Shown here piece by piece: positions 1-64,000 of a DNA stretch of 64,000 nt. This DNA is from Clostridia bacterium. Its GTDB lineage: Bacteria > Bacillota > Clostridia > CAKSNL01 > HGM11501. Location: positions 19,467-83,466 of the forward strand of contig JAZQAZ010000044.1 of NCBI GenBank assembly GCA_045545475.1, read 5' to 3'. The notes beneath the pieces were generated by a model, which made no database searches, was not told the DNA's origin, and saw only the letters and a list, made by a program, of their open reading frames with translations. The first letter of the stretch is position 1; each line of letters starts with the position of its first letter. The position numbers and the translations under genes are program-made.

Positions 1-126
1 TGCGGTTTCAACTAACTCAGAAAGCTCCCGCATGGATTCCTCTGTTGTGTCGCTAAGTCCGTCAAGTGCACCCGTATGCACCCCGGCAATTATCACTTTA
101 TCCTGTTCCTTCAATGTTTCTTCCAT
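1..126 (-). CDS. hflX: GTPase HflX, 5' fragment (runs off the window edge)
   Basis: Not in the ORF track. Manual translation gives MEETLKEQDKVIIAGVHTGALDGLSDTTEESMRELSELVETA, which matches the HflX N-terminal pattern (...SxxELxxLxxTA). RBS AAGGAAGG upstream; alternative ATG at 132. Confidence 0.8.
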   Translation of the reverse strand, partial: MEETLKEQDKVIIAGVHTGALDGLSDTTEESMRELSELVETA

Positions 127-156
127 GCTCATCACCTTCCTTAACAATTTCTTTTT

Positions 157-185
157 AGTATATCATATTTTACGTCCAATGTCAA
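157..185 (-). promoter_or_regulatory. sigma-A promoter for hflX
   Basis: Minus strand TTGACA-17 bp-TATACT with an extended TG. Confidence 0.7.
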
Positions 186-190
186 AACTT

Positions 191-931
191 TCAGCCAATC
201 ACCCACAATTTTAAAAGTGCAAGGCTTTCTCTTAAATAGCAGGATATTAAATTATACCACTGCAAGGGTGCTCCAATATGTGTTACGGATGAAAAGCCGG
301 CATTTTTCGCCATCTGAACGCCCCTTAATATATGAAAGCGGTTTGTTATGACCAAAACGCTGTATTCACCTTCAAAAAGCGTATCCACAATTTCTTTTGA
401 AAACGCCATATTTTCCTCGGTGGAAGTTGCCATTTCCTCTTTTATAATTTTATTCTCCGCCACGCCCTTAGATAATAGATACTTTTCCATGGCGTAAGCT
501 TCCGTCACATCCTCCTGAAGTCCCTTGCCTCCGGTTACGATTATCAGTGCATCCGGATTTTTCTTGTGGTACTCTGCCGCCTTGTCAAGTCTGTACTGCA
601 AAGGAAGTGTCACCCGCTCTCCCTTTACAGCCGCACCTAAAACAATAACCGCATCTTCTTTATACGTGGCGTTATCAGATGTTCCGTATATAGCAATCGT
701 TGCCACAAACAAAAGTTCAACAACAAGCAATGTTAAAGCGATACGCTTAATATATTTAAGCACACCTTTTTCAGTATGCTCTTTTATTTTTTCTTCGAAC
801 ATTCCTAAGAAAAGTAAAAATGTACCAAGCATCAAAGTGAGCATATTCCCTATATTAAAGTTTGCAAATAATGACAAAAATATGCCGTTTATAAAAATTC
901 CGGTGCCAAGTATGATAAATATAACTTTCAT
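191..931 (-). CDS. YdcF/DUF218 family membrane protein
   Basis: N-terminal TM helices; motifs VIVLGA, RLDKA, VTGGKG, EAYAM, STEEN, TNRFHILR, LRE. Start moved to ATG 931 behind AAAGGAG. Confidence 0.85.
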   Translation of the reverse strand: MKVIFIILGTGIFINGIFLSLFANFNIGNMLTLMLGTFLLFLGMFEEKIKEHTEKGVLKYIKRIALTLLVVELLFVATIAIYGTSDNATYKEDAVIVLGAAVKGERVTLPLQYRLDKAAEYHKKNPDALIIVTGGKGLQEDVTEAYAMEKYLLSKGVAENKIIKEEMATSTEENMAFSKEIVDTLFEGEYSVLVITNRFHILRGVQMAKNAGFSSVTHIGAPLQWYNLISCYLRESLALLKLWVIG

Positions 932-944
932 TGTTACTCCTTTG

Positions 945-2093
945 TCAGATGCAATATATAAATGCGGCAATTCTTTTTGCCGACTCAGCTAAAGAGTCCA
1001 TTCTGATATATTCGTTTACAGAATGAATGTTTCCGCCTTCGGTGCCTAAATTATCCACGCAAGGTATTCCGCACTCCGTCACATAAGCTGCATCGGAACC
1101 GCTTAAACATGAACGTGCAGTAAGATGCGGAAGGGCGTTTTCTTTATATATTTCATTCATTTTTTCAAGTAAATTAATATTTTTGTCGCTCATTGCCATT
1201 GCAGGACGGAAGCTTACTTCTTCTAAAGTGCAGGTGCATCCTTCAACAGTTATATTATCGGAAACTTCTTTGCATTTTTTCTTTGCCTCAATAAGCTCCT
1301 CATCCGTTGAAAAGCGGATGTCCGCATAAAATGAGCATTTATCGGCAACAGTATTTGCCTTTGTTCCGCCGCTTATTACACCGCAGTTACAGGTAAGACC
1401 GTCGGGATTCTTCATTTTTTCAAGTTCAATTATTTTATACGCCGCCTCTGCCACGGCATTGGCAGCCTCGGCACAGCGGGATGAGTGAAGTGCCTTTCCG
1501 TGAACGGTAAAGAGGTATCTGATTATTCCCTTTCGCTTGATAACCGCCGTGTTTCCCTTTATTCCCTCAAGGTTAAGAAAAGCTAATGAGCCTTTAGCCT
1601 TTTCGCATATGTATTTTATTGTTTCCTTGTTACTTGTGGCACTGCTGTTTTCCTCGTCGGACTGTAATAAAAGATGAACCGGGCGATTCCTAAAATCGCA
1701 CTCATCAAGAGCCTCCATCGCCATTAACGCCGCAACAATACCGCCTTTGCAATCCATAACGCCGGGACCGTACATATTCTCTTCGTCACGCCTTACAGGA
1801 ACCTTTCCGAAGGAGCCTGCCTGATGCACAGTGTCCATATGACCGGAGACACATATAGGTGTGCCGTCTGCTTTCGAATTAAGAGTAACCGAAACAACAT
1901 CTCCGGATATATCCTGGTGAAAAACCTCAGTTTCCCATCCCTTTTTCTTTGCAAAATCAAGAAAATACTTTCCCACTTCATCAACGCCTTCTTTGAAATC
2001 CGTGGGACTTTCAATCGAGCATACCTCTTCCAGAATATCAAGAAACCTTGCTTTTTTTTCATCTATTTTATCAAATAAATGTTTGCACTTCAT
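945..2093 (-). CDS. M20 family metallopeptidase/amidohydrolase
   Basis: Zinc-ligand motifs GHMDTV, GPGVMDCKGG, DEE, GxxxHS, GSD, IH. Start 2093 chosen from RBS AAAGGAAG. Confidence 0.85.
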   Translation of the reverse strand: MKCKHLFDKIDEKKARFLDILEEVCSIESPTDFKEGVDEVGKYFLDFAKKKGWETEVFHQDISGDVVSVTLNSKADGTPICVSGHMDTVHQAGSFGKVPVRRDEENMYGPGVMDCKGGIVAALMAMEALDECDFRNRPVHLLLQSDEENSSATSNKETIKYICEKAKGSLAFLNLEGIKGNTAVIKRKGIIRYLFTVHGKALHSSRCAEAANAVAEAAYKIIELEKMKNPDGLTCNCGVISGGTKANTVADKCSFYADIRFSTDEELIEAKKKCKEVSDNITVEGCTCTLEEVSFRPAMAMSDKNINLLEKMNEIYKENALPHLTARSCLSGSDAAYVTECGIPCVDNLGTEGGNIHSVNEYIRMDSLAESAKRIAAFIYCI

Positions 2094-2154
2094 GTTTCTC
2101 TTCCTTTCGGTCTCCATAAACCATTATTTTTGTTTCCAATGACATATCTCCTGA

Positions 2155-2886
2155 TTATTCAGCATTTAATACAGCACAGCAAGAGTCAAAGCCAAAATCC
2201 GGGGTTGAAACCCTTTTTACATTTCCCAAGCTGTCTTTTACTTCAATTTCTTTTCCGTTCCAATACAACATTGAAGTCTTACGGCCATCAGGACTTCTGT
2301 AATTCAATGCCGCTACCGGTTTATCCTTATCAGCTCTGTATAAAGTGATGCCTGTATTTTTAAGATAATCGTACTCAATTGCCGCACGTTCGGTGGGCGT
2401 AAACTCTTCTTCAGGCAAATATCTGAAACACAGAGGCGGAGTTTCTTCGTCATACATAACGTCGATTTCAACCAATCTGTGTTCTCTTATCATATTTCCC
2501 AGATAAACGGATTTTGAAATATTCACACTGACCTTACCATTTTCACTCTGATATGCAACAACAGCAAAACCTTCTTCACATTCAATGGGAATAATGTCAT
2601 CGTAAACGGGATATATAAACTGAATAAATCCCATACTCATAAATCCCCACTTGCCATTTTCCGTCAATCTGTATTTATAACCCAAAAGCGTGTTTTCCTT
2701 ATCGCATGACCTAATTTCTCTTACGTCATACATTACTTTTACTGTTTCGTTGTTGCATTCAAAATAAAAAGGCTCACTGTTTTCATCAGTCAGAAAATAT
2801 TTACCTTCTTCTCCACATACAAAAAGCCATTTGATGCATTCCGTTTTTCCGCTTTTCTCTTTCAAATATTTATCAAAACCAGGCAT
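2155..2886 (-). CDS. hypothetical protein with one WG-repeat-like motif
   Basis: 243-aa ORF with RBS AAAGGAG and its own promoter; contains ENGKWGF...PVYDDI. Confidence 0.6.
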   Translation of the reverse strand: MPGFDKYLKEKSGKTECIKWLFVCGEEGKYFLTDENSEPFYFECNNETVKVMYDVREIRSCDKENTLLGYKYRLTENGKWGFMSMGFIQFIYPVYDDIIPIECEEGFAVVAYQSENGKVSVNISKSVYLGNMIREHRLVEIDVMYDEETPPLCFRYLPEEEFTPTERAAIEYDYLKNTGITLYRADKDKPVAALNYRSPDGRKTSMLYWNGKEIEVKDSLGNVKRVSTPDFGFDSCCAVLNAE

Positions 2887-2937
2887 ATATCATAGCTCCT
2901 TTTCTCACAGTTCTGCTTTATAACAAAAACTGTTTTT

Positions 2938-2966
2938 AGTATACCACATATATTTGCTCATTTCAA
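2938..2966 (-). promoter_or_regulatory. sigma-A-like promoter
   Basis: Minus strand TTGAAA-17 bp-TATACT with an extended TG. Confidence 0.55.
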
Positions 2967-2967
2967 G

Positions 2968-2998
2968 AAAAAGAGCGGGAAATTCCCGCTCTTTTTTT
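2968..2998. terminator. intrinsic terminator downstream of the QueG-like pair
   Basis: Hairpin AAAAAGAGCGGGA-AAT-TCCCGCTCTTTTT. Confidence 0.8.
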
Positions 2999-4106
2999 AC
3001 TTTTTCTTATACTCGTTTTCCCTTATACCGGGATATTTTTCGTCAAGATATTTTTCTCTGTAGGGGTTTACGCCGTCTGACACAGATTCCGGCTTATTTG
3101 AAAGAAGCCAGCTTTCCTTTTTGTAAAACTTATTCTTAAAGGTATTTTCAATTCTGCCCGTTTTTTCAAGGGCATCCATGCAGGCACGGATGCATCCCCT
3201 TGCACCGCAGATTGCAAAATATCCGGTATGCCCCAATATATAGTTATAGTATTCCATAACCGCATTGGTTTCAGGCTTTCTTCCCCATTTTGCCCCCGCC
3301 AGGGAATAGCTTAAAATATACGCCTCTTCCTCTGTCATATCGGAGTTTCTCACGTCGAACGCCATATTGGGAAATTCCTTTTTAAGGAAGGGCGAACATT
3401 CATTGTTAAGTCCGTGATGCGAAAGGGTACAACGCCCCATCTGAACATCGCCGTACCACACCTTTTTTTCGCCGTAGTCAACTTCGATTCTCTTTTCCTT
3501 GTCCTTAAGGGACGGAACGGCATTACCGGGGCACATTTTAACGCAGGCACCGCAATGAAGGCATATATCGCCCGTGTCTAAAATCGGATCGGGCGTAAGT
3601 TCACAATCGGTAAAAATCAGTCCGATTCTTACGCGGGGACCGAATTTCTTTGTAAGAAATACCTTGGAATAGCCTATTTCACCAAGACCGCAGCCTGCCG
3701 CAATAAGCCTTACGGAGCAAACCACATCGGCGGGAACCTTTCCTTCCGCCACAGGCTCTCTCGTTACGCCGTTACCCTCCGGCACCGCAGGATAGTGAAG
3801 TGCCGCCTCATAGCCGTTGTCCTCAATAAAGCAGGCAAGTTCATAACTCTTTTTCGGGCGGAAAAGGGAATTTAATTTGTTATAGGAATAAAAGGTGTAG
3901 TTATGCCAGTGTGTACCTTCTTCAATACCTCTGTATGTACCTCTCGGGATTCGCATTGCAATGGCAATAACCGACTTTGCACCGGGAAAATAGGTTTCGG
4001 GAGACATAAGCTTCGGAGCATTTTTAAATCGTTCGATGTTTCCGATGGCTATGCAGTCAATACCAAGCTCTTTTGCCTTTTCCTTAATCATTTCGCTTGT
4101 AAGCAT
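2997..4106 (-). CDS. QueG/reductive-dehalogenase-like 2x[4Fe-4S] protein (probably cobalamin-binding)
   Basis: AAGCGLGEIGYS, KFGPRVR, IFTD, CLHCGACVKMCPG and C...CGARGCIRAC. Start MLTSEMIK at 4106, coupled to the upstream stop codon. Confidence 0.75.
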   Translation of the reverse strand: MLTSEMIKEKAKELGIDCIAIGNIERFKNAPKLMSPETYFPGAKSVIAIAMRIPRGTYRGIEEGTHWHNYTFYSYNKLNSLFRPKKSYELACFIEDNGYEAALHYPAVPEGNGVTREPVAEGKVPADVVCSVRLIAAGCGLGEIGYSKVFLTKKFGPRVRIGLIFTDCELTPDPILDTGDICLHCGACVKMCPGNAVPSLKDKEKRIEVDYGEKKVWYGDVQMGRCTLSHHGLNNECSPFLKKEFPNMAFDVRNSDMTEEEAYILSYSLAGAKWGRKPETNAVMEYYNYILGHTGYFAICGARGCIRACMDALEKTGRIENTFKNKFYKKESWLLSNKPESVSDGVNPYREKYLDEKYPGIRENEYKKK

Positions 4107-4107
4107 A

Positions 4108-5022
4108 TCAGTGGCCTCTCTTTCCGTCCTTTGAAAAGGCACCGCCAAGAACATTTGCAGAATCGGTATCCCTCGCTTTGGATTTACCTTCTTCGCCTAT
4201 CGCCCAGGCATCACGCTGTCTGAAAGGATTGTCAAAGAGATTACCGACAAGCCCCACTTCCTCCAAATGGCACATACAAGTTCTGTTGCAAAGTGCCGCT
4301 ACTCTGTCGGGTGCACCTGCCGACGTAAATCTGTTGGGAATTGCACCATTTTTGCATATTTTGCATTTTTCATAATCAATAACGGCAATTTCCATCTTTT
4401 TACCGCAGATTTCGACGGTTTTAGTTTCCGTTTTACTGATAGCTCCCAGGGGGCAGGAATCCGCACACTTTCTGCACTTGTCGCACACACTTCTTTCAAG
4501 AAGAGGAGTTGAGGGAATTTCCGCATCGGTTATTATCATATGAAATCTCTGGCGTGAGCCGAATTTTTCCGAGAAAACCATTCCGCTGTAGGAAAGCTCG
4601 CAAAGTCCCGTTGCAACAGCCGCATAGGCAAAGTCGGGAAATACGTTGGGTGCAACTCTTCCCTCGGCAACGGAAACACCTGTTGGTGCTATCTCCGAAG
4701 GATTGGGGAAAACGGGCACTGCCTCATAGCCGTTATCCTCAAGTACGTTGGTAAGGTTATAGCAGGCGATTGCCAAAAACTCATCCTCAAGCCAGTTTTT
4801 GCCGAAAAGTGCATAGTCGCTGAAGTTTGTTCCTTCCTCCACGCCACGAAGCGAGCCGCGGCAGATTCTCTTTCCCAGCATAATTACGGTTTTACCCTCG
4901 GGGAAAATGGAAAACGGGTTATGCTCTGCCTCTACCCCTTCAAATCTTTCTTTTCCCGCAAAGCCTATTAAATCAATACCTTCCTTTTTAACGGCTTCTT
5001 CAATTATTTCTTTAAGTTCCAT
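4108..5022 (-). CDS. QueG/reductive-dehalogenase-like 2x[4Fe-4S] protein
   Basis: AAVATGL, KFGSRQRF, IITD, CDKCRKCADSCPLG and CKIC...CNRTC. Confidence 0.75.
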   Translation of the reverse strand: MELKEIIEEAVKKEGIDLIGFAGKERFEGVEAEHNPFSIFPEGKTVIMLGKRICRGSLRGVEEGTNFSDYALFGKNWLEDEFLAIACYNLTNVLEDNGYEAVPVFPNPSEIAPTGVSVAEGRVAPNVFPDFAYAAVATGLCELSYSGMVFSEKFGSRQRFHMIITDAEIPSTPLLERSVCDKCRKCADSCPLGAISKTETKTVEICGKKMEIAVIDYEKCKICKNGAIPNRFTSAGAPDRVAALCNRTCMCHLEEVGLVGNLFDNPFRQRDAWAIGEEGKSKARDTDSANVLGGAFSKDGKRGH

Positions 5023-5169
5023 AAAAAACTCTCCTTTCGCTTTATAAAAACAGTATATTACCGAAAATGGTTCATTTCAAGCTCAAATAACATAACATAT
5101 TTTAGAAAAACGAAACTTGCATTTTTTCATTTTTCGTGCTACACTTATTTCAAAGCATTCAAAAAAGAG

Positions 5170-5937
5170 GTGTTTTTATTGGATTTATTTGAAAATTCCG
5201 CTGTTTTATCCTTTGATGTTTTCCCCGTAGAATTCAAGAAAAAAGAAACCGTTTTTGTTCCGGGGCGTAAGTTTCACTCCCTTACATTCAGAAAAAGCGG
5301 GAAAATAACCATCACCGAATCGGACAAAACTCTTATTTCAGATGCATCTTCCGTCACCTATGTCCCGAAGGGCGTGGGCTATCATACCGAGGTTACGGAA
5401 TCGGGCAGTATGATTGTTATTCATTTCAATCTGGCAAAAGATGATGTTTCCGATAAAATAAAAGTCTTCACGCCGAAAAATTCTGCCATGCTTCTGAATC
5501 TCTTTTCCGCCCTTTTAAAAGGCTACAACGCGGGAAATCCCATAGACTATGCCTCTTTTTCTGTTTTCTATGAAATTTTAGCCACCATAAGTCGTGAGGC
5601 ATCAATCTCTGTTTCCCCGAGAATGCAAAAGATAAAGGAATATATCGACAAAAACTTTCAGAATCCAACACTTTCTGTCAGCCTTATTGCGGAAAAATTC
5701 GGCATAAGCGAGGTTTATTTAAGGCGGGAGTTTAAGGATTCTTTTGATATAACGCCCCTTTCCCACATAAATAAAATACGCCTTGAAAATGCAAAGGCTA
5801 TGCTTAAAACGGGCTATTACTCCGTGGGCACGGTTTCCGAAAACTGCGGATATCTTTCCTTAAGCTATTTTTCCTACGCCTTCCGAAATGCCGTGGGACT
5901 TTCACCGTCGGAATATATGAAAAATCACCTATTATAA
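5170..5937 (+). CDS. AraC family transcriptional regulator
   Basis: C-terminal double HTH (SEVYLRREFK...GYLSLSYFSYAFRNAVGLSPSEY) and cupin-like N-terminus; GTG start. Confidence 0.9.
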   Translation: MFLLDLFENSAVLSFDVFPVEFKKKETVFVPGRKFHSLTFRKSGKITITESDKTLISDASSVTYVPKGVGYHTEVTESGSMIVIHFNLAKDDVSDKIKVFTPKNSAMLLNLFSALLKGYNAGNPIDYASFSVFYEILATISREASISVSPRMQKIKEYIDKNFQNPTLSVSLIAEKFGISEVYLRREFKDSFDITPLSHINKIRLENAKAMLKTGYYSVGTVSENCGYLSLSYFSYAFRNAVGLSPSEYMKNHLL

Positions 5938-5950
5938 TTCCCCGGGAAAT

Positions 5951-5982
5951 AAAAAAACGGTCTGGAAATCCAGACCGTTTTT
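5951..5982. terminator. bidirectional intrinsic terminator
   Basis: AAAAACGGTCTGG-AAAT-CCAGACCGTTTTT between convergent genes. Confidence 0.85.
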
Positions 5983-5983
5983 A

Positions 5984-7063
5984 TTACTTGGTTATTTTGT
6001 TTTTGCCTGTCTTTTTCGATGTATAAAGGTTATCGTCAGCTCTGTCAAAAAATGTTTCTATCGTTTCATCTGCCTGATATTTTGCAATTCCGGAAGAAAA
6101 CGTAAGACTCTTATCCGTAAATTCAAAGCGGTATTCATAAAAGTTCTTCATCGCCGACCTTACGATTTCTTCCGCCTTTTCCAAAGACTTTCCGCAAAGT
6201 ATAAGGGCAAATTCCTCCCCTCCGAAACGGCAGGCATAGTCGTTTTCGTCGCATACTCCCTTAAGAATGCCCGCAAGGGCTTTCAAAACATCGTCGCCCT
6301 CGTCATGACCGTATGTATCGTTTATATTCTTGAAATCGTCAATGTCTATCATAACAAGGCTTAAGTCCTTTGTGCCGTTTTCGCTATTTTCAATGGCAGG
6401 CACAAGCCTTTCGTAAAACGCTTCGTGGTTGAAAAGTCCCGTCATCTGATCTAAATCAATTTCTTCTTCAAGCCTGTCATTTTCCATCGCCTGCTTTTCT
6501 ATAAGTGAAAAATTTCTTTCGGAAAAGTTAATAGAAAGAATGCCACACAAGTATGAAACAGCAATAAGTCCGTACACAACAATTATATTGATAAGCATGG
6601 TAACATCAATTTTTCTTTCAGCAAAAAGCGTTGCCACAGAAACGGAAACCAAAATCAATGAAGACCACAAACTCTGCTTCAAGATTACTTTATCGTTGTA
6701 CAATGCAGATAAAATTATAGGAAAAACATAGGAACAGCCGGTTACAATATAATCCCTATGGATAAGGGACACCACAAAGCTTGTGGCGATCATTGCGTAA
6801 ATAATTGAATAATTTTTAAGATTGTGGTTTACTGATTCGGATTTACACAGCCACCTTGCCGCCATATGTGCCAAAAAGTTTAATATTATGGGAAACACCA
6901 CATTAAGCCATAAATAGTGGCTTCTCAAAGAAAGGCTGTGAAGCCCCATATGTACGAAAATAAAGTACGCCGCAATTTCTGCTACAGAAACAATAGCCAC
7001 CGTTCCTGCGTGTACCATTAAAAGCTGTTTTCTGTACTCTTTTATAAGTTCTTCGTTGTTCAT
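5984..7063 (-). CDS. membrane-bound diguanylate cyclase (GGDEF)
   Basis: About 6 TM segments; DQMTGLFN, DIDDFKNINDTYGHDEGD, RFGGEEF. Confidence 0.9.
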   Translation of the reverse strand: MNNEELIKEYRKQLLMVHAGTVAIVSVAEIAAYFIFVHMGLHSLSLRSHYLWLNVVFPIILNFLAHMAARWLCKSESVNHNLKNYSIIYAMIATSFVVSLIHRDYIVTGCSYVFPIILSALYNDKVILKQSLWSSLILVSVSVATLFAERKIDVTMLINIIVVYGLIAVSYLCGILSINFSERNFSLIEKQAMENDRLEEEIDLDQMTGLFNHEAFYERLVPAIENSENGTKDLSLVMIDIDDFKNINDTYGHDEGDDVLKALAGILKGVCDENDYACRFGGEEFALILCGKSLEKAEEIVRSAMKNFYEYRFEFTDKSLTFSSGIAKYQADETIETFFDRADDNLYTSKKTGKNKITK

Positions 7064-7067
7064 TTCA

Positions 7068-7919
7068 TCATTCCTGTTCGTCTTTTATTTTTTCGTTTAC
7101 CGTTATAACCACAAGCTCCGGTCTGTTAAATATTCTCGGCAAAACCGTATTTTCCCGTGACAGACCTCTGCTCACAATCATTTTCCCGCTTTCAAACTCA
7201 TAAAGTCCTCCTGCCATCTTCGGAAAGAACCCTTCACCCGGAGAATATAAGCCGTTTAGTATAAAGGGGATTCTTACTTGTCCTCCGTGAGCGTGTCCCG
7301 ATAAAACCAGGTCAAAATTGTAATTAAAATACTTTTCCGCAAGCTCGGGTCGGTGAGCAAGCAATATATTAAAGCAATCGTCACTTGCCTCTGCTCCGAC
7401 AAAGGCAAGCTGCTCATAAAACCCGATATGATTTTTATCCGCTTCATCGACCTCGGGATCATCAGTTCCGCTGATTGACACTTTGTTTCCGTTTATTTCG
7501 AGACTTTTAACATTGCCCCTTAAAACCTTTACATCTCTGTCTTCAATCCGTGAAAATATCCCCAACGTATCAGTTCCCCACCACTCGTGGTTTCCGCTTA
7601 CGTAAAAGGTTTCATACTTTCCTTTAAGTCCGTCTATCAAATCATAGCTTCCCCCGGTATTGTATTTATCGTCAAAAATGTCACCGCAAAGAAGCACTGC
7701 ATCGGGTTTTGCTTTTTCAATTTCTTCCAACAACTCCGATTGCCTTTGTCCGTACTCGCATCCGTGAAGGTCTGATATTAAAACGAAGGTGATATTCCCC
7801 GAAATCTTTTCGCTTTCAAGTGTGTAATTTACCACCTTAAGCCTTGAATCAAATGCCGCAATAACAAGCAGAATAACTCCGATAATTATCAAAAAATACT
7901 TTAACTTTTTTATTTTCAA
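7068..7919 (-). CDS. calcineurin-like metallophosphoesterase (YkuE-like)
   Basis: DLH, GD, GNHE, H and GHAHGGQ motifs; N-terminal membrane anchor. Confidence 0.9.
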   Translation of the reverse strand: MKIKKLKYFLIIIGVILLVIAAFDSRLKVVNYTLESEKISGNITFVLISDLHGCEYGQRQSELLEEIEKAKPDAVLLCGDIFDDKYNTGGSYDLIDGLKGKYETFYVSGNHEWWGTDTLGIFSRIEDRDVKVLRGNVKSLEINGNKVSISGTDDPEVDEADKNHIGFYEQLAFVGAEASDDCFNILLAHRPELAEKYFNYNFDLVLSGHAHGGQVRIPFILNGLYSPGEGFFPKMAGGLYEFESGKMIVSRGLSRENTVLPRIFNRPELVVITVNEKIKDEQE

Positions 7920-7933
7920 TATGCATTCTCCTT

Positions 7934-8812
7934 TTACAGGATATCTACGGAAAACAAATCCATATCCTCCATCATCGGTGCTTCAATTGTCATCTCTTCG
8001 TCGGTTATAGGATGGCAAAAGGAAATTTCACTGCAATGAAGGCGTACTCTTTCATTCTTTTGTGCCGCACCGTATAAATCGTCGCCGTAGATGGGATTTC
8101 CCATATAGGAAAGATGCACCCTTATCTGATGGGTTCTCCCCGTAAGCGGTGAAAGCTTTACAAGAGAATAGTCACCGTTTGATTGAAGTGTTTCATAGAA
8201 GGTTATCGCCTCTTTTCCAAGCGGCGTAACACACCTTAAAATAACACTTTCTTCCCTTCTGCCTATAGGTGCGTTTATCTCTCCCTTTTCCGGGTTCATC
8301 CTTCCGTTTACCAGTGCCAGATATTCCTTTTTAATGCTTCCTTTTTTCATTGCTTCACCGAGGATTGCCCCGGAAAGCGGATTTTTTGCAAGAAGCACAA
8401 CGCCCGATGTATCCTTATCAAGCCTTGTTATCACACGGAAGGTAAAATCTTCGCCTAAAAAATAATGCATCAACGCATTGGCAAGCGTATCCCCGTGATG
8501 GTTCTGCGACGGGTGTATCGGCATATTCCTCGGCTTATTTACTGCAATTATGTCCTCATCCTCATAAAGCACCGAAAGCGGTATGTCTGATGGGGCAATA
8601 TCGCTTCTTTTATCTTTTAATGTTATTAAAAGCCTGTCCCCCGTCTTCACCTTTTCATTAACGAAAACCTTTTTTCCGGAAAGCTTAATGCCGTCTTCGG
8701 ACTCTTTAAGTTCCTTTATAAGAGTGGAAGATACTCCATTTCTATGAAGTAATTCCTTTACCGTTTTTCCCGATAGTGTATCGTCAATTAAAATTTCAAA
8801 TTTCTTATCCAT
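7934..8812 (-). CDS. RluA/RluD family pseudouridine synthase
   Basis: VNKP, TRLDKDTSG (catalytic Asp), TGRTHQIRVH, GDDLYG. Confidence 0.92.
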   Translation of the reverse strand: MDKKFEILIDDTLSGKTVKELLHRNGVSSTLIKELKESEDGIKLSGKKVFVNEKVKTGDRLLITLKDKRSDIAPSDIPLSVLYEDEDIIAVNKPRNMPIHPSQNHHGDTLANALMHYFLGEDFTFRVITRLDKDTSGVVLLAKNPLSGAILGEAMKKGSIKKEYLALVNGRMNPEKGEINAPIGRREESVILRCVTPLGKEAITFYETLQSNGDYSLVKLSPLTGRTHQIRVHLSYMGNPIYGDDLYGAAQKNERVRLHCSEISFCHPITDEEMTIEAPMMEDMDLFSVDIL

Positions 8813-8813
8813 A

Positions 8814-9551
8814 TCACAATGCATATTTTTCGGCAAACTCAATCAAAGGAGAGTGGTCGCTCAATCCGTGGGGATGATGACCGCAACCCTCTTTGCCGTA
8901 AACCTCAATTATTCCGCCGTTTTCACGGTAATATTTTTCAAAAATCCCTCCGTTTTCCTCATACGGAACGATTATATCGCTGTCACCGTACACCATAATA
9001 ACCGGAATGTTTGCCTTTAATATAAGATGCATTTTATCTATGGGATTTTCTCTGTAGCTTATAAGCTTATCCAATGTTATTCCGGTGGCTTCTGTCATTT
9101 CCTGCATCATTCCGCCTCCCGCCAGGCTATAGTCAGCTTTGCCGAGACCTGCAGGGCAGGATAAAAGATTCATAACCGGAGCATCAAGATAAGGCGCCGA
9201 TACCATTTCGGGATATTTTGCCGTAAGCTTGCTTGCAATGAGTCCGCCACAGCTCATTCCCACGGGAATGCACTTTTCATAAAGTCCGAATTTTTCTTTG
9301 AGATATGCTGCAAACTCCCTTTTTAAGTCAAGGTCTGAATCCAGGCACCATCTGGTTATATTTTTTATATATGCAAGATGCCATCCGCGTTTTACCATTT
9401 CTGCTTCAAATTCAGGAAAGGCGTGAAAATATTCGGTTTTAAAAAGCCAGTTTTTATTTTCGTTAGGCTTATCGGGAAAAACAACCGTCGCTTCCCTTCC
9501 CTTAAATTCAAAGTCTATTCTCTTAAAGCCAAACCAAAGCGATTCCGTCAT
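8814..9551 (-). CDS. alpha/beta hydrolase
   Basis: GMSCGG nucleophile elbow, GDSD, GHHPHG. Start moved to 9551 because the longer ORF overlaps uvrA. Confidence 0.8.
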   Translation of the reverse strand: MTESLWFGFKRIDFEFKGREATVVFPDKPNENKNWLFKTEYFHAFPEFEAEMVKRGWHLAYIKNITRWCLDSDLDLKREFAAYLKEKFGLYEKCIPVGMSCGGLIASKLTAKYPEMVSAPYLDAPVMNLLSCPAGLGKADYSLAGGGMMQEMTEATGITLDKLISYRENPIDKMHLILKANIPVIMVYGDSDIIVPYEENGGIFEKYYRENGGIIEVYGKEGCGHHPHGLSDHSPLIEFAEKYAL

Positions 9552-9585
9552 ACCATAAGCTCCTTCCTTTTTAATCTGATAAGTA

Positions 9586-12414
9586 TTAAAGATATTTTTT
9601 AAGATACTCTCCGGTAACGGAGGCCTTGTTTTCCGCCACCTGCTCGGGCGTTCCCTCGGCAACGATTCTGCCGCCGTTGTTTCCGCCCTCGGGACCCAAA
9701 TCAATTATATGGTCGGAAACCTTTATTACATCAAGATTATGCTCGATTACAATAACCGTATTTCCCGCATCGGTAAGGCGCTGCAATACCTCAATAAGCC
9801 TGTGAACATCCGCCGTGTGAAGACCTGTTGTGGGCTCATCAAGAATATATACGGTTTTACCCGTAGGACGCTTTGAAAGCTCCGTCGAAAGCTTTACACG
9901 CTGTGCCTCACCGCCCGAAAGCGTGGTGGAGGACTGACCGATTTTGATATAACCTAGTCCCACATCGTAAAGAGTCTGAAGCTTTCTCTTTATTTTAGGA
10001 ATATTTTCAAAGAAGGAAAGCCCTTCTTCAACGCTCATTTCCAATACTTCGTATATGTTTTTGCCCTTATATCGCACCTCTAATGTTTCCCTGCTGTATC
10101 TTTTTCCTCCGCATACCTCGCAGGGCACATAGATGTCTGACAAAAAGTGCATTTCGATTTTCAAGATACCGTCACCCGAGCAGGCTTCGCATCTTCCGCC
10201 CTTTACGTTGAAGCTGAAACGGCCTGCACCGTAGCCCCTTGCCTTCGCCTCGTTGGTGGATGCAAAAAGCTCCCTTATATCGCCGAACACGCCCGTGTAT
10301 GTCGCAGGGTTGGAGCGAGGTGTTCTTCCGATGGGCGACTGGTCAATATTTATAACCTTGTCAAGGTATTCAATGCCCTTTATCTCCTTATGGCGACCGG
10401 GCATTTCCTTGGTTGCACCATTAAGTGCACGGGCAAGGCTCTTTTGAAGAATTTCGTTTACCAATGTGGATTTACCGCTGCCCGAAACCCCGGTTACCGA
10501 AGTAAGCTTGCCAAGGGGGAACTTTACATTTATGTTTTTAAGGTTGTTTTCCCTTGCTCCAAGTACCTCAAGATATTTTCCGTTGCCCTTTCTTCGCTCG
10601 GAAGGTACCTCGATTTTCTTTCGACCGGAAAGATAGTCACCGGTAATGGATTCCTTACATTTTTCAATGTCTGAAACACTTCCCTCGGCAACAACCAAAC
10701 CGCCGTGAATACCTGCACCGGGGCCAATATCCACGATATGGTCAGCCTCACGCATGGTCTCCTCATCATGCTCAACCACAATTAATGTATTTCCCATATC
10801 ACGAAGGTTTTTAAGTGCCGCAATAAGCCTTCCGTTATCGCGCTGATGAAGACCAATTGAAGGCTCGTCAAGGATATATAAAACTCCCGTAAGACCGGAG
10901 CCGATCTGTGTTGCAAGACGGATTCTCTGTGCCTCACCTCCCGAAAGAGTTGCAGAAGCACGGCTTAATGTAAGATAGTCAAGACCTACCTCAATCAAGA
11001 ATCCAAGTCTTGCATCAATCTCTCTTAAAATAGGTGCAGAAATTGCCTTATCCTTTTCGCCAAAGGTTATTTCTTTAAGGAAGTCCCTGGATTCGCCGAT
11101 GGATTTATCCGTAAGCTCGTGGATATTTATACCGCCGACGGTAACCGCGAGGGCCTCCTTTTTAAGACGCTTGCCTCTGCAGCAGCTGCAATCGCTCTGA
11201 CTCATACGAAGCTCGTAATAGTACTTCATAAATTCGGAATTTGTTTCGGCATAGCGACGCTCCATACAGGGGATAATTCCCTCATAGGGCTTGTCATAAA
11301 TCTGCTCCGTACGGCTGTCTCTTCCCTTGTAGCGGATTTCGATCTTTTCGTCTCCGCTTCCGTAAAAGAGTATTTCTCTAGCCTCATCGGAAAGCTCCTT
11401 TATAGGAACGTGTAAATCAAAGCCGTACTTTCTTTCAAGTCCGTCATAAACGCTTTCAATCATTCCGCCGGCAACGCTTCCGTCCCAGCCGAGAAGATCA
11501 ATTCCACCGTTATAGACGGATAAATTCCAGTCGGTTATAACCCTGTCAGGGTCCATTTTCATAATAAACCCGAGACCTGCACATTCGGGGCAGGCACCAA
11601 AAGGGCTGTTGAAGGAAAAGAGCCTCGGTTCAAGCTCCTCAAGGCTTATTCCGCACTCGTGGCAGGCATAGTTTCTGCTGTAGGTATAGATTTCCCCGTC
11701 GGTCGTCAAAACATTTACAAGACCGCCCGACATATTAAGTGCAGTCTCCAAAGACTCTGCAAGACGGGCGTTCATATCGCTCTTAACGGAAAGACGGTCA
11801 ACCACGATTTCGATATTGTGCTTTTTCTTTTTATCAAGCTTTATTTCCTCATCCAAAAGCCTTACTTCACCGTCAACATAAACTCTTACATAGCCGTTTT
11901 TTCTGGCATCTTCAAAAAGCTTCTGATGCTCGCCCTTCTTGCCTCTTATAACAGGGCTTAAAATCATAAGCTTTGTGCCTTCGGGAAATGCTTTTACGCT
12001 GTCGGTTATCTGATCCACCGTCTGCATTTTTATTTCCTTGCCGCATTCGGGACAGTGGGGAACGCCTACCCTCGCATACAAAAGACGGAGATAGTCGTAA
12101 ATTTCCGTAACGGTACCCACGGTGGAGCGGGGGTTTTTGCTGGTGGTTTTCTGATCAATCGATATGGCGGGAGAAAGACCGCCGATAAAGTCCACATCCG
12201 GTTTTTGCATCTGCCCCAAAAACTGACGGGCATAGGAAGAAAGCGACTCAACATATCGCCTCTGTCCTTCTGCATATATGGTATCAAAGGCAAGAGAGCT
12301 TTTTCCCGAGCCGGAAAGTCCTGTAAAAACAATCAGCTTGTCTCTCGGAATTGTAATGTCAATCCCCTTTAAGTTGTTCTCCCTTGCACCCTTTATAATT
12401 ATTTCACTCTTCAT
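9586..12414 (-). CDS. uvrA: excinuclease ABC subunit A
   Basis: Two ABC cassettes ([24 protein letters not shown] twice) and zinc fingers. Confidence 0.98.
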
Positions 12415-14365
12415 CTTCGATTTCACTCCGTATTCTCATAAGCTTATCACGGATTTTAGCCGCATCTTCAAATCGAAGCTGGCTTGCAGCCTCCTTCATT
12501 TCAGCTTCAAGCTGCTCCAAAATTTCCTTACCCGACCTTGCTTTGCCCTTTTTCTTTTCTTCCTTTTCCAGAACCTTTATAACCTCACGCACTGACTTAG
12601 ATACGGTCTTTGGAGTTATGCCGTGTTCCTTATTAAAGTCGGACTGAATTTTTCTTCTTCGCTCAGTTTCGTCAATGGCATATTTCATAGCGTCGGTTAT
12701 TCTGTCGGCATACATTATTACCTTGCCTTCGGCATTTCTTGCTGCACGGCCAATGGTCTGAATAAGGGATGTTCCGCTTCTGAGGAAGCCTTCCTTATCG
12801 GCATCAAGTATGGCAATCAGCGAAACCTCGGGAAGGTCAAGACCTTCTCTGAGTAAGTTTATTCCCACAAGTACGTCGAAAACTCCAAGACGCAAATCTC
12901 TTATAATTTCCATACGCTCTAACGTTTCAACCTCGCTGTGCATATAGCGGACGCGGATTCCAAGGCTTTGCATATGATCGGTAAGTGCCTCTGCCATTTT
13001 CTTGGTAAGGGTTGTAACAAGCACCCTTTCCCCTTTTTCGGTACGGATATTAACCTCGCTCACAAGGTCATCAATCTGCCCTTCTGTGGGACGGACGAAA
13101 ATTTCAGGATCAAGAAGCCCCGTAGGTCGTATAACCTGCTCTGCAACTTTGGAAGAATTATCATATTCATACTGTGCAGGTGTCGCAGAAACGAACAATA
13201 CCTGATTCAATCTCTCTTCAAACTCTTTAAATGTCAAAGGACGGTTATCGTAAGCACTGGGAAGGCGGAAGCCATATTCCACCAGATTATCCTTTCGTGA
13301 ACGGTCCCCCGCATACATCGCCCTGACCTGTGGAATTGTAACGTGTGATTCGTCAATAACAAGCAAAAAGTCCTTCGGAAAATAATCAATTAAAGTATAA
13401 GGTGCACTACCCTCACTTCTTCCGCTAATGTGACGGGAATAGTTTTCTATACCTTGACAAAAACCCACTTCTTTAAGCATTTCTATATCGTAGTCAGTCC
13501 TCTGCTTAAGTCGCTGTGCCTCTAAAAGTTTACCTTCCGATTCAAAATATTTAAGTCTGTCAGCAAGTTCTCTTTCAATGCCGGATATAGCACGAAGGAG
13601 CTTGTCCTTATTTGTTACATAATGCGATGCAGGATAAATTGCCACGTGATTTCTTGTGCCTAAAACTTCTCCGGTAACGGTGTTTATTTCACATATTCTG
13701 TCAATTTCGTCATCAAAAAATTCAATTCTTATTGCCTTTTCATTTTCGCTTGAAGGGAAAACCTCAAGCACATCTCCATGGGCACGGAACTTATTTCTCG
13801 TAAAGTTTATATCGTTCCTCTCATACTGCATCTCAACAAGCTTTTTTATTATCTCGTCTCTTTCCATAACCATACCGGGGCGAAGGGATATAACCATCCC
13901 CTGATAGTCCTCCGGGTCACCGAGGCCGTAAATACAGGAAACGCTGGCAACAACAATTACGTCTCTCCGCTCAAAAAGTGCCATTGTCGCACTGTGTCGA
14001 AGCTTGTCAATGTCATCATTTATAGAGGCATCCTTTTCTATATAGGTATCGCTCTGAGGCACATAGGCCTCGGGCTGATAATAGTCGTAATAGGACACGA
14101 AAAACTCAACGGCATTGTCCGGAAAAAATTCCTTGAACTCGGAGCAAAGCTGTGCCGCCAGGGTTTTATTGTGAGCCAGCACCAATGTCGGCTTATTCAC
14201 TTTTTCTATTACCTTGGCAACGGTGTACGTTTTACCCGAGCCCGTTACGCCCAGCAAAATCTGACCTTTTTCGCCGTTTTCAATACCTTCGGCTAATTTT
14301 TCTATTGCCTGTCCCTGGTCTCCCGCAGGATTGAATTTTGAACGCAAAATAAACTTATCCGGCAT
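12404..14365 (-). CDS. uvrB: excinuclease ABC subunit B
   Basis: [31 protein letters not shown]-terminal UVR domain. Confidence 0.98.
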
Positions 14366-14405
14366 ATCCTCACTCCCTTGCCCTTAAATATAACTATATT
14401 TATAT

Positions 14406-14448
14406 ATTATACCACATTAAGAATAATAAGTAAATAGAACAATCGTTA
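14406..14448 (-). promoter_or_regulatory. uvrBA promoter with adjacent LexA (Cheo) box-like site
   Basis: TTTACT (14429-14434)-17 bp-TATAAT (14406-14411) with extended TG. GAAC-AATC-GTTA at 14437-14448 is one mismatch from GAAC-N4-GTTC. Confidence 0.6.
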
Positions 14449-14484
14449 GTTTTTCGGGTATTTTCTTAAACTCCGTAATGTTCT

Positions 14485-14555
14485 TTATTTTTCGCTTACA
14501 GTGCGTAAAAAATGCAGACATACGGCGGTATGTCTACATTTTTTGTAACTTTTCT
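14485..14555. repeat. dispersed palindromic (REP-like) repeat, copy 1
   Basis: Aligns with 63675-63744; hairpin AAAAAATGCAGACATAC-GGCG-GTATGTCTACATTTTTT. Confidence 0.75.
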
Positions 14556-14585
14556 GAAATTTATTTCCCGGGAAATTCATAATTA

Positions 14586-15242
14586 TCATTTACGCTTGTT
14601 ATACTTACAAAACCTCATACATATTCCGCAGACAGCTCCTCTGCCGATGTCCTTGAAGTGGTCTTTCATATAGTGGCTGCAAAGCTCCGCATCAAAAAAG
14701 TCTGTAAAATTAATGCCCTTTTCCCAGGTTTTTCCGCTGATGGCTCCGGAGGGACACATTTTTTTGCATATAGTGCAATCTTTGCATCCATCCTCATATG
14801 CATGTTCTTCGGCAGGAAGAGGCATATCTGTAAATACTGTTGCAAGACGAACCAAAGGTCCTGTTTCCCGGGAAATAAAAAGTGCACTTTTTCCTATCCA
14901 TCCAAGGCCTGCATCTACTGCAGCCTTCTTATGAGAGAAAAGACCTTTTGTCCCTTCTATGCTTTGCGATGCAGGAATATTTGCTCCGTTATAGCCGCCC
15001 TTTTCAAGCTCTATCACGGCAGATAATGCCATCTGGTCCAGGCGGGTATTCACCGTTCTGTAATGGTGAAAATAAGTTTTGGATGGGCCGCTTTCCGAAA
15101 TCGTGTCAACTATGGCAGAGGATAATTTTATTCCGAATGTAATGCAATAATTAAGTCCGTGAAAAGGCGTATCCTCCTGATAGGAACACCCCACAAAACA
15201 GGCTCCGTCCGAAAGCAATTTTTCTTTTATTTTTTCGTACAT
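14586..15242 (-). CDS. short QueG-like 2x[4Fe-4S] protein
   Basis: HKKAAVDAGLGWIGKS, GPLVRLATVFTD, CKDCTICKKMCPSG, C...CGICMRFC. Confidence 0.8.
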   Translation of the reverse strand: MYEKIKEKLLSDGACFVGCSYQEDTPFHGLNYCITFGIKLSSAIVDTISESGPSKTYFHHYRTVNTRLDQMALSAVIELEKGGYNGANIPASQSIEGTKGLFSHKKAAVDAGLGWIGKSALFISRETGPLVRLATVFTDMPLPAEEHAYEDGCKDCTICKKMCPSGAISGKTWEKGINFTDFFDAELCSHYMKDHFKDIGRGAVCGICMRFCKYNKRK

Positions 15243-15259
15243 ATTTTTGCAACTCCTTC

Positions 15260-15288
15260 TTGCAAAAGCAAAAAAAATGTGTTATAAT
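15260..15288 (+). promoter_or_regulatory. sigma-A promoter
   Basis: TTGCAA-17 bp-TATAAT with an extended TG. Confidence 0.65.
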
Positions 15289-15335
15289 ACTTTTTAAATC
15301 GTTATTTTTCAGTCAAACTTTTAAAGGGTGATAAA

Positions 15336-15854
15336 ATGTCAGGCTATTTTTTCAATAATTCAGTTGACTTAAAACTCATTATACTATTTATTGCACAAAA
15401 TTTCAAGCGTCCTGTTACAATTTCGGATATTTACGATATAATTATCTCCAGAGGTTATGCCGAATACTTTGAAATGGCAGAGTCTTTTTCCGAGCTTGAG
15501 GAATCAGGTCTTATAAAACCGGCAAGCCGCAAAGGAACCTTTATGGTAACGGAAAAGGGCATTTCCACCTTAAAGCTTTTACTTAAGGAGTTGCCGTTCA
15601 CCGTAAGAGAGGCACTTATCGAAGCTATTAAATATGCACGTCGCAAGGAAACAGAGGCACATTCTTTAACAGCCGAATATAAAGAAAACAAAACAGGAGG
15701 CTTCGACGTGTTTTGCGAAATCACTGAGGCAGGATTTCATCTTTTCTCCATGTCTGTAACACTTCCCACCCACGATGACGCAATGCGTGCCACAGCAAGT
15801 TTCAAAAAAAACGCAGAGCAGATTTATGCCGAAATCATAAAAAAACTTTCATGA
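15336..15854 (+). CDS. DUF4364 family winged-helix protein
   Basis: KLIILF...YFE...L.ESGLI...VTEKG...LP pattern and C-terminal FKKNAEQIY, typical of this clostridial family. Confidence 0.7.
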   Translation: MSGYFFNNSVDLKLIILFIAQNFKRPVTISDIYDIIISRGYAEYFEMAESFSELEESGLIKPASRKGTFMVTEKGISTLKLLLKELPFTVREALIEAIKYARRKETEAHSLTAEYKENKTGGFDVFCEITEAGFHLFSMSVTLPTHDDAMRATASFKKNAEQIYAEIIKKLS

Positions 15855-15882
15855 ACATACATTAATCTATTACAGTTTCACA

Positions 15883-15920
15883 TTGACTCTGTTAATTTTT
15901 AGTACTATAATAGTACTATT
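15883..15920 (+). promoter_or_regulatory. serC promoter with overlapping palindromic operator-like site
   Basis: TTGACT-17 bp-TATAAT (15906-15911); TAGTACTA occurs at 15900-15907 and 15911-15918. Confidence 0.65.
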
Positions 15921-15959
15921 AAAATAAATTTAAAAACATTTATTGGAGGTATTCAAGTT

Positions 15960-17042
15960 ATGGATAGAGTTTACAATTTTTCAGCCGGTCCTTCCATGCT
16001 TCCTGTTTCCGTATTGGAAAAGGCAGCAAGCCAGATGCTCAACTATGAAGGCACCGGACAGAGCGTTATGGAAATGAGCCACCGCTCCAAGGAATATGCA
16101 CCCATCATTGAAGGTGCAGAAGCACTCCTTCGTGAGGTGATGGAAATTCCCGATAACTACAAAGTAATGTTCCTTCAGGGCGGTGCGTCCAGCCAGTTCA
16201 CCATGGTTCCCATGAACCTTGGTAATAAAAACAAGAAGGCAGATTATGTTATCACAGGCCAGTGGGCAAAGAAGGCTTATGCAGAAGGTAAGCGTTATCT
16301 TGCAGCAAGAGAAGTTGCATCCAGTGCGGATAAAACCTTCTCTTATATTCCCGCTCTTACAAAGGATATGTTCGATCCTGAAGCTGACTTTGTACATATC
16401 TGTATGAACAACACAATTTACGGTACACGTTATGTCGATATTCCCGACACAGGTAACGTTCCCCTTGTTGGTGACATTTCTTCCATGATTCTTTCACAGA
16501 AGATTGACGTTACAAAGTTTGGTCTCCTTTATGCAGGTGCACAGAAGAACGTTGCTCCCGCAGGTCTTACCATCGTAATCGCAAGAGATGACCTTTTGGG
16601 AAATGCTATGGAACAAACTCCTACCATGTTTAACTACGTTACACATACAGAAAACGGTTCCATGTTCAACACTCCCCCCTGCTACAATATCTATATCTGC
16701 AAGCTCGTTCTTGAATGGATCCGTGACATGGGTGGCGTTTCAGTTATGCAGCAGGTAAACGAAGAAAAGGCAAAGCTTTTCTACGATTATCTTGATTCTT
16801 CTTCCCTCTTCAAGGGAACAGTTGAGGCTAAGGACCGTTCTCTCATGAACATTCCTTTTGTAACAGGCAACGAAGAGCTTGACGCTAAGTTTGTTTCCGA
16901 ATCCAAGAAGGCAGGCTTCGTAAACCTTAAGGGCCATCGTTCTGTTGGCGGTATGCGCGCAAGCATCTACAATGCTATGCCCAAGGAAGGCGTAGTTGCA
17001 TTAATCGACTTCATGAAGAAATTTGAAAGCGAAAACAAATAA
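15960..17042 (+). CDS. serC: phosphoserine aminotransferase
   Basis: YNFSAGPS, MEMSHR, GAQKN (PLP lysine), NTPP, GHRSVGGMRASIYNA. Confidence 0.97.
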   Translation: MDRVYNFSAGPSMLPVSVLEKAASQMLNYEGTGQSVMEMSHRSKEYAPIIEGAEALLREVMEIPDNYKVMFLQGGASSQFTMVPMNLGNKNKKADYVITGQWAKKAYAEGKRYLAAREVASSADKTFSYIPALTKDMFDPEADFVHICMNNTIYGTRYVDIPDTGNVPLVGDISSMILSQKIDVTKFGLLYAGAQKNVAPAGLTIVIARDDLLGNAMEQTPTMFNYVTHTENGSMFNTPPCYNIYICKLVLEWIRDMGGVSVMQQVNEEKAKLFYDYLDSSSLFKGTVEAKDRSLMNIPFVTGNEELDAKFVSESKKAGFVNLKGHRSVGGMRASIYNAMPKEGVVALIDFMKKFESENK

Positions 17043-17068
17043 TCGCTTTGTGAAAGGACTTATGCTTT

Positions 17069-18229
17069 ATGTTTAATATTTTAACACTTAATAAAATTGC
17101 CGCTTGCGGACTTAAGAACTTCGGAGATAACTATACAGTTTCCGATGCTTGTGAGAATCCCGACGGTATTATCCTTCGTAGCTTCAAAATGCACGATATG
17201 CCTCTTCCTGCTTCCTTAAAAGCTGTTGCAAGAGCCGGTGCAGGCGTAAACAACATTCCGATTGATAAGTGTACAGATGCCGGAATCGTTGTATTCAACA
17301 CTCCCGGTGCTAATGCAAACGCAGTTAAAGAACTCGTTATCGGTGCACTCTTTTTAGCATCCCGTGATGTTGTGGGCGGCATCGAATGGGCAAAGACATT
17401 AATCGGCGAAGGTGACAATGTTCCCGCACTCGTTGAAAAGGGCAAGGGCAATTTCGCAGGTAACGAAATCACAGGTAAGACCTTAAGCGTTATCGGTCTT
17501 GGTGCAATCGGTGCAATGGTTGCAAACGCTGCACACAGACTCGGTATGCACGTTGTAGGATACGATCCTTTCTTATCCGTTAACTCTGCACTTCACTTAG
17601 ACCCCAGAGTTGAGGTTGCTCCCACACTCGAGGCTGCAGTATCCGATGCTGACTATGTGACAATCCATATGCCCCTTAATGATTCCACAAAGGGTATCTT
17701 CAATTCCGACCTTTTCAAGTGCATGAAGAACGGAGTAAGACTTCTTAACTTTGCACGTGGTGAGCTTGTTGATACAGAATCCTTAAGCTTTGCAATCGGT
17801 AGCGGCACAATAAAGACTTATATCACAGACTTCCCCAATGAGGAAGTGCTTCAGATGAAAAACACAGTATGCATCCCCCACCTTGGTGCTTCCAGCGAAG
17901 AGTCTGAGGATAACTGTGCTATTATGGCGAGCAAGGAGCTTGTAAACTACTTGGAGAGCGGTAACATAGCAAACTCCGTAAACCTTCCTAATTGTGAGCT
18001 TCCCTTGACCGGACTTCCCAGAATCACAATTATTCACAAGAATGTTCCTGCAATGATAAGTACCTTTACAACAATCTTAAGTGATGCAGGCCTTAATATT
18101 GAAAATATCATTAACAAGAGCAAGAAGGACATTGCTTATACAATGATCGAATCAAGTGTTGCACCCACAGAAGAGCTTATAAAGAAAATCGAAGCAACAG
18201 AGGGAGTTATTAAGGTAAGAGTCCTCTAA
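17069..18229 (+). CDS. serA: D-3-phosphoglycerate dehydrogenase with ACT domain
   Basis: RAGAGVNNI, GLGAIG, NFARG, PHLGAS, C-terminal ACT domain; directly after serC. Confidence 0.93.
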   Translation: MFNILTLNKIAACGLKNFGDNYTVSDACENPDGIILRSFKMHDMPLPASLKAVARAGAGVNNIPIDKCTDAGIVVFNTPGANANAVKELVIGALFLASRDVVGGIEWAKTLIGEGDNVPALVEKGKGNFAGNEITGKTLSVIGLGAIGAMVANAAHRLGMHVVGYDPFLSVNSALHLDPRVEVAPTLEAAVSDADYVTIHMPLNDSTKGIFNSDLFKCMKNGVRLLNFARGELVDTESLSFAIGSGTIKTYITDFPNEEVLQMKNTVCIPHLGASSEESEDNCAIMASKELVNYLESGNIANSVNLPNCELPLTGLPRITIIHKNVPAMISTFTTILSDAGLNIENIINKSKKDIAYTMIESSVAPTEELIKKIEATEGVIKVRVL

Positions 18230-18240
18230 TAAAAGCATCG

Positions 18241-18270
18241 AAGGCGGTGGGCTTATCCCACCGCCTTTTT
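18241..18270 (+). terminator. intrinsic terminator of serC-serA
   Basis: AAGGCGGTGGG-CTTAT-CCCACCGCCTT followed by TTT. Confidence 0.85.
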
Positions 18271-18321
18271 CAATCCCCCAAATTTTGTCGAAAAGAATTT
18301 AAACTTTTTTTCAAAAAAGAC

Positions 18322-18350
18322 TTTACAAATGCCAATTTTTGTGCTATACT
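18322..18350 (+). promoter_or_regulatory. tRNA promoter
   Basis: TTTACA-17 bp-TATACT with an extended TG. Confidence 0.7.
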
Positions 18351-18381
18351 TAATAAGTCGTCAGTGATACGGCATAAATAT

Positions 18382-18459
<78 letters not shown>

Positions 18460-18461
18460 GA

Positions 18462-18497
18462 AAAAAAGTTCTTGGTCTTTTGACCAAGGGCTTTTTT
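18462..18497 (+). terminator. terminator after the tRNA
   Basis: AAAAAAGTTCTTGGTC-TTTT-GACCAAGGGCTTTTTT. Confidence 0.75.
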
Positions 18498-18682
18498 CGT
18501 TGTGTGTGATATTTCACTTTGATCTCTGTCGGGTTTTGAGACCGACGAGCTTGCTCGTTGGGTTAGCGAAGCAAAAACGATTGAGTATCGTTTTTGCAAG
18601 CGGTGTCCATCAAAGCACGATTTTTCGAGCCTAGTGTACCGAGGCGATGAAAAAGAGATGCGACATGGACCGGTGCGAAGCG

Positions 18683-18752
18683 ATAACCCGGAGGTCGCGT
18701 GGCTTCGGCATTTTTTATAAAAAATGCCTATGTCCCGCCTCCGCAACCAGAA
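18683..18752 (+). repeat. copy of the tRNA-Met 3' half with the T-loop replaced by a palindrome
   Basis: 18683-18702 is identical to 18417-18436 and 18733-18752 is identical to 18443-18462; a 30-nt insert lies between them. Confidence 0.9.
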
Positions 18753-18756
18753 CACG

Positions 18757-18788
18757 AAAAAGCAATCTCGCAAGGGATTGCTTTTTTT
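18757..18788 (+). terminator. terminator-like hairpin after the first tRNA-derived repeat
   Basis: AAAAAGCAATCTC-GCAA-GGGATTGCTTTTTTT. Confidence 0.7.
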
Positions 18789-18806
18789 GTGTTTACAGTA
18801 GATGAA

Positions 18807-18861
18807 GGGATTTGAACTTGTCGTAAGCATTTTCTTTTGAAAATGCTTATGTCCCGCCTCC
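18807..18861 (+). repeat. second, shorter tRNA-derived repeat unit
   Basis: GGGATTTGAAC (antisense to the T-arm), hairpin TAAGCATTTTC-TTTT-GAAAATGCTTA, then TG-TCCCGCCTCC matching the tRNA 3' segment. Confidence 0.8.
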
Positions 18862-18867
18862 TTTCAC

Positions 18868-18900
18868 AAAAAAAGAACAGTCTTAAGACTGTTCTTTTTT
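18868..18900. terminator. bidirectional terminator
   Basis: AAAAAAGAACAGTC-TTAA-GACTGTTCTTTTTT at the 3' end of the kinase gene. Confidence 0.8.
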
Positions 18901-20206
18901 ATATGTTATTAAATACAACCGTAAACTCAGTTCCTTCTCCCAGCACGCTCTCAACAGTTATATCCGCCTTATTTATAAGTGCGATATGTTTTACTATAGA
19001 AAGTCCAAGTCCGGTTCCGTTAACTGTTTTTGAGTGGCTCTTGTCCACCCTGAAAAATCTTTCAAATATGCGGTTTATATCTTCTTTCGGAATCCCTATT
19101 CCCGTATCCTTTACGCTGATTTTGTTGCCTTCCACATTAACTCTTACGCTTCCGTTTTCCTTGTTGTACTTTATTGCATTTTCACAAAGATTATATATAA
19201 GCTCAACAATCTGATTGTAATTTGCCTCGATAAAAAAGCTTTTGCCGATGACGTTAAAATCAATATCCCGCTCATCTGCCAGGGACTTAAGCTTATCTTT
19301 AACCTCAAGTGCAATTTCTTTCAAATCAATACGTTCTTTGTCCGTGAGTTGCTGGCCTTCATCAAGTCTCGAAAGCTTTGTTATATCATCGGTAAGAGTT
19401 ATCAGACGCTTCGTTTCCTTTTCAATCTTTTTTGTAAATTCAGGAATATCCTCTTTTTTAGCCATGCCACTATTTATGAGCTGTGCATAACCATGTATGG
19501 TTGTAAGAGGAGTTTTAAGTTCATGCGATACATTTGACGAAAACTCCCTCCTTATTTTCTCTGTTTCAGACAGAGTTTTCATCTGCTCTTTAATCTTCTT
19601 ATTTTGGTCGGTAATACGCTTGACAAAGGGCTTTATCTCCTCATATACACTGTCACAATCCCCATCAAACGGATTTATTTCCTCAATGGGTTTCACGATA
19701 TTTTCAGTAAGCTTTACTGAAATGATGCTGGAAAGAGCGTATATTAGCAAAGCAATGAGAAGTGTCGGAATAATTACCCCCGCAAAGGCAGTATGTGTTA
19801 TGTAGCTTTTAGCAGTAACCGCAATTACCGCCCCTGAATCCATACGTTCAAAATATGTATATCTGCTGTTTGACTCAAAAAACGAATATTCGTTTTTTGA
19901 TGAAGCACCTTCATTACATGCTTTTGTTACAAGACCTATATGGCCTGAAACCGGCTTGATTTCCGGGTTTCCGAAGGTTTCTGATACTCTTCCGTTTTCG
20001 TCATAAACCGTTATATTTTTTTCGGAAAAAAAGCTATCTTTATCGATAGCTTCATAATTTTCCTTTATATATTTTGATAAGTCCATTACTTCAGATTCAA
20101 GTCTTCTTCCGGCTATTCCGCTACAGGCAAAATAAACCGTCAATGCTGTAAGTGCAAGCGTAAACACCGTTATGAAGCTCATATATCTGTAAATTTTTTT
20201 ATACAT
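18899..20206 (-). CDS. sensor histidine kinase (PhoR-like)
   Basis: Two TM helices; H-box VSHELKTPLT, NAIKYN, DTGIG, RFFRVDKS, GTGLGL. Confidence 0.92.
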   Translation of the reverse strand: MYKKIYRYMSFITVFTLALTALTVYFACSGIAGRRLESEVMDLSKYIKENYEAIDKDSFFSEKNITVYDENGRVSETFGNPEIKPVSGHIGLVTKACNEGASSKNEYSFFESNSRYTYFERMDSGAVIAVTAKSYITHTAFAGVIIPTLLIALLIYALSSIISVKLTENIVKPIEEINPFDGDCDSVYEEIKPFVKRITDQNKKIKEQMKTLSETEKIRREFSSNVSHELKTPLTTIHGYAQLINSGMAKKEDIPEFTKKIEKETKRLITLTDDITKLSRLDEGQQLTDKERIDLKEIALEVKDKLKSLADERDIDFNVIGKSFFIEANYNQIVELIYNLCENAIKYNKENGSVRVNVEGNKISVKDTGIGIPKEDINRIFERFFRVDKSHSKTVNGTGLGLSIVKHIALINKADITVESVLGEGTEFTVVFNNI

Positions 20207-20209
20207 ATC

Positions 20210-20869
20210 TTACCCCAGCTTATATCCTACATTACGGACAGTTTCAATATATTCTCCCGCAACTCCCAGCTTTTTCCTCAATGTTCTCACATGCACATCC
20301 AATGTGCGGGATTCGCCTTCAAAATCAGTTCCCCAGACATGGTTCAACAGCTTTTCTCTGCTTACCACAGTTCCTTTGTGGGAAAGCATATAATTCAGCA
20401 TTTCAAACTCTTTATAGGTAAGAGCGATATTTTCGCCGGATACAGTAACCCTTCTTTCTTCGTAATTAAGCGAAAGCTCCTTATATCCGTCACCGCTTTC
20501 GGAAGAATGACTTCTTCTCAAAACGGCGCGGATTCTCGACACCAACTCAAGCACATCAAAGGGTTTTGTTATATAGTCATCTGCTCCGGCATCAAGTCCC
20601 TTTACCTTATCCATCCGGTCAGACTTTGCTGTCAGCATAATTACAGGTAACGAATTATCATTTTTTCTTACTGCCTTAAGTATTTCCATTCCGTCAGTTC
20701 CCGGCAGCATTATATCAAGCAGAACAAGATCAGGCTTTTTTTCTGCCATAGCGGCAAAAAAACTTTCAGCATCTTCAAAAGCTTCTGTCTCAAAACCTAC
20801 AGAGTTAAGTGTATAGCCGATAAGCTCCCGAATCCCGGAATCATCCTCGACGCAATAAATCAAGCTCAT
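20210..20869 (-). CDS. OmpR/PhoB family response regulator
   Basis: VEDD, LLDIMLP, LTAK, ADDYITKPF, and winged helix RTLDVHVRTLRKKL. Confidence 0.93.
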   Translation of the reverse strand: MSLIYCVEDDSGIRELIGYTLNSVGFETEAFEDAESFFAAMAEKKPDLVLLDIMLPGTDGMEILKAVRKNDNSLPVIMLTAKSDRMDKVKGLDAGADDYITKPFDVLELVSRIRAVLRRSHSSESGDGYKELSLNYEERRVTVSGENIALTYKEFEMLNYMLSHKGTVVSREKLLNHVWGTDFEGESRTLDVHVRTLRKKLGVAGEYIETVRNVGYKLG

Positions 20870-20883
20870 ACTTACGCCCCTTA

Positions 20884-22650
20884 TCAAAGAGAGTATTTAG
20901 CTTTATACTGGTCGTAAAGCTCGAAAAATTCGTTTTCTCCGTCTTCCTTAACGTGGCTTAAATACTCATGTGTATCCAATGCACCTTGTGCAATTTCAAG
21001 AAGACATACCGCAATATTTGAACAATGGTCTGCCACACGCTCAAAGTTTGTAAGAAGGTCTGATAACACAAATCCGTATTCCATTGTGCAGTTTCCCTCT
21101 TTAAGTCTCTTGATGTGATTATTCTTAATTTGACGTTTAAGCTTGTCAATAACCTGCTCCAGCGGTTCAACTTTTTTCGCAATTTCAAGGTTATTATCCA
21201 TAAGAGCGTGTACAGCCAGGAGAAGAACCTCACGTGTTGCCGCAGAAATTATCTCAATATCGTGCTTTGCATCAGCTGAAAATTCTATGCCTTTTTCATT
21301 TATTTCCTCAGCTGCTTCGCATATATTTACCGCATGGTCAGAAATTCTTTCAATATCGCCGACACAGTGAAGAAGGCTTGTAACCTCACGGCTGTCCTTC
21401 GAAGATAAATCCTGACCGGATACTTTAACAAGATAGGAGCTTATCTTATCTTCGTAACGGTCAACTTCTCCTTCTTCCTTCCCTACTCTTTCAGCCACAG
21501 TCTTATCATATTTTTCAATAAGTTCTGCCGCACTCTCAAAAGAACGCTGAGCAATAAGTGCCATATCGCAAACCAGATGACGGCTTGTGTCTATAGCGAA
21601 TGACGGAATAGATATAAAGCGTTCATCAAGTGCAGAAAATGCATCATTCTTTTCTTCTTCCTTCTGATTTTTCTTTCCACCTATAACCTTAACAGAAATT
21701 TTCTCGATAAATCCGCAGAAAGGTATAAGTACTACGGTTGTGAGTATGTTGAATGCGGTATGAACAAATGCAATCCAGAAAGGATCAATTATCGCTTCCA
21801 TAAATGCAAAGTTCACAAATGCATGAAGGATGTAAAATACAGGTGTAACAATTACAACTCCCAGCATTTTTATAAGGAGACATGCAAAAGCAACTCTCTT
21901 TGAATCTCTGTTTCCGCTGATGGAAGATAATATAGGAGTTATCGTAGTACCGATATTCTGTCCCATAATAATCGGAATCGCTGTAGCGAAATTGATTGCT
22001 CCTGTCATGGAAAGAGCCTGAAGAATACCAACAGAGGCCGAAGACGACTGGAGTACTGCAGTAAGAATTGTTCCCACCAATATACCCATTATGGGGTTTT
22101 CAAACATAACAAGCATTTCTTTAAACCACGCCGCATCCTTAAGTCCCGATACTGCATCACTCATAGATTCCATACCAAACATCAGTACAGCAAAGCCAAG
22201 CAAAATAAGAGCTATGTTTTTTTTCTTGTCGGACTTGCTGAACATCGTTATCGCAACGCCTATTACCGCAAGTATGGGAGTAAATGATGACGGTTTAAAA
22301 AGGTCAAGCCACCAAATTCCTCCGCCGTCAATCGCAGATGTACTGAGTAACCATGCGGTAACCGTTGTTCCCACATTCGCACCCATTATGATGCTTATCG
22401 TCTGTCCAAGCTTCATTATTCCCGAGTTTACAAAACCCACCAACATAACTGTTGTAGCAGAAGATGACTGGATAATTGCGGTTACTCCGAAACCAAGCAA
22501 AAAACCTTTGAAACGATTTGATGTAAGTTTCGCAAGAATTGACTCAAGCTTTCCCCCTGCCAGCTTTTTAAGTCCGTCACCCATAACATCCATTCCGTAA
22601 AGGAATAGTGCCAGACCGCCAACTAATGTGAGTATTTCAAAAATCCCCAT
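20884..22650 (-). CDS. Na/Pi cotransporter with PhoU-like C-terminal domains
   Basis: QSSS repeated twice, GANVGTT/GQNIGTT, ERISDH/ERVADH. Start at ATG 22650 behind AAAGGAG. Confidence 0.92.
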   Translation of the reverse strand: MGIFEILTLVGGLALFLYGMDVMGDGLKKLAGGKLESILAKLTSNRFKGFLLGFGVTAIIQSSSATTVMLVGFVNSGIMKLGQTISIIMGANVGTTVTAWLLSTSAIDGGGIWWLDLFKPSSFTPILAVIGVAITMFSKSDKKKNIALILLGFAVLMFGMESMSDAVSGLKDAAWFKEMLVMFENPIMGILVGTILTAVLQSSSASVGILQALSMTGAINFATAIPIIMGQNIGTTITPILSSISGNRDSKRVAFACLLIKMLGVVIVTPVFYILHAFVNFAFMEAIIDPFWIAFVHTAFNILTTVVLIPFCGFIEKISVKVIGGKKNQKEEEKNDAFSALDERFISIPSFAIDTSRHLVCDMALIAQRSFESAAELIEKYDKTVAERVGKEEGEVDRYEDKISSYLVKVSGQDLSSKDSREVTSLLHCVGDIERISDHAVNICEAAEEINEKGIEFSADAKHDIEIISAATREVLLLAVHALMDNNLEIAKKVEPLEQVIDKLKRQIKNNHIKRLKEGNCTMEYGFVLSDLLTNFERVADHCSNIAVCLLEIAQGALDTHEYLSHVKEDGENEFFELYDQYKAKYSL

Positions 22651-22703
22651 AATTACTTCTCCTTTTCTGTAAAGTATAATATTCCTATTATGATGATACC
22701 TCA

Positions 22704-22750
22704 GAAATGTAAAATTCACAATCTCTGAAATGTAAAATTTATGTTAAATT
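22704..22750 (-). promoter_or_regulatory. Pho-box-like direct repeats
   Basis: Minus-strand TTAACA, TTTACA, TTTACA at 22742-22747, 22731-22736 and 22708-22713. Confidence 0.55.
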
Positions 22751-23895
22751 CCAAGTTCTTTCATAAGGCCAAGAACTTCTTCTTTTTTCGACGCTCTTAA
22801 AGACATATTGGCCTTTATTTCAATTTTTACCCTTTCACGCTTCTCTTTATTGAAAATTTTCATCCAACGCTTAATCATACAATACGGTATGAGCACGGGA
22901 TATTTTTTTATTTCCGGGTAAAAAAACATCAATGTGTGCTTTTTAATAAAAATCCTGCTTAATATATACTTTAATTTTCCAAATTTTCCGTGTTGTCTTA
23001 CAGCTATATGCTGTTCCACATTCCCGTAGACTCCGCCTTCAACAGCAAATGCTCCGGCTCTTTTTGTAAGTTCATCAACATCCTTGCCGTAAAACCACAT
23101 AGATACTATATTATCAGAAATTTTTCTAAATTGTACCAGTCCTCCGTCTTCCAATAATCTGCAAAGCTTATTTTCATCATACATTACATTATTATTTATA
23201 AGCCATAAATCTATATAATACCTTACTCCGCATCCGCCATGAGCGAAATGCTTTGCCATATGGGATAAATGATAAAACACGAAAAGCTCATCAGACATTT
23301 CATAACAATACTTTTTTCCGTCAGAAAGCTTCGCTGTATTCCATACGCTGCTTAGAATTTCATCTGTTTTTTCATCTTCAGACAACCTGTAATGCATTTC
23401 TATATGCATTCCCGACTGAGTTCTGACTCCGATATCGTGTTTTCCCTTCTCTCCAATTGTATAACCCAGCTTTTCTGAAAACAACTTTGAAACCTCAGGG
23501 AGATCTTCTTCGTGCACAAGAATATCTATGTCGCTACTTGTACGCATCCAACTTTCAGGATAATATTCCTTTATAACGCTTCCTTTAAGAGGCATATATC
23601 TTATACCTGCTTCTTCCAGGAGTTCTGCAACCTTATTGAATTCACAATCCGTCAACTCTCGTCTGTAAACAGCAGTAACCAGTTGCTTATGAAACTTGCT
23701 CCGTACCAAATCAGAAAGTTCGACTCCTGACTTATCAAGCCCTAAAGCAATTATTGGCATTATATCATGCAATTTAGCTTTCGCATACAGAAATTTACTT
23801 TCCTCTTCGCTGAGGTGCTTATATTCTTCAGATAGTGCTTCTCCAAGAAAAACAAAACGAAGCAAAGCTAACATAGTTTCAGTTATTTTATCCAT
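22744..23895 (-). CDS. uncharacterised nucleotidyltransferase (NTP_transf_5-like)
   Basis: PLKG...YP...R.SSDIDILV, EMH, H..KH...GG.G.RYYID motifs. Confidence 0.8.
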   Translation of the reverse strand: MDKITETMLALLRFVFLGEALSEEYKHLSEEESKFLYAKAKLHDIMPIIALGLDKSGVELSDLVRSKFHKQLVTAVYRRELTDCEFNKVAELLEEAGIRYMPLKGSVIKEYYPESWMRTSSDIDILVHEEDLPEVSKLFSEKLGYTIGEKGKHDIGVRTQSGMHIEMHYRLSEDEKTDEILSSVWNTAKLSDGKKYCYEMSDELFVFYHLSHMAKHFAHGGCGVRYYIDLWLINNNVMYDENKLCRLLEDGGLVQFRKISDNIVSMWFYGKDVDELTKRAGAFAVEGGVYGNVEQHIAVRQHGKFGKLKYILSRIFIKKHTLMFFYPEIKKYPVLIPYCMIKRWMKIFNKEKRERVKIEIKANMSLRASKKEEVLGLMKELGI

Positions 23896-23919
23896 AAAGC
23901 TCTCCTCCGTTTCTTTTCA

Positions 23920-25107
23920 TTAATATTTTCTCCACACCATTTTATTTACAACGCCTGTATAGGACTGAATGATTTTTACAACCTTTGTTGACACGTTTTC
24001 CTCAATATATGTGGGAACGGGAATTCCGTCATCAGAATTTTTCGTCATGGAAATTGCAGTATCAACAGCTTGAAGAAGGCTTACTTCGTCAATTCCTGCA
24101 AGAATAAAGCATGCTTTATCAAGAGCCTCAGGACGCTCTGTGCTTGTTCTTATGCACACAGCGGGAAAGCTCTTTCCAAGGGATGTATAGAAGCTGGACT
24201 CCTCAGGAAGTGTTCCGGAGTCTGACACCACGCAAAATGCATTCATCTGAAGGTTGTTATAATCGTGGAAGCCCAAAGGCTCATGCATTATAACACGGCT
24301 GTCAAGCTTAAAGCCTGTCGCCTCTAATCTTTTCTTGCTTCTGGGATGGCAGGAATAAAGGATGGGCATATCATACTTTTCCGCCATTTTGTTTATCGCT
24401 GTAAAGAGGCTTAAGAAATTCTTTTCTGTATCAATGTTTTCCTCTCTGTGAGCAGAAAGTAACATATATTTTTTCTTTTCAAGGCCTAATCTTTCAAGAA
24501 CATCGCTCTTTTCGATGTCGGAAAGATTGTTTCTTAATACCTCAGCCATAGGAGACCCTGTAACGTATGTTCTTTCTTTAGGAAGACCGCACTCATGTAA
24601 GTATCTTCTTGCATGCTCCGAATAAGCCAGGTTTACATCGGATATTATATCCACAATTCGTCTGTTTGTTTCCTCGGGCAAGCACTCGTCCTTACAGCGG
24701 TTTCCTGCTTCCATATGGAAAATCGGAATATGCAGTCTCTTTGCAGCGATTGCAGAAAGGCAGGAATTTGTATCGCCTAAAATGAGAAGTGCATCGGGCT
24801 TTATTTCGTTCATCAGCTTGTAGGAGCAGTTGATGATATTTCCCACGGTTGCACCTAAATCGTCGCCAACCGCATCCATATAAACTTCGGGCTCATCAAG
24901 CTTCAGATCCCGAAAGAACACACCGTTTAAGTTGTAGTCATAGTTTTGTCCGGTATGTGCAAGCACAACATCAAAATACTTACGGCACTTATCTATTACC
25001 GCAGCAAGGCGGATAATTTCGGGGCGTGTTCCTACAATTATTAAAAGCTTTAGTTTTCCGTTGTCTTTGAATTTTACATCAGAATAGTCAAGTTTAATAT
25101 CCATCAT
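23920..25107 (-). CDS. fnlC: UDP-L-FucNAc pathway 2-epimerase (FnlC/Cap5G)
   Basis: GTRPEIIR, HTGQNYD, HMEAGNR, PEETNR, SDSGT; follows fnlA-fnlB. Confidence 0.88.
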   Translation of the reverse strand: MMDIKLDYSDVKFKDNGKLKLLIIVGTRPEIIRLAAVIDKCRKYFDVVLAHTGQNYDYNLNGVFFRDLKLDEPEVYMDAVGDDLGATVGNIINCSYKLMNEIKPDALLILGDTNSCLSAIAAKRLHIPIFHMEAGNRCKDECLPEETNRRIVDIISDVNLAYSEHARRYLHECGLPKERTYVTGSPMAEVLRNNLSDIEKSDVLERLGLEKKKYMLLSAHREENIDTEKNFLSLFTAINKMAEKYDMPILYSCHPRSKKRLEATGFKLDSRVIMHEPLGFHDYNNLQMNAFCVVSDSGTLPEESSFYTSLGKSFPAVCIRTSTERPEALDKACFILAGIDEVSLLQAVDTAISMTKNSDDGIPVPTYIEENVSTKVVKIIQSYTGVVNKMVWRKY

Positions 25108-26255
25108 TTTACCACCTCAAAAAATGTATCGGGCTTTTCGGGATTAAATTTTTCATTTGCCCACATGACCGTCACAAGGTCTTCCGTATCGCTTAAGTTT
25201 ATAATATTGTGGGTATAGCCGGGGAGCATATGCACAGCTTCAATTTTTTCGCCTGAAACATAAAACTCCATCACTTCATCTGTGCCTATTTTTCTCATTT
25301 GAATAAGACCCTTGCCTGACACAACAATGAAAAATTCCCATTTGGTATTGTGCCAGTGCTGTCCCTTTGTAATTCCGGGCTTTGATATATTTACAGACAC
25401 CTGCCCTACCTTATCACTTCGAAGAATTTCAGTAAAGCTGCCTCTTGAATCCACATTCATTTTCAATGGGAAAGCTACCTTTTCTTTCGGCAGATACGAA
25501 AGATATGTTGAGTAAAGCTTTTTCGCAAAGGAACCGTCGGGAATTTCCGGCACAACCAGAGTTTCACTCTGGCGACGGAAGGTATATAAAAGTTCCGTTA
25601 TTTCGCCAAGGGTAATTCTATGCTCGGCTGAAACCTTGCAATACTCCCCTTCTCTGTTTTCCTTGCCCGAAAGAGCCTTTATAAGTTCATCCACAATGTC
25701 GTCTATGTAGACGAGAGTCATCATATGCGACGGGTCATTTACCGTAATTGGTAAATCGTTTGCTATATTATTGCAAAATGTTGCAACTGCACTGTTATAA
25801 TTAGGCCTGCACCACTTTCCGAAAACGTTGGGAAAACGGTAAACAAGGGTTTTTACTCCGTTTTCTTTTCCGTAAGCAAAAATAAGGTCCTCCCCCGCTT
25901 TTTTGCTGATTCCGTAAGGATTGGTAAGTGCCGCCTGGATGGAAGATGATACCATAACAGGTGCTTTATTTTCATATTTTTTCAAGGTTTCAAGAAGTTT
26001 TTCTGCGAAGCCGAAATTTCCCTTCATAAAGTCTTCTTCTTTTTCAGGGCGGTTAACTCCTGCAAGATTAAATACAAAATCCGCATTTTGGCACGCTTCC
26101 TCGAGCACCGCTTCATCCGTATCTATATCATAGCAGTAAATTTCTGAAACGATTAAATCTCCGTGAGTTTTATCCCTTCCGTCACGGATATTTTTAAGGG
26201 CTTCAACCAGGTTTTTGCCCACAAAACCGCCTGAACCTGTTACAAGTATTTTCAT
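25104..26255 (-). CDS. fnlB: UDP-L-FucNAc pathway reductase with cupin domain (FnlB/Cap5F)
   Basis: GSGGFVG, LAGVNRP, YGISK, NVFGKWCRPNYNS, KGQHWH. Confidence 0.9.
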   Translation of the reverse strand: MKILVTGSGGFVGKNLVEALKNIRDGRDKTHGDLIVSEIYCYDIDTDEAVLEEACQNADFVFNLAGVNRPEKEEDFMKGNFGFAEKLLETLKKYENKAPVMVSSSIQAALTNPYGISKKAGEDLIFAYGKENGVKTLVYRFPNVFGKWCRPNYNSAVATFCNNIANDLPITVNDPSHMMTLVYIDDIVDELIKALSGKENREGEYCKVSAEHRITLGEITELLYTFRRQSETLVVPEIPDGSFAKKLYSTYLSYLPKEKVAFPLKMNVDSRGSFTEILRSDKVGQVSVNISKPGITKGQHWHNTKWEFFIVVSGKGLIQMRKIGTDEVMEFYVSGEKIEAVHMLPGYTHNIINLSDTEDLVTVMWANEKFNPEKPDTFFEVVK

Positions 26256-26274
26256 TTTCCCATCTTCTTTCCTA

Positions 26275-27324
26275 TCAGTATTTAATTCCTCTCTTATCAA
26301 GCTCTTCTCTTATGTAAGATAAAGTAAGAAGCTTTGCTTTAACTTCCTCCACACCCCAGAGAGCTGTATTGTTGGAATTAAATTCGGTAAGGTGATTGCG
26401 CTCAGCATCGCCGTCCTTAAAGTATTTATCATAGTTAAGTCCGCGGTTATCCGAGGGCACTCTGTAAAATTCGCCCATATCGATGGCGTTTGCACATTCT
26501 TCGTTGGTAAGAAGAGTTTCGTAAAGCTTTTCGCCGTGGCGGATTCCGATGATTTTAATTTCAGCATCGGGATTGAAAAGCTCACATACTGCCTTTGCAA
26601 GGGTTTCGATTGTGCAGGCAGGTGCTTTCTGAACCAGGATATCTCCCGATACGCCGTTTTCAAAGGCGAATAATACGAGGTCAACTGCTTCGTCAAGACT
26701 CATAACAAATCTTGTCATGGAGGGTTCTGTTATAGTAATTGCCTGTCCGGCCGAAATTTGGTCAATCCAGAGCGGCACAACACTACCTCTTGAGCAAAGC
26801 ACATTTCCGTAACGTGTGCAGCAGATTTTTGTCTTATCTGCACTTACTGTACGGCTTTTTGCAACAACAACCTTTTCCATCATTGCCTTACTTGTACCCA
26901 TAGCGTTTACCGGGTATGCTGCCTTGTCGGTTGAAAGGCAGACGATGTTTTTAACGCCGGCTTCAATGGCTGCAGTTAATACATTATCCGTTCCGAGCAC
27001 GTTTGTTTTTACTGCTTCAACCGGGAAAAACTCACAGGAAGGAACCTGCTTAAGTGCTGCTGCGTGGAAAATGTAATCAACGCCGTGCATTGCATTTTTA
27101 ACCGATGCAAGATCTCTTACATCTCCTATATAAAACTTTATTTTTTCCGCTACCTCAGGCATTTTAGCCTGAAATTCATGACGCATATCGTCCTGCTTTT
27201 TCTCATCTCTGGAAAAAATTCTTATCTCGCCTATATCGGTATTTAAAAATCTGTTCAATACCGCATTACCAAAGGAACCTGTTCCTCCTGTAATAAGCAA
27301 TGTTTTATCCTTAAAAAGTGACAT
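26275..27324 (-). CDS. fnlA: UDP-GlcNAc 4,6-dehydratase/5-epimerase (FnlA/Cap5E)
   Basis: TGGTGSFG, SRDEKKQ, AALKQVPSCEF, STDKA, RYGNV, GIRHGEK. Confidence 0.92.
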   Translation of the reverse strand: MSLFKDKTLLITGGTGSFGNAVLNRFLNTDIGEIRIFSRDEKKQDDMRHEFQAKMPEVAEKIKFYIGDVRDLASVKNAMHGVDYIFHAAALKQVPSCEFFPVEAVKTNVLGTDNVLTAAIEAGVKNIVCLSTDKAAYPVNAMGTSKAMMEKVVVAKSRTVSADKTKICCTRYGNVLCSRGSVVPLWIDQISAGQAITITEPSMTRFVMSLDEAVDLVLFAFENGVSGDILVQKAPACTIETLAKAVCELFNPDAEIKIIGIRHGEKLYETLLTNEECANAIDMGEFYRVPSDNRGLNYDKYFKDGDAERNHLTEFNSNNTALWGVEEVKAKLLTLSYIREELDKRGIKY

Positions 27325-27326
27325 GG

Positions 27327-27950
27327 TTACATCTCCTTTTCACATAATACACTTTCTATTTTCGCTTTTATCAGCATAAATGCTGCCTCATTCATTCCGC
27401 CGTTAACAATAATGTCGGCAAGTTTTTTAGTTGGCTCAACATATTTTTCATGCATTGGCTTTACCGTGGTTATATACTGCTCCATCACACTTTCAAAAGT
27501 TCTGCCACGCTCCTCGGTATCCCTCTTTGCACGCCTTAAAACTCGCTCGTCCGCATCCGAGTCAACATATATCTTAAGGTCAAAAAGATTTCTTAATTTT
27601 TCATTGTAAAACGTAAGTATTCCGTCAACAACCACTATTTTTGAGGGCACTACTTTTTTAGTTTCTTTTGCTCTTGTATGCTTTGCAAAATCGTATATAG
27701 GGCAAATTACCATTTTCCCTTCTTTAAGATCGGCAATATGCTCTGCCACAAGATTTAAGTCCATAGCCTCAGGTGCATCGTAATTGATTTTGCACCGCTC
27801 CTCATAGCTTATGTCGTCGTGGGGATAATAATAGTCGTCGCAGTTTATAAGGGTGCAGTCATTTTTGAAACAATCAAGAATTTTTTCCGCAAAGGTACTC
27901 TTCCCCGAGCCGCTTCCCCCTGCTATTCCTATAATAAAAGAGTTTTTCAT
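27327..27950 (-). CDS. udk: uridine/cytidine kinase
   Basis: GIAGGSGSGKST, DDYY, PIYDFAKHTR, RD.EERGR, VKPMH. Confidence 0.9.
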   Translation of the reverse strand: MKNSFIIGIAGGSGSGKSTFAEKILDCFKNDCTLINCDDYYYPHDDISYEERCKINYDAPEAMDLNLVAEHIADLKEGKMVICPIYDFAKHTRAKETKKVVPSKIVVVDGILTFYNEKLRNLFDLKIYVDSDADERVLRRAKRDTEERGRTFESVMEQYITTVKPMHEKYVEPTKKLADIIVNGGMNEAAFMLIKAKIESVLCEKEM

Positions 27951-27962
27951 TTTTGTTCTCCA

Positions 27963-28949
27963 TCAATCTTTGAACTGACTTTTCCAAGTCCTGATATTTT
28001 CTTCATTTATTTTTATATCAGTAGCAAATTCAGAATTTATTTTTTCTTCCAGTTTATCAGAGGCACGATCCAGTACATGCAGATTATAACTTTCTGCCAT
28101 ATCTCTTGCTCTGTTGTCCACGGAAAGAATAACCGTTCTCCTTTTATGCTGCATTGCATAAATTCCCGCATGGAGTCTTGTCCCTACAAAATCCACATCT
28201 TTTTCTGAAAGAAACTCAGAATACGCCTTAACCCCGGGCGATATAACTGTTATATTTTCAGTTTGACAAAATGTACCGAAATATTCCATATCCTTTGTTC
28301 CCTGAGGCCAGAAATATACCTTCTTATAGTTTTTAAGAAGCACCTCTATAAGCCTTTCGTCATGTTCCTTTTTAGCTGAGTAATCAGTAAGGGTTAAAAT
28401 TACTTCTTCCGCTTTTTTATTAGGAATTTTCGCACAATGCTCTTTTGTTAATCCCCAAATTGTGGGACAGCCTGTGTTTATAGCACTTCCTTCTCCTAAA
28501 ATGCTATCAACAATAAGTTTCGTTCTTTCATCTCTTACGCTATGCTTATATTCTTTTGATAAAATCTTGGAAAAAAGCAATTTAGAATAAAGAGAAACCT
28601 TATTACTTCCCTTTGGAAAAGCCGATGCCCCTACTCCTACAAGCACTGAATTTTTATAGCATCCGGAATTAAAAAAGTTTATATTAAAAAACGGCCACGG
28701 AATATACATACGATTATTAAGTAAATTTGTTCCGCATATAAATTTATAATCAGAATCATTAACAAAGTTGTATCTGGGGTTTCTTTTTACCTGCTGGCAA
28801 AATGTAAAGCATGGCGTATGTGTGGGAAATTTTGAAATATAGTTCCCGTCCAGAATATCCTTTGCATTTTTCTCAAACGATTCCATTATTATTCCGTCCC
28901 CGTGGTTAAGTGAGCCGACGGAAGTGTCAAAAAGCACTATTCTTTTCAT
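27963..28949 (-). CDS. polysaccharide pyruvyltransferase family protein
   Basis: NHGD, SVRD, GCP, GTRLHAGI, DNR motifs. Confidence 0.85.
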   Translation of the reverse strand: MKRIVLFDTSVGSLNHGDGIIMESFEKNAKDILDGNYISKFPTHTPCFTFCQQVKRNPRYNFVNDSDYKFICGTNLLNNRMYIPWPFFNINFFNSGCYKNSVLVGVGASAFPKGSNKVSLYSKLLFSKILSKEYKHSVRDERTKLIVDSILGEGSAINTGCPTIWGLTKEHCAKIPNKKAEEVILTLTDYSAKKEHDERLIEVLLKNYKKVYFWPQGTKDMEYFGTFCQTENITVISPGVKAYSEFLSEKDVDFVGTRLHAGIYAMQHKRRTVILSVDNRARDMAESYNLHVLDRASDKLEEKINSEFATDIKINEENIRTWKSQFKD

Positions 28950-30405
28950 TTGTTTCCTCCACATTTGCCTTTTTTGCAGGTTTAATCAATGCCAATATAG
29001 TCTTTATCAATTCTTTAGTTTCTTTATTGATAATAATCGCCGCCACGGCAAGAAGTGATATTGATAATAAAATATCAGAGTAAAGCGATGTCTTGAAAAG
29101 TGCAATAACTGCACATACAATACTTACCAATATAAGCATAATCGCTTTAGCTTCACTTTGGCCTGTATTGTAAAGTCTTAATCCGATTATGGTCCTGTAC
29201 GCTCTACTAACTCCAATACTTGCAAGAGAAGATATTCCAACACCAACAAGTCCGAGTTTCGGTATAAGTAAATAGCAAAGAGCTACCGATGTTATAACCT
29301 GAAGAATTGGCCCTATAATAAGATGACCTGTTTTTTTCTTTATGTTTATTCCGACGGAGTATATCGTAGAAAGAATATTAAAGCATGCAGCGAGCAACAT
29401 TGCCGGTGCTATAACATATACCGAAAAATAGCTTTCATCAAGTATGAGAACAAGCCATCTTCTAAGCAGTATACATAACGCTGTTCCAATAGCAAGAATC
29501 ATCGTACCTGCCAAGCCAAAAGTATGAAGTATCGGCTTGAATTTTTTTTCATTTTCACAATGCTTATATACAATGGGATTCCAGATATTTATAAGCGTAT
29601 TTACAATAAGCATTATAACCGTCTGGAAAATGGATGCAGCCGTAAAAATACTTAAGACGTCCCATCCGGCAAGCTCTCTTATGATAAGTTTTTCCATTAA
29701 CGGCACAATGAGTATTATTACATTATTTACCATATACGGAGCACCGTAGGAAAATAAATCTTTCCCTGTAATTGGCTCCGTTTCGCTGTTTTTCTTATGC
29801 GTTATCTTTTTGCAAGTAGCAACATTTATGGTGATAGCCACAATTGCAGTGATAGCATGAGACCACAGTACCCAGTCAAATGATATTTCTTCAACATGGT
29901 AAAATAATATAACAAGAATCAGCATAAAACCTGTTTTGCCGACAAAATTACTGATAACATAATTTGTTGCATGCTCTTCCATTCTTGCGGTAAGTTGGCT
30001 GAAGCGAAAAAGAAACGAAAAAAGCAAATATACTATAAGTCCTATAAGTGCAATTGCTGACAGTTTTTCATCAAACACAAGTTTTATAATATGCTGTCCC
30101 GGGGCGATAATAAGCAGAGTCGTAACCGCAAATAATATTGCCGGAATTTTCAGGCATTCTGCCATATATCTTTTTTGTGTATATGGATGCTTGTAATAAA
30201 ATCTCATATAAGCTGAATCATATCCAAACGACACAAGCATAGTAACGATTGTATGGAATGTTGCAAGAAGTCCGTTCATTGCATAAACCTTCTGCGGTAA
30301 AAATCTTGTAAGAATCATTGTAGATACAAGACCCATTACTCCCATTGTTACAGTCCCCACAAAATAAATTATTGAATTTTTTGCTGTCTTATTCAAAAAG
30401 TCCAC
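28927..30405 (-). CDS. wzx: Wzx-type oligosaccharide flippase
   Basis: About 13-14 TM helices, MOP-family N-terminus (LTRFL...G...RFY), position within the locus. Confidence 0.8.
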   Translation of the reverse strand: MDFLNKTAKNSIIYFVGTVTMGVMGLVSTMILTRFLPQKVYAMNGLLATFHTIVTMLVSFGYDSAYMRFYYKHPYTQKRYMAECLKIPAILFAVTTLLIIAPGQHIIKLVFDEKLSAIALIGLIVYLLFSFLFRFSQLTARMEEHATNYVISNFVGKTGFMLILVILFYHVEEISFDWVLWSHAITAIVAITINVATCKKITHKKNSETEPITGKDLFSYGAPYMVNNVIILIVPLMEKLIIRELAGWDVLSIFTAASIFQTVIMLIVNTLINIWNPIVYKHCENEKKFKPILHTFGLAGTMILAIGTALCILLRRWLVLILDESYFSVYVIAPAMLLAACFNILSTIYSVGINIKKKTGHLIIGPILQVITSVALCYLLIPKLGLVGVGISSLASIGVSRAYRTIIGLRLYNTGQSEAKAIMLILVSIVCAVIALFKTSLYSDILLSISLLAVAAIIINKETKELIKTILALIKPAKKANVEETNEKNSAF

Positions 30406-30415
30406 CTTCCAAAAA

Positions 30416-31399
30416 TCATAATATAGGATAGCCGTTTATTATAAGATTGTTTCTTATATCTCTTTCTTTTAATATTTTATCATTTTCATATATTTCCACA
30501 AGACGTTTAAGATGTCCGTAGCAAGGGATAAAGCGATATTTAATTGCCCGCTTTGCCATTCCCATAAATCTTCTCAAAACACGTTTTTTATTCAGAATAA
30601 TATTCTTAAACGGAATCTTAAAGCTTTTTGAAAGGCCTTTTACTATTTCGATAAAAACTCCTTCCATCTCTTCTGCCGTGTAAGAATATTCACATTCTTC
30701 CGAAAGCTTTAAGGAGAGGCAAAACTCAAAGTACCTTTTCCATTCTTCATTAATCGGCAAATCCTTTATTATTTCAAACCTTTTTATAAAGCCTGATGCT
30801 AAAATTCCACGGTCAACCAATATAACCGTCATAAGGTCAAGTGAATTTTTGGCAAGAAGATATTTATATTCTTCTGTTTTTCCGTTTTCTCTCATTTCTT
30901 TTCCGTAATAAAGAACGTAGAAAATCCTATGAGTTAAAATATCTTTTATATCAAAGAGGTTTATGTTTTCAATTGTTATTTCAGGAAGAAACCTAATGCA
31001 ATCTTCACCTACCACAGTTTTACCCATGCACCTTGCATCATATGTAATAAGCTTTCTTTCCATATGGCAAAGTGCTTCTTTTTTCACAAATGTGTTATCA
31101 ATGTGGAAAAGTGCAGAGCTTTGGTCTCCAAAAATAGTTTTTTCCGCTTCCTTACATATTTTCTCATATTCTGAAAAGCCGGTAAACCCTTCGGGATATA
31201 CGGTAAAATACTCTATATCGCTGAGCATTTTTACCACTTCGCCCTCTTCTGTCCATGTCGCCTCTCCTCTTGACAGGCTTCCGAGCAAAATGACAGAAAG
31301 CATTCCTTCAAAATGTTCTTTATTATATTTTTCTATTGCCTCAAAATAACTGTCTATCTTCTCTTCAAGTGCCACATTCTCCTTACGGAAATATTTCAT
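30416..31399 (-). CDS. pol-beta-superfamily nucleotidyltransferase-like protein with helical C-domain
   Basis: VILLGSLSRGE...SDIEY...HID matches the hG[GS]...D-x-[DE]...D signature. Confidence 0.6.
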   Translation of the reverse strand: MKYFRKENVALEEKIDSYFEAIEKYNKEHFEGMLSVILLGSLSRGEATWTEEGEVVKMLSDIEYFTVYPEGFTGFSEYEKICKEAEKTIFGDQSSALFHIDNTFVKKEALCHMERKLITYDARCMGKTVVGEDCIRFLPEITIENINLFDIKDILTHRIFYVLYYGKEMRENGKTEEYKYLLAKNSLDLMTVILVDRGILASGFIKRFEIIKDLPINEEWKRYFEFCLSLKLSEECEYSYTAEEMEGVFIEIVKGLSKSFKIPFKNIILNKKRVLRRFMGMAKRAIKYRFIPCYGHLKRLVEIYENDKILKERDIRNNLIINGYPIL

Positions 31400-31400
31400 A

Positions 31401-32522
31401 CTATTCTCCGCCTTTCATAACCTCTGTTATCAGCTTATTGGCAGCTTTATAGTCATACAAGTCATTGAGTTTTCTTCTTTTTCCACTTAAGATGATACAT
31501 GCCATCTGATCCTTTGCCTCACGTTCGGGCCAGAATCCGTGCATTCCGGACCCGTCACCGCTACCCTTTTTTATGCTTTTACCAAACCAGTTATCTGCAA
31601 AAACATTACCCTCACGAAGAATATATATATAATCTCCAAACAGGCGATTTGTAACGCCGTAAAACTCACGCTCTTCCTCTGTAAGCAAATGTCCTTCCTC
31701 TTTTGTTTTAAGGTAGTCTTCTATATTCGAAGAAAGATTCTCATCCTTTGCCCAGATGCACATAACCGCTGTATCGCAATAAGCAATATATGTTTTTTCA
31801 TTCTGCCTTCCAAAATGCTTTTCAAGCTCCAAATCAATTTTCTTTTTCACGGTGCTCATTCCGTGGTCAGAAACAATTAGTATTTCCTCATCGGGATTTT
31901 TTTCTTTATAAATATCTATTACCGAAAAAAGTTTTTCCATATACGGACGAAGTCTTTCTGAATAAAGCTCTCCTCTTCTGCACTTATGTCCTAACATATC
32001 CGCAAATCCGAAAACAGCAAAAATGTTTTTATCGGTATAGACAGCTTTTTCAAGCATCAAAACAGTTTCTTCAAAACTTTTGTGCCCTTCATCCTGAGAC
32101 ACAACCGTGTACCCGTCAAATATCGGCTCACTTCTGTAGGTCTCTTCTTTCCAGAAAAGATATTTTCCCTTCTGCGAAAAATGCTTTCTTAACTTAAAAG
32201 GTATGTTTGCAAAGGTGTTTCTCCTGTATATTTTTCTGTCCAATACCTTTTTCGCCAAAACCCCAAAAATGCCAATGTTTTCGAAAGGAGATAAAAGTGC
32301 CGATAAAAACCTTACACTTTTTCTTTTTTCATCCTCCTTCACCCAGTCAACCATAACTCCGCGTTCATCGGGATATTTATTGCAGTAAAGCTGCCAATGA
32401 AGACTTGAGCTGTATGCAATATTAGGCACAAGCTCCGCTATCTGCATTGACGAAAGCTCTTCTTTATAATTTTCTTTCATTTCATTAAAGGGAAGCGCAT
32501 CAATAAAAATACTTAAAGGCAT
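31401..32522 (-). CDS. alkaline phosphatase superfamily (NPP/phosphodiesterase-like) protein, cytoplasmic
   Basis: IFIDAL, YSSS...YPDERG, DMLGH, VSDHGM, GMHG metal-site motifs; no signal peptide. Confidence 0.75.
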   Translation of the reverse strand: MPLSIFIDALPFNEMKENYKEELSSMQIAELVPNIAYSSSLHWQLYCNKYPDERGVMVDWVKEDEKRKSVRFLSALLSPFENIGIFGVLAKKVLDRKIYRRNTFANIPFKLRKHFSQKGKYLFWKEETYRSEPIFDGYTVVSQDEGHKSFEETVLMLEKAVYTDKNIFAVFGFADMLGHKCRRGELYSERLRPYMEKLFSVIDIYKEKNPDEEILIVSDHGMSTVKKKIDLELEKHFGRQNEKTYIAYCDTAVMCIWAKDENLSSNIEDYLKTKEEGHLLTEEEREFYGVTNRLFGDYIYILREGNVFADNWFGKSIKKGSGDGSGMHGFWPEREAKDQMACIILSGKRRKLNDLYDYKAANKLITEVMKGGE

Positions 32523-32540
32523 ATTTTTTCTCCTTTATAA

Positions 32541-33755
32541 TCACAGTGCTTTTCTCAAGGTATATATAAGCATCAACATAAACAATCCCAACGATCCTAA
32601 AATCACCGTCGCTTTCCTGTTGCTTGTTTTTTCCACATCAAAATAAAAGGCACAATTTATAATTTCCAGCGGAATCAGGAAAAGATAATGCCTGAATACA
32701 CCAAGAGACAAGCTTATAACAGCGGAATACATTATCATACTGAGTATCCAGAATAATGTATTGTGCTTTTTACCGAATATATAAAGAAAGTTCGCAATCG
32801 CAACAGGATATATGCTTATGTTCGCGTGTGCAAGAACATTATGCCACCAGCTCAAAGAGCTTTCAGTAAATAGATTCATTTTTATCGGCTGGAGATTTGC
32901 AAAGAATATTGCAAAAGGCAGTTTGTAAATATCTGTTATTCCATGCACTGTGAGTGCTGCAACACCGCCGTCACTTGTAGCTTCTCCGCCGTAATCTTCG
33001 AGCTTCATCTCAAAGGAAGACATAATCGCTCTGCCGAAAACCGCCATAACGCCAACAGCCAGAAGTATGCTTAAGATTGCTGCCGAATATCGTTTTTCTC
33101 TTATAAACTTCATCAAAAAGAAGCCAAAGAAAAACACAACCAAAAGCTCTGTTACAGCTCCTCTGGAATAGTATACTCCGGTCATCAGTGCCGCACAAAT
33201 GATTGTTCTGGTAATCCCGACTTTCTCACCTTTCTGAAGTGACACAAACACATCAAAAGCATAAAATACGCCAAACATTATAAATATGTCCTTTAAGGGA
33301 AAGCAACAGGTGATTACAGTTACCGGCAAAAAAGCCATCATTTTCGCTGCCAGAAGTGCCGTTTTATTATTACCTGATATATTATAAGTAAGATTAAATA
33401 TAACCCCGATTGTAAGTGTGGATAAAATAATATTTATTACTCTTCCCGCATAAACCCAACGAAACATATACGCCACTATACTTACTACCCAAGGCCAAAA
33501 AGGAGCGATATATCCATCAGAAATATCCGCAAGTTTCTGAATATCAATAACAGATGAGGCATAGTCCATATAATATGCTGCCGTCTCCTCATACTTTATG
33601 TCGTCTTTCAGGAAGTACGGCTCCGTAAAGCTTGTAGCGATAAAAAGCATAAATATAAGCAGCAGCAATCTTATTAAAAAGCCATACAGCATAATCTTCC
33701 TGCAACCATCAATGTCTTTCGCCAAAGTAACAGGATTTAATGTTTTTTCAGTCAT
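32541..33755 (-). CDS. probable Wzy polysaccharide polymerase
   Basis: Multi-TM protein of about 400 aa between the glycosyltransferases and the flippase; GT-C-like D..Y, LKD and R motifs. Confidence 0.55.
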   Translation of the reverse strand: MTEKTLNPVTLAKDIDGCRKIMLYGFLIRLLLLIFMLFIATSFTEPYFLKDDIKYEETAAYYMDYASSVIDIQKLADISDGYIAPFWPWVVSIVAYMFRWVYAGRVINIILSTLTIGVIFNLTYNISGNNKTALLAAKMMAFLPVTVITCCFPLKDIFIMFGVFYAFDVFVSLQKGEKVGITRTIICAALMTGVYYSRGAVTELLVVFFFGFFLMKFIREKRYSAAILSILLAVGVMAVFGRAIMSSFEMKLEDYGGEATSDGGVAALTVHGITDIYKLPFAIFFANLQPIKMNLFTESSLSWWHNVLAHANISIYPVAIANFLYIFGKKHNTLFWILSMIMYSAVISLSLGVFRHYLFLIPLEIINCAFYFDVEKTSNRKATVILGSLGLFMLMLIYTLRKAL

Positions 33756-34864
33756 TTTTTACATTCCCTTATACAATCAAGATAGTACTTCTCCAATTTC
33801 TCAGCTTCAGCGTTTATATCATAACCCGCTTTCACAACATCGTCATGAGCAACTTCCGAATGTCCTTTTTTTGCCAGTTCCAACGATTTTTCCGCCCACG
33901 CTCTATCTGTTTCATCAAGCGATATGAATTCCACGCAAGCACTAACCTTAACAAGTGGTGTCACAGTATCTGCCGAAAGGGCGTAAAGACCGTTACACTG
34001 CGTTTCTATTAAAGTAAAAGGCAAGCCCTCATGAGTGCTGGGAAACACGAAAACATCGAAAGCATTAAGCAGTTCGTGAACATCATCCCTGATTCCCAAA
34101 AGCCTCACAGCATCGGAAATCCCGAGTTCTTTCGCTCTTTTTATTATAGCTTTTTCTTTTTCTCCGCGTCCCACCATGTAGAGTAAGGCATCAGGTCTTA
34201 TCTTTTTTATTTCCGCAAAAATCTCCACTAAGCGAAGCTGATTCTTCTGGTCGCACAGTCTTCCAACATGGCCAACAGCCAGTGTTTCATCCGAAATCCC
34301 CAAATCATTTCTGACCCTTTTCCTTATTTCGGGCGAAAATTTGAACTTGTTTCCATCTATGGCATTATTATGAATCTTAACTTTGCCTTTTTCATAAGAC
34401 TTTGTACCCCAAAGCCACTTTGCCGCATCAACGCCGCATCCCGCAAGATGAGTAGAAAGACTTTTACATATCACAGTGCACACTTTTCTCAAAAGCTTTC
34501 TACCTTTACCTTCCGGCTCAAATGCGATATGAGCGTGGCTCATTCTGCACTTAATACCGCACATTTTAGCACAGAAAAGTGCAACCATTCCCCGATATCC
34601 AAGATGTACGTGTACCGCATCGTATTTGTTCTCTGTCATAATTTTCTTAAGGGCTTTATAATACTTTATAACGCCTGCGCTCTGCCTTTTAACTTTATAT
34701 ATATTACAACCCAGGTCTTTTATGGGCTGTTCCAGCACCCCCACCTTATTATTGTCAACACATACAAAATCAAAGTTTATGTCCTTTATTCTGCTGCAAT
34801 AATTAAGAAGATATCTGTCTATACCTCCGCCGTCAAGGTCAACGCAGATTTCAAGTATTTTCAT
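33752..34864 (-). CDS. GT4 glycosyltransferase (EpsF/CapH-like)
   Basis: GGIDR, HVGR...KNQ, FPSTHEGLP...E.Q. Confidence 0.9.
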   Translation of the reverse strand: MKILEICVDLDGGGIDRYLLNYCSRIKDINFDFVCVDNNKVGVLEQPIKDLGCNIYKVKRQSAGVIKYYKALKKIMTENKYDAVHVHLGYRGMVALFCAKMCGIKCRMSHAHIAFEPEGKGRKLLRKVCTVICKSLSTHLAGCGVDAAKWLWGTKSYEKGKVKIHNNAIDGNKFKFSPEIRKRVRNDLGISDETLAVGHVGRLCDQKNQLRLVEIFAEIKKIRPDALLYMVGRGEKEKAIIKRAKELGISDAVRLLGIRDDVHELLNAFDVFVFPSTHEGLPFTLIETQCNGLYALSADTVTPLVKVSACVEFISLDETDRAWAEKSLELAKKGHSEVAHDDVVKAGYDINAEAEKLEKYYLDCIRECKK

Positions 34865-34885
34865 TTTGTCGCCCCCTTAGAAAAT

Positions 34886-36079
34886 TCATTTACATTTTTT
34901 GTATAATTCAATATATTTCATATACTGTGCGTTTTTCTCGTATTTTTCCGCATTACTTCTTGTATTTTTATACTCTTTTGAAAGCACTTCTTTTATACAT
35001 TTAATAATACATTCTGCCGTAAGCTCTTCCGCCACTATTCCGCCGTCGGGTGTCACAACTTCGGGAACTGCCGTACAGTTCGATGTCACAACAGGTGTTC
35101 CGCAAGCCATAGCTTCAACCGTTGTAAGTCCCATAGTTTCAGCCCTTCCGAGATTCAAAAATACGTCAGATGCAGTATAAATTTCTGCCAGTTCCTCAAT
35201 GCTGTTTGTCCTCGGAATCTTCAATATACTATCCGGCAATTTTTTCCCAAATTCGGGAGTAATGCCAACCAGCACCACTTTGTATGAATCATCAAGTTGT
35301 TGTGATAACTCCGAAAACAGTTTAAGCCCCTTCCCCTCTGACCATGCTGTTGCCACGCCAAGGATTATCTTTTTATCTTTAAGATTATATTTTTCCCTGA
35401 AATCCCCTGCCGTAGGCTTAAATGTTTCAAGGTTCACTCCGTTAGGAATGGCAATAACTTCATATTTTCTGAGGAAAGATGCCCTTACCTGGCTTGCCAG
35501 CCATTCAGACGGGGTAACGATAGTCAGGTTTTCAAGAGAAGTAAAAAGTTCTTTTTTCTTTTTATAGTTTTTCTTTGAATTGTCAAAAATCAAACTTCCG
35601 GGGTACGCCTTTTTCTTAGGGCAGCTAAAGCACCCGGTCTTCCATCTTTCACAGCCTTTAGTTACATAATGAGAGCAATGCCCCGTAAACGCCCAACAAT
35701 CATGCAGTGTCCAGATTACAGGCTTTTTACTTTCTTTAAGATACTTAAATAAGATTTCAACATTTACATAATAACCGTGAAGATTGTGAAGATGAATTAT
35801 ATCGGGATCGTATTCCTTAATCTTTGAAATAAATTCCTTTGTTGCCTTTTTTGAGTTAAAACCTGCATTGTCAAAAATTCTTGTCAGGAATGCATCTGTC
35901 TTAACCGACGTGTTGTTTCCGATACGGTAAGATATTTCTTTGTACTTATCAGGAACATTCTCTCTTCCGTAAGCAACCATGCAGCTATGCCCTTCACTCC
36001 GGAGAACATCCGCAATATCAGTGCATATTCTGCCTGTACTTCTTATTCCGCAAACAGAATTTATTTCAAGAACTTTCAT
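34886..36079 (-). CDS. GT4 glycosyltransferase (WcaC-like)
   Basis: STGRI, HLHNLHG, WTLHDCW.FTG.C, E-x7-EAMACG. Confidence 0.9.
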   Translation of the reverse strand: MKVLEINSVCGIRSTGRICTDIADVLRSEGHSCMVAYGRENVPDKYKEISYRIGNNTSVKTDAFLTRIFDNAGFNSKKATKEFISKIKEYDPDIIHLHNLHGYYVNVEILFKYLKESKKPVIWTLHDCWAFTGHCSHYVTKGCERWKTGCFSCPKKKAYPGSLIFDNSKKNYKKKKELFTSLENLTIVTPSEWLASQVRASFLRKYEVIAIPNGVNLETFKPTAGDFREKYNLKDKKIILGVATAWSEGKGLKLFSELSQQLDDSYKVVLVGITPEFGKKLPDSILKIPRTNSIEELAEIYTASDVFLNLGRAETMGLTTVEAMACGTPVVTSNCTAVPEVVTPDGGIVAEELTAECIIKCIKEVLSKEYKNTRSNAEKYEKNAQYMKYIELYKKCK

Positions 36080-37305
36080 CTTGTCACAACTTCCTTTTCT
36101 TCTATGTGTTCACATATAATTTCCGCTCCACGCTTAGCGGTATAATTTTCTTTAAGACAGGAAAGCCCCTTTGCTCCCATTTCAGCAAGGTTTGCTCCAA
36201 TGGCCTTATCAACAGCATCTGTAAAAGCCTCAACGCTGTTACTTTCGCAAGACCATCCGAAACCGCCCTCTTCAATAACCTTTCCCACATCAGTATTTGG
36301 GTCGGTGCAGGATAAAACAGGCATGCTGCTTTGCATATAGCTAAGTAGTCTTGACGGAAAATTCGGAATTGTAAAGCGGTGATCAAGGAAAATAAGACCT
36401 ATATCAAAGGCTTTTACAAATACCTCATATTCCTCCTTTGGAAGTCCATTAAGAAGAAGCACATTGGAAGGCTTTTCAGCTTCCACATAAGCTTTAAGCT
36501 TAGGATATTCCGTCCCCTTCCCGCAGATAACGAAGAACCTGTCTTCCTTTCCGGCATTTGCCTTAAGGCATTTTATAATAAACGGAATTCCCTGAGGACG
36601 GCCGAGATTTCCGCCGTAAATAAAGGTTACCGCATTTTCAGGAATATTATATTTTGCCTTAATTTCCTCTATCTTCTCTTTATCTCTTATAACTTCCTGA
36701 ACCTGGATACTATTGGGATTAATATGTATTTTTGATTCATCAAGTCCGGGATTATGCTTTATTAAATACTCTCTGTTTGCCTCACTCATGCATCCGATAA
36801 AATCGGATACAGCGTAAAGTTTTTCTTCTTTTTTACGGAACATTTTATATATTACCGACTTAGGTCCGGTCTTCGTCATCATTCCGATGTCAACGGCATT
36901 CTGCGGAAAAATGTCCTTCAAAAGAAGATAGCTTTTCGCATTATCTCTTTTCTTAATGAATTCCACAGTCTTAACCTGCGTTACAGGAGGAGTGGGATAT
37001 AAAACAAGATCAAATTTCACATCCGAAAAATACTTCTTAATTGCCGCTATATACTGATAGGGCAACATAAGATTTGAAATTCCCTTTTCGATGATGTTTG
37101 TATTTTTATTATTTCCCACCTTTACACGAAGAACCTTGCAACCCGCCTCTTCAGAAAGGGTGGTTGGCTTTTTTGTACTACGCTGATTAGAACCAACAGC
37201 ATACACCTTGTGTCCCATCGCTGTAAGTTCGTGTATAAGATCCAAGGATATTGAATGACTTTCCATGTTCGGAAGTCCGCTTATAGATACAAAAAGTATG
37301 TTCAT
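36076..37305 (-). CDS. GT4 glycosyltransferase (WbuB/Cap5L-like, probable L-FucNAc transferase)
   Basis: KDIFPQNA, YGGNLGRPQG, PNFPSRLL.Y; co-located with fnlABC. Confidence 0.8.
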   Translation of the reverse strand: MNILFVSISGLPNMESHSISLDLIHELTAMGHKVYAVGSNQRSTKKPTTLSEEAGCKVLRVKVGNNKNTNIIEKGISNLMLPYQYIAAIKKYFSDVKFDLVLYPTPPVTQVKTVEFIKKRDNAKSYLLLKDIFPQNAVDIGMMTKTGPKSVIYKMFRKKEEKLYAVSDFIGCMSEANREYLIKHNPGLDESKIHINPNSIQVQEVIRDKEKIEEIKAKYNIPENAVTFIYGGNLGRPQGIPFIIKCLKANAGKEDRFFVICGKGTEYPKLKAYVEAEKPSNVLLLNGLPKEEYEVFVKAFDIGLIFLDHRFTIPNFPSRLLSYMQSSMPVLSCTDPNTDVGKVIEEGGFGWSCESNSVEAFTDAVDKAIGANLAEMGAKGLSCLKENYTAKRGAEIICEHIEEKEVVTR

Positions 37306-37319
37306 TTTTCTTCTCCGTT

Positions 37320-38552
37320 TTAATATATAAGTTCAGTTACAAGATCGTGGCGTATAAGGTCTTCACCCGATTCGCTTATTGCTCTCACCCTATTTATCGC
37401 CTGTTCGTGCTTTTCACGAAGTTCAGAAAGCGTGTCCGCCTGCACTGTAAAGCTTCCTATTCTGTCCCCGGAACAGGTGATGTCCTTGAAAATACGACCT
37501 TTTGCCGAAAAGATATAATACTCAGTAATTATGCCTTCAGCCTTAAGCTCCTCGAAGCCTTCCGCATGGCTGAATGTTCCGCTCTTACAATATAAAAATG
37601 TATTTGTTATATACTTGCTTTCGGACTTCAATTCTCCTACGTGGGGCTTTTTGCCCTCGGTAAGGTCTACAACAGCCTTTATTACATCAAAGCCACTTGC
37701 CTTTTTTATAAGTCTGAATTTTATACTTCCACCCGTTCTTGCACAAAACTCCAGAACCGAAATACGCTTACCGTCAGAAATCATCTGTATCAACATCGGG
37801 GAATCCTTGAGCTTGAATCCGTCGGCGATTTTCTGTGCCGTGTCCGCTATCTGTGCTTTAATATCTTCCGATATGGGTGCCGGATTTTTTGTTCTATATA
37901 TAACAAATCTGTCCTTATCAGCAATTTTATCGCTTATGGATGTGGTAAGAACGTGTGCTTTTCCATTTTCAACATACACGTCAACGGTAAGTTCCTCACC
38001 CTCGCAAAACTCTTCCACTATGGCAGTTTTTGTGCGGCTTATATCCACCGCTTCGGAAAATGCTTTTTCAGCCTCATCAAGGTTAAGTACCTTTCTTACC
38101 CCTCTTGAACTATAGGAATCAACAGGCTTTACAACCAGCGGGAATATAAAATCCTTAATTTTTTCTGCCTCAAATTCGCCCATAATTATATGTTTCGATG
38201 TGGGGACATTGCATTTTTCAAAAATTTCCTTCATATAAGTTTTATCCGACACAAGCTTTGCCGTATTATAGTCTATGTAACAAGGAAGTCCCAGTTTTTC
38301 GGATATTTTCGCTACCACAAGAAGTACCTGATCGGCACAGGCTGTCAATACATAGTCTACCTTTTCCTCCATTGCGAGCTTTTCAAGAGCAATTTCATCC
38401 ATAGTTGATACGGGATAGAACTTATCCGCAAAAGGTACAGCAATAGCCTTGGGGTTCATATCCGCAAGAATTGTATAAATTCCTCGTTCTTTAAGTTCTT
38501 TGATAAGTGCTGCTTGGGCAATACCGCCTGCAACAACAAGCGCTTTTTTCAT
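37320..38552 (-). CDS. ATP-grasp ligase
   Basis: DK..MK, PLVVKPVDSYSSRGV, VEEF..G.E, LEFCARTGG. Confidence 0.85.
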   Translation of the reverse strand: MKKALVVAGGIAQAALIKELKERGIYTILADMNPKAIAVPFADKFYPVSTMDEIALEKLAMEEKVDYVLTACADQVLLVVAKISEKLGLPCYIDYNTAKLVSDKTYMKEIFEKCNVPTSKHIIMGEFEAEKIKDFIFPLVVKPVDSYSSRGVRKVLNLDEAEKAFSEAVDISRTKTAIVEEFCEGEELTVDVYVENGKAHVLTTSISDKIADKDRFVIYRTKNPAPISEDIKAQIADTAQKIADGFKLKDSPMLIQMISDGKRISVLEFCARTGGSIKFRLIKKASGFDVIKAVVDLTEGKKPHVGELKSESKYITNTFLYCKSGTFSHAEGFEELKAEGIITEYYIFSAKGRIFKDITCSGDRIGSFTVQADTLSELREKHEQAINRVRAISESGEDLIRHDLVTELIY

Positions 38553-39289
38553 TTTTTCTGCTCCTCTTTAGCTTTTTCCTGATCCTTTAATATCTGACTT
38601 CTTGTTCTGGTTTCATTTAAGTTTTCTCCGTTAAATTTAACACGGTCAGAATTAGTTCTCATTTCACTTTTCGAAAACACAACCGCAAAAGTTTTAAGCA
38701 CCATTTTCACGTCCAGCCAGAAGCTCACATTTTCAACATAATAAATATCGTTTTCAAACTGTGCATTCCATGTCCAGGACGCTGAAGTAAGTTTGCTTCC
38801 CTTATTTAAGTTCCAGCAAGCCAAACCCGGCCTTACATAATGACGATATTTGTGTCTTTCGTTGTAAAGCGGGAGATAATCTTTCATCAAGGGCCTGGGA
38901 CCGATTATAGACATTGTACCATTAAATACATTAAAAAGTCCGGCAAGTTCGTCAAGCGATGTTCTTCTCAAAATTCGTCCGAATTTCGTTATTCTTTTAC
39001 TCGGATGCAGAAGCACCCCATCTTCATTTCTCTCGTTTGTCATAGATCTGAATTTATACATATTGAATATTTTCCCGTCCTTACCGGGTCTATGGTCTAT
39101 GTAAAAAACAGGAGCACCGTGATAAATAAGCTCAAGTATGCAAATCACGATAAGCACAGGACTTAACACAAGTATCGCCATACCGCTTAACACAATATCA
39201 AGAAAACGCTTAAAATATTTTGAATAAAAACTATTTTTAGGGGTAGGAATATCCGTTCTAATTTCCGGAAGTTCTTTAACATTGTCCAT
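38549..39289 (-). CDS. PglC-like initiating phosphoglycosyl transferase
   Basis: KRFLDI, FNMYKFRSM, SLDEL, GPRP, RPG. Confidence 0.92.
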   Translation of the reverse strand: MDNVKELPEIRTDIPTPKNSFYSKYFKRFLDIVLSGMAILVLSPVLIVICILELIYHGAPVFYIDHRPGKDGKIFNMYKFRSMTNERNEDGVLLHPSKRITKFGRILRRTSLDELAGLFNVFNGTMSIIGPRPLMKDYLPLYNERHKYRHYVRPGLACWNLNKGSKLTSASWTWNAQFENDIYYVENVSFWLDVKMVLKTFAVVFSKSEMRTNSDRVKFNGENLNETRTRSQILKDQEKAKEEQKK

Positions 39290-39312
39290 TTAATTCACCT
39301 CTAATATATTAA

Positions 39313-40482
39313 TTATATCTGGCTTTCCATATACGCCTTATAAAAATCTTCTCCGCTATGGTTATAAAGACCTTTATATTCGAAAAATTCCTTTAATTTT
39401 TCTTTTCCCAGCACCGCTCCGGACATTACCTGTGCATAATCCATAGCCGGATGGGAATTGATTTCGCAAAGCTTCAATCCATCTTCTGTTATGATGATAT
39501 CCAAGCCGATATAATCAAGGGACGAAATATGATCACACAAATCTTTTATTTTTTTCTTTACGAATTGCCAGTTGGGAAGGCCTTTACCGTCCCATCCCAT
39601 CCCCGTATCAGGATGTTTATCAAATTTCCAGACTCCGTCTTCGCAAAATCTCTTATATCTTATGCAGAAATCCTTATATTTTCCTGTTTCAAAATCAAAT
39701 CCCACACCTATTCCTCCTGAGGAAAGGTTGCTCGCTCCTCCGTTTATGGATGAACCGAATCTTGCCGTCGATACCGCACAAGACCATGTTGCAGGGGTAA
39801 ATCTGTCCTTTTTCGGATCTTTTGCCATTATAACTCTTAAGGTACATTCGCTATCAGGCCAAACCTCAGCAAGCTCATGATGCTGGCGGGCATATTCTGT
39901 TATAATATAGTTACGCATCGTATCTCTTATTTCAATAACGCGTTCCATATTTATCTCTTTATTGTTTTCAAATATTTTTCCATCTTTAAGTTCAAGCTTG
40001 ATAAAGCCAAGGCCGCCGGATGTTCCTGAATTAGGCTTCATTGCAAGAATCCCTTTATATTTGAGCAGATTTATAAGAACATCTTCATTCTTTTCTATAT
40101 CAATAGGCATATCCATCAGATATGTAAAACTGCCGTCATTTTCAACATACACATAATATTCGGGCATTATATCTTCACAGCCGTTGCTGTTCAGAACATA
40201 CTTAAGAGTAGTTTTATCCAGCCACTTAAGGAAATGGTTGTTCATGGGGTGAAGCATAAAATAATTATAGTCCGGCACATAGTCACGGTAATTATCTTCG
40301 TTCAGTCCGTAAAGAGCAATCCTGCCGGGATAAAAACCTCTCTTAAGAGCCCATTCTTTTTCTTCATCAGATACCGGAAAAGCCTCTTCATCATCTCTTA
40401 GCTTTTTAACGAACATCTTCGCCCATCTGTAATCCATACCGAGCGCTCTTATTTTTTCAAGCAAAACCTCGTAATCTGTCAT
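39313..40482 (-). CDS. sugar-transfer-associated ATP-grasp protein
   Basis: DK, KPNSGTSGG.G, TLRV, N.SSGG, HPDTG, GLDI, EINS.P. Confidence 0.75.
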   Translation of the reverse strand: MTDYEVLLEKIRALGMDYRWAKMFVKKLRDDEEAFPVSDEEKEWALKRGFYPGRIALYGLNEDNYRDYVPDYNYFMLHPMNNHFLKWLDKTTLKYVLNSNGCEDIMPEYYVYVENDGSFTYLMDMPIDIEKNEDVLINLLKYKGILAMKPNSGTSGGLGFIKLELKDGKIFENNKEINMERVIEIRDTMRNYIITEYARQHHELAEVWPDSECTLRVIMAKDPKKDRFTPATWSCAVSTARFGSSINGGASNLSSGGIGVGFDFETGKYKDFCIRYKRFCEDGVWKFDKHPDTGMGWDGKGLPNWQFVKKKIKDLCDHISSLDYIGLDIIITEDGLKLCEINSHPAMDYAQVMSGAVLGKEKLKEFFEYKGLYNHSGEDFYKAYMESQI

Positions 40483-40511
40483 TCAAATTCACACCCTTCA
40501 GCGTTTTTATA

Positions 40512-41741
40512 TTAAAAACAGCTTTTTATAATTTCAATAATTTTATCCTGTTCTTCCTCTGTCATCTTGATATCGGAAGGTAAGCACAAGCCCCTTTCGA
40601 ATATATCCATTCCAACATCTTTGATTCCGCCTTCGATATAGGCATTTGTGGAAGCTCGTCCGTTTCCGTTCTTCGTAATGAATGGGTTCATTCTTAAGAT
40701 CGGCTGAGAATGCATGGGCTTCCAGATGGGACGTCCTTCCGCATTGTACTTTGCTAATGTTTCAAGTATTTCCGTAGGGCAGGTTTTTCCTGCTTCTTTT
40801 ATGTACGCCGCTTCACTGTCGCTTCTTACCTGTTTACACATGGCACCTTCATCAATAATCAGGCAGGAAAGCCAGAAGTTAGGCTCCATAGTTTTCTCAT
40901 CATAGGGATTCATTGATACGGGCAAGCCCTTAAGTCCTTCTTTATATCGCATATAAATTTTCTTCTTTAATGCTATATGCTCATCAAGATACTTAAACTG
41001 CCCTCTCACAACGCCTGCTATAACATTGCTCATACGGTAGTTATAGCCGATTTCCTCATGCTGATACCAGGGAGCATTTTCTCTTGACTGTGTAGACCAC
41101 TTTCTTGCCTTATTTGCCGCACCAAGGTCATCTGTCAGAAGCATACCGCCGGAAGAGCCTGTTATAATCTTGTTTCCGTTAAAGGATATGACATTATACT
41201 CTCCGAATGTTCCGGTCTGTCTGCCTTTGTATTTGGCACCAAGGGATTCTGCAGCGTCTTCTATCAAGACCGCACCGTGTCTATCGCATATTTCTCTTAT
41301 CTCATCAAGCTTGGCCGGTGTTCCGTAAAGATTTGCAACAACGCACACTTTAACCTCAGGATAAAGCTCAAAAGCTTTTTTTAATGCAACAGGGTCCATG
41401 TTCCAGGTATCATACTCAGTATCAACAAATACCGGCACTCCACCCTCATATACAATGGGATTAACCGTTGCCGCAAAGGTAACGTCCGAGCAGAATACCT
41501 TGTCCCCCGCCTTTATGCCTGCAAGTTTCATTGCAAGATGAAGTGCCGCAGTTCCTGCAGATAATCCAACCGCATATTTCGTTCCCACAAACTCTGCACT
41601 TAGTCTTTCAACCTCGTTTATATTCTCACCAACCGTGGACATCCAGTTTGTCTTATATGCTTCTTCCATAAATACAAGCTCCTCGCCGTGCATTGTAGGA
41701 GTTGCAAGCCAAACTTTTTTATCAAAAGGTTTAAGTTCCAT
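40512..41741 (-). CDS. DegT/DnrJ/PglE-type nucleotide-sugar aminotransferase
   Basis: GTAALHLA, EDAAESLG, SFNGNKIIT (PLP lysine), GYNYRMSN, RPIWKPMH. Confidence 0.93.
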   Translation of the reverse strand: MELKPFDKKVWLATPTMHGEELVFMEEAYKTNWMSTVGENINEVERLSAEFVGTKYAVGLSAGTAALHLAMKLAGIKAGDKVFCSDVTFAATVNPIVYEGGVPVFVDTEYDTWNMDPVALKKAFELYPEVKVCVVANLYGTPAKLDEIREICDRHGAVLIEDAAESLGAKYKGRQTGTFGEYNVISFNGNKIITGSSGGMLLTDDLGAANKARKWSTQSRENAPWYQHEEIGYNYRMSNVIAGVVRGQFKYLDEHIALKKKIYMRYKEGLKGLPVSMNPYDEKTMEPNFWLSCLIIDEGAMCKQVRSDSEAAYIKEAGKTCPTEILETLAKYNAEGRPIWKPMHSQPILRMNPFITKNGNGRASTNAYIEGGIKDVGMDIFERGLCLPSDIKMTEEEQDKIIEIIKSCF

Positions 41742-41804
41742 TGTTCCTTCCTCTTTTCGCTATGTATAAATTACAAAATTTATCTACATTATAGGCCATC
41801 ATTT

Positions 41805-41833
41805 ATTGTATCACAAAATCTTTGTTATGTCAA
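41805..41833 (-). promoter_or_regulatory. strong sigma-A promoter for the polysaccharide operon
   Basis: TTGACA-17 bp-TACAAT with an extended TG. Confidence 0.75.
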
Positions 41834-41876
41834 CCTTGCAACGCGACAAAAACCGTTTATTTTCGCACATTTCAGC

Positions 41877-41919
41877 AAAAAAAGAAGAAGAGAAAAACAT
41901 TTTCTCTTCTTCTTTTTTT
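41877..41919 (-). terminator. terminator after csaB
   Basis: 20-bp inverted repeat AAAAAAAGAAGAAGAGAAAA-ACA-TTTTCTCTTCTTCTTTTTTT. Confidence 0.7.
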
Positions 41920-43011
41920 TCACATCAACAAATTTATAGCATAATCTGCATTTTCTTCCGCTTTTTTCCTGAGTATTGCATTGGTTTCCCTAAGTTTACG
42001 GCTACGCTCACTTCTCCCCTTAATCAACAAATCCAGCTTTTCAAGTGCTCCTTCTTCGGCCATAGTTTCCACATTCACGCAGTCAGTCTGTCCGATAGAT
42101 TCCATAAATGCACTTACCTTAGGGGCGTATACCAGAGCCATTGCCGGTATTTCAAGAGTTGTTGCATATATCAGCGAATGCAAACGCATGCCTATTACAA
42201 ACTCCGCCTCAGATAAAACAGAAAACATCTCCGGCACAGACAACTCTCTGTTTATTATATATCCCCGATTTTTCATTTTTTTCATAATTCTTTCCGATAT
42301 TTCAATATCATGAGGATATTGCATAGGCACAAAAAGCGGGTAGATATCATACTTTTCAATCATATAATCGCACATAGAAGCCATTATCTCAGAGAAATTT
42401 GCGGCCGCATTTTTCCACTCACGCACGGACACAACGCAAAGCTTTGTTCCTTCAGGAATTCCTGCCATTTTTTTATAATAATCCCCCGATAATGTAAGGT
42501 CGGTATTCAAAGTAAATGCAGGATCTGCCGTAATTTCTATGAAAGGCTTGGTAACTCCGAGATTTTTAAGTTCAACATCGGACTTATCATCCCTCAAGGT
42601 AATAACATCTGCTTTGTTAAGGATTTTGGATGCAAGTCTCCTGTTCCCTTTTTTTGTTATCGGACCAATTCCATTGGCATAGAGCATAGTCTTAATCCCG
42701 CACTTTTGTGCAAGCTTAATAATTGCCAGATAATATCTTAGAGATTTACTGCTTGTTACATCCTGAAGCAGACTTCCTCCACCGAAAAGCAGCATCTTAG
42801 CTTTCCGCATTTCCTTTACTATTTTGAACAAATTGTAGCGGTTAATAGACTTAACTCCGTATACACGTGCAGTTTCCTCCGGAGTTTTCGAAAGTACAGT
42901 CACGGATATATCGGGCTTTTTCTTGCGCAACGTAGATAAAATAGCAAACAGAAGTGCTTCATCTCCGCTGTTGGCAAACCCGTGATATCCGGATATTATA
43001 ATATCAGACAT
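41920..43011 (-). CDS. csaB: cell-wall polysaccharide pyruvyltransferase CsaB
   Basis: SGYHGFANSGDEA, GGGSLLQDVTSSKSL.YY, GIGP, RD, ADP, GMRLH. Confidence 0.9.
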   Translation of the reverse strand: MSDIIISGYHGFANSGDEALLFAILSTLRKKKPDISVTVLSKTPEETARVYGVKSINRYNLFKIVKEMRKAKMLLFGGGSLLQDVTSSKSLRYYLAIIKLAQKCGIKTMLYANGIGPITKKGNRRLASKILNKADVITLRDDKSDVELKNLGVTKPFIEITADPAFTLNTDLTLSGDYYKKMAGIPEGTKLCVVSVREWKNAAANFSEIMASMCDYMIEKYDIYPLFVPMQYPHDIEISERIMKKMKNRGYIINRELSVPEMFSVLSEAEFVIGMRLHSLIYATTLEIPAMALVYAPKVSAFMESIGQTDCVNVETMAEEGALEKLDLLIKGRSERSRKLRETNAILRKKAEENADYAINLLM

Positions 43012-45089
43012 TATTCATTCTCCGTATTTTTTTCTATACCAAGCATTTCTTTAATCTTGAACTTTTTCATAAAAATTGTTACTATTCTGACTAAAACAAG
43101 GTTAGCTACATATGCGAAGACAGATACGATTGCCCCTAAAAGCAAGCCGTTTACAACACGCATATACATTACCGATGCGTCCGCAAAAACGTGGCAGAAA
43201 GTATTAGTCACAGATGCCGCAAGAATTGACGCTCCGATTGCAAGAACCCATTGAATAAGTTTAATGTCGTGCTTTTTCACATAGTAGAAGAAAAGCACAA
43301 GGCACGGATATCCTATAAGAAATTCTTTTGTTCTGGGACGTGCAGGAAATGCTTCTGTTATTGCATTTCTCATAGCCGTTTCAAGTGAACTTATAGTGTT
43401 TACATTTCCGCTTCTCAAAATATAATAATATCCCACCATAAGTATCGCTCCGGCAATAAGTACCCAATAAACCTTAATCTCTGCAAAAAGAGCTTTCTTT
43501 AAGTCTATTCCCATAAATATATTTTCTTTCTTCATGAACATGAAATAATATACCACTGCCGTGTAAGCAACGGGAAGCATGAGTGTAATTTTGATTCCTC
43601 TGAATATTTCATTATTGATGTAAAAGTCTACTCCGGAAAGAAGAGTACACATTCCCATAACACCTATACAAAGCACTGCCAGCATCAAAGCAACCGTTGC
43701 CAATATACCAAAAATCATATTCATTTTTTCAGCATACTCTTTGACAAACTTCATAACCACCGTCATTGCAAAGCACGAAACCGCAAGACAGAAAACCGTG
43801 GGATAAAGAAGCAATAAACCAAAGGGCATTGCATAAGTCGCAAGAAAAGCAAGTATCGCCACTATGATCGCTGCCACAAGAATGCCGAATTTTTCCTTGT
43901 TGAATACCATGGTGAATGCGATGTAAATCATCAATACTACTGCCGCTGCTGCAAGGCCGTAATTAAAGCGACGGTTAACCTCATAATCATAGGGAACAGT
44001 TTCCTCGTTAACAGTGTAGCCTGCATCCTTGATATCGGCAATAAACATCTTGGTTGCCATGAGAGTTTTATCAGCTCCCTCATCAAATGTGAGAGTTATG
44101 GGGGCCTGCTGTGTAACCGTTATAAATCTTATATTTCTGTCCACAGAAGAATTGAAAAACTGTTGTGCTCTGTATTTATAGCCGGTTTCATCCGCATGGG
44201 AATCATCATACGTCTCATAAGAACGTACAACTTTTTTGCTGCCGTCTTTTCCCATCACTTTATCAAAGATATAATTATATCCGAAAAATTTCTGATTGGA
44301 AAGCTGACTTGCCTCTTCCGTAACAACAAGTGTCATATTGTTTTCATTTATTATGTCGGCAATATCCGTATAATTTCTTTTTATACTTTCAGCATCCGTA
44401 TAGTTCTTATTTGAAGCTTTAAGGTTAAAATATTCAACATCATACTTTTTGACAATGCTATCTATATGCTCAAGATACTTTAGCTTAGAATAGTTTTTAG
44501 GCTTGTACGAAAGAACTATTTCAAATCCCATGTTATGAAGCTCTTCTATAACTTTTTCATCGAAACCTATTGTCATATTCCAAAGTTCTTCCCTACCGTT
44601 GAAAAACGCATATATATCCATATCGCTTACTTCTGCAATACGGACATAATCAAAAGAAGAGTATTTCATAGGAATAAGCTTAGCGAGTTTTTCTTTTGCA
44701 TCCTCTCTCTTAACCATGAGAAGATATGAGTCGTATCCGACTTCAGGATAATTTTCCGAGATTATATCCGCAATAATCATGCTTTCTTCATCATATTTAT
44801 GACGAAGTGTATTAAATTTTATACAGGTGATATCTCCTCGTGAAATAAGTGCATTTACGTCATCTTCCATCACCGTCACTTTATTAACTCCGGCATCGAG
44901 AAATTCAGAAAGCATCACCGAAAGCTTTTTATCAGATACCTTATTTCTCAAGTCATTATAAAGCAATGAAACAGACACGTTTTTATTGTTTTGTTCATTT
45001 TGCACTCTTGTAACAATCGAAGGAACAAAAGACAAAAATATAACCCCGATAATAATCCATGCAAGGAATTTGGTTAAAAACTTTTTCAT
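43011..45089 (-). CDS. DUF5693 family membrane protein
   Basis: Large extracellular domain, then TM region with FRGIK, RSGN, RPRTKEFLIGYP, NTFCH; adjacent to csaB. Confidence 0.8.
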   Translation of the reverse strand: MKKFLTKFLAWIIIGVIFLSFVPSIVTRVQNEQNNKNVSVSLLYNDLRNKVSDKKLSVMLSEFLDAGVNKVTVMEDDVNALISRGDITCIKFNTLRHKYDEESMIIADIISENYPEVGYDSYLLMVKREDAKEKLAKLIPMKYSSFDYVRIAEVSDMDIYAFFNGREELWNMTIGFDEKVIEELHNMGFEIVLSYKPKNYSKLKYLEHIDSIVKKYDVEYFNLKASNKNYTDAESIKRNYTDIADIINENNMTLVVTEEASQLSNQKFFGYNYIFDKVMGKDGSKKVVRSYETYDDSHADETGYKYRAQQFFNSSVDRNIRFITVTQQAPITLTFDEGADKTLMATKMFIADIKDAGYTVNEETVPYDYEVNRRFNYGLAAAAVVLMIYIAFTMVFNKEKFGILVAAIIVAILAFLATYAMPFGLLLLYPTVFCLAVSCFAMTVVMKFVKEYAEKMNMIFGILATVALMLAVLCIGVMGMCTLLSGVDFYINNEIFRGIKITLMLPVAYTAVVYYFMFMKKENIFMGIDLKKALFAEIKVYWVLIAGAILMVGYYYILRSGNVNTISSLETAMRNAITEAFPARPRTKEFLIGYPCLVLFFYYVKKHDIKLIQWVLAIGASILAASVTNTFCHVFADASVMYMRVVNGLLLGAIVSVFAYVANLVLVRIVTIFMKKFKIKEMLGIEKNTENE

Positions 45090-46594
45090 TTTACATCCTC
45101 CCTTTCCCTTTTCATAAGTCTTTTAAGAATACCCGTAAAATAAAGTACCGCAATGTAGGTTATTCCGCACGCCGCAAGCGGAATAAGGAATGTTATATAT
45201 CCGTGAGTAAATTCTTTCAAGAAAGTATTGAATAAAATGTATACCGCAGTTGCACAAATACCGGATATGAAAATTTTCCCTATATCCTCAAGAAGTCCTT
45301 TTTTAAAGTAAGGTCCGACCACCTTTTTTATGCCTATCGCTATAGCTACAGCATATAATGTCAGAAGAACCGAAGTTACCGATGCAGTTAAAGCCGATTT
45401 ATCAAAAGTCCCATATTCATCCATGTTTATACTTCCGATGCCGATATTAAGCAACACATTGGCAATCACTACAACGATTGTACCGATAACCGTATACTTA
45501 TATTTTCCCGCAAGATAAAGTATTTTATTAAAGAGATCCTGAGCCACATAACCAAGGATTCCGAGGCTGTATATGAAAAACATTTTCGAAACTGTAATTG
45601 TCAAATCGTGTGTAAACTTTCCTCCCTCATAAAAGAGTCTTATAACGTCCTCCCCAAAAAAGCCTACCACAAGCAAAAAAGGAAGGAATATTGCAGTCAT
45701 TATCGTTATAATATACTGTACAAGTTCATTTACATACGAAATTTGTCCTTCTTCATAGTTTTTGGAAATAGCAGGAAACACAACAGTCGACATTGCCACA
45801 ACAAATACACTGGAAATGGTTATAAAAAGATCCGATGCATATTTGATTGCCGGCACATCTGCACTTCCTACAAAAGCCCTGTCAATATAAACACAAAGCT
45901 GGAACATCATATTTGATATGAAAATCCAAAGAATTTCGGGATTTTTATCTTTCTTTGCAAGGGACTTATCATTCTTTTCAAGAAAGGAATACCCTTTTTT
46001 ATAAAAAGCAGGAAGCTGTATAACAATGTGTAAAAACCATCCTATTGTTGTAACAAGAGCAACCGCCATAATATCGACATTTTCAAACAAAAGAGTCGAT
46101 ATTATAAGCACATTAAACGGAAGGCTCATAATTGAAGTTATAAAGTAAACCTGTTTATTCTGAAGCAATCCCGACACAATATATGCAACGACAACAAAGA
46201 TGAGGGAAGGTGCCATTAGGTACATCATTTTTACGGCAAGAGCTGTTTCTTCCGGTGATAAATCCGACAATATAACGTTCACTATCGGCTTTGCGAAAAG
46301 TGCAACTCCGGCCGCCGCTAATATAAGCCAAAATATGCTTTTTCTAAGAAATGATGCGGCATATGCCTTTTCTCTGCCTGCATTTTCTGCTTTATTAAGA
46401 TTTTTTATAACCAGTGAAGACAAAGCAACTCCAATTCCGGTAAATATCAAATTAACAAGACCGAATACCTGAGAATATATTGCAGCTTCAACCGCTTCAC
46501 CAAAGGTTCCTGCAAAAATAATATCCCTGAAAAATCCAAGACCTTTTGCGAGTATAATTCCTACAACAACCAATATGTAAGACTTGCCCAGCAC
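45086..46594 (-). CDS. murJ: MurJ/MviN-type flippase
   Basis: K.LGF.RD, FP.IS, F.GGKFT motifs and about 14 TM helices; substrate may be a secondary wall polymer rather than lipid II. Confidence 0.75.
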   Translation of the reverse strand: MLGKSYILVVVGIILAKGLGFFRDIIFAGTFGEAVEAAIYSQVFGLVNLIFTGIGVALSSLVIKNLNKAENAGREKAYAASFLRKSIFWLILAAAGVALFAKPIVNVILSDLSPEETALAVKMMYLMAPSLIFVVVAYIVSGLLQNKQVYFITSIMSLPFNVLIISTLLFENVDIMAVALVTTIGWFLHIVIQLPAFYKKGYSFLEKNDKSLAKKDKNPEILWIFISNMMFQLCVYIDRAFVGSADVPAIKYASDLFITISSVFVVAMSTVVFPAISKNYEEGQISYVNELVQYIITIMTAIFLPFLLVVGFFGEDVIRLFYEGGKFTHDLTITVSKMFFIYSLGILGYVAQDLFNKILYLAGKYKYTVIGTIVVVIANVLLNIGIGSINMDEYGTFDKSALTASVTSVLLTLYAVAIAIGIKKVVGPYFKKGLLEDIGKIFISGICATAVYILFNTFLKEFTHGYITFLIPLAACGITYIAVLYFTGILKRLMKREREDVK

Positions 46595-46637
46595 GTCATC
46601 TCCGTCCTTTCTTATGTAGACAAATTTTATCTATTAT

Positions 46638-46715
46638 ATTTTATACCATAACCTGTTAATAGTCAATGATTTCCTTAATTTTTTTATTGCAAAACAAGAG
46701 TATTTATATTAAAAT
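46638..46715. promoter_or_regulatory. divergent sigma-A promoters
   Basis: Minus strand TTGACT-17-TAAAAT (46666-46638); plus strand TTGCAA-17-TAAAAT (46687-46715). Confidence 0.6.
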
Positions 46716-46747
46716 GTATTATAAGAAATTACGAAAGGATAAGTCAG

Positions 46748-49435
46748 ATGAAAAAGCTCTCCGCACTTTTGTTTGCAATCTCAATTTTATTTTGTCACAT
46801 TTCGGCAAGCGAAATATATTCATATGAAGAAGTAATCCCCATTTCAACCGGCATCACCCTGACTAAAGCCGAAGTCTTTTATTCGGACCACAACATAAGT
46901 TACTCATATATAACGGCCGATCTTTCAAACAAAAACGTCGGCCTCACTCTATTAAAATCGGAAAATGGAGCAGACAAAGCCGAAACCAACGCAGTTCTTG
47001 CCTTGTCGGAGGAAGATGTTGTAGCATCGCTTAATGCCGACTTTTTCTCACATGTCGGAAGCAAAACAAATTCCCTGGGCATTGAAATCAAAAACGGTGA
47101 AATGCTTCAGTCCCCCATCAATCCGCAAACCATGGCCACAGTTTCTCTGACGGATGATGAAATTTTAATGGGATACCTTGACTTCCATATAATGGTTGTT
47201 GCACCCAACTGGGAATATAAAGAGATACGCCACTTAAACAAACACACATCATACTACGGTGACATTTTGATGTTTACAAGCGAATTTAACGGCGGCTACT
47301 CCCCTGCTCCCGGCGGAGAGGTCCTGGAGGTAGTGGTTGAAGACGGAAAAGTAAAAGAATTCCGCCGAAATGAACCGCCATGCCTTATCCCTGAAAACGG
47401 GTGCGTTTTAGCCGTTTCAGAAGGAAGCAGCATGTTTTTTTCAAACAATTTTGAAATAGGAGACGAAATAAAGTTCGACTATTATATAACCCCGGACATA
47501 AAGGATTCAGACCTCGCTTTCGGTGGCGGTGCCGTGCTGGTTTCAGAAGGCGTCCCCCTAAAAACCTTTTCTCATAATGTCACGGGGTATAATCCCCGCA
47601 GTGCCATAGGAATATCCAAGGACGGCAAAACGCTCTATCTTGTGGCTGTAAACGGAAGACAGGAAGAGAGCCGTGGCATGAGCATGACAGAACTGGCTTC
47701 TTTAATGGCCGAGCTTGGCTGTGACAGTGCCGTTAATTTAGACGGCGGAGGCTCCACTTCCATGCTTGCTTCCACCATATGGAACGAAAAAATTCACACC
47801 GTAAACTCTCCCACCGAAACAAGACGTATAATAAATGCAATCGGACTTACCTATAAGGATGCAGACAAGGACTCTTCTCCGTATAAAATTGCTTTGGAAA
47901 GCGAAAAAGACACCGTGTTTATCGGAGACAGCGTGAAAATTCTTTCTGCAGTATATGACAAAAATCTGCGTTCGGTTGAAGGAGAAATCACATGGTCTTC
48001 CACATCAGGAGCCGTAGATGACGGCATTTTCACCGCCGAAAAAGGCGGACCAGTCACGATAAGTGCCAAAAGCGGTAAAGCGACAGGAAAAGTCGAAATT
48101 TTTGTAGTCGATGAAATTTCCGGAATTAATACCAGTGACAAGATAAAACTTTCTCTTGGGCAAAGCAAAACCTTATCCATTGAAGTATTCGATAACGCAG
48201 GGCATTATACCGAAGCAGGAAACACCTCACCTTTCACATTCACTTCGGATAACCCCGACATTATTTCGGTAACTGACGGAAAAATTACCGCACACAAAAA
48301 CGGAAGAGCAATAATCACCGTAAAGAAAGACAAGGCAGAAGCTTATGTTTCTGTAATATCAGGTTCCGACAGCGAAAAAACCGTCTATGATTTTGAAGAA
48401 GATGAAGGCACCCTTATAACCTATCCTTCCTACGTGGGAGGCGACTACGGCTTGTCTGAAGACTACGTTCTTTCAGGGAAAAAAGCCGGGGCATTAAGCT
48501 TTGACTTCACGGCCGACACCGAGGATTCCAAAGCTGTATATCTTGCCTTTAGCGATCCATTTACTCTGTCAGAACACTCCGGAAATTTTTCCGTTTCAGT
48601 GTATAGCGAAACCCATTTTTCTCATGAATTAAGAGCATTACTGGAAGACGCTTCAGGAAAAGAAGTAAGAATTATACTCGGAGAAAATCTCGATGGAGGC
48701 TCATGGCATACTTTAACAGGAGAAATACCGAAAGACGCTTTATTCCCTCTTAATCTGAAACGTATTTATGCCCTTTATCAGCCGGAAGAGGAAAAGGACT
48801 TCGGAACCTTATATTTCGACGACCTTACATTTTCCAAAGACATTCCTCTCACATATCCTTACAACGCCTTAAATATATATAACGATTCTGCAGAAAAAGA
48901 AAGCGAAGGTCATAGAATAAAAATAGGTGCTCTTGCATGCACAGGCGAAAACCTAATCACCAGATTTACAGATATCGAGATGACAAAAGCGGTGAACAAC
49001 TCTGATTACGGAATATTGCTTGGTAAAAGCGAATCTTTTTCGGCAAAAGAAGATAACGATGCACTTTTCATAACAATTGCCACAAACAAAGGCGGCATAA
49101 GAAAAACATCGTCATCAGCGTGGGCCTCGCTTAAAAAGGCCATCGAGGAAAGTGACAAAGAATTTGTTTTCATAACAAGTGCCAACCCGATTTTCGGAAG
49201 CGATGAATTTGAAAACAAGGTGCTTAAAGATTACCTTGCTTCAACCGATAAAACCGTCACCGTCATAAGCAAAGGAAACTGCTATTCTCTTTCCATAATT
49301 AACGGTGTAAGATATTTCACCATAGCTTCATTGGATAATGACATTGACCTTTCTTCAAAGGTGGATAAAATAAGTTATCTTGAATTCTTTATAGGAGACT
49401 CTCTTTCCTATATGTGGCGACCGCTCATAAATTAG
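46748..49435 (+). CDS. secreted phosphodiester glycosidase (NAGPA/DUF2233) with Ig-like and CBM-like domains
   Basis: Signal peptide; NADFF, PRSAIG, V.GR...S.G, NLDGGGST; Big_2-like SDNPDIISV segment. Confidence 0.8.
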   Translation: MKKLSALLFAISILFCHISASEIYSYEEVIPISTGITLTKAEVFYSDHNISYSYITADLSNKNVGLTLLKSENGADKAETNAVLALSEEDVVASLNADFFSHVGSKTNSLGIEIKNGEMLQSPINPQTMATVSLTDDEILMGYLDFHIMVVAPNWEYKEIRHLNKHTSYYGDILMFTSEFNGGYSPAPGGEVLEVVVEDGKVKEFRRNEPPCLIPENGCVLAVSEGSSMFFSNNFEIGDEIKFDYYITPDIKDSDLAFGGGAVLVSEGVPLKTFSHNVTGYNPRSAIGISKDGKTLYLVAVNGRQEESRGMSMTELASLMAELGCDSAVNLDGGGSTSMLASTIWNEKIHTVNSPTETRRIINAIGLTYKDADKDSSPYKIALESEKDTVFIGDSVKILSAVYDKNLRSVEGEITWSSTSGAVDDGIFTAEKGGPVTISAKSGKATGKVEIFVVDEISGINTSDKIKLSLGQSKTLSIEVFDNAGHYTEAGNTSPFTFTSDNPDIISVTDGKITAHKNGRAIITVKKDKAEAYVSVISGSDSEKTVYDFEEDEGTLITYPSYVGGDYGLSEDYVLSGKKAGALSFDFTADTEDSKAVYLAFSDPFTLSEHSGNFSVSVYSETHFSHELRALLEDASGKEVRIILGENLDGGSWHTLTGEIPKDALFPLNLKRIYALYQPEEEKDFGTLYFDDLTFSKDIPLTYPYNALNIYNDSAEKESEGHRIKIGALACTGENLITRFTDIEMTKAVNNSDYGILLGKSESFSAKEDNDALFITIATNKGGIRKTSSSAWASLKKAIEESDKEFVFITSANPIFGSDEFENKVLKDYLASTDKTVTVISKGNCYSLSIINGVRYFTIASLDNDIDLSSKVDKISYLEFFIGDSLSYMWRPLIN

Positions 49436-49556
49436 AGCAAAGGAGATGCAAAAATTCCCAGACCGCAAAAAGGCGAAAAAATTAATGAATTGGTCAAATT
49501 TACAGACTTTCTCAATTAAGTTTGTCCGTTCTGAAACATTTTTCCTATCTCCATAA

Positions 49557-49587
49557 AACGGGGCTGTAAAATAATTACAGCCCCGTT
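49557..49587. terminator. terminator between convergent genes
   Basis: AACGGGGCTGTAA-AATAA-TTACAGCCCCGTT. Confidence 0.75.
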
Positions 49588-49954
49588 ATTTCATTTTCGG
49601 TTTTCTTATAAGTGACGCTGCAATTCCTGCTATAATAGCAGTGGAAATTCCCGCCGCACCGGAGGAAAATCCCCCGGTTAAAATTCCAAGTAAGCCGTCC
49701 TCTTTAATAGCTTCCTTTACACCTTTAAACATATTATACCCAAAGCCAAGCAGCGGAACCGTTGCCCCTGCCCCCGCAAACTCAACCAGCGGTTCATACA
49801 CCCCGATAAGGCCCAGCACAACGCCGAGACATACCAGTCCGGTAAGTATCCTTGCCGGGGTAAGCTTCGTTTTATCAATCAATATCTGACAAACGGCACA
49901 AATCGCTCCTCCCACCAAAAATGCCCTTATAACCATCATCCAACCATAACTCAT
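49586..49954 (-). CDS. spoVAE: stage V sporulation protein AE
   Basis: AFLVGGAIC...Q.LID.TKLTPARIL, FAGAGATVP..GFG. Confidence 0.88.
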   Translation of the reverse strand: MSYGWMMVIRAFLVGGAICAVCQILIDKTKLTPARILTGLVCLGVVLGLIGVYEPLVEFAGAGATVPLLGFGYNMFKGVKEAIKEDGLLGILTGGFSSGAAGISTAIIAGIAASLIRKPKMK

Positions 49955-50313
49955 CCTCTTGCCTCCTGCTTTTTAAAAAGTTCTAAAAGACCGAATATCA
50001 CTAAAAATACTCCAAACATTTTCCTCAAAATATCACCCTCCGTGAAGTTAGCCGTAACACTTCCCGCTATAGCTCCGGGAATCCCGGAAAGAGAAAGAAC
50101 TAAGGCTTTTTTCATATCAATATTTTTATTTTTTATGTGTATGATAAGTGCCGAAATTGCCGTGGGAATGAAAAAAATCAGATTGGTGCTCTGGGCAACG
50201 TGCTGACTGAGATCAGAAAAAAAGATAAGTGCTGGAATTAAAATTGCCCCGCCTCCTATCCCCATTCCGCCTGCAATTCCGGCAACAAAAGAAGAAATAA
50301 TAATTATGAGCAT
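49951..50313 (-). CDS. half-size TauE/SafE (TSUP) membrane protein
   Basis: G.GIGGG...IP motif, Q..AQ.TNL, 4 TM helices. Confidence 0.8.
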   Translation of the reverse strand: MLIIIISSFVAGIAGGMGIGGGAILIPALIFFSDLSQHVAQSTNLIFFIPTAISALIIHIKNKNIDMKKALVLSLSGIPGAIAGSVTANFTEGDILRKMFGVFLVIFGLLELFKKQEARG

Positions 50314-50651
50314 AAAAGTCTCCAGGAAGATATTATCATTAAAATTCCGAATATTTTACCAATATATTTAACGGGAAGCTTTTTAAGGAAATATGCCCCG
50401 AGTGCTCCCCCGACGCATCCTGATATTCCTGCCGTAACAGCTGTACCTATCTCCACATTCCCTTTTATACCATAAGTAAAAATACTTACCAGAGAGAACA
50501 CCAAAATCGCCATTACCGTCGTGGCATGAGCTTTCTTTTTATCCGTTTTAAGTACCATCGTAAGAGCCAAAACCGAAATCACTCCGCCACCTGCTCCGAA
50601 CAGTCCGTTAACAAACCCTGCTGTAATTCCGGTTAAAATAAGCTTAAACAT
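50304..50651 (-). CDS. half-size TauE/SafE (TSUP) membrane protein
   Basis: AGFVNGLFGAGGG, KAHAT, 4 TM helices. Start moved to ATG 50651 behind GAAGGTGA. Confidence 0.8.
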   Translation of the reverse strand: MFKLILTGITAGFVNGLFGAGGGVISVLALTMVLKTDKKKAHATTVMAILVFSLVSIFTYGIKGNVEIGTAVTAGISGCVGGALGAYFLKKLPVKYIGKIFGILMIISSWRLLCS

Positions 50652-50665
50652 ATAATCACCTTCTC

Positions 50666-50694
50666 TATTATGCGACAAACTGTATTTTTTATAC
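50666..50694 (-). promoter_or_regulatory. forespore sigma-G-type promoter
   Basis: Minus strand GTATA-17 bp-CATAATA. Confidence 0.55.
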
Positions 50695-50696
50695 AA

Positions 50697-50728
50697 AAAA
50701 AGCCAAAGACTTTCGTCTTCGGCTTTTT
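50697..50728 (-). terminator. intrinsic terminator
   Basis: AAAAAGCCAAAGAC-TTTC-GTCTTCGGCTTTTT. Confidence 0.7.
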
Positions 50729-50730
50729 AA

Positions 50731-52647
50731 TTATTTTTCTATGGTTATTTCCTGAGTTTCTCCGTTCCAGGAGACTTTGTAGCCTAGATGCTCCGATACA
50801 AAACGAAGCGGAATAAAGGTTCTGGAATTTTTAATTTTCGGGACTACGGGAAGAGTATATCTGACCATTCCGTACCTGGGGTTTTCAACATAAACAAGAT
50901 TGTTCTGAATCTGCATTTCTATCTTTCCCGAGGATGTGGAAATCAGAATTTCTTCCGTTTCACCCTTCCAGATAATTTCCGCACCCATTTCGGTGAGTAA
51001 TCCGCGAAGCGGGATAAGAGTGGAGCTTGATGCTGCATCAATAAAGGGAGCTACATCCATTTCTTTTTCGTAGCTTTCCTCTCCCTTTACCACCTTAATT
51101 TTGTTATCCCCTATCTTAAGGACATACTTTTCTTTATTCTTAAGAAGTTCCTCATCACGCTCTGCCTTGGTCTGATAGAAGGTGATATCGGCACAGGCGG
51201 CACGGGATGCATTTGCATCAACCACGATGAACTTTATAAATCTTGCCCTGATGGGAGTTTCAAAATTAACGTTTCTTATTTCAAGACTTGGTTTCCATTC
51301 ATACTCCGTGTGGACAAGCTCGTATGTTTCTCCGTCCAAGCTTGCCTCAACCTCATATGCCTTCCAGGCGCCGTGAAGGTCATTTGTATTTCTGGGAGTG
51401 TAGGAAAATGCCGATATATTTTTTACTTCCTTCATATCAATCACAAACTCCCATGGAGGCGGTGCAACGGAAGCTCCCTCCGTCTGCCAGAAGGTCTGAA
51501 GGCTTGTATCAAGAATATTTCCTATTTCGTAGCCTCCCCAGTCAGGATCGTCTGACGTAACGGTAAATGCCGTTTTATCAAGGGGATAGAGCATATGCTC
51601 TTCTTCATATTTCGCATAGTCTGAAACCGTTACCGTCTTGGCCTCTTCTTTACCCGGAAGAAAATCGAATTCCGCCGCCGTTCCTACACCCGATGACTCC
51701 GTTATTTTAATCTGAAATTTACGGATGTATAAATTGCTCATAAATTCCGCAGTTTTTAAGCCCGCAGAAGAATCCAATGACCAGTCCTTTATTTTAAGAA
51801 GCTCTCCGTCCTCTGTTTCCGAGGCGTAAAGCTCTGCCTTACTGAAGCGACCGGATGCAGAATCCTGTCTCGGAAGGTATGTAAAGCCCGAAATAAGAAC
51901 GTTTTCCGGGAAGGTTATCGTGATAAAGTACGGAGCAGGCTCCTTCCAGGTTACAACACCGTTTTCCGCAGTATATTTTGAATGCCAGTAGGTGTTTTTA
52001 TCGCCGTCAAAGGCGTTTCTGCGGTGTACTTCTGCCATAGCCGAGGATACCTCTGTTTTCCAGGATGCCTTGTCTGTCAAAACGGTTTTCGGCACTTCCT
52101 CCTTGACGATTACGCCGCTTCCTAAAAATTCAATTTCCGCAGCAGTTCCAAATCCGCTTTTTCCCTTGTTTACAGAAATTCTTATTGCCTTATATATTCC
52201 TTTTTCAACATTGGTTGCCACGCTTTCGCGTTCTGCCGTTATATTATATGTTGCACTTCCGATTTTTTTATAATCGGTGCCGTCAATTGAACCGTAAAAG
52301 TCAGCACTTTCCCAGTTACCTGCAGAAGAATCTCCGCTTGATGCCTGACGGGGCACATATTTAATCGCCGCTATTTCAAGCCCCTTCTTAAAGTCCACAT
52401 CTATGATATAGGGCGGTGCATCCTTGCCGGTAATCTCTCCGCCTTCTGCGGTATATTTTGAATGCCACATGGTTTCATATTTTCCGTCAAAGGCATTTTT
52501 TATTCCTGCCGAGGTCGAATTCATTTCGCTGGACACCTTTATCTCCCAGCCATCGTTTTTATATACCTCATCCGCAAAGGAGGGTGCAAGGGCAAAAAGA
52601 GACAATATAAGACTTAATGAAAGTATTAAACTTAAATTCTTTTTCAC
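50731..52647 (-). CDS. secreted protein with three F5/8 type C (CBM32-like) domains and a copper-amine-oxidase-N-type C-terminal domain
   Basis: Signal peptide; three repeats of (A/I)(F/L)D.....W(H/Q)...Y.PR...A(E/D); C-terminal APFI...TLIPLR...RTFIPLRFVSE.LG..V.W. Confidence 0.8.
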   Translation of the reverse strand: MKKNLSLILSLSLILSLFALAPSFADEVYKNDGWEIKVSSEMNSTSAGIKNAFDGKYETMWHSKYTAEGGEITGKDAPPYIIDVDFKKGLEIAAIKYVPRQASSGDSSAGNWESADFYGSIDGTDYKKIGSATYNITAERESVATNVEKGIYKAIRISVNKGKSGFGTAAEIEFLGSGVIVKEEVPKTVLTDKASWKTEVSSAMAEVHRRNAFDGDKNTYWHSKYTAENGVVTWKEPAPYFITITFPENVLISGFTYLPRQDSASGRFSKAELYASETEDGELLKIKDWSLDSSAGLKTAEFMSNLYIRKFQIKITESSGVGTAAEFDFLPGKEEAKTVTVSDYAKYEEEHMLYPLDKTAFTVTSDDPDWGGYEIGNILDTSLQTFWQTEGASVAPPPWEFVIDMKEVKNISAFSYTPRNTNDLHGAWKAYEVEASLDGETYELVHTEYEWKPSLEIRNVNFETPIRARFIKFIVVDANASRAACADITFYQTKAERDEELLKNKEKYVLKIGDNKIKVVKGEESYEKEMDVAPFIDAASSSTLIPLRGLLTEMGAEIIWKGETEEILISTSSGKIEMQIQNNLVYVENPRYGMVRYTLPVVPKIKNSRTFIPLRFVSEHLGYKVSWNGETQEITIEK

Positions 52648-52661
52648 TTCAATATCCTCCT

Positions 52662-55379
52662 TTAATCAAGATATTCTTTTGCGGCATTTACCGCCGCATT
52701 ATCTGCCTTATCAAACCTTGAAAGAACGTAGATTCCTTCATTTTCTGTCAAGGTCCAGTCAAAGCAATCCGAAAAATATGTTACGGGAAGGTACACCAAA
52801 CCGTTTATTATTTTAACCGGCTTTGTAAGGGTTTTCGGTGTGCCGTTTACCTTAACCTCGTTTGTGCCGGGTGTTGTGTAGGTAAACCTGTAGTCGGTGA
52901 TTTCTCTGTCCTTTAAGTAAAACGCCTTTACTCTTACAATGTTGTCACCCTTATCATATTCCACCTTGGATTCGCCGTACATTGCTTCAAGCAATACATC
53001 TGAAGGCACATAGAGCGTTCCGTCTTCAGCGATGGGAGCAACCCTTATATCGGGTTCGTAAACGTACTGTATGCCGCCGTCTACAATATACTTTGTGCTT
53101 CCTGCCTTAAGGATAACTGTGTCCTTAAGGGCTTTCCTTGTGTCGCCTTCAATAGCTTTTTGCTCTATTTCGGTATAGAGATAGTTAAAGCGTCCCATGG
53201 GTGCGGCGTTGCCATTTGCATAAACATCAAGGAAGTTTCCGCTTTTTATTTCTCCGCATCCGTCAACCCACTTAAATTCCATATCAATTTTGCCGGTAAG
53301 ATTTAAGTCGCTTCTCTTAATCTTTGCCTGAAGCACCTTGCCGGATACATTGAATTCGGCATCCGTCACCTTAACCCAGCTACCGTTTTCCCATTTTTCA
53401 AGAGTGCCTTTACTTCTGCCGAAGGCATAGTCATAGCCTTCCCATCCAGTTTTGCGGTTACGGTCAGAATTTATGTAAAGGTGCAAAAATTCATCCGTAT
53501 TTTCCTTTATATCAGAAAGCGTTTCAACGTAGAAATAAAGATTATCAGAATCCTTTGAAACCTTGGATAAAATTATGGAATTTACGAGTTTTGATTCATA
53601 GGTAAAAGTTCCTTCACCCTGAGATTTTTCGTTTCTTTCATAGTCGCTCTTATCGTTTATAAAGGAAGGGGTTACGCTTTCCCACTGGGCTTTTCCGCCG
53701 GCAAGGTCGATTGTTTTATCCGCTCCTGCAACTGGTGCGGGACGAACGCCCTTATACTTTCTTATAAAGTCAACCAAAAGATTATAATAATCGTCACCGA
53801 GCTTTCCCTTTACAGGCTCAAAATCACGGCTGTTTTCATCATCATAGGTGTCAACAAAGCTGTTTATAAAGCCGTTATAATCATCCTGTCTTATTGCTGT
53901 AAATTCGTTCCAGCCGTCAACATAAATGAATGCAGGATCCGTATCAAGCACCTGAGCTGTCTGTTCACGGAAGAAGGTTGCGCTTCTTGCATTGTTTTCA
54001 GTGTAGTCCTCACCGAAGGCTTCGGAATAGCCTCTTCCCTTGGTGTAGGGGTCGGAGGCAAGACCAACAGCGGCATAGTTATAAACATAGGAATGATTTA
54101 TGGCTGCACCTACAACCATTGCTTCAACTCTGCCGTCGTCCCTTTTCTTACCCCAGTAGTGCAACGGGTAATTTTCAAGCCAGTTCCACTGCGGTGTAGC
54201 CTTGGAAGTATCCTGTCCGTGTTCACGGCTTCCGTTTCTTCTGAAATTCACATTTTCAAAAATTTCTGCAAGAAGCCTTACTTCTTCAGCATTTGACTTA
54301 TCAACGTACTGCTCCACATCCTCATAACCGCATCCGCAGATTAATGGCTTACCTTCCCAGTAAAATACCAAATCCTTATAGGACGGATCGTTTATAAGGT
54401 TGAACCAGAGTGCCTTTATGGTCTTTACCTCTTCCTTGGGATTAAATAAATATGCACTTATCTTGGGGGAATTTATTCCATCCTCCCTGGCATCGTGGAA
54501 CGCCTTCATCATCATTCGCTGTGCTTTGACGTAAGTCATATCAAGATTTGTGTAGTCGTAGAAAATCACGTCAACCCCGGCATTGGCAAGCCACTGGGCG
54601 TGACGGCGGTATACAAAGTAGTCGTAGCTTTGATAAAAGCCTAAAAGAGGCTCGTCCCAGTAACATATGGTATTTGCCCAGGATGGGTGCGAATAGTTAT
54701 ACTGCGAATCGGGATTTTCCTTTATAACCTTGCTTATTACAACAGGCGTACCAGAAGGATTGGTGTGCCAGTCCCAGTACATTATACCGACAAAGTGATC
54801 CCCTTCCTTAACGCCTCCGACCTCGGAATAGTCCGCCACACGACGTCCTAAAGCATCCGTTGCCACCCAGGTATCAGAGAAGTTGTCAACTATGGCAGAA
54901 TCCGGCACCGGCTCTATTTTTTCAGTAGGGTCGGAAAAAGTATTAAGCTTTATATTTTTAATTACAATGTAGTTATCCTTTGCATAAGTGGCACAGAAAT
55001 AAAGGTCTGCCTTTCCCGTTGTTTCCTTTATATCTGCAGTAAAGCTTTCTTTTTTTTCATCGTTTATCACCACATATCCGAGAAGTTCTCCCTGCCTTCC
55101 GCCCCTTTTAATTGCCACAGCTTCACCGTTTGAGCCGTAGGGCATAACACAGCTTGCTTCAATGGTAACGGATTTTATTCCGGTTAAATCCACATCACAG
55201 AATCCGAAATAGTCTCCGTTGTTAAAATACGCTCCTCCTTCGGTGAATTTAAGACTCTCTGCCTTAAATTCCGCATTTCCAGGATTAAGAGATGCTCCTT
55301 CTGCACTTACGCCTGTCAATAAAGAAACCGTAAGCATAAGTGCAAGAATAAGGCTAATACATTTTTTCATTTTTATCAT
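52662..55379 (-). CDS. secreted GH99/GH71-like glycoside hydrolase with CBM6-like, DOMON/CBM9-like and copper-amine-oxidase-N-type domains
   Basis: Signal peptide; DTWVATDALGR, YWDEPLLGFY, AGVDVIFYDYTN, GWNE, SRDFEP; C-terminal PVKIINGLVYLPV. Confidence 0.6.
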   Translation of the reverse strand: MIKMKKCISLILALMLTVSLLTGVSAEGASLNPGNAEFKAESLKFTEGGAYFNNGDYFGFCDVDLTGIKSVTIEASCVMPYGSNGEAVAIKRGGRQGELLGYVVINDEKKESFTADIKETTGKADLYFCATYAKDNYIVIKNIKLNTFSDPTEKIEPVPDSAIVDNFSDTWVATDALGRRVADYSEVGGVKEGDHFVGIMYWDWHTNPSGTPVVISKVIKENPDSQYNYSHPSWANTICYWDEPLLGFYQSYDYFVYRRHAQWLANAGVDVIFYDYTNLDMTYVKAQRMMMKAFHDAREDGINSPKISAYLFNPKEEVKTIKALWFNLINDPSYKDLVFYWEGKPLICGCGYEDVEQYVDKSNAEEVRLLAEIFENVNFRRNGSREHGQDTSKATPQWNWLENYPLHYWGKKRDDGRVEAMVVGAAINHSYVYNYAAVGLASDPYTKGRGYSEAFGEDYTENNARSATFFREQTAQVLDTDPAFIYVDGWNEFTAIRQDDYNGFINSFVDTYDDENSRDFEPVKGKLGDDYYNLLVDFIRKYKGVRPAPVAGADKTIDLAGGKAQWESVTPSFINDKSDYERNEKSQGEGTFTYESKLVNSIILSKVSKDSDNLYFYVETLSDIKENTDEFLHLYINSDRNRKTGWEGYDYAFGRSKGTLEKWENGSWVKVTDAEFNVSGKVLQAKIKRSDLNLTGKIDMEFKWVDGCGEIKSGNFLDVYANGNAAPMGRFNYLYTEIEQKAIEGDTRKALKDTVILKAGSTKYIVDGGIQYVYEPDIRVAPIAEDGTLYVPSDVLLEAMYGESKVEYDKGDNIVRVKAFYLKDREITDYRFTYTTPGTNEVKVNGTPKTLTKPVKIINGLVYLPVTYFSDCFDWTLTENEGIYVLSRFDKADNAAVNAAKEYLD

Positions 55380-55531
55380 CCTTTCTTATTTCAGTATAGC
55401 ATATATGATACTTGCAGGCAATCAATATTCCGAAACAAAATTTATAAATTCCAAAACTCTACTTGACTAAAGTCCCATTATACCATATAATATTTTTATA
55501 AAATTTATATTTTCCAAAATAAGGAGGCACT

Positions 55532-56284
55532 ATGTTTTTCGGCAGAGATGACTTTGATGTCAATATAATATCCGTCCACAAACCCTTCCCCCTAAGTCTT
55601 GATGAAGATGTAAAAAACCGTGATATGCACGGTCTTTCCATAAGGGTTACAGACGAAGCTTTCTTTTCCTGGGACGGTGGCTCTATGCTATCGGAAAAAG
55701 GAGACATAACCTTTTTCCCCGCGAAGGTCGACCACCATATAAAATCGGGACTTCAGACGGAATATTTAATTTATTTTACCACCGATAAGCCACTTCCGGG
55801 CACCATAAGGAAAATAACTCCCAAAAATCCGTCCTTCTACGAAAAGCTTTTTTCGGACATCTATTCTGTATGGTTTTTGAAAGAGCCAGGATATATTTTT
55901 GAAAACAAGGCACTTTTTTATAAACTGGTATATTTAATCGAGCAGGAGTATGAAAGCAGCATTTCCGCCTCCGCTGCACCCAGGATAAATACCGCCCTTA
56001 ACTATATTCTTGAGCATTACACGGAAAATATCGAAATTTCCCACTTGGCAAAGCTTTGCTCCATGAGTGAAGCCTATTTCAGGAAGCTTTTTATGAAAAA
56101 ATACGGCGTATCTCCCCTTAAGTACATAAACAAGCTAAGGCTTTCCTATGCGAAAAATTTGCTTTCAACAGGCCACTTTACCGTGGAACAGGTTTCGGAA
56201 ATGTGTGGTTTTAACAATGTCTCCTATTTCAGTTTGTTTATAAAAAAAGAAACTGGGACCGCCCCGTCAAAGCTTTATAAATAA
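55532..56284 (+). CDS. AraC family transcriptional regulator
   Basis: SEAYFRKLF...GFNNVSYFSLFIKKETGTAP. Confidence 0.9.
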   Translation: MFFGRDDFDVNIISVHKPFPLSLDEDVKNRDMHGLSIRVTDEAFFSWDGGSMLSEKGDITFFPAKVDHHIKSGLQTEYLIYFTTDKPLPGTIRKITPKNPSFYEKLFSDIYSVWFLKEPGYIFENKALFYKLVYLIEQEYESSISASAAPRINTALNYILEHYTENIEISHLAKLCSMSEAYFRKLFMKKYGVSPLKYINKLRLSYAKNLLSTGHFTVEQVSEMCGFNNVSYFSLFIKKETGTAPSKLYK

Positions 56285-56287
56285 CTG

Positions 56288-56316
56288 TTGACTTTCCCTT
56301 TTTTAAGGGTTATACT
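56288..56316 (+). promoter_or_regulatory. sigma-A promoter
   Basis: TTGACT-17 bp-TATACT. Confidence 0.7.
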
Positions 56317-56342
56317 TTTAAAAAACAAAGGAGGATTTCACC

Positions 56343-57158
56343 ATGGTAAAAATGCATATGCAAAAATCTGTAACAGATACTATAAATACATCCTTTATAA
56401 TAGAAAGCGAAAAAGGCTTACTGGTTGTTGACGGCGGCTTTGCCACAGAATGCGAAAACCTTTATGCAAAATTAAAAGAACTCGGCGGTCATGTTACCGG
56501 CTGGTTTTTAACCCATCCCCATACAGACCACGTAAACTGTCTTCGCGAAATGATTAAAACCCACTCAGGCGATATAAAGATAGATATGCTTTACTATAAC
56601 TTCCCGTCCGTTGAGCTTATGAATGAAAATATCCCGGATGGAAACGAAAACGGTGACTGGCTTCAGGGCTTTTACAATGATATTGCACCTGCCGCCATCC
56701 CCGTTACAACCACACATATGGGCGACGAATATTCCTTCGGAGATGTTACGGTTAAGGTTTTAAGGGAGCATAATGATTCTACTCCCAACAACTTCAGCAA
56801 TAATTCCAGTACAGTTTTCCGCTTTGAAACCGAAAACTCAAGTGTTATCTTCTTAGGTGATTTAGGAATCGAAGGCGGCGAGCATTTACTTTCCGTAGCT
56901 AGCCCTGAGCTTCTTAAAGCCGACTACTGCCAGATGGCACATCACGGTCAGTCAGGCGTTCTTAAAAACGTTTACGAAGCGATAAATCCCGATTACTGCC
57001 TATGGTGCACACCCACCTGGCTCTGGGACAATAAAGGCCCCGGCGGATATGATACCGGCAAATACAAAACCGTTATCGTCCGTGGCTGGATGAGCGAAAT
57101 CGGAGGTATGAAAAAGCATTACATAATGCAGGAAGGTCCTTTTGAAATAGATCTTTAA
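56343..57158 (+). CDS. metallo-beta-lactamase-fold hydrolase (ComEC-like)
   Basis: VDGG, THPHTDH, NNSS, FLGD, AHHG. Confidence 0.85.
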   Translation: MVKMHMQKSVTDTINTSFIIESEKGLLVVDGGFATECENLYAKLKELGGHVTGWFLTHPHTDHVNCLREMIKTHSGDIKIDMLYYNFPSVELMNENIPDGNENGDWLQGFYNDIAPAAIPVTTTHMGDEYSFGDVTVKVLREHNDSTPNNFSNNSSTVFRFETENSSVIFLGDLGIEGGEHLLSVASPELLKADYCQMAHHGQSGVLKNVYEAINPDYCLWCTPTWLWDNKGPGGYDTGKYKTVIVRGWMSEIGGMKKHYIMQEGPFEIDL

Positions 57159-57164
57159 AATATA

Positions 57165-57198
57165 AAAAAGCATCGAAGCGAAAACTTCGATGCTTTTT
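57165..57198. terminator. bidirectional terminator
   Basis: AAAAAGCATCGAAG-CGAAAA-CTTCGATGCTTTTT. Confidence 0.85.
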
Positions 57199-57199
57199 A

Positions 57200-57724
57200 T
57201 TATTTATATCTAGGATCGGGGCCGTATTTGTTTTCTCCTGCCTGAGGTTCAAGTGCACAAAGAACTAAAACTACTATCATTCCTACCTCTGGAATTAAAG
57301 AGAGCAAATAAAACCATCCGCTTTTCCCGGTATCGTGAAGCCTTCTGATATGAAGGGCAATACGGGGAATCATAGTCGAAAGTACATATAAAAATGCCAA
57401 AAGAGCAACAAGCATTCCTGCAATTCCTATTCCGTCGCTTTCAAGGGCTAATGCCAGTGAAAGCATAACTATATAGATAACTCCGAAGATCACTGCAATT
57501 ATAAAATCCATAAGATATGCATACCAGAATTCACTCCTGGAGCTTCTTCCGCCAAACTCAGAATATCTTTTAAGCATCTCCATATAAGCTGTAAACAGAT
57601 TGAATTTTCTAGGTGTAGCCGTCCCCCCTGAATCTCCCCCATTCTCAATAATATCCTGTCCGCAATACGGGCATACCGCCAGACCTTTCTCCACATCTCT
57701 TCCGCATTTTGTACAATAACTCAT
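57200..57724 (-). CDS. DUF805 (YhaH-like) membrane protein with N-terminal zinc ribbon
   Basis: CTKCG...CPYCG; F.GRSSRSEFW, RRLHDTGKSGW, NKYGPDP. Confidence 0.88.
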   Translation of the reverse strand: MSYCTKCGRDVEKGLAVCPYCGQDIIENGGDSGGTATPRKFNLFTAYMEMLKRYSEFGGRSSRSEFWYAYLMDFIIAVIFGVIYIVMLSLALALESDGIGIAGMLVALLAFLYVLSTMIPRIALHIRRLHDTGKSGWFYLLSLIPEVGMIVVLVLCALEPQAGENKYGPDPRYK

Positions 57725-57743
57725 TATACACACTCCCTTTCCT

Positions 57744-58775
57744 CTATTTTTTAGCCCAGCGCATTTTGGTGGATTTTGCTCTGGGATTTCTGAAGCATTC
57801 TTCTCCCGATGGACGTATTACATCCTCGGAAATTTCGGAAAATACGCCTTCTTTCAGGTACTTCTTAAATGCCTTTTTCACCAGGCGGTCTTCTCCCGAA
57901 TGGAAAGTTAAAACCGCAACTCTTCCCTTATCACTCATAACCGAAGGGAGTTTTTCAAGGAAGGAATAAAGCACTTCAAACTCGGAATTAACATCTATAC
58001 GAAGTGCCTGAAATGTCCTTTGACAACTCTTTTTAACCGCCTCTTCCCTTTCTTTTTTAGGAAGGAAGGAAAGAGCCTTTTCAATTATTTTTCTAAGGTC
58101 GGTGGTTGTTTCAATACTTCCGCCCAAAGAATATGTTTTAATTATTTCTTCCGCAATTTCTTCAGCATAAGGCTCGTCGGAATTTTCAATAAGCATGCCG
58201 ATTATTTCATCCTCCGAAAGTTCGGAGAGCCTCTCCGCCGCACTGACTCCGCTACTTTGGTCAAGCCTTAAATCAAGAGGCCCGTCTATTTTATAGGAAA
58301 AGCCTCGTTCGGGATTGTCTATCTGCATAGATGATACGCCAAGGTCTGCCAATATAAAGTCAAACTTCTCCCCGTCAGACACCTTGTCGATTTCGGCAAA
58401 GTTCATATTCTTAATTGTAAGAATTTCTTCTCCGTAGCCTTTTTCGAAAAGCCGTGCTTTTGTTTTGGCCGATTCTTCCCTGTCAACATCTGTAGCATAC
58501 ATTCTTCCCTGCCCTTTAAGACACTCCATCATTTTTTCCGTATGGCCGCCATAGCCCAACGTTGCATCGTATCCTGTTTCTCCAGGTTCTATTTTAAGAA
58601 AATCGAGAATCTCATCAACCATTATGGATATGTGCATTCCCGCAGGAGTTTTTCCCTTGCTGATGATTTTTTCAATATCATCCTTGTATTTTTCAGGCTG
58701 ATGCTCTTTATATTTTTCAGAAAACTTTTTCGGGTGTGTTCCTTTATATCGCACTCTTCTTTTATGTTCTTCCAT
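57744..58775 (-). CDS. rsmH: RsmH/MraW-family methyltransferase, N-terminally extended paralogue
   Basis: DATLGYGGH, DLGVSSMQID...RGFS, FQALRI.VN.E, FHSGEDR.VK, NPRA.S.K.R. Confidence 0.8.
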   Translation of the reverse strand: MEEHKRRVRYKGTHPKKFSEKYKEHQPEKYKDDIEKIISKGKTPAGMHISIMVDEILDFLKIEPGETGYDATLGYGGHTEKMMECLKGQGRMYATDVDREESAKTKARLFEKGYGEEILTIKNMNFAEIDKVSDGEKFDFILADLGVSSMQIDNPERGFSYKIDGPLDLRLDQSSGVSAAERLSELSEDEIIGMLIENSDEPYAEEIAEEIIKTYSLGGSIETTTDLRKIIEKALSFLPKKEREEAVKKSCQRTFQALRIDVNSEFEVLYSFLEKLPSVMSDKGRVAVLTFHSGEDRLVKKAFKKYLKEGVFSEISEDVIRPSGEECFRNPRAKSTKMRWAKK

Positions 58776-58798
58776 CTGTTTACCCCCTTTCATAAAGA

Positions 58799-61700
58799 TT
58801 AAAACATAACCGTACTTTTATAAGGATAGGTTTCAGTATATATTTCAACTCCGCCGGCAAGCTCATTTATACCTGTAATTTTCCCGTCCCATTTTCTCGC
58901 TTCTTCTATACTCATTTTTTCCTCATCAAAAACAATTACTGAATTAAGCATATAGGAGACAAGAAAAAGTTTTCTTTCCTTCCTTATAAGTTTGCTTGCC
59001 AAATCATTTTTGCTTTTCACAAAGCTTGAAAAAAGAGAGTTTCCTTTTTCAAATTCTGTTTTCACAACCATATCAAAATCACAGTAGTCGTTTTCAAGTA
59101 TTTTTCCGTTCAATTTAAAAATCCCGTTATCAAGCACAAGCGTGTCATTCCCGTTCCTGTACACCGCTTTGTATTTTCCGGCATAGTCGAAATCAGAATA
59201 AGCGTAGCACATAAACCTTTCAGCAAGATAAGCCCCACTTAAGCACGGATATAAAAATCCTTCATACTCTTCGGTACGATATTTTTCATTTCTGATTTTA
59301 TTATATTTATGCTTGATTTTTTTGTCAACAGTAAATTCAAAGCGACCTTCCTTTACAAAAGCAATCTTACCATCCTCTGTAAATTCCACCTGCTTCGGAG
59401 GATTGCCTCCAAAGCCAAACTTTGATATAACCTTTCCTTTTTCGACGTCAACTATTATAATTCCATCGGTTTTAAGAATATATAAAAATTTGGAATCTTT
59501 TGAAAATTCACTGTCAATTATTGCATCAAAAACCGAAAATTCAAGATGCTTCAGCGAAAACAGCTCCTCACCTTTTCCGTCATACACCCTGATTTTTCCT
59601 GTTCCCTCATTTGCAAGCATAACATGCGAATCATTTGAAAACGCCATAAATGTTACATCTTTCAAATATTCTTCATATAGTTCGCAATACTTGGCCATGT
59701 CGTACCTGAAAAAGGAGTTATTCTTCCTGAAAAGTGTACGAAAACTTTCACGTTTTATATCAGGTACCAAATTCGTCTTGAACATATGAAGCATAAATCC
59801 TATCATCATTTCCCTGCTTGCCTCAACTGTATTGGAAGAAAGATAAAGCTTTTCACGAAGCGGTAAAAAATCATTTTCCGTCACTTTTTTCATTTCTGTC
59901 GCCGTAATCACCAATAAAGCTTCGGCGTTTCCTATACAATATGCATTACTTATTTCAGGAATATTTATATACGAAAGAGATAAATCTTTCATATCGGCTT
60001 TTATTATAGTGTTTTCATATACAGCAACAATACAATTACCGTATTTGATAAATCGTTTTATCTCAGAAGTCTCCGGGAAATACATATACTTTTTCTTTCC
60101 GCCGGATAAAAGCCTCAATTCCGTGTTGTAAGAGTTATAGATTCCCACTACGATTCCCTTGTCAAACAGGCACACGCTTTCCTCTTCTCCCAGATAAGGA
60201 TAACGGAAGGATTCAGTTTTTATAATCGCTCCGCTTTTTAAGTCATACCTATTTGCCTTAGAGTTTTTCATAAGCCAGAGAATTTCATCTTCATTCTCAT
60301 TTATATCGAAAAACTTTGTTCCCAAGCCACTAATCGCATACACTATTTCATACGTTTCCATATCTATGGCGGTCAGCTTATTTTTTCTTATGACCAAAAG
60401 ATAATTATACTCAGATGAGTATTTCACAGTCTCTGTCTCATTTATATTTTTTATCTTATTTTCAAACTTTGGGATATCTCCGCTAAGATCGTAAACGTGT
60501 ATTTCTTCGTTGTCGAGAACAATCGCAAGCCTGTCATCTCTTGTCCATACCAGGCTTATGATATTTTCTTTCATTATGTAATCAAGTAAATCCATATGGA
60601 TGGATTGAAAATATCTATAGGTATTTTCTCTGTAAATGTAAATATATTCATCACGTATTACGGCATACTTCTCCCCATTACATGACAAAAAGATTTCATC
60701 TTTTACATCAAAGTTCATGCGTTCTCCCTTTATCGGCAAGTTTTTAAGCACGCCTCCTTCAAGAGTAAGACCGTAGCCGTATGCACAGCTGAATAATCCG
60801 TTTTTATAGCAGTCCAGAGTTCCAGAATTATTTCTGACACATTCAAAAAGTTTTTTCCCTTTTATTCCAAGAAGACCTTTTTCGTCAAGCTCCGCATAGC
60901 AGTCGCAAAGTTCCGTAAGATTGCCTGATTTTATCAGAGCATCTGCAAACGAAACATCAGACACAATATCTTCAAGTTCTTTATACATGCTTTTTTTCTT
61001 GAGCAAAGATATTATCGGCATAAGCTTTTTGATGTTCGGATAACCGTCCTTTGATATATAGTTATCCATCGCATCATAATACCTTATAAGATTGTTCTCC
61101 GCAGAAACGCAGTTTTCCTTAAATTCATTCAGCACAACTTTTCTGAATATATTATGGCTAAAGCTTATAATGATGCTGTCCTTAGCCATGCTGTGATGAA
61201 TGCATTCCTTAAGGTCATATAAAAGTCTTGATAAAATCGCAAAAGGAAGTTTCTTAAGTTTATAGTTATACCTGTCTTCTTTAGCAAAACTCTCTTCTAT
61301 TTCCTTGTGTGTAAAAAGAAGTGTAAGAAGGTCGTCCTCAGTAATTCCGAACGGTGCTACTGCGATATAAGAAAGCACATATCGCACCACATTCTCATCG
61401 TGTCCGCAATTTCTGAACATATCAAATATATGAATTTTCGCCATTTCATAATCGTCAAAAACAAAATTTTCCACATAATCTCCCGAGTGCCATCCTGCAG
61501 CCAGGTCCGAAAGCAGCTTACATGATAACGGATTTGCTCCGTTTGAAAGACAGTCTTCTACCAGTGCCTTCTGTCCTTCCGATATAAGCGTTCTTCCTCT
61601 GCTTGACAGCATTTTATAAAAGCTGTCAGCTGCATCCTCCTTTGAAAAACCGGTTATATGATATTCCGTATCATTTATTTGTTTAAACTTTTCCACTATT

Positions 61701-63097
61701 TTTTCATCGGCAGAAGACACAATGATTTTAACGTCTTTCATTAATTCATCGGGGAACACGTTTACATTAACCTCTCCGATATCATAAAACATGTCCATTC
61801 CATCAATCACGATAACAGTTTTGCTGTAAGCAGGCGTTTTCCCCATTGCTTCTGAAAACATTTCAGATATATTATAGCGGTTAATTTCTTCACTTAAGGA
61901 TATATCATACTCCTCCGTAATCATAATGCAAAGCTTTTTCAAACAGTCATAAAAATTATATATATCATTTTCTCCGAATAAAACATAAAAAACGTCTACA
62001 GACTTTTTATCCATAAACCTTTTGGTTGCAGCCCACGCTTCTTTAAGGGACTCTTTATCTTTTGCTTCCTTCAGTTCTGCTTCATATTCCTTATTCGGAT
62101 CATACTCTCTGTAAAAATTAATAAACTCTTTAAGAAGTGTGGTTTTTCCGCTTCCTGACTCTCCTTTAAGAAAGTAAACTCCCCTGTCATCTCCTTCAAC
62201 GTAGTTTTTAAGCCTATTAATATCTTCCTGACGTCCGCAAAACATACCCTCAGGTAATTTCCCGGGAATGTACTCTTCTTTCAGTCCATCCAATCTTTCA
62301 AATTCACTTAAAATATTTTTAATTAAGAGTTCTGTAACTCTTTGTTCCATCAATTCATAATATTCATCATTAAAATCCAGAGTTATTATGTTTTCCGAAA
62401 GATTGTCCTCCTCCATTTTTTCCCTTATTCTTCTTTTAAGCTCGCAAGTCCTTGTCATATCCCGGTCCTTTTCCGGGTATCCCTCTCTCATAAGAACGAT
62501 TACATTGTCTGCAATGTCTTCATTTCCAAAAAGACCTTTTAATATTTCGTGTTCCGTTGCCGACGCTTCATATTTTACCAATTCCTCTTTTTTTAATGAA
62601 CACTCTTTTGCTCTCTTTTCCAGTATTGCATGAAGCTTTTCTTCTTCACTATACCAGATATTATCGTCCACATATTCCCCGCTTCTCCTATTTAAATAGT
62701 AAACCTTGGGAATGTTGTTTTCATCAAGCAAATACCACTTATAAAGCAATTTTTTTTCTTCATCCCGGCACAAAGCAATTATTTTTTCAAATTCTGTCGC
62801 CTCTACTACCGAAGGAAGCGGAACCCATCCGTATCTGTCACCTGCCATAATAAGAAAGTTTGGTTTCGGAGAATTGCTCATGCAGTAATTTATCTCATCA
62901 AGGCAAATTTCAAGTGTATTCTGATTCAGTGCCGACTCCGTGTTTATTCCCCATCTCAAGTCGACAATCTGAAATCCGCATCCTCTTCTCTTTAAAAGTG
63001 CACTTACCTTTTCAAATATTTCATTATTTAATATAGCTCGTTCTTTTATAAAATCGCTGAATGTGGAGCTTACAAAAAGACGGAATGTATTATTCAT
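58799..63097 (-). CDS. DUF4062-STAND NTPase-beta-propeller protein (NWD1/TEP1-like architecture)
   Basis: RLFVSSTFSDF..ER, VDLRWG, CLDEI..C, GDRYGW, SATEHEI; Walker A GESGSGKTT; Walker B IVIDGMD; GANPL; FSH; beta-rich repeat C-terminus. Confidence 0.75.
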   Translation of the reverse strand: MNNTFRLFVSSTFSDFIKERAILNNEIFEKVSALLKRRGCGFQIVDLRWGINTESALNQNTLEICLDEINYCMSNSPKPNFLIMAGDRYGWVPLPSVVEATEFEKIIALCRDEEKKLLYKWYLLDENNIPKVYYLNRRSGEYVDDNIWYSEEEKLHAILEKRAKECSLKKEELVKYEASATEHEILKGLFGNEDIADNVIVLMREGYPEKDRDMTRTCELKRRIREKMEEDNLSENIITLDFNDEYYELMEQRVTELLIKNILSEFERLDGLKEEYIPGKLPEGMFCGRQEDINRLKNYVEGDDRGVYFLKGESGSGKTTLLKEFINFYREYDPNKEYEAELKEAKDKESLKEAWAATKRFMDKKSVDVFYVLFGENDIYNFYDCLKKLCIMITEEYDISLSEEINRYNISEMFSEAMGKTPAYSKTVIVIDGMDMFYDIGEVNVNVFPDELMKDVKIIVSSADEKIVEKFKQINDTEYHITGFSKEDAADSFYKMLSSRGRTLISEGQKALVEDCLSNGANPLSCKLLSDLAAGWHSGDYVENFVFDDYEMAKIHIFDMFRNCGHDENVVRYVLSYIAVAPFGITEDDLLTLLFTHKEIEESFAKEDRYNYKLKKLPFAILSRLLYDLKECIHHSMAKDSIIISFSHNIFRKVVLNEFKENCVSAENNLIRYYDAMDNYISKDGYPNIKKLMPIISLLKKKSMYKELEDIVSDVSFADALIKSGNLTELCDCYAELDEKGLLGIKGKKLFECVRNNSGTLDCYKNGLFSCAYGYGLTLEGGVLKNLPIKGERMNFDVKDEIFLSCNGEKYAVIRDEYIYIYRENTYRYFQSIHMDLLDYIMKENIISLVWTRDDRLAIVLDNEEIHVYDLSGDIPKFENKIKNINETETVKYSSEYNYLLVIRKNKLTAIDMETYEIVYAISGLGTKFFDINENEDEILWLMKNSKANRYDLKSGAIIKTESFRYPYLGEEESVCLFDKGIVVGIYNSYNTELRLLSGGKKKYMYFPETSEIKRFIKYGNCIVAVYENTIIKADMKDLSLSYINIPEISNAYCIGNAEALLVITATEMKKVTENDFLPLREKLYLSSNTVEASREMMIGFMLHMFKTNLVPDIKRESFRTLFRKNNSFFRYDMAKYCELYEEYLKDVTFMAFSNDSHVMLANEGTGKIRVYDGKGEELFSLKHLEFSVFDAIIDSEFSKDSKFLYILKTDGIIIVDVEKGKVISKFGFGGNPPKQVEFTEDGKIAFVKEGRFEFTVDKKIKHKYNKIRNEKYRTEEYEGFLYPCLSGAYLAERFMCYAYSDFDYAGKYKAVYRNGNDTLVLDNGIFKLNGKILENDYCDFDMVVKTEFEKGNSLFSSFVKSKNDLASKLIRKERKLFLVSYMLNSVIVFDEEKMSIEEARKWDGKITGINELAGGVEIYTETYPYKSTVMF

Positions 63098-63100
63098 AGC

Positions 63101-63556
63101 TTAATCCTCAATTTTATATTTTTTTCTTATTCTAAGGAGCGTGCGTTTTAATCCCAGTTTCCCTGTGACAATGATTAATGTAATACATAATATAATCGCA
63201 ATTATAATTCCGATTACAATAATCAATGCCGGAAAAGTGAAAAATAAAAGCAACAACGGTATCCATAAATTCGTAACATAAAAATTCTCCATAACCCAAA
63301 TCACCGCTACTGCATCGGTCATAACCCAAAGCATTATAATAGGAACCGTTAAAAAAAGCGTAACTCTTTTTTTCTTTTCCGTGAAAGGTTTTTCCCCACT
63401 TTTCAGTATTCCGGAAAATTTGCCGTTGTAATTTATATATTCAGAAGAGCGTGTCCTGTAAATAAGATTTTCAATTACAGCAACAAAAACGCATACAACG
63501 GCAGTGATTATCATAAGAAGCCCAAAAAGCTCCCACAAAGATATTCGCAAGTTCAT
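63101..63556 (-). CDS. hypothetical membrane protein (about 3 TM helices)
   Basis: Hydrophobic segments; RBS AAAGGGTG before ATG 63556; ends 3 bp before the STAND gene start. Confidence 0.6.
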   Translation of the reverse strand: MNLRISLWELFGLLMIITAVVCVFVAVIENLIYRTRSSEYINYNGKFSGILKSGEKPFTEKKKRVTLFLTVPIIMLWVMTDAVAVIWVMENFYVTNLWIPLLLLFFTFPALIIVIGIIIAIILCITLIIVTGKLGLKRTLLRIRKKYKIED

Positions 63557-63674
63557 ACAATACACCCTTTTTAATGTCATTTGTTTTATTATAGCAGAAG
63601 TTTCACGGATGCACAAGACAAAAATAAAACCGCCGTTCGGCGGTACTTCTCAGGGAGAAGCCGGTTTTGGCTTG

Positions 63675-63744
63675 TTATTTTCCGCTGATAGTGCGCAAAA
63701 AAACGCAGACATACGCCAGTATGACTGCGTTTTTTAACTTCTCT
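63675..63744. repeat. dispersed palindromic (REP-like) repeat, copy 2
   Basis: Aligns with 14485-14555; hairpin AAAAAACGCAGACATAC-GCCA-GTATGACTGCGTTTTTT. Confidence 0.75.
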
Positions 63745-63770
63745 AAGGCGAAAAATTCCTAACCCAAAAC

Positions 63771-63983
63771 TGCGAATACGATAAAAATTTTCTTAAGCCC
63801 ATAAAGGGCGTGAAAATTTTTGAGTAAAAACAACAGACTCGATGTCGTTGTTTTTTCTCATGCACCACAAAATTCTCGATTTTGAGTGCAGGACTATGAG
63901 AAAAAACTGTGCCCATCGAGGGCAAGTTTTTTGCTCGGAAATTTTCACGGCATATTAAGATGCCTAAGAAAATTTCCTTCGCA
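63771..63983. repeat. nested imperfect inverted repeat of about 210 bp (REPIN/BIME-like)
   Basis: Mirrored blocks TGCGAA/TTCGCA, AAATTTTCTTA/TAAGAAAATTT, GTGAAAATTT/AAATTTTCAC, CTCGATG/CATCGAG, GTTTTTTCTCAT/ATGAGAAAAAAC. Confidence 0.8.
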
Positions 63984-64000
63984 TAGGAAAAAAGCCGAAG

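Follow-up and report, generated by a model that had tools for sequence, protein, structure and literature searches.

Three preprints of 2026 identify DUF4062 (NIR) domains as the NAD+-depleting part of anti-phage systems, among them Avs2 and "other NLR-like proteins". According to the same preprints, the depletion or hydrolysis of NAD+ by the NIR domains of PsAvs2, Vulcan, Vesta, Swarozyc and TEP1 requires a catalytic glutamate (E108 in PsAvs2, E97 in KpSwz and E1008 in TEP1); the hydrolysis expected of such a domain gives ADP-ribose and nicotinamide. Every DUF4062 system so far tested is anti-phage; among those with an NIR domain, Avs2, Vulcan, Swarozyc and Evangelion each consist of a single gene. 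Bacterial Apaf-1-like WD40 STANDs with caspase-like or other heads have also been described (Nature 2026, PMC13581612, in the part of that account on which we draw).

The protein studied here, an NLR-like receptor from a gut Clostridia genome, resembles several of these systems. Like the NIR-bearing Avs2 (PsAvs2) and the "other NLR-like proteins" of Le Mouellic et al. (bioRxiv 10.64898/2026.09.04.749371), it joins an NIR effector with its glutamate to a STAND NTPase and a C-terminal repeat sensor; the common output expected of Avs2-like NIR systems is NAD+ depletion and abortive infection. It differs from Avs2 in sensing through two beta-propellers rather than the TPR-like repeats with which Avs proteins recognise terminase or portal, in a head insert of ~65 aa and in its conserved membrane partner, and none of the Avs families of PADLOC (Avs1-5) is among the matches to it, so that it is not assigned to Avs. 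With the Apaf-1-like WD40 STANDs, as that part of the account (PMC13581612) presents them, it shares a STAND and an Apaf-1-like propeller sensor, Apaf-1 being among the best matches of both its halves, while the NIR head and the linked membrane partner set it apart. Its domain order equals that of the eukaryotic NWD1, NWD2 and TEP1 (DUF4062-NACHT-WD40); TEP1, however, lacks the insert that the head described here carries between the third strand and the catalytic helix, and the bacterial protein lacks TROVE, for which Pfam gave no match along its 1432 aa. Swarozyc, Evangelion, Vulcan and Vesta have an effector domain of this family, presumably acting by the same chemistry, but it is joined directly to an auxiliary region or paired with a phosphatase. 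They have no STAND NTPase and no propellers, their auxiliary parts are different, and our protein is not a member of any of them. An earlier, sequence-only reading of this DNA had offered the lack of a defence-system match as a sign of novelty; PADLOC (2023) indeed returns only PDC-M16A, at 20.3 bits on the P-loop, yet the receptor type was described in 2026 and the effector idea is no longer new.

A two-gene locus at an rsmH promoter

The locus belongs to a Clostridia bacterium gut genome, contig JAZQAZ010000044.1, and is a two-gene pair on the (-) strand of the window (the whole 64,000-nucleotide stretch analysed, to which all coordinates refer). Its features and those of its flanks are as follows.

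63629..63644, (-) strand: terminator hairpin of the upstream glycoside hydrolase gene, marking the ancestral intergenic region
63588..63616, (-) strand: probable operon promoter, TTGTGC, 17 nt, TGcTATAAT (extended -10), read from the sequence
63101..63556, (-) strand: membrane partner gene, 151 aa with 3 hydrophobic segments, ORF and RBS read
58799..63097, (-) strand: NLR-like gene, 1432 aa with NIR/DUF4062, STAND NTPase and tandem beta-propellers
62282..63097, (-) strand: NIR (DUF4062) TIR-like domain, aa 1-~272, from Pfam, the TEP1 match and the model
62546..62563, (-) strand: SATEHE motif, aa 179-184, with E184 as candidate catalytic glutamate
62138..62164, (-) strand: Walker A GESGSGKTT (K318), invariant in the alignments
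62000..62107, (-) strand: charged helical insert after Walker A, 36 aa (aa 331-366), sub-clade-specific
59837..60694, (-) strand: first beta-propeller, ~7 blades, aa ~802-1087, from the AF2 strand pattern and Foldseek
58802..59650, (-) strand: second beta-propeller, ~6 blades with helical inserts, aa ~1150-1432, from AF2 and Foldseek
57744..58775, (-) strand: second rsmH paralogue (TIGR00006, 228 bits), a co-transcribed downstream neighbour outside the module

The membrane gene is the upstream one, its TAA being followed by 3 nt and then the ATG of the NLR-like gene, just where the sequence-only reading had placed a three-TM gene. Because its -35 element is weak, the operon promoter at 63588..63616 was not listed by a consensus scan; the same terminator and promoter stretch stands immediately 5' of the rsmH paralogue in 3 relatives without the pair, and the pair is inserted precisely between that paralogue's promoter and its ATG. 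The paralogue was considered as a member of the module and rejected, since copies of 93-95% identity occur without the pair in 3 relatives; the canonical rsmH copy of the genome is on another contig. The palindromic repeats that had been said to border the block are real (5 inverted-repeat pairs in 63698-63984) and belong to a multi-copy family found at many contig ends. The repeats at 63645-64000 were rejected as the ends of an inserted element: their position is upstream of the conserved promoter, and the contigs of runs X1/X2 do not have them at this site. An Rfam search of 57000-64000 gave no match.

The pair is accessory, rare and horizontally acquired. The gene is found in 2 of the 14 genomes of the family and 2 of 400 of the class, so that the proposed check of presence and absence came out for an accessory rather than a core gene, but without the association with a defence island: none was found around the pair, the neighbourhood is housekeeping, and the PADLOC matches in the other 48 window ORFs are to UvrA, UvrB, a histidine kinase and a metallo-beta-lactamase-fold protein. 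The block, judged AT-rich by eye, has a GC content of 35.3%, the genome one of 40.8%; among 2,536 windows of 4.8 kb it falls in the lowest 1.3%. Relatives carry the pair in five different contexts, once next to genes for a phage-type holin and a CHAP-like lysin, and once beside a TIR protein. Shared frameshifts occur in 4 close copies, a decay to be expected of a dispensable gene, and we conjecture that the gene carries a fitness cost. All holders found are animal-gut metagenomes; there was no RNA run among the listed sequencing-run holders, and no contig joint skipping the pair was seen in 4 sequencing runs. A search of genome contigs with the single protein yielded no relatives, whereas an alignment-based search did find them, and a scan of viral contigs gave 0 relatives among 64 pattern matches.

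The NLR-like protein

The 1432-aa tripartite protein proposed from the sequence, with DUF4062, STAND and a C-terminal sensor, is confirmed in the ORF 58799..63097 (-). Pfam PF13271 (DUF4062) matches aa 6-103 with 32.7 bits against a cut-off of 24.7 (37.8 bits in the genome search), and the head matches the TEP1 domain 11gz_A with E values of 1.1e-8 (single sequence) and 5.7e-32 (profile), this NIR domain being its only solved relative by single-sequence search and its top profile match. The description as animal NWD1/TEP1-like can be kept for the layout and the head domain, as a likeness and not as orthology. Relative to TEP1 the head has the insert of ~65 aa at aa ~100-178, and its AF2 model has five strands alternating with helices, an order of elements that fits the published description of the TIR-like fold as a five-stranded parallel sheet flanked by helices. 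SATEHE aligns to SVTEMEV of the TEP1 chain 11gz_A, whose second glutamate is E1008 only if that 220-residue chain spans residues 894-1113, as we assume, and E184 is unchanged in 23 of 23 aligned sequences. The earlier idea of an NAD-cleaving DUF4062 fits the 2026 preprints, in which the domain is a TIR-like NADase of anti-phage systems and TEP1. From these alignments the window protein would be a NADase as well, and NAD+ hydrolysis by the head might, as an alternative outcome, produce a signal.

All motifs quoted in the sequence-only reading, including Walker A and B and the GxP-like and FxH motifs, are present, and they are unchanged in 10 of 10 full-length relatives: FRLFxSSTFxDF, DLRWG, GxRYGW and S179-A-T-E182-x-E184, followed by K318 (Walker A), D432 (Walker B), G520..P523-L524 and F646-x-H648. 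The charged helical insert after Walker A was likewise recovered, at aa 331-366, and is confined to the window protein, P0002 and the G002 copy. Pfam ATPase_2 matches aa 286-360 with 34.8 bits (cut-off 33.2), while NACHT, NB-ARC, NPHP3_N, HTH_NWD1 and the beta-propeller families match only below their cut-offs; NACHT PF05729 reaches 23.5 bits against 26.7 over aa 308-329 only, so that the protein is not classed as bNACHT, and HTH_NWD1 reaches 16.8 bits against 27. Its Walker A/B, GxP-like and winged-helix His motifs, together with an NBD-HD-WHD fold followed by a repeat sensor, are those of a STAND. The model of the N half (pLDDT 86.2) has ZAR1 (1.8e-10), CED-4 (3.9e-9) and Apaf-1 (6.4e-9) as top Foldseek matches, with RPP1 and Avs3 also found. 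The C-terminal ~630 aa, for which beta-propeller-like repeats had been suspected, model as two propellers (AF2 pLDDT 75) with a low-confidence linker at aa 1093-1145 between them, and match best in Foldseek to the tandem WD domain of Utp21 (2.3e-15) and to Apaf-1 (2.0e-13). Identity is 77% in the N part versus 60% in the C part to G002, and 62% versus 40% to P0002; judged from these values, the sensor half appears to evolve faster than the N half.

The membrane partner

From its charge distribution the partner is predicted to run from an outside N-terminus through TM1, a 37-aa basic loop (9 K/R), TM2 and TM3 to a basic tail (8 K/R). Part of the basic character of this C-terminal tail may stem from the Shine-Dalgarno sequence of the gene that follows.

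Homology searches with the partner itself gave little. A copy with 47% identity occupies the equivalent position in G002, but no family covers the partner in Pfam, NCBIfam or PADLOC, no relative besides the partner itself was found among 5.8 billion proteins, and a protein-language search gave no score of at least 0.9 and nothing above 0.84. A profile of 5 relatives' partners against the 7,852 ORFs of the genome had a best E of 0.08 with the window partner outside the top 15, and hhalign of the window partner against the relatives' partners gave a probability of 5.9%; a profile of 10 sequences ranked it 2nd of the 7,852 (E 0.0056), in a collinear alignment with high composition bias. Homology between the small window partner and those of the relatives is, at the level of sequence, moderately supported.

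Linkage of the two genes, which had also been proposed as a check, is kept across the whole clade. In 11 of 11 clade lineages (clade members below 80% identity; SH-aLRT 100 for the clade in a quick tree) the NLR gene directly adjoins a gene for a polytopic membrane protein (-8 to +27 nt). At the junctions there are gaps of 3 nt, or the stop and start codons overlap, and the linkage holds down to an NLR identity of 24-31%. Of these 11 lineages, 8 have a partner with a BspA-type LRR ectodomain and a signal peptide. The sister lineage L036 has the membrane gene divergent to the NLR gene, which is directly followed by a stand-alone RyR gene. Genes for membrane proteins with TrkA_N and RyR domains lie ahead of other DUF4062-STAND genes, and 14 of 60 other DUF4062-STAND loci in the survey have an abutting upstream ORF with at least 2 TM segments.

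Kiwa (KwaA/KwaB) and Zorya also encode a membrane component first and a cytosolic effector next, the idea being envelope sensing or anchoring. PADLOC gives no match to them on the partner, which suggests no sequence relation, and the cytosolic protein here would instead be an NLR-like NADase. A word search of the main text of Le Mouellic et al. (10.64898/2026.09.04.749371), as distinct from its supplements, finds no membrane partner. Outside the supplements of the three DUF4062 preprints we found no published description of it.

Possible roles of the pair

Given the domain identities, the conserved catalytic and NTPase residues, the patchy distribution, the precise insertion and the conserved adjacency of the partner, we think that the pair is probably a mobile two-gene abortive-infection (anti-phage) module, in which an NLR-like NADase is tethered to or regulated by its membrane partner. 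At rest, the two propellers and the ADP-bound STAND NTPase would hold the NLR monomeric; an invader-derived ligand on the propellers would bring about nucleotide exchange and oligomerisation, and the activated NLR would starve the infected cell. The three-TM protein would be an obligate partner that anchors the NLR at the inner membrane face, or regulates it there, by means of a conserved juxtamembrane loop in the cytosol and the basic tail; in most relatives it would additionally bear a surface LRR domain. The trigger, the oligomerisation, the defence phenotype and any physical contact between NLR and partner are steps that we infer. The candidate immune system of the sequence-only reading agrees with the architecture, the NAD-cleaving head and the linkage of the partner, but not with the absence of a defence island.

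The membrane protein could instead be the executioner, or a second one: a holin-like three-TM protein that permeabilises the membrane once gated or released by the activated NLR or by its ADP-ribose product, NAD+ cleavage being the signal or a parallel hit. Its N-out, C-in topology and basic tail would resemble those of class I holins, the TrkA_N and RyR membrane proteins before other DUF4062-STAND genes are possible ligand-gated effectors, and L036 has its RyR gene right behind the NLR gene; yet the partner has no nucleotide-binding domain by Pfam, NCBIfam or PADLOC, the protein-language search stayed at or below 0.84, and neither a 37-aa cytosolic loop nor the large LRR ectodomain of 8 of 11 lineages is a holin feature, and we consider such a role unlikely. 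Adjacency in all 11 lineages, across five unrelated contexts, with tight junctions and down to 24-31% NLR identity, makes it very unlikely that the NLR acts alone and that the membrane gene travels along with no part in what it does, as would befit the single-gene NIR systems (Avs2, Vulcan, Swarozyc, Evangelion) and the weak sequence homology of the partner (E 0.08; hhalign 5.9%); L036 retains the partner even in the other orientation, and 14 of 60 other loci of the same survey have an abutting upstream ORF of the kind described above.

Scarcely probable at all, in our view, is a role other than phage defence, with the NLR as a switch for signalling or cell death in some other conflict or in answer to a developmental cue (cell contact, gut host ligands sensed via the LRR, a sporulation-linked fate). 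BspA-type LRR domains are usually surface adhesin-type modules according to Pfam, the defence island is absent and all holders come from animal guts, but every DUF4062 system tested is anti-phage, and the sporadic distribution, low GC, frameshift decay and phage-type holin/lysin and TIR neighbours fit defence cargo. The abortive-infection module is the reading that we prefer. A bolder form of outside sensing, which we hold to be distinctly unlikely, is a bacterial "split Toll-like" pathway: the surface LRR on the three-TM transducer would sense an envelope event (a phage adsorbing or injecting, or a foreign molecule at the surface) and signal through the cytosolic loop to an NLR with a TIR-like NADase head, the window copy being a trimmed transducer core. 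If true, it would mean outside-in immune signalling in bacteria, a single operon combining the logic of TLRs with that of NLRs.

The NLR-like receptors known from bacteria are described as soluble proteins that detect phage proteins in the cytoplasm on their own. A clade in which the NLR is always found beside a polytopic membrane gene, usually one whose product displays an LRR domain on the cell surface, raises the possibility of NLRs that act at the membrane or take their signal from the exterior. Human TEP1, NWD1 and NWD2 have this head domain too, and their functions are poorly understood; studies of how proteins of this type are restrained and activated could draw on a tractable bacterial relative that has a defined partner.

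Domains, fold and published relatives of the NLR

The NLR and its membrane partner lie on the minus strand of the window, upstream of two further genes:

63101 to 63556, minus strand: membrane partner, 151-aa open reading frame with a ribosome-binding site
58799 to 63097, minus strand: NLR, intact 1432-aa open reading frame
57200 to 58775, minus strand: RsmH-family methyltransferase, then a zinc-ribbon-DUF805 membrane protein (these two in 4 of 14 family genomes)

Pfam searches place DUF4062 at residues 6–103 of the NLR (32.7 bits, cut-off 24.7) and the P-loop ATPase domain ATPase_2 at residues 286–360 (34.8, cut-off 33.2), with sub-cut-off matches to NACHT, NB-ARC, NPHP3_N, nSTAND, HTH_NWD1 and beta-propeller families; NCBIfam gave no meaningful match. 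The motifs picked out in a sequence-only reading are invariant in an alignment of the window protein with nine full-length relatives (28–51% identity), both in the head (FRLFxSSTFxDF, DLRWG, GxRYGW, S179-A-T-E182-x-E184) and in the STAND module (Walker A K318, Walker B D432, G520..P523-L524, F646-x-H648); across a broader collection of 23 sequences E184 is invariant but E182 varies. The charged insert noticed after Walker A is likewise present (36 aa, residues 331–366), and is found only in the window protein, its relative P0002 and the copy from G002, a genome of the same genus.

The AlphaFold2 model of residues 1–700 is confident (pLDDT 86.2, pTM 0.81), its best Foldseek matches being plant resistosome NLRs, CED-4, Apaf-1, the TIR-NLR RPP1 and Avs3 (1.8e-10 to 3.4e-7). 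The model of residues 701–1432 is weaker (pLDDT 75, pTM 0.54), and from its strand pattern we read, in order, a putative helical stretch, a propeller of about seven blades (residues ~802–1087), a low-confidence linker (residues 1093–1145) and a second propeller of about six blades with helical inserts; its top Foldseek matches are tandem-WD proteins (Utp21, 2.3e-15) and Apaf-1 (2.0e-13). The sensor half diverges faster than the head half (60% versus 77% identity to G002, 40% versus 62% to P0002), and the partner faster still, at 47% identity to its G002 copy, which keeps the 3-nt spacing to the NLR.

Residues 1–280 have a single solved relative by sequence, human TEP1's DUF4062 domain (11gz_A, E 1.1e-8), against which the family profile gives E 5.7e-32, with SATEHE aligned to TEP1 SVTEMEV. 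If the 220-residue chain corresponds to residues 894–1113, as we assume, the second Glu of the TEP1 motif would be E1008, matching E184 here. TEP1 lacks the ~65-aa insert, confidently modelled, that separates the third strand from the catalytic helix in the window family.

According to a preprint by Le Mouellic et al. (10.64898/2026.09.04.749371), which renames DUF4062 as NIR, the TEP1 domain has NADase activity that mutation of E1008 abolishes, and an Avs2, Vulcan and Vesta show Glu-dependent NAD+ depletion and phage defence. Two further 2026 DUF4062 preprints treat Swarozyc and TEP1 (Osinski et al., 10.64898/2026.05.01.722283) and Evangelion (Ibarra-Chavez et al., 10.64898/2026.06.25.731849). 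Bacterial Apaf-1-like STANDs with WD40 sensors are described in a Nature paper of 2026 (PMC13581612), and Kaur et al. 2021 (PMC8195603) include TIR and DRHyd among the heads that STAND proteins carry. Given this work on DUF4062/NIR and Apaf-1-like STANDs, the idea of an NAD-cleaving DUF4062 effector, reached earlier without database searches, is already in print and has become, through the 2026 preprints, the published reading of the domain. As for the NLR, it is a fresh member of an already described protein type.

Distribution and insertion site of the pair

Checked for presence and absence, the NLR gene proves to be accessory and acquired, not core. It occurs in 2 of 14 family genomes, the source genome (G000) and G002, the latter 75% complete and with the gene broken across two small contigs, and, by a sensor profile, in 2 of 400 sampled class genomes, G000 included. 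With the sensor half as query, HMMER returned 73 matches among 1.84 billion cluster representatives, 36 of them with E <=1e-10, and the strong matches are mostly 1420–1465 aa long, that is, of the same architecture. The impression by eye that the block is AT-rich is borne out: GC is 35.3% over its 4.8 kb and 40.8% over the genome, and the block belongs to the lowest 1.3% of 2,536 equally long windows. A candidate immune role had been coupled with a defence-island association; the PADLOC scan and the gene content of the window place none around the pair. The other genes of the window are housekeeping (uvrAB, a polysaccharide cluster, spoVA, glycosidases), and PADLOC matches elsewhere in it are UvrA, UvrB, a histidine kinase and an MBL-fold protein, reflecting homology to defence ATPases and nucleases.

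Three same-genus genomes without the pair have the downstream gene at 93–95% protein identity. This gene is a second, divergent RsmH paralogue (228 bits), the canonical rsmH (371 bits) lying on contig C14 of G000. Directly before the paralogue in the pair-less genomes stand a GH2 glycosidase gene, a terminator and a promoter; in G000 these last two elements stand before the membrane gene and similarity resumes at the paralogue ATG, and the pair was therefore inserted exactly between the promoter and the start codon of the rsmH paralogue. Since the coding strand from 63629 to 57198 has no terminator-like site, the membrane partner, NLR, RsmH paralogue and DUF805 genes look like a single transcription unit. 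The GH2-RecA side is placed at the end of the separate contig C14. Two gut-metagenome runs, each from its own study, have contigs that span 58126–63644; beyond 63644, within the 30 letters compared by eye, both have a 19-nt core in common with the GH2 3' end in reverse complement.

The RsmH-paralogue and DUF805 genes are a gene pair of their own, with no relation to the NLR pair inserted in their 5' leader. Inside the NLR 3' end, ~500 nt upstream of the paralogue, is a perfect sigma-70 consensus (TTGACA, 17 nt, TATAAT, 12/12; 59300–59328, minus strand) that could allow the displaced genes downstream to be expressed again, or could simply be a chance match in an AT-rich stretch. Window positions 63645–64000, the end of C14 and at least 15 further contig ends carry multi-copy, modular, hairpin-rich repeats of ~110–160 nt, MITE- or REP-like; this family interrupts the assembly at 63645–64000, and in G000 it is inserted beside the GH2 terminator hairpin, where it is absent from the contigs of the two metagenome runs.

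Linkage and mobility of the membrane partner

The small gene that had been described as encoding three TM segments and ending 3 nt before the NLR ATG does have three hydrophobic segments and that spacing. Lysine and arginine are concentrated in the first loop (9 of 37 aa) and the tail (8 of 20 aa) of its product, which indicates a predicted N-out, loop-in, C-in topology. No family was assigned to it by Pfam, NCBIfam or PADLOC, and no relative was found among 5.8 billion proteins.

Scanned by alignment, 185,579 species genomes yielded 77 loci with DUF4062 relatives, five of them full-length (Lawsonibacter, Ruminococcus, Acutalibacteraceae, a Bacilli MAG and Coriobacteriales), and all five have a polytopic membrane gene directly upstream on the same strand, with a gap of -8 to +13 nt. 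A metagenome scan, of which 80 of 178 loci were kept, gave 10 full or near-full-length relatives, and the same upstream gene type in 10 of 10 (one partner cut by a contig end, two truncated). The proposed linkage of NLR and TM gene holds in 11 of 11 lineages defined at <80% NLR identity, a count of loci detectable by pattern scans, which may miss partner-less members. Among other DUF4062-STAND loci of the survey, 14 of 60 have an abutting upstream ORF with >=2 TM segments. Neither the main texts of the three DUF4062 preprints nor full-text literature searches yielded a mention of a membrane partner.

In 8 of the 11 lineages the partner is 381–434 aa long, with an N-terminal hydrophobic signal-like segment, a BspA-type LRR_5 domain (65–88 bits, cut-off 27.7) and a C-terminal 3-TM core; no ectodomain was recognised in the partners of the window clade, Lawsonibacter (L025) and Coriobacteriales (L074). 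The cores have in common TM1, a juxtamembrane G(K/R)D..Y..Y, a conserved Pro and, after two more TMs, a basic tail R(I/V)RK. A 5-sequence profile did not recover the window partner, and hhalign against the relatives' partners gave 5.9% probability; a 10-sequence profile ranked it 2nd of 7,852 genome ORFs (E 0.0056, collinear over TM1–TM3, with high composition bias). Sequence comparison gives only moderate support for its homology to these cores.

In a quick maximum-likelihood tree of the first 700 aa of 48 proteins, hand-chosen from loci with long open frames, the 11 lineages and Faecalibacterium sp. An122 (L036) form one clade (SH-aLRT 100), set apart from the remaining 36 rows. L036, sister to the 11 lineages, lacks an abutting upstream gene; a 196-aa 3-TM gene (L036:5258-5848(-)) lies ~150 nt away on the strand opposite to the NLR, and its product matches the core profile at TM1 and the motif (E 0.0015). 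It retains the basic tail without overlap of the NLR ribosome-binding site, which weakens a Shine-Dalgarno explanation of the tail.

The contexts of the relatives are all different (phage-type holin and CHAP-like lysin; transketolase and asparaginase; PNP and YmdB; TIR-PQQ protein and PARG); the pair is the travelling unit. Frameshifts (2-3 frames) in four metagenomic copies, L107, L108, L109 and L110, 92–97% identical to the L106 NLR, point to decay of the NLR in some populations; L107 and L108 have identical breaks and a truncated partner gene, and L109 also lacks ~150 aa.

At L025:4094-5109(+) the Lawsonibacter pair directly follows a phage-type holin gene (Pfam) and a CHAP-type lysin gene (by eye), which suggests that it is carried at the end of a prophage. 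In L074 a protein of 898 aa with matches to TIR and PQQ-propeller domains (L074:2239-4935(+)) precedes the pair, and a microbial-type PARG gene lies ~2.6 kb downstream (L074:12860-13747(-)).

Other arrangements were seen at further loci. In Bacteroidota and Campylobacterota (L043, L044, L050, L067, L070, L078, L080, L086; L040 partial) a different membrane protein abuts upstream of the DUF4062-STAND gene, with 559–663 aa, 2-3 N-terminal TM segments, TrkA_N (RCK) and usually a RyR domain; among 28 upstream proteins scanned, TrkA_N is in 8 and RyR in 7, and this protein could be a nucleotide-gated membrane partner. L036 has a stand-alone RyR-domain gene ~80 nt after the NLR gene (104 bits, L036:10507-10866(+)). 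An unlinked one of 96 aa in G000 (L182, C8:39871-40143, 127.9 bits), by eye much like it, is followed by a gene whose 298-aa product is a polytopic membrane protein. Separate WD40-only proteins precede shorter DUF4062-STAND genes in Gemmatimonadota and one Eubacteriales MAG (L045, L060, L064, L076), as if the sensor had been detached into its own gene.

Proposed working of the pair

The partner's most conserved parts, the loop and tail, are predicted to be cytosolic, and we therefore favour a tether or regulator that would contact the NLR at the membrane, the homology among partners being modest. It may instead be a holin-like or gated effector, and the LRR-bearing forms may be outside-in sensors. 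By analogy with Apaf-1 and Avs, ligand binding to the propellers would probably be the first step, probably followed by nucleotide exchange in the STAND module and then oligomerisation; by analogy with published NIR biochemistry, the clustered heads would probably become active NADases, and the resulting NAD+ depletion would probably stop the infected cell.
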